In this document: piece after piece, positions 1 to 33,009 of the stretch
Numbering within the stretch: the stretch's first letter is position 1
How the letters are laid out: each line of letters opens with the position of its first letter
Assembly (NCBI GenBank): GCA_002269645.1
Contig: NIVC01004861.1
Coordinates: 1 to 33,009, forward strand
Source: Macrostomum lignano
Taxonomy: Eukaryota
Length of the DNA: 33,009 nt
Direction of reading: 5' to 3'
Program-made: the position numbers and the translations under genes
The notes under the pieces: model-generated
Told to the model about the DNA's origin: nothing
The model's database searches: none
What the model saw: the letters and a program-made list of their open reading frames with translations, nothing else

Positions 1-439
1 CCGAGTCCAGCGTCGGCGTACAGCGCCGCCCATGCTGTACAGGTACAGGTACCGGCGACAGAGTCCACTCGCTCAATCTTTGTCGGCAGCGAGCCCAAGT
101 CGGATAGAAGTCGGGAAATTTCCGACGCACAAAGTCGGCATTGTCGGCGTCCGTCCACAGCCGGTGCTGCCAGTCGGGAAGCAGCGGCGCCAGCTGGCCG
201 ACCAGACAGAGAACCGGTTTGGAAGGCTGGCCGACTTCCACGACTGGTGCACGAAGCTCGGAGGGATGCCTCGCCGCTGGCGCTGGCGCCGGTCGAGTGC
301 AGGGGCAACATCGCGTATGGCCGGGAAGAACTCCAGCTCCTTGGCCAGCCGGTGCGCCAGATGCGAGGCGATTCATCAGCGTCAGGAGCAGAGCTGGGAG
401 GCCGAGTGCCAGCCGGAGCTTCGGGCTGCGAATTCGCAT
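1..439 (-). pseudogene. GT32 (DXD sugar-binding, SUR1/CSH1/OCH1-like) type II membrane glycosyltransferase, 5' part, with about six 1-2 nt frameshifts (pseudogene or sequencing indels)
   Basis: Joining frames on the minus strand from the ATG at 439 gives MRIRSPKLRLALGLPALLLTLM/IASHLAHRLAKELEFFPAIRD...RGIPPSFVHQSWKSASLPNRFSVWSASWRRCF(P)DWQHRLWTDADNADFVRRKFPDFYPTWA(R)LPTKIERVDSV/RYLYLYSMGG/LYAD/LDS. This matches the GT32 signature IP-x-hhHQ(T/S)WK...W...W(T)D...IER.D..RY..LY..GG.Y.DLD and has an N-terminal signal anchor. Candidate acceptor ttattcag at 528-535 (minus). Confidence 0.85.
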
Positions 440-842
440 CCGGTTTAGGTGGCGCCGGGCGGGCCGGGGCAGCGCTTCATCAGCTGCCGCCACACCAACG
501 AGTCGTGTCGAGCGTGCCCAGCTGCAGCTGAATAAATTGGCGATCGAAAGCTCAGATTGATGGTGGACATGAGAGGCTGTGTAGCAATTAGGTGATTAAT
601 ATATACTTATTATGTACTCGTATTAGTCATTTTTAGAACTCCAAATGCCTCATATATATTTGTTGCAGTAGCAGCCTGTGAATAATGTCTATGGTCAAAC
701 TGTTTGATTTTATCGATTTAGTGCAAATGTACATTTTTCACACCCGTCCAGATGGTCTGTGGCGAATCTTCTTTTGCTTCTGTGCTTAACTTATCGCCCG
801 TGAGGGCTAACCGTTAGGATACAGAATGAGTACCGAAAGTAT

Positions 843-1894
<1,052 letters not shown>

Positions 1895-1928
1895 TATAAG
1901 TAATAAAATCAAAATTTCCCAGTCTTAC

Positions 1929-2100
1929 CAGCCAGGGTGAGATTGCCGCTTCTGTTCTTCAAGTGCTGAATGGAGGCCCACACCTATTCTTCCTGCTTGT
2001 TGCGGTGGCAGATTATTGCTTCTTCTCTTTGCTGATCACTCCAGCATAGCTATTACTCTAATTCTGTTTTCAGAAACAGCAGCTGCACAATGTTGGATTG
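1929..2100 (-). other. Candidate non-coding 5' exon of the GT32 gene
   Basis: Minus-strand donor GGCTG|GTAAGACT at 1928. No long open frame. The 5' boundary is uncertain. Confidence 0.3.
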
Positions 2101-2697
2101 GCCTACACACTACGGTTACAGTTCTGAGCGACAAAGTCCTGAGATATTAGGGCAGATGCTTTTGTTAGACACTCGCGGAGAATAGGGGGAGGTTGTGGGG
2201 TGGCGGCGGTACGGGAGTGACGGCTGAGCGGGCCTCGCTGAACTCAATGAAGTTTTGAGCAGTGAGCAGTTAACCAATGAGCAGGCAATGGGATGGTAGA
2301 ACGGCTCTCAGCATTGTCTGCTGCCGGTCTCTCCCCCCCCATCGCCTTCCCACCCTCCGCCATTCTAGTCAGGTGTATGGGAAAGTTGGAGAAGCGGGAA
2401 GGGAGAGGCCCGGGAAGGTGGCTGCATGGTAAAGGAGGAGAGGAAGGGTATACTGTAAGTGCGCTTACAAGCTACTCATTGGCGCGCAATCTCTATGCTC
2501 AATAATTCCCATGGGATTTTAAGCTTTAAGGTAAGACAGACCAGGTGAGAAATATTTATGTTGGTACAGCAGCCGTATGAGCCTTCATCGCCAACCCCAC
2601 CCAGTGCAAACTGAGGAACCGGAGAATTCAAGCCATGCCGTTTTGATAGATTAAATTTGTAGCGTGCGCTTGAGGCCTCTCAAAGCATAGTTTATGT

Positions 2698-3177
2698 CAG
2701 GGGTCGGGAATTTTTTCTAACCTTAACGGCCAGATGGAGAATCTGGCTCATGGCTGCCAGCCAGATGATAGCGGAGAGGAGAGGAAAGGGAGAGAGAGAG
2801 AGAGAGAAAAGAGGAAGGAAAGATGAGATTTGAGAGAGGAGAGAAAGGAGATGAGATGAGAGATGAATGAGAGAACATGCAGGTGACAGAAGATGGGAGA
2901 GAAGAGAGGAGAAAAGGGAGAAGAGAGGAGGGGAGAGAAGAGAGAAGAGAAGAGGGGTTAGAAGAGAGAAGAGAGAAGAGAGGAAGGGAGAGAAGAGAGA
3001 AGAGAAGAGGGCTGAGAAGAGAGAAGAGAGGAAGAGAGAGAAGAGAGAAGATAAGAGGGCTTAGAAGAGAGAAGAGAGGAGGGGAGAGAAGAGACTTAAA
3101 CCCAAAGCGAGCCGGATTGCTTATTGTGAAGTTTCAAATAACCCGAGGGCCGTATAGAGAGACTTTGCCGACCCCAG
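2698..3177. mobile_element. Non-autonomous hAT-superfamily (Charlie/Buster-like) MITE
   Basis: Left end CAGGGGTCGGGAA (2698-2710) and right end TTGCCGACCCCAG (3165-3177) are inverted repeats with 11/13 matches. The 8-bp flanks GTTTATGT and GTTTATAT (7/8, central TA) form a TSD. The interior is filled by a GA-rich simple repeat. Confidence 0.8.
2775..3095. repeat. GA-rich (GAGAA-type) low-complexity repeat inside the MITE
   Basis: Purine-rich repeats. Source of the R/E/K-rich ORFs 2867-3191. Confidence 0.9.
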
Positions 3178-3835
3178 GTTTATATATCTAGATACTTGAA
3201 ACACAAAGTTCTCTATATCAGATACTGTCTCTAAGCGTGAAGTGCGGCAACCAGTAGCAAATTGATATTTTTGTATGTTTATTTCGCAGAAATTGCAGCC
3301 AGTCTAAACGATGGATAGGTTGATTTTAGAATTTTCAGTCTTGGTTTTTCTTACCCATTTTTAAAATGCATTATATCCTTAGCTGATCGCAACATTTTGA
3401 TCCTTTGTCAACAACCCGGTTATTTGAGTAGGATACTCTGACCAAGTTAAGTAGTCATGTTTGCACCTCCTACTTATCCTATTTGAATAGTCTGTGTGCT
3501 CAGATTTATACAAATCTGAATACTCTAGGAGGTGCAATTAATCTGACTGTTTATTCCATTAAACTAATTGCAAACCTAGCGACACACTACTTAATAAGTA
3601 GGCTTGTTTCGCGTATTTTTTCTAAAAAGAACTGTTTCTATAAGTGTTTTTAGTTTGCTGTTTAATTAAATTTGTTATGATCTATCTTAGCTAAAATTAA
3701 AACAATTAATTAAAACATAATGAGCCACAGTCAGGCAAATTTTCCATTATATGCGACTGCTTCGTTTGGAAATCCATTGGCACAATTGTACTTTGACACA
3801 AAGCTAATGAAGTGCCCGGTGTCAGGAAAGTTTCT

Positions 3836-3996
3836 AAAGTGTCAGTTAGTGTCAGGGAGGCTACATAAGTGTCAGTAATGTCAGGGGAGTTACTGCAGTG
3901 TTAGTAGTGTCAGGAGAGTTAGTATCGATAGCTGCAGTGTCAGTAGTGTCAGGGGAGCTACTGCAGTGTCAGTAGTGTCGGGAGACTGTCAGGGGG
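3836..3996. repeat. Degenerate TGTCAGTAGTGTCAGG-type tandem repeat
   Basis: The TGTCAG motif recurs about 10 times in 160 bp. Confidence 0.6.
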
Positions 3997-4673
3997 TCAT
4001 AGGGTACCACAGTAAGTTATGGTTCTGAGAGTGAGAGGGCCGGGAACAGCAGATCACTCAAGACAAGAACAGTGACAATAAAGTTGCGGTCTCGGCAACT
4101 GCAGAGCCAGACAATGCTGGGCAAACACAATTGCTGGGCCAGATGGCACAGAGCACACAAACCCGATTCAATGGATGCGTCACGTGCTTCTCCGCAACCC
4201 TATCCCGCCCCGACTGTGGACTGTCCCGTTTTCAAGGCCAGCTCTCCCCAAACCGAGGAGTTCTTTTAGCTCGTAACTCGGTTTTGTTTAGAGAAGAATT
4301 ACCAGACACAGAAGCTAAAACATCAAACACTCATGAATATACGTTAGAATTTTTTTAATATAGAGATGATTAATTATCAATTAATCATTAATAATTAGTA
4401 TTAGCATTTTTTAATAAATGATCATTTGTCCTACTAGTTTATCTTACGCTGTGTTACAATCCAGATGGCAGATTTTAGCATTCCATGGCGTAACAGTCCT
4501 CCAAAGCAATCCGCATATAGCTAGTTACAGCTGTCAGACCGGGTTCTTTGTCCCATCCATATAGGACCATGGAGATCTAGAACTAGACTTGGAGTTACCA
4601 GCTCTTACCTATCACATCGATTTGTAGACAACTGTAGACTGATTGCGGTTTTTCGCTTTAGCCGAGGGAGGGA

Positions 4674-5135
4674 CTTCACAAGCTCGAAACTTCATCACGA
4701 TTCACAAGCTCGAAACTTCATCACGATTTACAAGCTCGAAACTTCATCACGATTTACAAGCTCGAAACTTCATCACAAGCTTGAAACTTCATCACAAGCT
4801 CGAAACTTCATCACAAGCTCGAAACTCCATCACAAGCTTGAAACTTCATCACAAGCTTGAAACTCCACCACAAGCTCGAAACTTCATCACAAGCTCGAAA
4901 CTTCATCACAAGCTCGAAACTTCATCACAAGCTCGAAACTTCATCACAAGCTCGAAACTTCATCACAAGCTCGAAACTCCACCACAAGCTCGAAACTTCA
5001 TCACAAGCTCGAAACTTCATCACAAGCTCGAAACTCCATCACAAGCTCGAAACTTCATCACAAGCTCGAAACTCCACCACAAGCTCGAAACTCCATCACA
5101 AGCTCGAAACTCCATCACAAGCTCGAAACTCCATC
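4674..5135. repeat. 19-bp minisatellite (CACAAGCTCGAAACTTCAT)
   Basis: Over 20 near-identical tandem units. The first few carry a short GATT(T) insert. Explains ORFs 4643-5213. Confidence 0.95.
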
Positions 5136-5723
5136 AAGATGTCAAGACTTACTTGGGGAATTGCTGAAATATCAAGTCTTAAGGGGGGTCAAAAGCTACG
5201 TGGTTTATTTTAAAAAAATTATTATATTCTTTGTTTGTTCCCTGGCCTACGGGGGCGTAGATATCTAGTCCTGATCACTAAAAGTGTCAATACTTGTCGA
5301 AAACTTTCAGCCTAAAATTGTCTGAAGACCTGCTAGTCCAAGTTCTAGTTCTGGGTCGCCTTGAAAGGAGCCACTGTATATCAGTCTATAGGAGGGGAAA
5401 ACTGGGGGAAGCCCGGGTTGCGCTCTCAATGAACAGTCAGCATTCCTCCCTATTGGCTAAGTCCGGGGGGCATTCGGCATGTGTTTATTAAGCAACCTCT
5501 GTGAACCGATTGGACCACACGAGGCCACCAAGACAGTCTGCTTAAACAAGTTCATTAGAAATCTGAATGGTTGAAGCCATAAGCGGCACTGCACTTCATT
5601 GTCTCTTGTACAAGGCTGACCGGAGCCTCTTTATACTTATATTCCCAGAGCACGCACAGTAGGATTCCCTTCAATCGATATTGTCTTCTCCAACGAGTCA
5701 GCAGCGGAGCGAAAATTATTCGC

Positions 5724-5936
5724 ATGTCAACTATGCGTCCGCTGCTGGTGTTGCTCATTTTGCAAGGCCGCTTATCATTGCTGCTTGTTGTCGAGGCGAC
5801 CTGCGCGGTTAACAATTCAATTGATGAGGAAGAGATCGTTGGAGCGCTGCTGGACCCGAAACAGTACAACAAAAATCACCGGCCACTGAACAGATGGACT
5901 GGGCAGGCAGCTTCAAACAACAGTCGGAACCACCAG
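5724..5936 (+). CDS. Cys-loop ligand-gated chloride channel (GluCl/GlyR-like), exon 1
   Basis: Signal peptide MSTMRPLLVLLILQGRLSLLLVVEATCA, then LLDPKQYNKNHRP (the LL..YD...RP motif). Phase-0 donor CAG|GTAATT at 5937. Confidence 0.85.
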
Positions 5937-6039
5937 GTAATTGCTCTCTTGACTTTGGCCACTTGTAGCTATTGTTAGTTTTTGTCACCTCTTTATAAGG
6001 CAAGCGCTGGCCAAGGAGGCATGGAGGGTTGGCCCCCAT

Positions 6040-6900
6040 TTTTGGAGCTTAAACACTCCCTCTTGAAATTAAACACTCATTTCAGAGCTTAAACACTCAT
6101 TTTAGAGTTTAAATACTCATTTTGGAGTTTAAACCCCATTTCAGAGTTTAAACACTCATTTCAGAGTTTAAACACTCATTTTAGAGTTGAAAAACTCATC
6201 TCAGAGTTTAAACGCTCATTTCAGAGTTTAAACACTCATTTCAGAGTTTAAACACTCATTTTAGAGCTTAAATACTCATTTTAGAGCTTAAAAACTCATT
6301 TTTGAGTTTAAACACTCATTTCAGAGTTTAAACCTCATTTTAGAGCTAAAATACTCATTTCAGAGCTTAAACACTCATTTCAGAGTTTAAACAGTCATTT
6401 CAGAGTTTAAACACTCATTTCAGAGTTTAAACACTCATTTCAGAGTTTAAACACTCATTTTAGAGTTGAAAAACTCATCTCAGAGTTTAAACGCTCATTT
6501 CAGAGTTTAAACACTCATTTTAGAGCTTAAATACTCATTTTAGAGCTTAAACACTCATTTTAGAGTTTAAACGCTCTTTTTAGAGTTTAAACACTCATTT
6601 TAGAACTTAAACACTCATTTTAGAGCTTAAACACTCATTTTTGAGTTTAAACACTCATTTCAGAGTTTAAACCTCATTTTAGAGTTTAAACCTCATTTTA
6701 GAGCTAAAATACTCATTTCAGAGCTTAAACACTCATCTCAGAGTTTAAACACTCATTTCAGAGTTTAAACAGTCATTTCAGAGTTTAAACACTCATTTCA
6801 GAGTTTAAACACTCATTTCAGAGCTTAAACACTCATTTTAGAGTTTAAATACTCATTTCAGAGTTTAAACACTCTTTTTAGAGTTTAAACGCTCATTTTA
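6040..6900. repeat. 20-bp minisatellite (TTTCAGAGTTTAAACACTCA) in channel intron 1
   Basis: About 40 tandem units with a palindromic GTTTAAAC core. Confidence 0.95.
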
Positions 6901-7029
6901 GTAACACCCATTTCACAGATTCAACATTTTATTTGATGCTTTGTTTGGGGGCTAAGTTACTCCTTTCAACAATTTAAACATTTATTTCGGAACCACAGCA
7001 CTAAAAATTCGGTACTGATATGCTTCAAG

Positions 7030-7326
7030 GATTGCTCGGCGGCCACAGACGTGCTGGTGAATCTGCACATTGTGTCATTCAGCACCCTGAGCGTGCAGAA
7101 CATGGACTTCACCGTGAACATCTACTTGCGCATGATCTGGGAGGATGCCCGTTTGGCCTATTCAGCCTCCAATCCTAACGCTTCCGTCAGTCTGCACTCG
7201 ATGAAAGACAAAATCTGGATGCCGGATATCTTCTTTCGCAACGCAAAGCAGGTGGAAAATCATGCTGATCCGGTGCCCAACATCCTGGTCAAGCTGCGGC
7301 CGACGGGGCGCATCTACTTCTCACAG
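7030..7326 (+). CDS. Cys-loop chloride channel, exon 2 (loops D, A, E)
   Basis: Acceptor cttcaag|, then DCSAATDVLVNLHIVSFSTLSVQNMDFTVNIYLRMIWEDARL...KIWMPDIFFRNAK...NILVKLRPTGRIYFSQ, then donor |GTGAAC. Phase 0/0. Confidence 0.93.
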
Positions 7327-7341
7327 GTGAACTCAGCCTGA

Positions 7342-8127
<786 letters not shown>

Positions 8128-8489
8128 TCCACCGCCAATACTCCACCGCCAATGCCGAAAATCACAATTGACTTTTTCCATTCTTTTCATACTGCCGCAC
8201 TTCTACAATTCAGTGAAGGTTTTGTAAGGTTTATAATTATAATTAAATTAACTGGCACGGATGCCAGAGCCATCTTTGCTAGATATTGGCTTTTAGATAT
8301 AATATACTAGCTTTGCAAACATTACAAAGCAGACACTGCATCCCCAAGCAAGATCTTTCACAAGCAATTTTTTTCACAACGCGTCACGGAAAAACTGCAG
8401 CCAAAGCTTTGTGTCTTACGGGGCTCTCACACAGCAGCGAATTCAATTTTGCTGTGCCCAAACTTGACAGTTTACAAGTTGAAATCCTC

Positions 8490-9225
8490 ACATCCCATCC
8501 CATCCCACCCGATCCCATTCCATCCCGTCACATCCCATCCCATTCCATCCCATCTCATCCCATCCCATTCCACCCCATCTCATCCCATCCCATTCCATTC
8601 CATCCCATCACATCCCATCCCATCCCATCACATCCCATCCCATCCCATCAAAATCTCACCCGATTCCATTCCATCCCATCTCATCCCATCCCATTCCATC
8701 CCATCTCATCCCATCCCATTCCATCCCATCTCATCCCATCCCATTCCATCCCATCTCATCCCATCCCATCTCATCCCATCCCATTCCATCCCATCACATC
8801 CCATCACATCCCATCCCATCAAAATCTCACCTGATTCCATTCCATCCCATCTCATCCCATCCCATTCCATCCCATCTCATCCCATCCCATTCCATCCCAT
8901 CTCATCCCATCCCATCCCATTCCATCCCATCTCATCCCATCCCATTCCATCCCATCTCATCCCATCCCATTCCATCCCATCTCATCCCATCCCATTCCAT
9001 CCCATCTCATCCCATCCCATTCCATCCCATCTCATCCCATCCCATTCCATCCCATCACATCCCATCCCATCCCATCCCATCAAAATCTCACCCGATTCCA
9101 TTCCATCCCAATCCCATCCCATCCCGTCCCCTCCCATCCTATCCAATGTGATCCCATCCCATCCCATCCCATCCGATCTCATTCCACCCGATCTTAATCC
9201 CTTCCCATCCCATCGCATCCAATCC
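8490..9225. repeat. (CATCC)n/(CATTC)n pentamer satellite with higher-order blocks
   Basis: CCCAT units. The marker CATCAAAATCTCACC recurs at about 8645, 8817 and 9078. Confidence 0.95.
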
Positions 9226-9762
9226 CAACCCCTCTATCGTTTCATCCGGAAGCTCCCACAAAAGCTACTCATATTTGACACCCCGCACGGTTGGACCCCA
9301 TGGTATCGGGGGGGGGGGGGAGGGGGCATCTCTATACAGAATGTTGGCCTGTTGCAAATATTAGCAAGCCTTGCAGTCAGTCTTTTGTCACTGGCGCAAC
9401 GATCGATTTTTGATTTGCAAGGCAGGTTCTGCAGCAGTCACTGCGCTGCCGATGTTGCAGATGGATATGCGGGAAAATGCCAACTGAAAATTTGCATTCC
9501 TTTGCCACCCTAGCTGTGCAGCTACGAGCCATAATACTCTATTTAGGATTCTGATTGTGCATTTCCCAGACCAGACAATTGCCTAAATAGCAATTTTTCT
9601 GTTGACTTCTGCCTTAAAAATTTTAAAGTGAATAGTTACATTTGTTTGACTGTCTGTTATTGTCCTGAATTGAATGCAGTTCACACAGAAAATGACAGAA
9701 CCTTCCTGCAGTGAGTTGGAAGTTGTTGGAGTCTTTGTACTTTTTAGTGCGAGGTCAAGAGG

Positions 9763-10598
9763 TTACAGTCTTTGTACTTTAGTGAAAGACCAGAAGATAC
9801 AGTCTTTGCACTTTAGTGAAAGACCAGATGCTACAGTCTTTGTAATTTAGTGAAAGACCAGATGCTACAGTCTTTGTAATTTAGTGAAAGACCAGATGCT
9901 ACAGTCTTTGTAATTTAGTGAAAGACCAGATGCTACAGTCTTTGTAATTTAGTGAAAGACTAGATGCTACAGTCTTTGTAATTTAGTGAAAGACCAGATG
10001 CTACAGTCTTTGTAATTTAGTGAAAGAGCAGAAGCTACAGTCATTGTACTTTAGTGAAAGAGCAGAAGCTACAGTCATTGTACTTTAGTGAAAGAGCAGA
10101 AGCTACAGTCATTGTACTTTAGTGAAAGAGCAGAAGCTACAGTCATTGTACTTTAGTGAAAGAGCAGAAGCTACAGTCATTGTACTTTAGTGAAAGAGCA
10201 GAAGCTACAGTCATTGTACTTTAGTGAAAGAGCAGAAGCTACAGTCATTGTACTTTAGTGAAAGAGCAGAAGCTACAGTCATTGTACTTTAGTGAAAGAG
10301 CAGAAGCTACAGTCTTTGTACTTTAGTGAAAGAGCAGAAGCTACAGTCTTTGTACTTTAGTGAAAGAGCAGAAGCTACAGTCATTGTACTTTAGTGAAAG
10401 AGCAGAAGCTACAGTCATTGTACTTTAGTGAAAGAGCAGAAGCTACAGTCATTGTACTTTAGTGAAAGAGCAGAAGCTACAGTCTTTGTACTTTAGTGAA
10501 AGAGCAGAAGCTACAGTCATTGTACTTTAGTGAAAGAGCAGAAGCTACAGTCTTTGTACTTTAGTGAAAGAGCAGAAGCTACAGTCTTTGTACTTTAG
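9763..10598. repeat. 34-bp minisatellite (TTTAGTGAAAGAGCAGAAGCTACAGTCATTGTAC)
   Basis: About 24 tandem units in two sequence subtypes. Confidence 0.95.
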
Positions 10599-11200
10599 TT
10601 GACCGCCAGCGCAATATTGGTCTCGCTACAGAATGGGTCCAAAAAGGTTCCCTTAACCATCACGCAGTTGCTTTGGCTTTTCAGCAAATGGGCTTTTCTG
10701 TTCTGAGGAAACAGGTGAAGAAGTCTACCCTACAAAGCTAGGGCGCCGCTGCGTGCAAAACAGCGTTCAATCTTAAAAAATTGCAATATGTACAAGACAG
10801 CTAACTTTATTATTTTTCGACTACTGACAACACAGTAGGGGTCCGCGTGGAAGTTAACTAGCGGCGGGGGGCAATAATGATGGATCTGTCTTAGTGGTAA
10901 GCCTGTGTACCAAAATTTACAATCTGCCTTAGATATCATTTACAAATGGATCGGCACTGCATTTCGAATATAGTCAGTATTAAATGTACTAAACTGTTGA
11001 AGGCATTCCCACTGTATTACCTGTGCAGATAAAGCTGCTGATGGTGAGTGCCTTCAGTGCCTTGGGTTATTGCTGTCTGTGTGGTCCTGGTTTCCGTGTG
11101 TATTAGAATTTTACTTTATAGCGAGACTTTCCACATTGTATGTCACCCTGTTGCATCTACCACTTCACACCATCAGTCACTCTACTATGTCTGCCACTGG

Positions 11201-11598
11201 ACTGCACCTGTCACTCTTCTGTATCTGTCACTCTGTCACTCTAATATATCTGTCATTCTTCTGTATCTGTCACTCTTCTGTATCTGACACTCTACTGTAT
11301 CTGTCACTCTACTGTATCTGTCACTCTACTGTATCTGTCACTCTACTGTATCTGTCACTCTACTGTATCTGTCACTCTACTGTATCTGTCACTCTTCTGT
11401 ATCTGTCACTCTACTGTATCTCTGTCACTCTTCTGTATCTGTCACTCTACTGTATCTGTCACTCTTCTGTATCTGTCACTCTACTGTATCTCTGTCACTC
11501 TTCTGTATCTGTCACTCTTCTGTATCTGTCACTACTGTATCTGTCACTCTTCTGTATCTGTCACTCTTCTGTATCTGTCACTCTACTCTATCTGTCAC
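11201..11598. repeat. 17-bp minisatellite (CTGTATCTGTCACTCT[A/T])
   Basis: Tandem units. Source of ORF 11070-11672. Confidence 0.93.
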
Positions 11599-12189
11599 CC
11601 TATACAGTCCCTACAATGTCTGTCACTCCCGTTTTCATTATTTTCCTTGTCACCCTGCCTCTCCATTCTTAGCATTCAGGCGTTGCAGAAAAAAGTCTGA
11701 TCAAATATCGGCGGTAAAATGGACAGGAAAATTTATTACTTTTTCATCGGCTTCCCCTCTTCTCCAAGCAGAGAGCAGAAAAAATGCAGGAAATCCGGCA
11801 CCGGAGCGTTAACACCACCCCCCGCGAAGGCCGGACTGCCTAAAGCCAATGACAGAGGAACCCTGTATATACAGAAGGCAGAGACAGTTTACCACAACTT
11901 CCAAGTTGACTTGGATAAGAGGATTTGCGTTCTGTAGTTGTTCCTACGGCCCGCCGCTTCCCTGAACCAACACGTCGCAAAACCCCTACACTTCAGCCTT
12001 TTATTTGCGCTTCACTCGTTTCCTAAAATTTCCCAAATCAGAGAAAAATTATTTTGCTCGCTTTCAATAATGCAAACACCGGAATAAGATTTTTGCCAGA
12101 ACCGGATGGCCAGAAACCGCCTGTGCTGCCCCAGTCTGCAGTTCACTGTCGGCTGACCGCTCAGCAAACACTGCCGGCTTACTGACAAT

Positions 12190-13090
12190 GCCTCTCTCCC
12201 TTTCCTCTCTCTCCTTTCTCTCTCTCCTCTCTCTCTCTCCTCTCTCTCCTCTCTCCCCTTTCTCTCTCCTCTCTCTCCTCTCTCTCCTTTCTCTCTCTCC
12301 TCTCTCTCCTCTCTCTCCTTTCTCTGTCCTCTCTGTCCTCTCTCTCCTTTCTCTCTCTCCTCTCTCTCTCCTCTCTCTCCTTTCTCTCTCTCTCCTCTCT
12401 CTCCTTTCTCTCTCTCTCCTCTCTCTCCTCTCTCTCCTTTCTCTCTCTCCTCTCTCTCCTTTCTCTCTCTCTCCTCTCTCTCCTCTCTCTCCTTTCTCTC
12501 TCTCCTCTCTCTCTCCTTTCTCTCTCTCCTCTCTCTCTCCTTTCTCTCTCTCCTCTCTCTCCTTTCTCTCTCTCCTTTCTCTCCTCTCTCTCCTTTCTCT
12601 CTCTCTCCTCTCTCTCCTTTCTCTCTCTCTCCTCTCTCTCCTTTCTCTCTCTCTCCTCTCTCTCCTCTCTCTCCTTTCTCTCTCTCCTCTCTCTCCTTTC
12701 TCTCTCTCTCCTCTCTCTCCTCTCTCTCCTTTCTCTCTCTCTCCTCTCTCTCCTCTCTCTCCTTTCTCTCTCTCTCCTCTCTCTCCTTTCTCTCTCTCTC
12801 CTCTCTCCTTTCTCTCTCTCTCCTCTCTCTCCTCTCCTTCCTTTCTCTCTCTCCTCTCTCTCCTTTCTCTCTCTCTCCTCTCTCTCCTCTCTCTCCTTTC
12901 TCTCTCTCCTCTCCCTCCTTTCTCTCTCTCTCCTCTCTCTCCTCTCTCTCCTTTCTCTCTCTCCTCTCTCTCCTTTCTTTCCTCTCTCTCCTCTCCCCCC
13001 TCTCTCTCCTCCCTATATCCTCTCTCTCCCCTCTCTCCTGTCTCTCTTTCCTATCCCTTCCTCTTCTATCTCCTCTCTCTCTTCTCTTTT
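12190..13090. repeat. CT-rich polypyrimidine microsatellite
   Basis: About 900 bp of almost pure C/T. Source of the S/L/P ORF 12188-13255. Confidence 0.97.
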
Positions 13091-13527
13091 CCGTCTCTAA
13101 TTTCTCAATCTAACTCTGAAATTTCCTGTCTCAGGCAAATACTCGTATTTCTCAAAGAGATTCAGTCTGAGCAGCCAGACTGTACATGTACTTTAGTAAA
13201 GCCCAGAATGTGCAAGCAAACAGTTTTTGTGGCTATCCTGAACAGCGATGTTTGAGCTCGTGAGAAGATTTCCGAAGCCCCCCCCCCTACCCAGAAACAT
13301 CGTGCACAATTCGATAATTATCGTGTAGCACGACGATTAGCCATTTTTAATTGCTCTGTATTAAACGGCGCCTAGGATTTTAAAAAGCTGCGGGTTAAAA
13401 CGTCTCTGCAAATCTTTTAATTTCCCAGGTCAGTGTCTGCTTCCCAATTAACTAAAGGAACTATATCAGCTATAGTAACTATAGTAACTAAATTGGTAGT
13501 CAGTTGAGATTCAAACGCTTGTTGCAT

Positions 13528-14058
13528 TGGGTTTGAATAATAACTATATTGGGATTCAAATAGTAACTGTATTGGGATTCGAATGATAACTATGTTTTGG
13601 ATTCGAATAGTAACTGTATTGGGATTCGGAGAGTAACTATATTGGGATTCGAATAGCAACTATATTGGGATTCGAATAGAAGCTATATTTGGGATTCGAA
13701 TAGTAACTGTATTGGGATTCGAATAGAAACTATATTTGGGATTCGAATAGTAACTATATTGGGATTCGAATAGAAACTATATTTGGAATTCGAATAGTAA
13801 CTATATTGGGATTCGAATAGTAACTATATTGGGATTCGAATAGTAACTATATTGGGATTTGAATAGAAGCTATATTTGGGATTCGAATAGAAACTATATT
13901 GGGATTTGAATAGTAACTATATTGGGATTTGAGTAGAAGCTATATTTGGGATTCGAATTGTAACTATATTGGGATTCGAATAGAAGCTATATTTGGGATT
14001 CGAATAGTAACTATATTGGGATTCGAATAGTAACTATATTTGGGATTCGAATAGTAAT
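13528..14058. repeat. 23-24-bp minisatellite (GGGATTCGAATAGTAACTATATT)
   Basis: About 22 units with a palindromic ATTCGAAT core, ending about 40 bp before exon 3. Confidence 0.95.
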
Positions 14059-14099
14059 AGAATTCACCATTCACCGCAGTCCTATCCCCAACAATCCAG

Positions 14100-14342
14100 A
14101 AGCTGAAAGTCCGCCTGTGGTGCCTGATGGACCTGCGCGACTTCCCCATGGACTGTCAGATCTGCCGAATCGAACTCGGAGCCTACGGCAGCTCAGTCAG
14201 CGAAGTCCGTTTCCACTGGCACCGGGCCAATGTCACGTTCGAGGATGACGCTCTGCAGATCCCAGAATTCTCGCAGCCTCACGTCTTTGTGCAGAGCTGT
14301 ACAAAGAGCTTCTCAGTTACTGGAGAATTTGCCTGTCTCAGG
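14100..14342 (+). CDS. Cys-loop chloride channel, exon 3 (Cys-loop, loops B, F, C)
   Basis: Acceptor aatccag|, then KLKVRLWCLMDLRDFPMDCQICRIELGAYGSS...SCTKSFSVTGEFACLR, then donor |GTGAGA. Contains the C-x13-C Cys-loop and the loop-C cysteine pair. Phase 0/0. Confidence 0.95.
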
Positions 14343-14442
14343 GTGAGAGACCAGCTTTAGCCTGAAGATTGAGGCTAAGCCTGATATTATAGAGAATTTG
14401 TAAGAGTATGAAATTCAGAGTCTTTGCGAGCCTTTTCGACGC

Positions 14443-14565
14443 AGCAGCAACAACAGCAAAAACAAAAATGACAACAACAACAACAACAACAACAACAGTA
14501 ATAATAACATAAAAATTACCAACGACAACAAAATCAACAACAACAGCAACAAAATAAACAACATT

Positions 14566-14605
<40 letters not shown>

Positions 14606-14698
14606 ACATCATCAACAACAACAACAACAACATCATCATCATCAAACAACAACAACAACAACATCATCATCAACAACAACAACAAAAACAACATCATC

Positions 14699-14730
<32 letters not shown>

Positions 14731-14737
14731 ACACAAA

Positions 14738-14792
<55 letters not shown>

Positions 14793-14879
14793 TCAACAAC
14801 AACAACAACAACATCATCATCATCAAACAACAACAACAACAACATCATCATCAACAACAACAACAAAAACAACATCATC

Positions 14880-14911
<32 letters not shown>

Positions 14912-14918
14912 ACACAAA

Positions 14919-14976
<58 letters not shown>

Positions 14977-15068
14977 TCAACAACAACAAAAACAAAAACA
15001 AAGACAACAACAACATCAACATCATCAACAACAACAAAAACAAAAACAAAGACAACAACAACAACAAC
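14443..15068. repeat. (CAA)n trinucleotide microsatellite
   Basis: CAA/CAT/AAA units with a duplicated block. Source of the poly-L/V ORFs. Confidence 0.97.
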
Positions 15069-15089
15069 CACTGCCACATGCCGTCAAGT

Positions 15090-15326
15090 TCACTGAGCAG
15101 CGTCACAGGTTGCAGCCTCAATGCCTAAATGGCAAAGGCAGTTGGCGAAACGCCGAACTCGCACTTGTCCTCGCCAGTAAGGCACAGGGTAATGCAAGGC
15201 CGCTTTGGTGACTTGCTCATCGTCCCGGATCAACAGATCTTGAACGCACGGCCAGCCGCGGCCTCGACTTGAGTCCTTGATTGAGTCCACTGCCAGCTCC
15301 ACCCGTATTAGTACCAGGGGGAGTTG
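15090..15326 (-). CDS. Candidate terminal exon of an unidentified antisense gene nested in channel intron 3
   Basis: Unique, GC-rich open frame between two repeats: QLPLVLIRVELAVDSIKDSSRGRGWPCVQDLLIRDDEQVTKAALHYPVPYWRGQVRVRRFANCLCHLGIEAATCDAAQ*. The acceptor ctcag comes from the last minisatellite unit. It resembles the peptide at 18228-18321. Confidence 0.35.
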   Translation of the reverse strand, partial: QLPLVLIRVELAVDSIKDSSRGRGWPCVQDLLIRDDEQVTKAALHYPVPYWRGQVRVRRFANCLCHLGIEAATCDAAQ

Positions 15327-16422
15327 CTGAGATGCCAAGGGGGAGTTGCTGAGATGCCAAGGGGGAGTTGCTGAGATGCCAATGGGGAGTTGCTGAGATG
15401 CCAATGAAGAGTTGCTGAGATGCCAATGGGGAGTTGCTGAGATGCCAATAGGGAGTTGCTGAGATGCCAATGGGGAGTTGCTGAGATGCCAATTGGGAGT
15501 TGCTGAGATGCCAATGGGGAGTTGCTGAGATGCCAATAGGGAGTTGCTGAGATGCCAAGGGGGAGTCGCTGAGATGCCAATTGGGAGTTGCTGAGATGCC
15601 AAGGGGGAGTTGCTGAGATGCCAATGGGGAGTTGCTGAGATGCCAATGGGGAGTTGCTGAGATGCCAATTGGGAGTTGCTGAGATGCCAATGGGGAGTTG
15701 CTGAGATGCCAAGGGGGAGTTGCTGAGATGCCAATGGGGAGTTGCTGAGATGCCAAGGGGGAGTTGCTGAGATGCCAATGGGGAGTTGCTGAGATGCCAA
15801 TGGGGAGTTGCTGAGATGCCAATGGGGAGTTGCTGAGATGCCAAGGGGGAGTTGCTGAGATGCCAATGGGGAGTTGCTGAGATGCCAATAAAGAGTTGCT
15901 GAGATGCCAATTGGGAGTTGCTGAGATGCCAATAAAGAGTTGCTGAGATGCCAATGGGGAGTTGCTGAGATGCCAATAGGGAGTTGCTGAGATGCCAATT
16001 GGGAGTTGCTGAGATGCCAATGGGGAGTTGCTGAGATGCCAATGGGGAGTTGCTGAGATGCCAATAGGGAGTTGCTGAGATGCCAAGGGGGAGTTGCTGA
16101 GATGCCAATGGGGAGTTGCTGAGATGCCAATGGGGAGTTGCTGAGATGCCAAGGGGGAGTTGCTGAGATGCCAATTGGGAGTTGCTGAGATGCCAATGAA
16201 GAGTTGCTGAGATGCCAATGGGGAGTTGCTGAGATGCCAATGGGGAGTTGCTGAGATGCCAATGAAGAGTTGCTGAGATGCCAATGAAGAGTTGCTGAGA
16301 TGCCAATGGGGAGTTGCTGAGATGCCAATGGGGAGTTGCTGAGATGCCAATTGGGAGTTGCTGAGATGCCAATGAAGAGTTGCTGAGATGCCAATGGGGA
16401 GTTGCTGAGATGCCAATAGGGA
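15316..16422. repeat. 22-bp minisatellite (GGGGAGTTGCTGAGATGCCAAT)
   Basis: About 50 units with variation confined to a few positions. The 22-aa periodicity of the three minus-strand ORFs equals three units. Confidence 0.97.
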
Positions 16423-16560
16423 ATTTCTGAGTTACTATCAATACACAAGGCTTTAAACATGTTAATTAGTTCTTTTTCAAAAAGTTATTCCTTGATCCTA
16501 AGGAGGGTCTAATAAGAATCTCTTACTAAAGCTACCAGAACCCCACTCACCCGCCGACAG

Positions 16561-17136
16561 GCTAATGTCAGACTCAGACGGGCCTACGGTTTCTACCTGA
16601 TGAACACCTATGCCCCATTCACCCTGATGGTGTGCATCAGCTGGATCAGCTTCTGGATCGACGTCCGGGCTACTCCTGCCCGGGTCACCATCGCTTTCCT
16701 GACAGTGCTGGCTGTGGTGACGCAGAACGCCGGCACCCAGATGACGGGGATGCCCAGGGTGAGCTACGTGAAGGCTATCGACCTGTTCATGATGGCCAGC
16801 CTCATGTTCGTCATCGCCGCGCTCATGGAATTCGCCGCTGCCAGCTTCCTCACTCGGCAGCACGAGAAAGAGCTCGGCGAGCAGCCGTCGCGACGTCGAA
16901 GGCGCTCCTGCGCGCACGGCCGGCTGCCGCCTGCGGCTGGCAGTCCGAACGGCCTGGAGGACATGCTGATGTCCGAGGAGCGGACCAGGAAGATGCGCAG
17001 CTGGTGCTACAGAAATCCAAGGGTGAATAAGTTGGACTATTGCAGCAGGTTCCTGTTCCCACTGGCTTACCTGGTGTTCCAGGCTGCCTATTGGTCTTAT
17101 TATCTGCGGGACAGGGACAACTGCGGCCCCAGCTGA
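16561..17136 (+). CDS. Cys-loop chloride channel, exon 4 (M1-M4, stop)
   Basis: Acceptor ccgacag|, then ANVRLRRAYGFYLMNTYAPFTLMVCISWISFWID (M1), PARVTIAFLTVLAVVTQ (M2, anion-selective PAR motif), MPRVSYVKAIDLFMM (M3), LDYCSRFLFPLAYLVFQAAYW (M4). The spliced product is 442 aa. Confidence 0.96.
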   Translation, partial: ANVRLRRAYGFYLMNTYAPFTLMVCISWISFWIDVRATPARVTIAFLTVLAVVTQNAGTQMTGMPRVSYVKAIDLFMMASLMFVIAALMEFAAASFLTRQHEKELGEQPSRRRRRSCAHGRLPPAAGSPNGLEDMLMSEERTRKMRSWCYRNPRVNKLDYCSRFLFPLAYLVFQAAYWSYYLRDRDNCGPS

Positions 17137-17144
17137 CTGCTGCT

Positions 17145-17571
17145 GGGTGAGATTCCTGCTTGAATATCAGAGTAGACCGGGTGAGATTCCAGCTTGAATA
17201 TCAGAGTAGACCGGGTGAGATTCCTGCTTGAATATCAGAGTAGACCGGGTGAGATTCCACCCTGACAGTCAGAGTAGACCGGGTGAGATTCCAGCTTGAA
17301 TATCAGAGTAGACTAGGTGAGATTCCAGCCTGAATATCAGAGTAGACCAGGTGAGATTCCTGCTTGAATATCAGAGTAGACCAGGTGAGATTCCAGCTTG
17401 AATATCAGAGTAGACCGGGTGAGATTCCAGCTTGAATATCAGAGTAGACCGGGTGAGATTCCAGCTTGAATATCAGAGTAGACCGGGTGAGATTCCAGCT
17501 TGAATATCAGAGTAGACCAGGTGAGATTCCAGCCTGACAGTCAGAGTAGACCAGGTGAGATTCCAGCCTGC
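17145..17571. repeat. 34-bp minisatellite (GGGTGAGATTCCAGCTTGAATATCAGAGTAGACC) in the channel 3' UTR
   Basis: About 12.5 units starting 8 bp after the stop codon. Confidence 0.95.
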
Positions 17572-18227
17572 CAATCAAAATCTAAAGAGTGAATGGCTAA
17601 AAACTTGTCAGGAATAACAACAGCCACTATTGTTTCTCATATTGATGACGCTTGAGAACATTCAGGTAAAATTAATTGTCCAACTCAATTGAGCTCCATT
17701 GTCAGCTGATGCAGCTTTGTGCATAACTTTTTAAAGGCGCCTTGTCAATTGTTCGTTTGCCCTGATCTGAGTTAAGGAGCTTAAAAGTGCACCAATATGT
17801 TAACAAATTTATTTGCAACCGTAAAAGTTAAAAGCTCCACATTACGAGTAACATTGAAAAGAATTAAACTTTGCGTTTTTTTCAAATATTACTGCTATGC
17901 ATATCACCATGTACATGTTCTTGTGACACTTACTACATGCACATAATTCATGCAATAACTTAAACATGTTCGTGCTCTATTTTTGCTGCTTTTGCAATTC
18001 AATTTGAGTTTCTACAAGAATTAGTTCTTAAATATTCCAATTCTATGATTTATATTAATTTTATTTTAATTAAAACTTTGCCGTCACAATCAACCTGATT
18101 ATTTGTGTACACAGTGTACAGCCTTGATGGGAACTGAAAGTTGAGCTTGAACTTTCTTTTACAATGAAATTTGCTACTCATGCAATACATTTTGTTCGTT
18201 ATATTCAGAAAATACAATACATAATAC

Positions 18228-18321
18228 CTGCCAACAAGATGACCTGCCCGTGAAATCTGCTAATGTAATGGAATCTACCATTAAATCTACCTTAAAATCT
18301 GCCAGCGGAAACACTGGATGC
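18228..18321 (-). CDS. Candidate internal exon of the unidentified antisense gene
   Basis: tttag|G-CAT...CAG|gtatta, open frame HPVFPLADFKVDLMVDSITLADFTGRSSCWQ. Phases fit the candidate exons at 18484-18584 and 15090-15326. Confidence 0.3.
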
Positions 18322-18483
18322 CTAAACCTACCTACAAGCTGATAACAGCCAATCTTTCAAGTTCGCTTCTTTCTCAATTGTGTTAGATCAGCTCAAAATA
18401 TTTACATGTAACGCTTTCTAAACTTGAATAAACTTCTCAAATTTGCTTTATTCCATGAGATTGCACCAGCCGAGGCAACCTAC

Positions 18484-18584
18484 TCAGCAACACGCCACCC
18501 CCATATAGCATTCGTCTCTGCATTCTTCTGCACTGCACACTCGCTGCAGTACAGCAGACTTCTATTTGGCTCGGGGCAAAGAGA
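18484..18584 (-). CDS. Candidate internal exon of the unidentified antisense gene (CxxC-containing)
   Basis: actcag|SLCPEPNRSLLYCSECAVQKNAETNAIWGWRVA-GA|gtaggt. Alternative acceptor at 18561. Confidence 0.25.
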
Positions 18585-18956
18585 CTGAGTACTCGGACAA
18601 ATTTGCTATAAACTAACTTCGGGGTGGGGCGACAGTTTACTCAGTGTAGTCTACGAGTAGAAAACATAAGAGAGCAGAAGACAAACATTGTGATGAGAAT
18701 TAATAATGGCACAGTTGCTGCCCACCTGTGCCCTGCTTCTCTTTTCTGTACACCTGACAAAATTCTGCTGTTGGCTTTTATTCTTCATAAACATACGAAC
18801 TGCGAACTTCAAAAAACTGTCTCCTAATTTAGGGGAGAAGTTCTGTGTGCGGGTGCGTGTTATAAATTCCAACAACACATGCGGAATGCACTGGATGCGA
18901 TCGACTTATTTTTAATAGGCCAGACTTTTTAGGCATCGTCAATTACATGTAACGTC

Positions 18957-19406
18957 ATGTCTAAGACGCTACCAACGAAGCAGTCATCCATGTCGGCGGT
19001 GAGGGCGGAGGACCCGCTGTCCACCCTGCTGACCAGGCTGCTGCGCCAGGGCAGCACCGCCGACGCCCTGAAGCTGCTCGACTCCGTGAGAGACGCTGGC
19101 GTTCGGGCCGCTCGCCTCGCTGACGCTCTGGACTGCGCGATGCGGCTGCCGCGGCCCGGCGCCGTGGTGGCCAGCCTGCTCAGTCAGCTGCTCGAAGCCG
19201 ACAACCCGGATCAGCAATCGGAAGTCGCCGCCACTGCGTCCGCCGCAGCCCTGAAATTTCTGGCCAACTTGTCGAAGAATTCGACCGCTCTGTACTCGGT
19301 GCTCGCCAGGCTGTCCAGCGGGCGGATTGTCGATGCGTTCCGCTGCTGCGTTGAGGCGGGCGAGGAGGAGACGGCGCTGCGACTGCTGCCGCATCTGCCA
19401 GTGCCG
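18957..19406 (+). CDS. Ankyrin + Mab-21/cGAS-like NTase fusion protein, exon 1 (helical/degenerate ankyrin region)
   Basis: GC-rich ORF from the ATG at 18957 (alternative ATG at 18990). Helical L/A-rich sequence. Phase-0 donor CCG|GTCAGT at the start of the GTTA array. Confidence 0.8.
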
Positions 19407-19532
19407 GTCAGTTACTTAGTTAGTTAATTAGTTAGTTAGTTAGTTAGTAAGTTAGTTAGTAAGTTAGTTAATTAGTTAGTAAGTTAGTAAGTTAGTCAGT
19501 CAGTCAGTCAGTTAGTCAGTTAGTTAGTTAGT

Positions 19533-19617
<85 letters not shown>

Positions 19618-19703
19618 CAGTTAGTTAGTCAGTCAGTTAGTCAGTTAGTTAGTTAGTTAGTTAGTTTAGTTAGTTAGTTAGTCAGTCAGTCAGTCAGTTA
19701 GTC

Positions 19704-19770
<67 letters not shown>

Positions 19771-19888
19771 CAGTTAGTCAGTTAGTCAGTTAGTTAGTTA
19801 GTTAGTTAGTTAGTCAGTCAGTTAGTCAGTTAGTTAGTTAGTTAGTTAGTTTAGTTAGTTAGTTAGTCAGTCAGTCAGTCAGTTAGTC

Positions 19889-19955
<67 letters not shown>

Positions 19956-19972
19956 CAGTTAGTCAGTTAGTC

Positions 19973-20011
<39 letters not shown>

Positions 20012-20032
20012 CAGTCAGTCAGTCAGTTAGTC

Positions 20033-20115
<83 letters not shown>

Positions 20116-20305
20116 AAGTTAGTCAGTCAGTCAGTCAGTTAGTCAGTTATTTAGTTAGTTAGTCAGTTAGTCAGTTAGTTAGTTAGTCAGTCAGTCAGTC
20201 AGTTAGTCAGTTAGTTAGTTAGTCAGTTAGTCAGTTAGTTAGTTAGTTTAGTTAGTTAGTCAGTTAGTTAGTTAGTAAGTTAGTCAGTCAGTCAGTCAGT
20301 TAGTC

Positions 20306-20344
<39 letters not shown>

Positions 20345-20373
20345 AAGTTAGTCAGTCAGTCAGTCAGTTAGTC

Positions 20374-20408
<35 letters not shown>

Positions 20409-20437
20409 AAGTTAGTCAGTCAGTCAGTCAGTTAGTC

Positions 20438-20472
<35 letters not shown>

Positions 20473-20493
20473 CAGTCAGTCAGTCAGTTAGTC

Positions 20494-20584
<91 letters not shown>

Positions 20585-20613
20585 AAGTTAGTCAGTCAGT
20601 CAGTCAGTTAGTC

Positions 20614-20644
<31 letters not shown>

Positions 20645-20655
20645 AAGTTAGTTAA

Positions 20656-20702
<47 letters not shown>

Positions 20703-21003
20703 ATTAGTTAGTTAGTTAGTTAGTAAGTTAGTTAGTCAGTCAGTCAGTTAGTCAGTTAGTTAGTTAGTTTAGTTAGTTAGTTAGTTAGTTAGTTAATTAG
20801 TTAGTTAGTAAGTTAGTCAGTCAGTCAGTCAGTTAGTCAGTTAGTTAGTTAGTTAGTTAGTCAGTTAGTCAGTTAGTTAGTTAGTCAGTCAGTCAGTCAG
20901 TTAGTCAGTTAGTTAGTTAGTCAGTTAGTCAGTTAGTTAGTTAGTTTAGTTAGTTAGTCAGTTAGTTAGTTAGTAAGTTAGTCAGTCAGTCAGTCAGTTA
21001 GTC

Positions 21004-21046
<43 letters not shown>

Positions 21047-21075
21047 AAGTTAGTCAGTCAGTCAGTCAGTTAGTC

Positions 21076-21170
<95 letters not shown>

Positions 21171-21199
21171 AAGTTAGTCAGTCAGTCAGTCAGTTAGTC

Positions 21200-21230
<31 letters not shown>

Positions 21231-21241
21231 AAGTTAGTTAA

Positions 21242-21276
<35 letters not shown>

Positions 21277-21342
21277 ATTAGTTAGTTAGTTAGTTAGTAA
21301 GTTAGTTAGTCAGTCAGTCAGTTAGTCAGTTAGTTAGTTAGT

Positions 21343-21379
<37 letters not shown>

Positions 21380-21584
21380 AAGTTAATCAGTCAGTCAGTC
21401 AGTTAGTCAGTTAGTTAGTTAGTTAGTCAGTTAGTCAGTTAGTTAGTTAGTCAGTCAGTCAGTCAGTTAGTCAGTTAGTTAGTTAGTCAGTTAGTCAGTT
21501 AGTTAGTTAGTTTAGTTAGTTAGTTAGTTAGTTAGTTAGTAAGTTAGTCAGTCAGTCAGTCAGTTAGTCAGTTAGTTAGTTAGT

Positions 21585-21625
<41 letters not shown>

Positions 21626-21699
21626 CAGTTAGTTAGTTAGTTAGTTAGTCAGTTAGTTAGTTAGTTAGTTAGTTTAGTTAGTTAGTTAGTTAGTTAGTC

Positions 21700-21734
<35 letters not shown>

Positions 21735-21795
21735 AAGTTAGTCAGTCAGTCAGTTAGTCAGTTAGTTGTCAGTTAGTTAGTTAGTTAGTTAGTTA
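19407..21795. repeat. (GTTA)n/(GTCA)n/(GTAA)n microsatellite filling intron 1 of the ANK-Mab21 gene
   Basis: About 2.4 kb, with recurring multi-unit blocks. Confidence 0.97.
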
Positions 21796-21872
21796 GGGGT
21801 TTGTGCACACCAAGCCGTAGGCACAATGGACTAAAAAGTACACTCCAAATTGTCCTTTTAATCGTTCCGCAG

Positions 21873-22204
21873 CCCTCGTCCACGGCCGCTCAGTGGCTCA
21901 TGCTGGCGTCAGAGCGAGGCCTCCTGCGGCTCCTGGCCGGCCTGCTTAACAGCCGCTGCCTGCAGGCGGCTCCAGCGGTTCTTAACGCTGAGGACGCCCG
22001 TGGCCGAACGGCTCTGGCGGCAGCCTGCTTGGCCGGACAGGCTGGTGCGGCCCGCCTGCTGCTGGACAGCGGGTCAGCCGATCCCGGCCGGGTGGAAACG
22101 GACGGTCGGACTTGCAGGCAGCTGCTGCCGGCGGCCGGAGCGGCTGGCGAAAACTCGGCAGCCTTCGACGAGATCGCCCTGCTCCTGGACACCGCCGAGA
22201 GTCT
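21873..22204 (+). CDS. ANK-Mab21 fusion, exon 2 (ankyrin repeats)
   Basis: Acceptor gttccgcag|. Ankyrin consensus DARGRTALAAACLAGQAGAARLLLDSGSADP and a further D-GRT motif. Phase-2 donor CT|GTGAGA at 22205. Confidence 0.88.
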
Positions 22205-22220
22205 GTGAGAGTCAAAATGG

Positions 22221-22430
22221 TCTTCTTGATCCTGCTCTTTGTTCTTCTTTTTCTTCTTGATCCTGCTCTTTGTTCTTCTTTTTCTTCTTGATCCTGCTCT
22301 TTGTTCTTCTTTTTCTTCTTGATCCTGCTCTTTGTTCTTCTTTTTCTTCTTGATCCTGCTCTTTGTTCTTATTTTTCTTCTTGAACCTGCTCTTTGTTCT
22401 TCTTTTTCTCCTTGATCCTGCTCTTTTTGA
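22221..22430. repeat. 31-bp minisatellite (CTTCTTGATCCTGCTCTTTGTTCTTCTTTTT)
   Basis: About 6-7 units, decaying to the right. Confidence 0.9.
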
Positions 22431-22530
22431 TCTTCTTCTTGATCCTACCCTTTCTAGTCTTTTTCTTCTTCCTAATCCTGCTCTTTTTGGTCTTAACCTT
22501 GTTGATCTTTTTTAGCTAGGAAGATAGACT

Positions 22531-23572
22531 GTTAAGTCTCCAGATAGAGTGCTTAGTCTCCAGATAGAGTGCTTAGTCTCCAGATAGAGTGCTTAGTCTC
22601 CAGATAGAGTGCTTAGTCTCCAGATAGAGTGCTTAGTCTCCAGATAGAGTGCTTAGTCTCCAGATAGAGTGCTTAGTCTCCAGATAGAGTGCTTAGTCTC
22701 CAGATAGAGTGTTAAGTCTCCAGATAGAGTGCTTAGTCTCCAGATAGAGTGCTTAGTCTCCAGATAGAGTGCTTAGTCTCCAGATAGAGTGTTAAGTCTC
22801 CAGATAGAATGTTAAGTCTCCAGATAGAGTGCTTAGTCTCCAGATAGAGTGCTTAGTCTCCAGATAGAGTGCTTAGTCTCCAGATAGAGTGCTTAGTCTC
22901 CAGATAGAGTGCTTAGTCTCCAGATAGAGTGCTTAGTCTCCAGATAGAGTGTTAAGTATCCAGATAGAGTGTTAAGTCTCCAGATAGAGTGCTTAGTCTC
23001 CAGATAGAGTGCTTAGTCTCCAGATAGAGTGCTTAGTCTCCAGATAGAGTGCTTAGTCTCCAGATAGAGTGCTTAGTCTCCAGATAGAGTGCTTAGTCTC
23101 CAGATAGAGTGCTTAGTCTCCAGATAGAGTGCTTAGTCTCCAGATAGAGTGTTTAGTCTCCAGATAGAGTGCTTAGTCTCCAGATAGAGTGTTAAGTCTC
23201 CAGATAGAGTGTTAAGTCTCCAGATAGAGTGTTAAGTCTCCAGATAGAGTGCTTAGTCTCCAGATAGAGTGCTTAGTCTCCAGATAGAGTGCTTAGTCTC
23301 CAGATAGAGTGCTTAGTCTCCAGATAGAGTGCTTAGTCTCCAGATAGAGTGTTAAGTCTCCAGATAGAATGTTAAGTCTCCAGATAGAGTGCTTAGTCTC
23401 CAGATAGAGTGCTTAGTCTCCAGATAGAGTGTTAAGTATCCAGATAGAGTGTTTAGTCTCCAGATAGAGTGCTTAGTCTCCAGATAGAGTGCTTAGTCTC
23501 CAGATAGAGTGCTTAGTCTCCAGATAGAGTGCTTAGTCTCCAGATAGAGTGCTTAGTCTCCAGATAGAGTTT
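22531..23572. repeat. 20-bp minisatellite (CCAGATAGAGTGCTTAGTCT)
   Basis: About 52 near-identical units with no spacers. Confidence 0.97.
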
Positions 23573-23700
23573 AGAGTCTACAGAGCATCTGCATTGCTCT
23601 ATATTACAATATATCAGCACTGGCACTGATTGTGAAGTATAGCTAGTAAAAATGTACTTTTATGCACCATTGTACCAATCCAATCTCCGCACTCACGCAG

Positions 23701-23981
23701 CGGCAGCAGCCAGTCAGAGCGAGCTCAGAGCCGGCAATTGCACAGCTTCCTAACAAGATGCGGCTTCACTGCCAGGCGAGCCGAGCTCCACTGCGAGGCG
23801 GCCGACTTTCTGCTTGTCCGAATCGCCCGGCCACTGGCCGCCGCAGCGGACAGATCCGGCCAGCTGGCCTGCCACCTGGTTGGCAGCTACGCGGAAGGCT
23901 GGGGCGCCTGCCTGCTGCAGGCGAATGGCCGGCTGGCGGCCGACTCCAATGTTAACTGGCTGCTGTGTCGCGGCAACTGCG
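23701..23981 (+). CDS. ANK-Mab21 fusion, exon 3 (NTase activation loop GS and degenerate DxD)
   Basis: Acceptor ctcacgcag| (phase 2, matches exon 2), then ...RQLHSFLTRCGF...CHLVGSYAEGWGACLLQANGRLAADSNVNWLLCRGNC, then phase-1 donor G|GTGAGT. Confidence 0.85.
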
Positions 23982-24379
23982 GTGAGTGAAATTCAATTGA
24001 TCACGTGACTTCTCCAGGCTTACAGCAAGGACTACTAGACTATATCAAAGTGTTCCTAGTGGTCCTTGGCTTATAGTTAGGCCATGAGGAAAGTGTCCAA
24101 ATTTCCGCGGAACCGCCGCGGAATTTCGTGGAAAACTGTGTGAAATGTGCTCCTCTTGGCTGGGTCAGTGGGGATGAGAATGGCTAGGATTCCATATTCC
24201 TTCCTTGACTATGCTACTTTTTCTTTGTAGTCGCACATTATTAACGAGATTTAAAGTCATACTTGCTAGTTATCATATATCCCTTAGGTGCTTCGATTCA
24301 TTTTTTAATAATGTCAGGCCATCACGTCACCGAAACTCAAAAAGGCTGAAATATTGAAGCGCTTTTTGATACGAAACAA

Positions 24380-24792
24380 AGAGAAAGAAAGAGAAGGAGA
24401 GAGGCGGCAGGGAGAAGGAGAGAGGTGGCAGAGAGAAGGAGAGAGGTGGCAGAGAGAAGGAGAGAGGCGGCAGGGAGAAGGAGAGAGGCGGCAGGGAGAA
24501 GGAGAGAGGTGGCAGAGAGAAGGAGAGAGGTGGCAGAGAGAAGGAGAGAGGGGGCAGAGAGAAGGAGAAAGCGGCAGGGGAGAAGGAGAGAGGCGGCAGA
24601 GCGGAGAGAGGTGGCAGAGAGAAGGAGAGAGGTGGCAGAGAGGAGAGAGGCGGCAGAGAGAAGGAGAGAGGCGGCAAGGGAGGAGAGAGGCGGCAAAGAG
24701 AAGGAGAGAGGCGGCAAGGGAGGAGAGAGGCGGCAGAGAGAAGGAGAGAGGCGGCAAGGGAGGAGAGAGGCGGCAAGGAGAAGGAGAGAGGC
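24380..24792. repeat. About 21-bp GA-rich minisatellite (GAAGGAGAGAGG[C/T]GGCAG[G/A]GA)
   Basis: Tandem purine-rich units. Source of ORFs 24314-24830. Confidence 0.92.
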
Positions 24793-25287
24793 TTAGGGTT
24801 CAGTGGAATTGGCGTGACTGCTTGACTTGATTTGAGGCAGTGTCTGTGTCTGTATTAACAGATTCTTATATGTCTGCAGGTGCTAAATTGGAAACCTGAA
24901 GTACAAGGAGGCTACAACTGATTTTCTTAGAAATGAGCTGTAGGTCGATTTGTCGTATTTAGGATGTTCTCAAGAAATCCGATTTTTCTCCACTGAGTTC
25001 GTCTATGGCAAAACTCCTTTCAGTGCTATGCATTCTCGAGAGCATATTACACGTTTCTTATCGGCCTCCAGCTCAAAAAATAAAATAACTTATGAATCCT
25101 ATCAATGGCCCATACATTCACTCGATCCTAGTTTGGTATCGACAGTCTCTTCTTAGAGACCTGTATGCGGTGTGTTTTGCGTTAAAGTGTCTTATTAATG
25201 CTTATTTTGTGCCTGCTGTCGACTTAGCTCGTACTAAGCATTAATTATTAATTGCTTACCGCCTTGCACCACCAATACACACTGTAG

Positions 25288-26762
25288 AACCTGAGCGGGA
25301 GCCCCGCACCATCGGCGACTGCCAGCAAGCTGGAATTTCGGTGCGCACCGACTGGCAGACGGGCAGGCGATGGCAGAATCCGCACGAGACGGCTCGCATA
25401 GTGCAGCTGTTCCGCGGCGGCGGCGGCGGCTCCGCCAGGCAGTTGATGGTTCGTCAGACTCGCGACCTACCGGCCTGCTTTGCCAGTCAGGAGAGGCGAC
25501 TCATGCGATGCCTGAGCACCGTTCAGGGCCAGCTGTTCACCATAGTGAAGCTCGTGTTCAAGCGAATGCTGCCATCCATGGGAGCCGCCGGGCTGACTTC
25601 CTACCACGCCAAGACAGTTCTGTTCTTCCTGCTGGCTCGGCACGCCCGTCGACGCAGCTGGTGGACGGTGGAGAATCTGCTGCCGCTAGTGAGGAAGACG
25701 CTGCATCTGACGCTGGAGCTGCTGGAACTGGACGCCAGGCCGTGCGTGGCCATGCCGCACTTCTTCGCCGACAACTGTCAGTTAGCATTTCGCGATCCAT
25801 CGGTGGACACGAAATTGCGCGTACGCGAGTCGCTCAGTGCGTTGTGCGCTGATCCGAAAAAAGTTGACGACTTTCTTAGAAAGCACCTGCGTCCGGTGGT
25901 GTCGCAGAGGCAGCCGCTGTTCTTTCATCCGTTCACGTTGCTGCCGGCTGACTTTTTTAGCTTAGAACTGATGGAGACGCCTAACTCGGATTCTGCCACA
26001 AACCAAGCGTTCGCGGATGTGTACCTGCTGGTCCAGCAGTGCCTTAGCGACTTGTCCTCATCGAGTCAGGCTGACAAGCAGTCCCGACTGACAAGGATCA
26101 GCTGCCTGCCAGCTTGGTGTCTTTGCTCCCGCCAGTGCTTGACAGCTCTAGCATGGCTTAGCTTTGGCGATCGAACTCGGGCCACCAAGGTGTTAGTACC
26201 GCAGACCAGTCACCGAGTCCAGCGGTACTGGGACTCGGAGCGCTGCTGTTTCTTTGACGGCCTGCTATCGAAAGAAGGAGCTGCTGGCGGTGTCCTTTAT
26301 GCGAATCCAAGCAACTGCGGCGACTGGGGTTGGCGATTTTGTTTTAGCAGTCGAGAAGTTCGAGTGGCTCTGGAAGAGCTGCCGCAGTTCACCCAGGCTC
26401 TACTCCAGCCAAGGCCTGACTCGCTTGACCGTCTGTACGTAAACTTTCGTTGCATATCCTGGAGCCTGATGGCTGAGCTGTTGCCAAAGCACATTGTGTC
26501 CCCAGCCAATTGGTACGCTGAGATGAAGTTCGACCCCGATCATCAAGAGCTGCTTACTTTGGCTCATTACAGCGACAGTCCATTGCACCTTCACTTCTGT
26601 CGGACAATGCTGGAGGAACTGCGCAATCGGTCGCGTCTGGATTTGAGCTGCGAGATCGAGGCGGTGCAGACCAAGCTCAGCCGACTCACCAGAGGATCAG
26701 ATGGCTGGAATGGTGTCAAGCTTCGGCCAAAAAGGATGGGATTGTCCAGTTGCAGGAGCTAA
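25288..26762 (+). CDS. ANK-Mab21 fusion, exon 4 (Mab-21 core and C-terminal helical lobe, stop)
   Basis: Acceptor cactgtag| (phase 1, matches exon 3). Mab-21 motifs: CFASQERRLMRCLSTVQGQLFTIVKLVFK, LTSYHAKTVLFFLL, WTVENLLPLV, MPHFFADN. The four exons total 2538 nt (845 aa + stop). Confidence 0.9.
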
Positions 26763-27156
26763 AAATTTCGATTGTTTTACAATTCAACTGGGAGTTGCAC
26801 CCTTAGTCTTAGTCTCTGCCTACATGCACATATAAAACTGTTTCAGAATATCTTTTCATATTCTGAAAATATAATAATACCTTTCAGAATAAGGTATTAT
26901 TAATTTATAATCTACGAGTATATAAAGAATAAAGTTGACTAACTAGTGTACGGATGGTGTTTCCTGCGAACCCAGGAGAAGGCACGGGCTTCCCTGATTG
27001 GTTCACTCAACCCTCTCTAGCCCCGGGGAGGTTTTGATTTGAGCTTGGAGTAGGTGCGACGCCTCGACGGTAGGGGGTAGGGCCCGCCCTTTGCCCGACT
27101 GGTGTCGCCTGTTCGGCTTGTTGGCCACAGTTTCTCTTAGCCTAGCTTAGGAACCT

Positions 27157-27399
27157 AGTGTACATTAGTACACTCCCAACCTGGAACCTAATTCATTACT
27201 AGTGGCGTAAGAGCCTTTTCAGTGGCTGAGGTGCCTTTTTACTTATTTTAGTTAGTTAGTTCTCACCAGAGTCTTGAGCTCTGGTCCCAATAGTGGCCTC
27301 TCGGGCTATATGCCCCAGGCAGTATGGCCCAATCAGATCCCTGCGGTAGAGCCCCCTTTCGGGCTCTACCGCAGGGACGTTCGCACGACGAAGTTCGTG
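27157..27399. other. Cluster of inverted repeats/hairpins, including a perfect 17-bp stem
   Basis: Stems at 27157-27174, 27265-27285, 27303-27330, 27338-27377 (TCCCTGCGGTAGAGCCC / GGGCTCTACCGCAGGGA, 6-nt loop) and 27384-27399, followed by a T-rich tract. Confidence 0.8.
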
Positions 27400-28075
27400 G
27401 TGTTTTAATTTTAAAGCTTCTTTTTCTCGATCTGAAAACTTTCGGAAAAATGCTTACGACATGACCGTTGCACCAAAAGTATTAAATTTTTCTTTTTTAA
27501 TGACGTAAAATGTATACAGAGGTTGATAAAAACCGTAGGATTTTCCGGCTTAGAAGAATTGTAAAATAGAGTTTTTAAAGGACCTAGTATTCTGATTCAC
27601 TTAAAATTAGCAATAGTACTGAAATTGTATCAATTAGCATGTATATACATATATAATATAGCTATGTATGAAACTACAGCAGTTAGAAGTTAAGCTGAAG
27701 ATCGTTTACAGTTTTTTAATAATAATTTAATACGAGATGAAAGTACCTAATTTATTATTTCAATTTAAGAAGAGTGATTTAGTTTCTATCGTTAATTTTA
27801 TTTTTTATTGCTGCTTTTCCAGCTGAAGAAACGACAAAGATTATTTTCAATAGTTTAGACATTTGTTAAAATTTAAACTTCTAGAGCGCGCCACGCGGTT
27901 TAAAAACAAGAAGACTTAACGTGCAGCTGCTAATTAAATTTATTTGTAAAAAACGTTGATTCTCATTTTAAAAAGACGGGTGTAAAGTCAATTTTTTATT
28001 GCAATATTTGTCCTGTTTCATCAAGAAAGGGAGTCTAAATCAAAACCGGTATTTGAAACAGTTCCTTGTTTCAAA

Positions 28076-28115
28076 ATGGATTGCACTGGCTGCAAAAATA
28101 AATTCCATTTTCCTG
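28076..28115 (+). CDS. RING-finger (C3HC4) protein, first coding exon
   Basis: ATG at 28076, MDCTGCKNKFHFP-G, then a strong phase-1 donor |GTAAGT. Upstream acceptor gaaacag| at 28061. Supplies RING Cys1-x2-Cys2. Confidence 0.65.
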
Positions 28116-29510
28116 GTAAGTTGCACTTTCTGTGACACAAGGCCTATATATTATGAAAGTACTACTGCCCTTATATCAGTGGCATTACATTAGCCTTAGG
28201 CAACATATATAGGAATATGCCGTCGCCCATAGCCATAGGACCTAAGCTGCAGGCACTTCCTTAGGCCTACTTAAAGTTAAATTATCTTTATAATGTACAA
28301 TGAGATGGAATAAATTTTTAGAAGTATTTATAGTGTTTAATCTTTTTATTAATAAATAGGCCTAAAAAACTGCAAGTTTGATTAAAAAGTAGTTAGGCCT
28401 ATGTACATGTTTTTTGGCAAGTAGGCCTATGCTGAAAAGTTGTATATCATAGACACAGGCCTATGCATTAATGACCTCGGTATGCATTAGGATTATGCCA
28501 ATTATATGCTAAGTTAAGTAATGTTTCGCCATAGCCGTAGCTTAAAATATGGTAAAATAGGTGCCTATGGCAGCTACAGATACGCCTACGGTAGCTAGCT
28601 GCTCTTATGGCTACGAGTATGGAAATATAGTAGTTGCTATCACATTCTGTAGATTCCCGTAGCTATAGTTATTAATGTTAAAAATTGAAAAAATATTAGA
28701 AACAGGTAGAGTAAAACAAAGATACTTTTAGTAAAATGTATTATCAACCTAGAAACTTATAAAATATACCTAAAAAAGTATAATAAAACACTAGTAAATT
28801 CTAATTTTTATTAATGTGAAAAACTCTAGCATTAGTACTTTCAATAACAATTAAGTATTGTTGCTCTAAAAAAGACGCAATATATTCTTACAAAGACAAG
28901 TGTTTCTTTTATTTTCTAATTTAATTTGCAGTTGTTTAAGCACTAGGTTATCTTCTTGATTTAAAATACTTTGTTTTTTAGACTTTTTGTAAAAACTAAA
29001 GCTATGGCTACGGGAACTATGGGAATATGGTAATTTCGGGGTCCTTACGGCTACGGAATACGGAGAATTGGAGTAAGCCATAGTTTTGCTTACGGCTACA
29101 GCTATGGTATGGTATATGGACCCTCCTTACAGTAGAACACTAATGCTAAGCAGTGATAGACTAATAGGACTGCTAAATTTTTAGTACCAATAATTAGTAT
29201 TGTCACTAATCAATTAAAGAAAAAATTATCAATTGCTAATAGCAAGCACTCTTTCTACTTTGAAATGTAGTACAATTAGTGCTACTAATTTTTAAATGCA
29301 CTAAAAGACAATTTTTGATGAATAATATATAATATCAATAATAACATTAAAGACTAACACATGTAATAAAACATTAGGTGGTAGGCCTAGTAAATTGTAA
29401 ATTTGGTTTCAATTTTAAATGTTATAATGCCTATTTCCTTGCAAAAGAATTAATATTTATAATTAATTTCTTTTTGCCATTGGTATTGATTTTGAAGTAA
29501 TAAACTTTTA

Positions 29511-29753
29511 TATGCGCAACAGTTGGAAGAGTCAGCTGATCTGGCTGACCAATTTGGCAGCCAACCAAGGTAAAAATTCCCATCCAAAAAATATTGAAGT
29601 AGTACTAAGTAGATTATGAGGCATTTTGCCATAATAAGACAGTCATAGTTACTCCTGCCATTTATCCAAATGTTGCATTTTTGGCCAAAAACTATGTTGA
29701 ATTTTTGTTAAAACAAAGTTGCACAGCTGACCAAATTTTGGAGATTGCACATG
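29511..29753. mobile_element. Decayed MITE copy 1 (TA-flanked, Tc1/mariner-type ends)
   Basis: Aligns along its length with 30247-30526. Ends TATGCGCAAC...ATTGCACATG. Confidence 0.7.
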
Positions 29754-30246
29754 AATGAATAAACTACTTAAAAAGCTAATTATAAAAATAAGATTAATTA
29801 AAATTCTCTTTGCCTATGAATAACAAAATGCAAAAAATAATATTCAATTTTTTTATATTTAAGAAAATTAAAAACTTACTTATGGTTATATAATTATTAA
29901 CTTATTTCTCAAGTCAGGTCTCATTTTAATTTTTAGCATAGTCATTAACCCTATAGTTTTGTAGCAAAAAATAAATATATAGCACAATCAACAATTTCAG
30001 AAAATATTAATAACACTTTGATAATAAAATTATTAGTAGAATTAGAGGCTCTAACAAAATGTTTTCTTAGAAACATGTGCAATTTAGAATGGCATAGAAA
30101 GTTAAATTTTTGCATATGAGTAAAGAATAGAAAGAGGCCTTCCACATTAATTTATCAAGAAACCATTGCTAGTGATAATGCTATATAAAAAAATAGAATA
30201 AATATGCAATCTAAATAAGGTATTTTTTGTGCTAGGCTGATTCATA

Positions 30247-30526
30247 CATGCGCAACAGTCGGCCGATCTGGCCAACCAATTTGGTGGCCAACCAAGGAAG
30301 TTGCAAAAATGCCCACCCAAAAAAACAACCAAGTAGTAGTACTAAGTAGCTGACAGGCATTGCGGCTTAATAAGACAGTCATAGTTACTCCTGCCGTTTA
30401 TCTAAAGTTGTGGTAGTTTTGCTTTAGGGTTTTTTTACATGTTAGTCGCATTTTTGGCCAAAAACTACGTCGCATTTTTGTTAAAACTAAGTCGCACGGC
30501 CGACCAAATTTTGGAGGTTGCGCATG
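30247..30526. mobile_element. MITE copy 2 with intact TIRs and TA flanks
   Basis: TA-CATGCGCAAC ... GTTGCGCATG-TA (perfect 10-bp TIR), 280 bp, no ORF. Confidence 0.75.
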
Positions 30527-32544
30527 TATAGGCTGATTGCTTTATGTAGTAGTAGATAAATATCTATAGGTCAGGCTATAATCAATAAAAGCTAAAGCCA
30601 AAGAGAATGATTATAATATTTTTTTATTAGAGGCAGGGGGGTTGTGTGCACCCTGGCACTTTAAGCAACATAGGCACACAACTGGCAAGAGGCATTACTG
30701 CCCATTCTGCCGACTTCCCTGAGCAGACACATAAGCGCGCAGATACATATGCAGGCACACAATCACACAGGAGTGTACAGCGGCCCTAACTTTATATTAT
30801 CGTTAGGCATATACACTTCACTGTGCCCTGGGGGGTTGGCTCTCAAGGCCATTAATTGCACAAGCAGAGCCAAGCCAAGATTCCAATTCAGCCCCAAATT
30901 AATATGACTGCACTTGGAATCAAGCCTAGGTTGCTGGCACAACAGAGCAGCTACACTACTGCTGGGCTATGGCCTGCCATGATTATTGACTATAATATAA
31001 TACAATTGTATTATATCATCTATCTCTCTAATTACTACCAATAAGGAATGAGTTAAATATATAGACCTAGGCTTATGATTATCTATTTAAATATTTAAAG
31101 CTTTGGTTATCTTGGTATGTAGCCATCTTGATTAGGGAATACAAAAGTTTCTAATCTTTGTTGGTGCAATTTGGATTCACAAAGCCATCTAATCTAATTT
31201 TAAAGGGCTTTCAATAATAAAGTATAACAGAACAAAATATTTTGCAAACAAGAAACTGACAGTGAGCCCTGAATTAGAATGTGATATATGGGCTAGTGTA
31301 TTAGACATTCTTTTAACATGCCAGTATCAGCTCAGGAAAAGCACACTTGATTGGGATATTACCTAGGGAATGATAGCTTTTTATAGAACTATGGCCCGAG
31401 GTACTAATAACAGGGTAGAGAATCAGACATCACCCTTCCAGGGCACTTGCCCTAGATGGAAAATTGCATGGTAGCTTGGGTTGTAGTCTAATAGCAAGGT
31501 CCCAATGTTCTAATCCCTTCTATGGCCAAGGAGTTTTGATGATGAGACTACTTAAAGTACATGTAGTTCTGCCACCAACCCTATTCTGAACATCTAAAGG
31601 GTGTCCTAATAATGCTAAGAATGAAGTCTTTTGCATAAGGAGAAAGGAGGGCTTCTGATCTGCGCAAGGTTGAGACCCCCTGATTTTAGACCTCCCTTAT
31701 CCATATTTGTATCTGTAACCATAAAAATCCTATAGCTCTGCAACTATGCCCACAACCACTTTTAATTACTTGCAAATAAGTTGCTATATCTACTATTGCA
31801 TTGTGCAAGATTCTTAGAGGTTTTTAATTTAATTGTTATACTAGGGGATTATCTTTCAGAATGGTTCAATGTGTCAATAGCTTGTCAATGAAAATTAAAC
31901 AATTTCGGTGAATTGCAGCATATATATAGTTGTTCATGCATCAATAAAGAGTCACAATATAAGTTCATATATGAAAATATACATTATGGATAGTCAGCAG
32001 AAGCTAACATGTAGGAAGCCAATAATAAAGCTAGATGCTTATGAGTCCCAAGTATTAGTCTTATAAGCATATTTTGAATGTCAAAGTACAGTATGATGTA
32101 TGTTGACAAGTTGGATTTCAACCAATTAGTACTGTAACCTTCAACTTATAAGCATATTTGTATCACAGAATAGATTCGGGATATTTTTTAACTATTTTAT
32201 CAAAGGATTTGCTACATTTTTATCTATGATGCATATAAATGCACTATAATTTTTGTCTTAGTTGCAAAAACGAGGTTCTTTATAGGATATGGTAAAAATC
32301 TGGGAAATTTCTGTTCCCATAATCATATCCATATCTATAACTTGGAGATCAAAATCAATGTATCTATAAATTTCTGTATCTGTAGCTATGGTGGAACTCT
32401 ATCTACTATCAATAATCTTTGATAAAGAAGTAATGAGATCACAAAGTGGAAGTCAACTTTAGGGTATTGTGAGAAAAATTAATCAGTGTTAAAACTTATT
32501 TGACATATAGTAATAATCATTAATATAACCAAAACCATATGCAG

Positions 32545-32684
32545 GCATTCTTAGTAGAAATGGTGCCAGGCATATGCGACTGCCTATGGTGCTGACATGC
32601 GGCCACAATGTCTGCACGGAGTGTGTGCTATCGAGCCTCAGGCAGAAGTCTGACAGTTGGACTTGCCGAGTTGATGGATGCCAG
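32545..32684 (+). CDS. RING-finger protein, second coding exon
   Basis: catatgcag|GC-ILSRNGARHMRLPMVLTCGHNVCTECVLSSLRQKSDSWTCRVDGCQ|gtacct. CGH-x2-C-x2-C...C-x4-C. Its phase-1 start matches the 28115 donor. Confidence 0.8.
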
Positions 32685-32987
32685 GTACCTATTTAAATTA
32701 ATAAGTATTCTACCTATATGTTTTATAAGCTTGTTAGTCCCTAATTCAATCTATGAGGGGCCAAACCCAAGTGTAGGTATATAGACAGATTACTATGCCT
32801 GAAATTAGAAAGTCATGCTGCTGTGCTAATAGATGACGAGCATTTGCATAAAATGGTCATGGTTACTTGCCCGTTTACTCAGAAGAAGCCAAATAGACAT
32901 AACAGCTTGATCTGCGGCAATAGCATTTAGTAATCTTTGAATAAATTACTTTAAAAGAAAGTTCAACTTGTACTTTTTTCAAACCAG

Positions 32988-33009
32988 GTCGCCACAAAGT
33001 ACAATCAGC
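32988..33009 (+). CDS. RING-finger protein, start of the next exon (truncated by the window)
   Basis: Pyrimidine tract tacttttttcaaaccag|, then phase-0 VATKYNQ. Confidence 0.5.

What the first reader, a model, noticed from the sequence alone, without database searches (positions are those of the whole stretch)
23876..23959. Catalytic DxD of the cGAS-like domain is replaced by NVN: a candidate pseudoenzyme
Seen: LVGSYAEGWG...ADSNVNWLL, with codons AAT-GTT-AAC at 23948-23956 where Pol-beta-superfamily NTases have [D/E]-h-[D/E]. Each Asn is one G-to-A change from Asp. The GS loop is retained, the frame is intact, and the usual SFSxxE motif is altered (CFASQE). Established: these acidic residues bind the catalytic metals, and D-to-N substitutions abolish activity in cGAS/OAS-type enzymes. 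Inactive Mab-21-fold proteins such as MiD51 act as nucleotide-binding adaptors. Inference: a dead NTase kept as a decoy, inhibitor or ligand-binding scaffold for active paralogs.
Basis: partly seen in the sequence, partly recalled or inferred. Interest (0 to 1): 0.7.

Follow-up and report, generated by a model that had tools for sequence, protein, structure and literature searches.

The report
Flatworm cGAS-like gene without catalytic core
A transcribed gene of the flatworm Macrostomum lignano encodes a relative of the cGAS-like immune sensors that has lost its metal-binding residues and the whole catalytic sheet but keeps the rest of the protein, so it is very probably a non-enzymatic relative, of a kind already known in this superfamily.

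Summary
Codons AAT-GTT-AAC at 23948-23956 encode N-V-N. At these two positions 94% and 93% of 54 non-redundant relatives have Asp (D-[IVLM]-D).

The window is a whole contig of the Macrostomum lignano Mlig_3_7 assembly. The finding lies in exon 3 of a four-exon gene, BOX15_Mlig033708g3 (845 aa). The protein has ankyrin repeats, a cGAS-like/Mab-21 module and a family-specific C-terminal domain. It belongs to a large M. lignano expansion of cGLR-like genes. Li et al. 2023 cloned five M. lignano relatives for their cGLR screen, including one paralog aligned here.

The loss is larger than two D-to-N changes. A family profile built without this protein matches it in two pieces. About 100 profile positions between them have no counterpart; they cover the NTase beta-sheet, the third catalytic Asp and conserved His/Cys motifs. 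In their place are 61 unrelated residues that AlphaFold2 models with low confidence.

- The flanking parts keep nearly all family-conserved residues.
- All four assembled copies carry NVN, and two have intact reading frames.
- dN/dS between diverged copies is 0.25 (19 changes, p = 0.003).
- The annotation was built from RNA-seq.

It is most likely a dead, retained cGLR-like scaffold. Its role is unknown, and an N-to-D revertant should not restore activity.

The parts
18957..19406 (+). Exon 1 (codons 1-150). N-terminal region with no confident domain; it diverges from the paralogs' extra ankyrin repeats.
   Evidence: The exon model translates exactly to P0018/PAA46429.1. tblastn of P0001 agrees. 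Pfam gives only a weak HEAT-like hit.
21873..22204 (+). Exon 2. Weakly matching ankyrin repeats (aa 159-230 = 21897-22112).
   Evidence: Pfam Ank_2 E = 1.3e-4 and 22.9 bits, below the cut-off of 27.3. Paralogs score 52-90 bits.
23701..23981 (+). Exon 3. Holds the conserved N-terminal helix, strand 1, the GS loop (G322-S323 = 23882-23887) and strand 2, which carries NVN.
   Evidence: The family profile matches aa 274-351 to nodes 1-71. The AF2 model is confident here, pLDDT 80-97.
23948..23956 (+). AAT GTT AAC = N344-V345-N346, in place of the catalytic D-h-D.
   Evidence: The same in all four genomic copies.
23982..25287 (+). Intron 3 (GT-AG). Contains a 21-bp tandem repeat at 24390-24792 and no remnant of the missing core coding sequence.
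   Evidence: tblastn of paralogs P0002, P0007 and P0016 finds no hit here. Tandem repeats are listed. The intron has about the same length in the other three copies.
25288..25460 (+). 5' part of exon 4. With 23972-23981 it encodes aa 352-412. These 61 residues stand where relatives have about 100 residues of NTase beta-sheet core, including the third catalytic Asp. A possible relic of the ancestral acceptor (cag|AAT) lies at 25374-25376.
   Evidence: No match to family profile nodes 72-174. pLDDT is 33-48. Most family-conserved columns in this stretch are changed or aligned to gaps. Introns of P0002 and P0038 map to the equivalent of about Q384/N385.
25476..25493 (+). CFASQE, the altered version of the family's [VI]S[FT]xxxE (cGAS SFSHIE-like) motif.
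   Evidence: The conserved Arg (94% of relatives) and Ser (94%) are P416 and C418 here; E423 is kept.
25461..25949 (+). Mab-21 C-terminal helical lobe (aa 413-575), well conserved.
   Evidence: The family profile matches nodes 175-332 at 141 bits. pLDDT is 90-98. Pfam Mab-21_C is weak, 18-19 bits against a cut-off of 24.1. 22 of 27 family-conserved columns are kept.
25950..26762 (+). Family-specific C-terminal extension (aa 576-845) and stop codon. Function unknown.
   Evidence: 35-37% identity to the closest paralogs P0002 and P0007, 21% to the distant P0016. Shared motifs are DWxWRFC, YVNFRC and ELLTLAHYSD. No Pfam domain.

Best explanation
The finding lies in exon 3 of a spliced, transcript-annotated Macrostomum lignano gene (BOX15_Mlig033708g3, 845 aa). 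The protein has weakly matching ankyrin repeats, a cGAS-like (Mab-21/cGLR) module and a family-specific C-terminal domain. It is a divergent member (about 35% identity) of a large M. lignano expansion of cGLR-like genes, almost all of which keep the GS...D-h-D...D catalytic signature.

In this member the nucleotidyltransferase site is gone. Both metal-binding Asp are Asn. The central part of the core, including the strand with the third Asp, is replaced by about 61 unrelated residues modelled with low confidence. The replacement may have come about through shifted splice sites; that step is inferred.

The N-terminal helix, the GS loop, the first two strands, the Mab-21 helical lobe and the C-terminal domain remain conserved, and the coding sequence shows purifying selection.

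The protein therefore cannot plausibly make a nucleotide second messenger. It most likely acts without catalysis, through its retained helical and repeat surfaces, as a scaffold or regulator. That role is inferred and unspecified. Shown: loss of the catalytic parts and signs of constraint.
For: - Identity and gene model.
- NVN against D-h-D: all 15 closest paralogs and 93-94% of 54 non-redundant relatives have Asp.
- Core loss: the family HMM built without this protein aligns only nodes 1-71 and 175-332. MAFFT places the 'RPAxD...CC' strand opposite gaps. AF2 (29-sequence alignment, pLDDT 80.8, pTM 0.80) gives pLDDT 33-48 for this stretch and only two strands in the N-terminal NTase part.
- Mosaic conservation: about 32 of 38 family-conserved columns are kept outside the DxD-to-SFS stretch, against 3 of 17 within it. 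Identity is 46% (N-terminal part), 25% (core remnant) and 44% (helical lobe).
- Family assignment: PDB profile hits to cGAS, Sp-cGLR1 and Mab21L1. Foldseek top hits are Sp-cGLR1, cGAS, MB21D2 and MiD51. Paralog P0003 (PAA68676.1) and four other M. lignano relatives were cloned as candidate cGLRs by Li et al. 2023.
- Retention: all four genomic copies keep NVN, and two have intact 845-codon frames. Window versus L003 gives 8 non-synonymous and 11 synonymous changes, dN/dS 0.25, binomial p = 0.003. Exons differ by 0.75% and alignable intron by 2-6%.
- Expression: the GenBank models derive from RNA-seq-guided transcript assembly.
Against: - The selection estimate rests on only 19 substitutions.
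- Two of the four copies carry 1-bp indels. L002 has two deletions. L003 has one insertion, and a UniRef model (P0020) ends at the same point. These may be real frameshifts rather than assembly errors.
- The protein sits on one of the longest branches of the family tree.
- Its ankyrin and Mab-21_C Pfam scores fall below the curated cut-offs.
- No ortholog from another species was found, so long-term conservation of NVN cannot be shown.
- Expression is inferred from how the annotation was made. No reads were inspected.
- No biochemical data exist for any member of this family. The main text of Li et al. does not mention Macrostomum.
Confidence: 0.68

Rival explanations
1. It is a decaying gene. 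One redundant copy in a very large, fast-turnover family lost its function and is drifting towards pseudogene status. It is still transcribed and, by luck, still open in some copies.
For: - It has a long branch.
- The catalytic core is eroded by several independent lesions.
- The ankyrin repeats match weakly.
- L002 and L003 carry frameshifting 1-bp indels, and the annotators' models for them are truncated (P0017, P0019).
- The same truncation appears in P0020.
Against: - Two copies keep an 845-codon frame across four exons with canonical splice sites.
- At about 65% amino-acid divergence from its nearest relatives, a drifting sequence would be expected to carry stop codons.
- Losses are concentrated in the core, while most family-conserved positions elsewhere are kept.
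- dN/dS is 0.25, p = 0.003, and synonymous changes still dominate downstream of the L003 indel.
- Exons are 3-8 times less diverged than introns.
- The indels lie in or beside homopolymer runs, or at a polymorphic site, in a PacBio-based assembly.
Confidence: 0.2
2. The apparent loss of the core is an artefact. An exon encoding the beta-sheet lies in an unassembled or collapsed repeat within intron 3, or the transcript model is wrong.
For: - Introns here are filled with tandem repeats.
- The assembly is known to be redundant and repeat-rich.
- The intron position differs from that of paralogs P0002 and P0038.
Against: - Four separately assembled contigs show the same exon structure, and intron 3 is about the same length in each (1306-1411 bp).
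- No paralog-like coding remnant is found anywhere in the window.
- The annotated junction is the one found that combines a strong donor with an open, in-frame continuation; the relic acceptor at 25376/25377 would need a phase-0 donor, and the only one seen is weak (manual reading of the sequence).
- The models derive from RNA-seq.
- NVN is independent of any missing exon.
Confidence: 0.07
3. It is still an active nucleotidyltransferase that uses a non-canonical metal site, for example the family-conserved D342 with Asn carbonyls or acidic residues of the linker.
For: - The GS loop and D342 are kept.
- The linker contains several Asp and Glu residues.
- Low AF2 confidence does not prove disorder.
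Against: - All three canonical carboxylates are absent.
[quoted passage not shown] They confirmed this dependence by mutagenesis in four enzymes.
- Only two strands are modelled in the N-terminal NTase part.
Confidence: 0.03

Closest known systems
Animal cGAS-like receptors (cGLRs; Li et al. 2023, PMC9980059), including the M. lignano candidates they cloned (PAA68676.1 = P0003, PAA93208.1 and others)
   Same: Homologous along its whole length to those M. lignano proteins (E about 1e-77). Shares the N-terminal helix, the h-x-GS loop, the Mab-21 helical lobe and, like some cGLRs, an ankyrin-repeat fusion. Sp-cGLR1 is the best structural match.
   Different: It fails the defining active-site motif. 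NVNW replaces [DE]h[DE]h, and the h[DE]h strand is absent. The central part of the NTase core is missing. It was not found in the supplementary tables of that paper that are held here.
MiD49/MiD51 (mitochondrial dynamics proteins; catalytically inactive Mab-21-fold adaptors)
   Same: A Mab-21-fold protein without transferase activity that works as an adaptor. MiD51 is among the top structural matches.
   Different: From general knowledge, MiD51 keeps a complete NTase fold and binds ADP or GDP in the pocket. Here the sheet that forms the pocket is missing, so nucleotide binding is doubtful. MiD proteins also have no ankyrin repeats or C-terminal extension.
Mab21L1/Mab21L2
   Same: Members of the cGAS/Mab-21 superfamily with no demonstrated enzymatic activity. 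The legend of Figure 1 in Li et al. states they lack a predicted functional active site. Mab21L1 is a sequence hit of the family profile.
   Different: Mab21L proteins are compact, highly conserved single-domain developmental proteins with a full fold. This protein is lineage-specific, fast-evolving, multi-domain and lacks the core.
OASL (inactive OAS-family paralog; from general knowledge, not tested here)
   Same: A template-independent NTase-fold innate-immune paralog that has lost catalytic residues and is retained as a regulator alongside active paralogs.
   Different: OASL keeps the full OAS fold and RNA binding and carries ubiquitin-like domains. It belongs to a different subfamily and has a different domain context.

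Membership tests
cGLR (criteria of Li et al. 2023) | Active-site motif h[QT]GS X8-20 [DE]h[DE]h X50-90 h[DE]h | tested here: not met
   The window protein reads LVGS, then 20 residues, then NVNW. No h[DE]h strand can be aligned. Paralogs read MTGS, 20 residues, DIDW, about 57 residues, then QDT.
cGLR (criteria of Li et al. 2023) | [quoted passage not shown] | tested here: inconclusive
   The N-terminal helix, GS loop, strand 2 (profile nodes 1-71) and the helix bundle (nodes 175-332) match. Nodes 72-174 of the core have no counterpart.
cGLR (criteria of Li et al. 2023) | Predicted structural homology to known cGLR/CD-NTase enzymes | tested here: inconclusive
   Foldseek top hits are Sp-cGLR1, cGAS, MB21D2, MiD51 and OAS1 with probability 1.0. 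But E is 5e-3 to 0.1, TM is about 0.35, and most alignments span about 120-155 columns. The match is partial.
Mab-21 superfamily (Pfam) | PF20266 Mab-21_C above the gathering score | tested here: not met
   18.2-19.3 bits against a cut-off of 24.1 for the window protein. Paralogs P0002, P0016 and P0021 pass with 27-36 bits, and the window protein is clearly homologous to them.
Mab-21 superfamily (Pfam) | PF03281 Mab-21 nucleotidyltransferase domain | tested here: not met
   No hit in the window protein or in the paralogs. P0016 hits NTP_transf_2 at 19.5 bits, just below its cut-off of 21.
M. lignano ankyrin-cGLR-like expansion | Full-length homology, including the GS[YF]x[ED]GW loop and the family-specific C-terminal domain | tested here: met
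   E = 3.9e-77 to P0002 with 96% query coverage. 815 bits to the family profile, although that profile included the window protein itself. Shared motifs are shown.
M. lignano ankyrin-cGLR-like expansion | S-D-[IVLM]-D catalytic strand and the RPAxD third-Asp strand | tested here: not met
Pseudoenzyme | Homolog of an enzyme family that lacks the catalytic residues | tested here: met
Pseudoenzyme | Retained under purifying selection and expressed | tested here: inconclusive
   dN/dS is 0.25 with p = 0.003, but from only 19 changes. Exons are less diverged than introns. The annotation is transcript-derived, but no reads were seen. Two copies carry indels.
Pseudoenzyme | Lack of catalytic activity shown experimentally | not testable with these tools
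   Needs a recombinant protein assay.
MiD51-like nucleotide-binding adaptor | Intact NTase pocket that binds a nucleotide without turnover | not testable with these tools
   The sheet that lines the pocket is missing or modelled with low confidence, so binding looks unlikely. It was not measured.

The most novel reading that the evidence does not exclude
In M. lignano the cGLR fold may have been repeatedly converted from a second-messenger synthase into a non-enzymatic sensor or scaffold module.

The window gene (NVN) groups, in a simple neighbour-joining tree, with other long-branch members that have different, seemingly independent lesions of the DxD. These are DMN in P0031, DIN in P0033 and GID in P0034. 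P0031 (with its cluster mate P0173) and P0033 are fused to ankyrin repeats and a caspase domain.

On this reading the window protein would be a dedicated regulator of a flatworm-specific cGLR network, either a dominant-negative partner or a ligand sink. Alternatively it would be a messenger-independent sensor coupled to effectors through protein-protein contacts.
Probability: 0.15. Interest if true: 0.6.

Novelty: new member of a known kind. Interest (0 to 1): 0.33.

Why it matters
Catalytically dead members of the cGAS/Mab-21/OAS superfamily are already known (MiD49/51, Mab21L1/2, OASL). One more is not a surprise in itself.

Its value is as a marker. [quoted passage not shown] The profile search gave 83 clusters (50% identity) below E = 1e-30, and every one checked by name was from M. 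lignano.

Within this expansion, catalysis seems to have been lost several times, and sometimes next to a caspase domain. M. lignano is a transgenic model, so it could be used to ask what a core-less cGLR does, and whether such proteins regulate active paralogs or signal without a nucleotide messenger.

Tried and rejected
- The first AF2 run used only 6 aligned sequences and gave pLDDT 48, so it was unusable for the NTase part. It was replaced by a 29-sequence run.
- Two word-indexed homolog searches returned only M. lignano proteins and no ortholog between 50% and 90% identity. A branch-specific dN/dS across species was therefore impossible. The copies inside the assembly were used instead.
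- I first took E388 (NPHETARIV) as the equivalent of the third catalytic Asp, from the 16-sequence alignment. I rejected this after the wider alignment and the profile search. They place NPHETA opposite the paralogs' QPAVTA and leave the RPAxD strand without a counterpart.
- I looked for a missed exon in intron 3 with tblastn of three paralogs at a permissive threshold and found none.
- I considered the relic acceptor at 25376/25377 as the real one. It needs a phase-0 donor. The only candidate, AAT|GTTAAC, is weak, and combining this acceptor with the strong donor at 23981/2 shifts the frame out of the Mab-21 lobe. I kept the annotated junction.
- Literature searches for the gene identifiers and for Macrostomum together with cGAS gave nothing specific.
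- I did not check whether M. lignano has STING.

Full report
**What the sequence is.** The window has short GC-rich exons separated by introns packed with tandem repeats. Cluster look-up shows that the window is a whole 33,009-bp contig of assembly GCA_002269645.1 (Mlig_3_7). Its gene is BOX15_Mlig033708g3 (PAA46429.1, P0018, 845 aa). The exon model 18957-19406, 21873-22204, 23701-23981, 25288-26762 on the + strand translates exactly to that protein. All three introns are GT-AG.

**Check of the observation.** Window 23876-23959 translates to LVGSYAEGWGACLLQANGRLAADSNVNW. Positions 23948-23956 are AAT GTT AAC. CFASQE is at 25476-25493 in exon 4. The 15 closest paralogs, all from M. lignano, read DSDIDW or DSDIDV at the aligned position. 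Among 54 non-redundant relatives the two columns are Asp in 94% and 93% of sequences. Paralog codons are GAC ATT GAC and GAC ATC GAC. The same NVN codons are present in three further genomic copies (L001, L002, L003) and in a UniRef gene model (P0020).

**Which family.** On its own the protein gives only a sub-threshold Pfam hit to Mab-21_C, 18-19 bits against a cut-off of 24.1. Paralogs pass that cut-off, and the most distant one nearly reaches NTP_transf_2 over the GS...DxD stretch. A profile of the family hits cGAS, Sp-cGLR1 and Mab21L1 in the PDB at E of about 1e-5, over the helical lobe only.

Li et al. 2023 (PMC9980059) define cGLRs by three criteria. These are the motif h[QT]GS X8-20 [DE]h[DE]h X50-90 h[DE]h, homology over both lobes, and AlphaFold similarity. 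Their list of cloned candidates contains five M. lignano proteins. One is PAA68676.1, which is P0003 in my alignment, and another is PAA93208.1. The paralogs (MTGS, 20 residues, DIDW, about 57 residues, QDT) are therefore already regarded as candidate cGLRs. The main text of that paper does not mention Macrostomum, so I know of no activity reported for them.

An exhaustive HMMER search found 907 cluster representatives at E <= 1e-3 and 83 at E <= 1e-30. Every one I looked up by name is from M. lignano. [quoted passage not shown]

**The loss is much larger than two substitutions.** In the wider alignment (A4, 29 sequences) the window protein has gaps opposite several conserved features. These are the FHL..GxC segment, the conserved GH, and the 'RPAxD...A..CC' strand that carries the third catalytic Asp. 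I built a profile from the 28 relatives alone and searched the window protein with it. It matched in two separate pieces. Nodes 1-71 matched aa 274-351 and nodes 175-332 matched aa 413-575. Nodes 72-174 were left unmatched. In their place the protein has 61 residues, aa 352-412, with no detectable similarity.

Of 55 columns conserved in at least 85% of relatives, about 32 of 38 outside this stretch are kept. Between the DxD and the SFS motif only 3 of 17 are kept. Identity to the closest paralog is 46% in the N-terminal part, 25% in the core remnant (with 36 paralog residues missing), 44% in the helical lobe and 35% in the C-terminal extension.

AlphaFold2 with the 29-sequence alignment gave a good model overall (pLDDT 80.8, pTM 0.80). 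The N-terminal helix, strand 1, the GS turn, strand 2 and the whole helical lobe are confident. Residues 86-139 of the model (aa 359-412) have pLDDT 33-48 and no sheet. Foldseek against the PDB returns Sp-cGLR1, cGAS, MB21D2, MiD51 and OAS1 as top hits with probability 1.0. The coverage is partial, however: E is 5e-3 to 0.1, TM is about 0.35, and most alignments span about 120-155 columns. All three canonical carboxylates are therefore absent, and most of the sheet that holds them is missing.

**How the core may have been lost (inference).** In paralogs P0002 and P0038 the intron inside this region lies just before '[SC]QPA'. That corresponds to about Q384/N385 of the window protein, where a cag|AAT remains in frame at 25374-25376. 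The window gene instead splices from 23981 to 25288. Its exon 3 ends ten codons after NVNW, and its exon 4 starts about 30 codons upstream of the old acceptor position. A shift of both splice sites would explain the result. It would drop the 3' part of the old exon and turn former intron into coding sequence. A further deletion of about 24 codons would have removed the third-Asp strand. No remnant of the lost coding sequence is detectable in the intron.

**Is it maintained or decaying?** The four assembled copies differ little. L001 has two substitutions. L002 has two 1-bp deletions. L003 has 19 substitutions and one 1-bp insertion next to a T6 run. Window versus L003 gives 8 non-synonymous and 11 synonymous changes, so dN/dS is 0.25. 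Under neutrality 74% of changes should be non-synonymous, which gives a binomial p of 0.003. Exons differ by 0.75% and alignable intron by 2-6%. Synonymous changes also predominate downstream of the L003 indel.

The GenBank annotation of this assembly was built from RNA-seq by genome-guided transcript assembly, and low-expression novel transcripts were discarded. This indirectly supports both transcription and the splice junctions. The assembly is known to be redundant because the sequenced line carries duplicated chromosomes, which explains the four copies.

Against retention, the numbers are small. The indels might be real; P0020, a separate UniRef gene model, ends at the same point as the L003 model. 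The protein also sits on one of the longest branches of the tree. No ortholog from another species was found. I put a retained non-catalytic protein at about 0.68, decay at 0.2, an assembly or annotation artefact at 0.07 and residual activity at 0.03.

**Mechanism.** What is shown: the protein lacks every element required for two-metal nucleotidyl transfer in this family. It keeps the helical lobe, the N-terminal helix, the family-specific C-terminal domain and weakly matching ankyrin repeats. What is inferred: it acts through protein-protein or protein-ligand contacts of those retained surfaces.

The MiD51-like nucleotide-binding idea is weakened because the pocket-forming sheet is gone. An N-to-D revertant should not regain activity.

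**Context in the family.** Degenerate DxD motifs occur in a few other members: DMN (P0031), DIN (P0033, P0090, P0105), GID (P0034, P0045) and SIK (P0109, P0133). In a simple neighbour-joining tree the window protein groups with P0031, P0033, P0034 and the intact P0038. All are on long branches, so long-branch attraction is possible. P0031 (with its cluster mate P0173) and P0033 combine the cGLR-like module with ankyrin repeats and a C-terminal caspase domain. This suggests, but does not show, that the fold is reused as a non-enzymatic module in this species.

**Novelty and score.** Dead members of the cGAS/Mab-21/OAS superfamily are well known. This is a new member of that kind, with an unusually thorough loss of the core, in a species-restricted expansion. 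I score interest at 0.33. The more novel reading is repeated conversion of cGLRs into messenger-independent sensors or regulators. I give it a probability of about 0.15 and an interest of about 0.6 if true.

Noticed in passing
window 7051-7341 and 16600-17136 (+): Two exons of a Cys-loop ligand-gated ion channel gene upstream of the cGLR-like gene. Pfam gives Neur_chan_LBD E = 2e-19 and Neur_chan_memb E = 1.2e-23. They are separated by about 9 kb that is almost entirely tandem repeats.
   Followed up: partly
window 846-1894, 6069-6898, 7338-8101, 9764-10599, 12192-13097, 15318-16431, 19410-21796, 22522-23570, 24390-24792 and others: Roughly a third of the window is tandem repeat with periods of 3-70 bp. 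(AGTT)n fills nearly all of intron 1 of the gene, and a 20-mer repeated 52 times fills most of intron 2. These arrays create long spurious ORFs on both strands, for example 15090-16460 (-) and 12188-13255 (+).
   Followed up: partly
P0031 (locus L006), its cluster mate P0173 (PAA80948.1) and P0033; M. lignano: Relatives with a degenerate DxD (DMN, DIN) are single reading frames that combine the cGLR-like module, ankyrin repeats and a C-terminal caspase domain (Peptidase_C14, E about 1e-25). I did not find this architecture described. It could also be a fused gene model.
   Followed up: partly
L002 (positions equivalent to window 19105 and 26356) and L003 (equivalent to window 25953): The other assembly copies carry 1-bp indels. 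One deletion in L002 lies exactly at the A/G polymorphic site (E711/G711), which suggests a consensus error at a collapsed site. The L003 insertion sits beside a T6 run, and a UniRef model (P0020) is truncated at the same point, so it may be real.
   Followed up: partly
window 25374-25376: An in-frame cag|AAT lies at the position that corresponds to the intron acceptor of paralogs P0002 and P0038. It may be a relic of the ancestral splice site, now inside exon 4.
   Followed up: partly
L001 24819-29043 and L002 15885-19777 (about 5.8 kb downstream of the gene; beyond or at the very end of the window): The downstream neighbour in the other copies is a large Tudor/B-box protein gene. Two UniRef gene models (P0024, P0184) fuse exon 4 of the cGLR-like gene to it, probably a gene-prediction artefact.
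   Followed up: no
paralog alignment A4, columns about 195-225 (no counterpart in the window protein): Immediately after the third-Asp strand, most relatives have a conserved A-x3-CC motif, often followed by YP. Upstream they have FH-x(3-5)-C-x-C and GH. This may be a metal-binding or structural Cys/His cluster. All of it is missing in the window protein.
   Followed up: no
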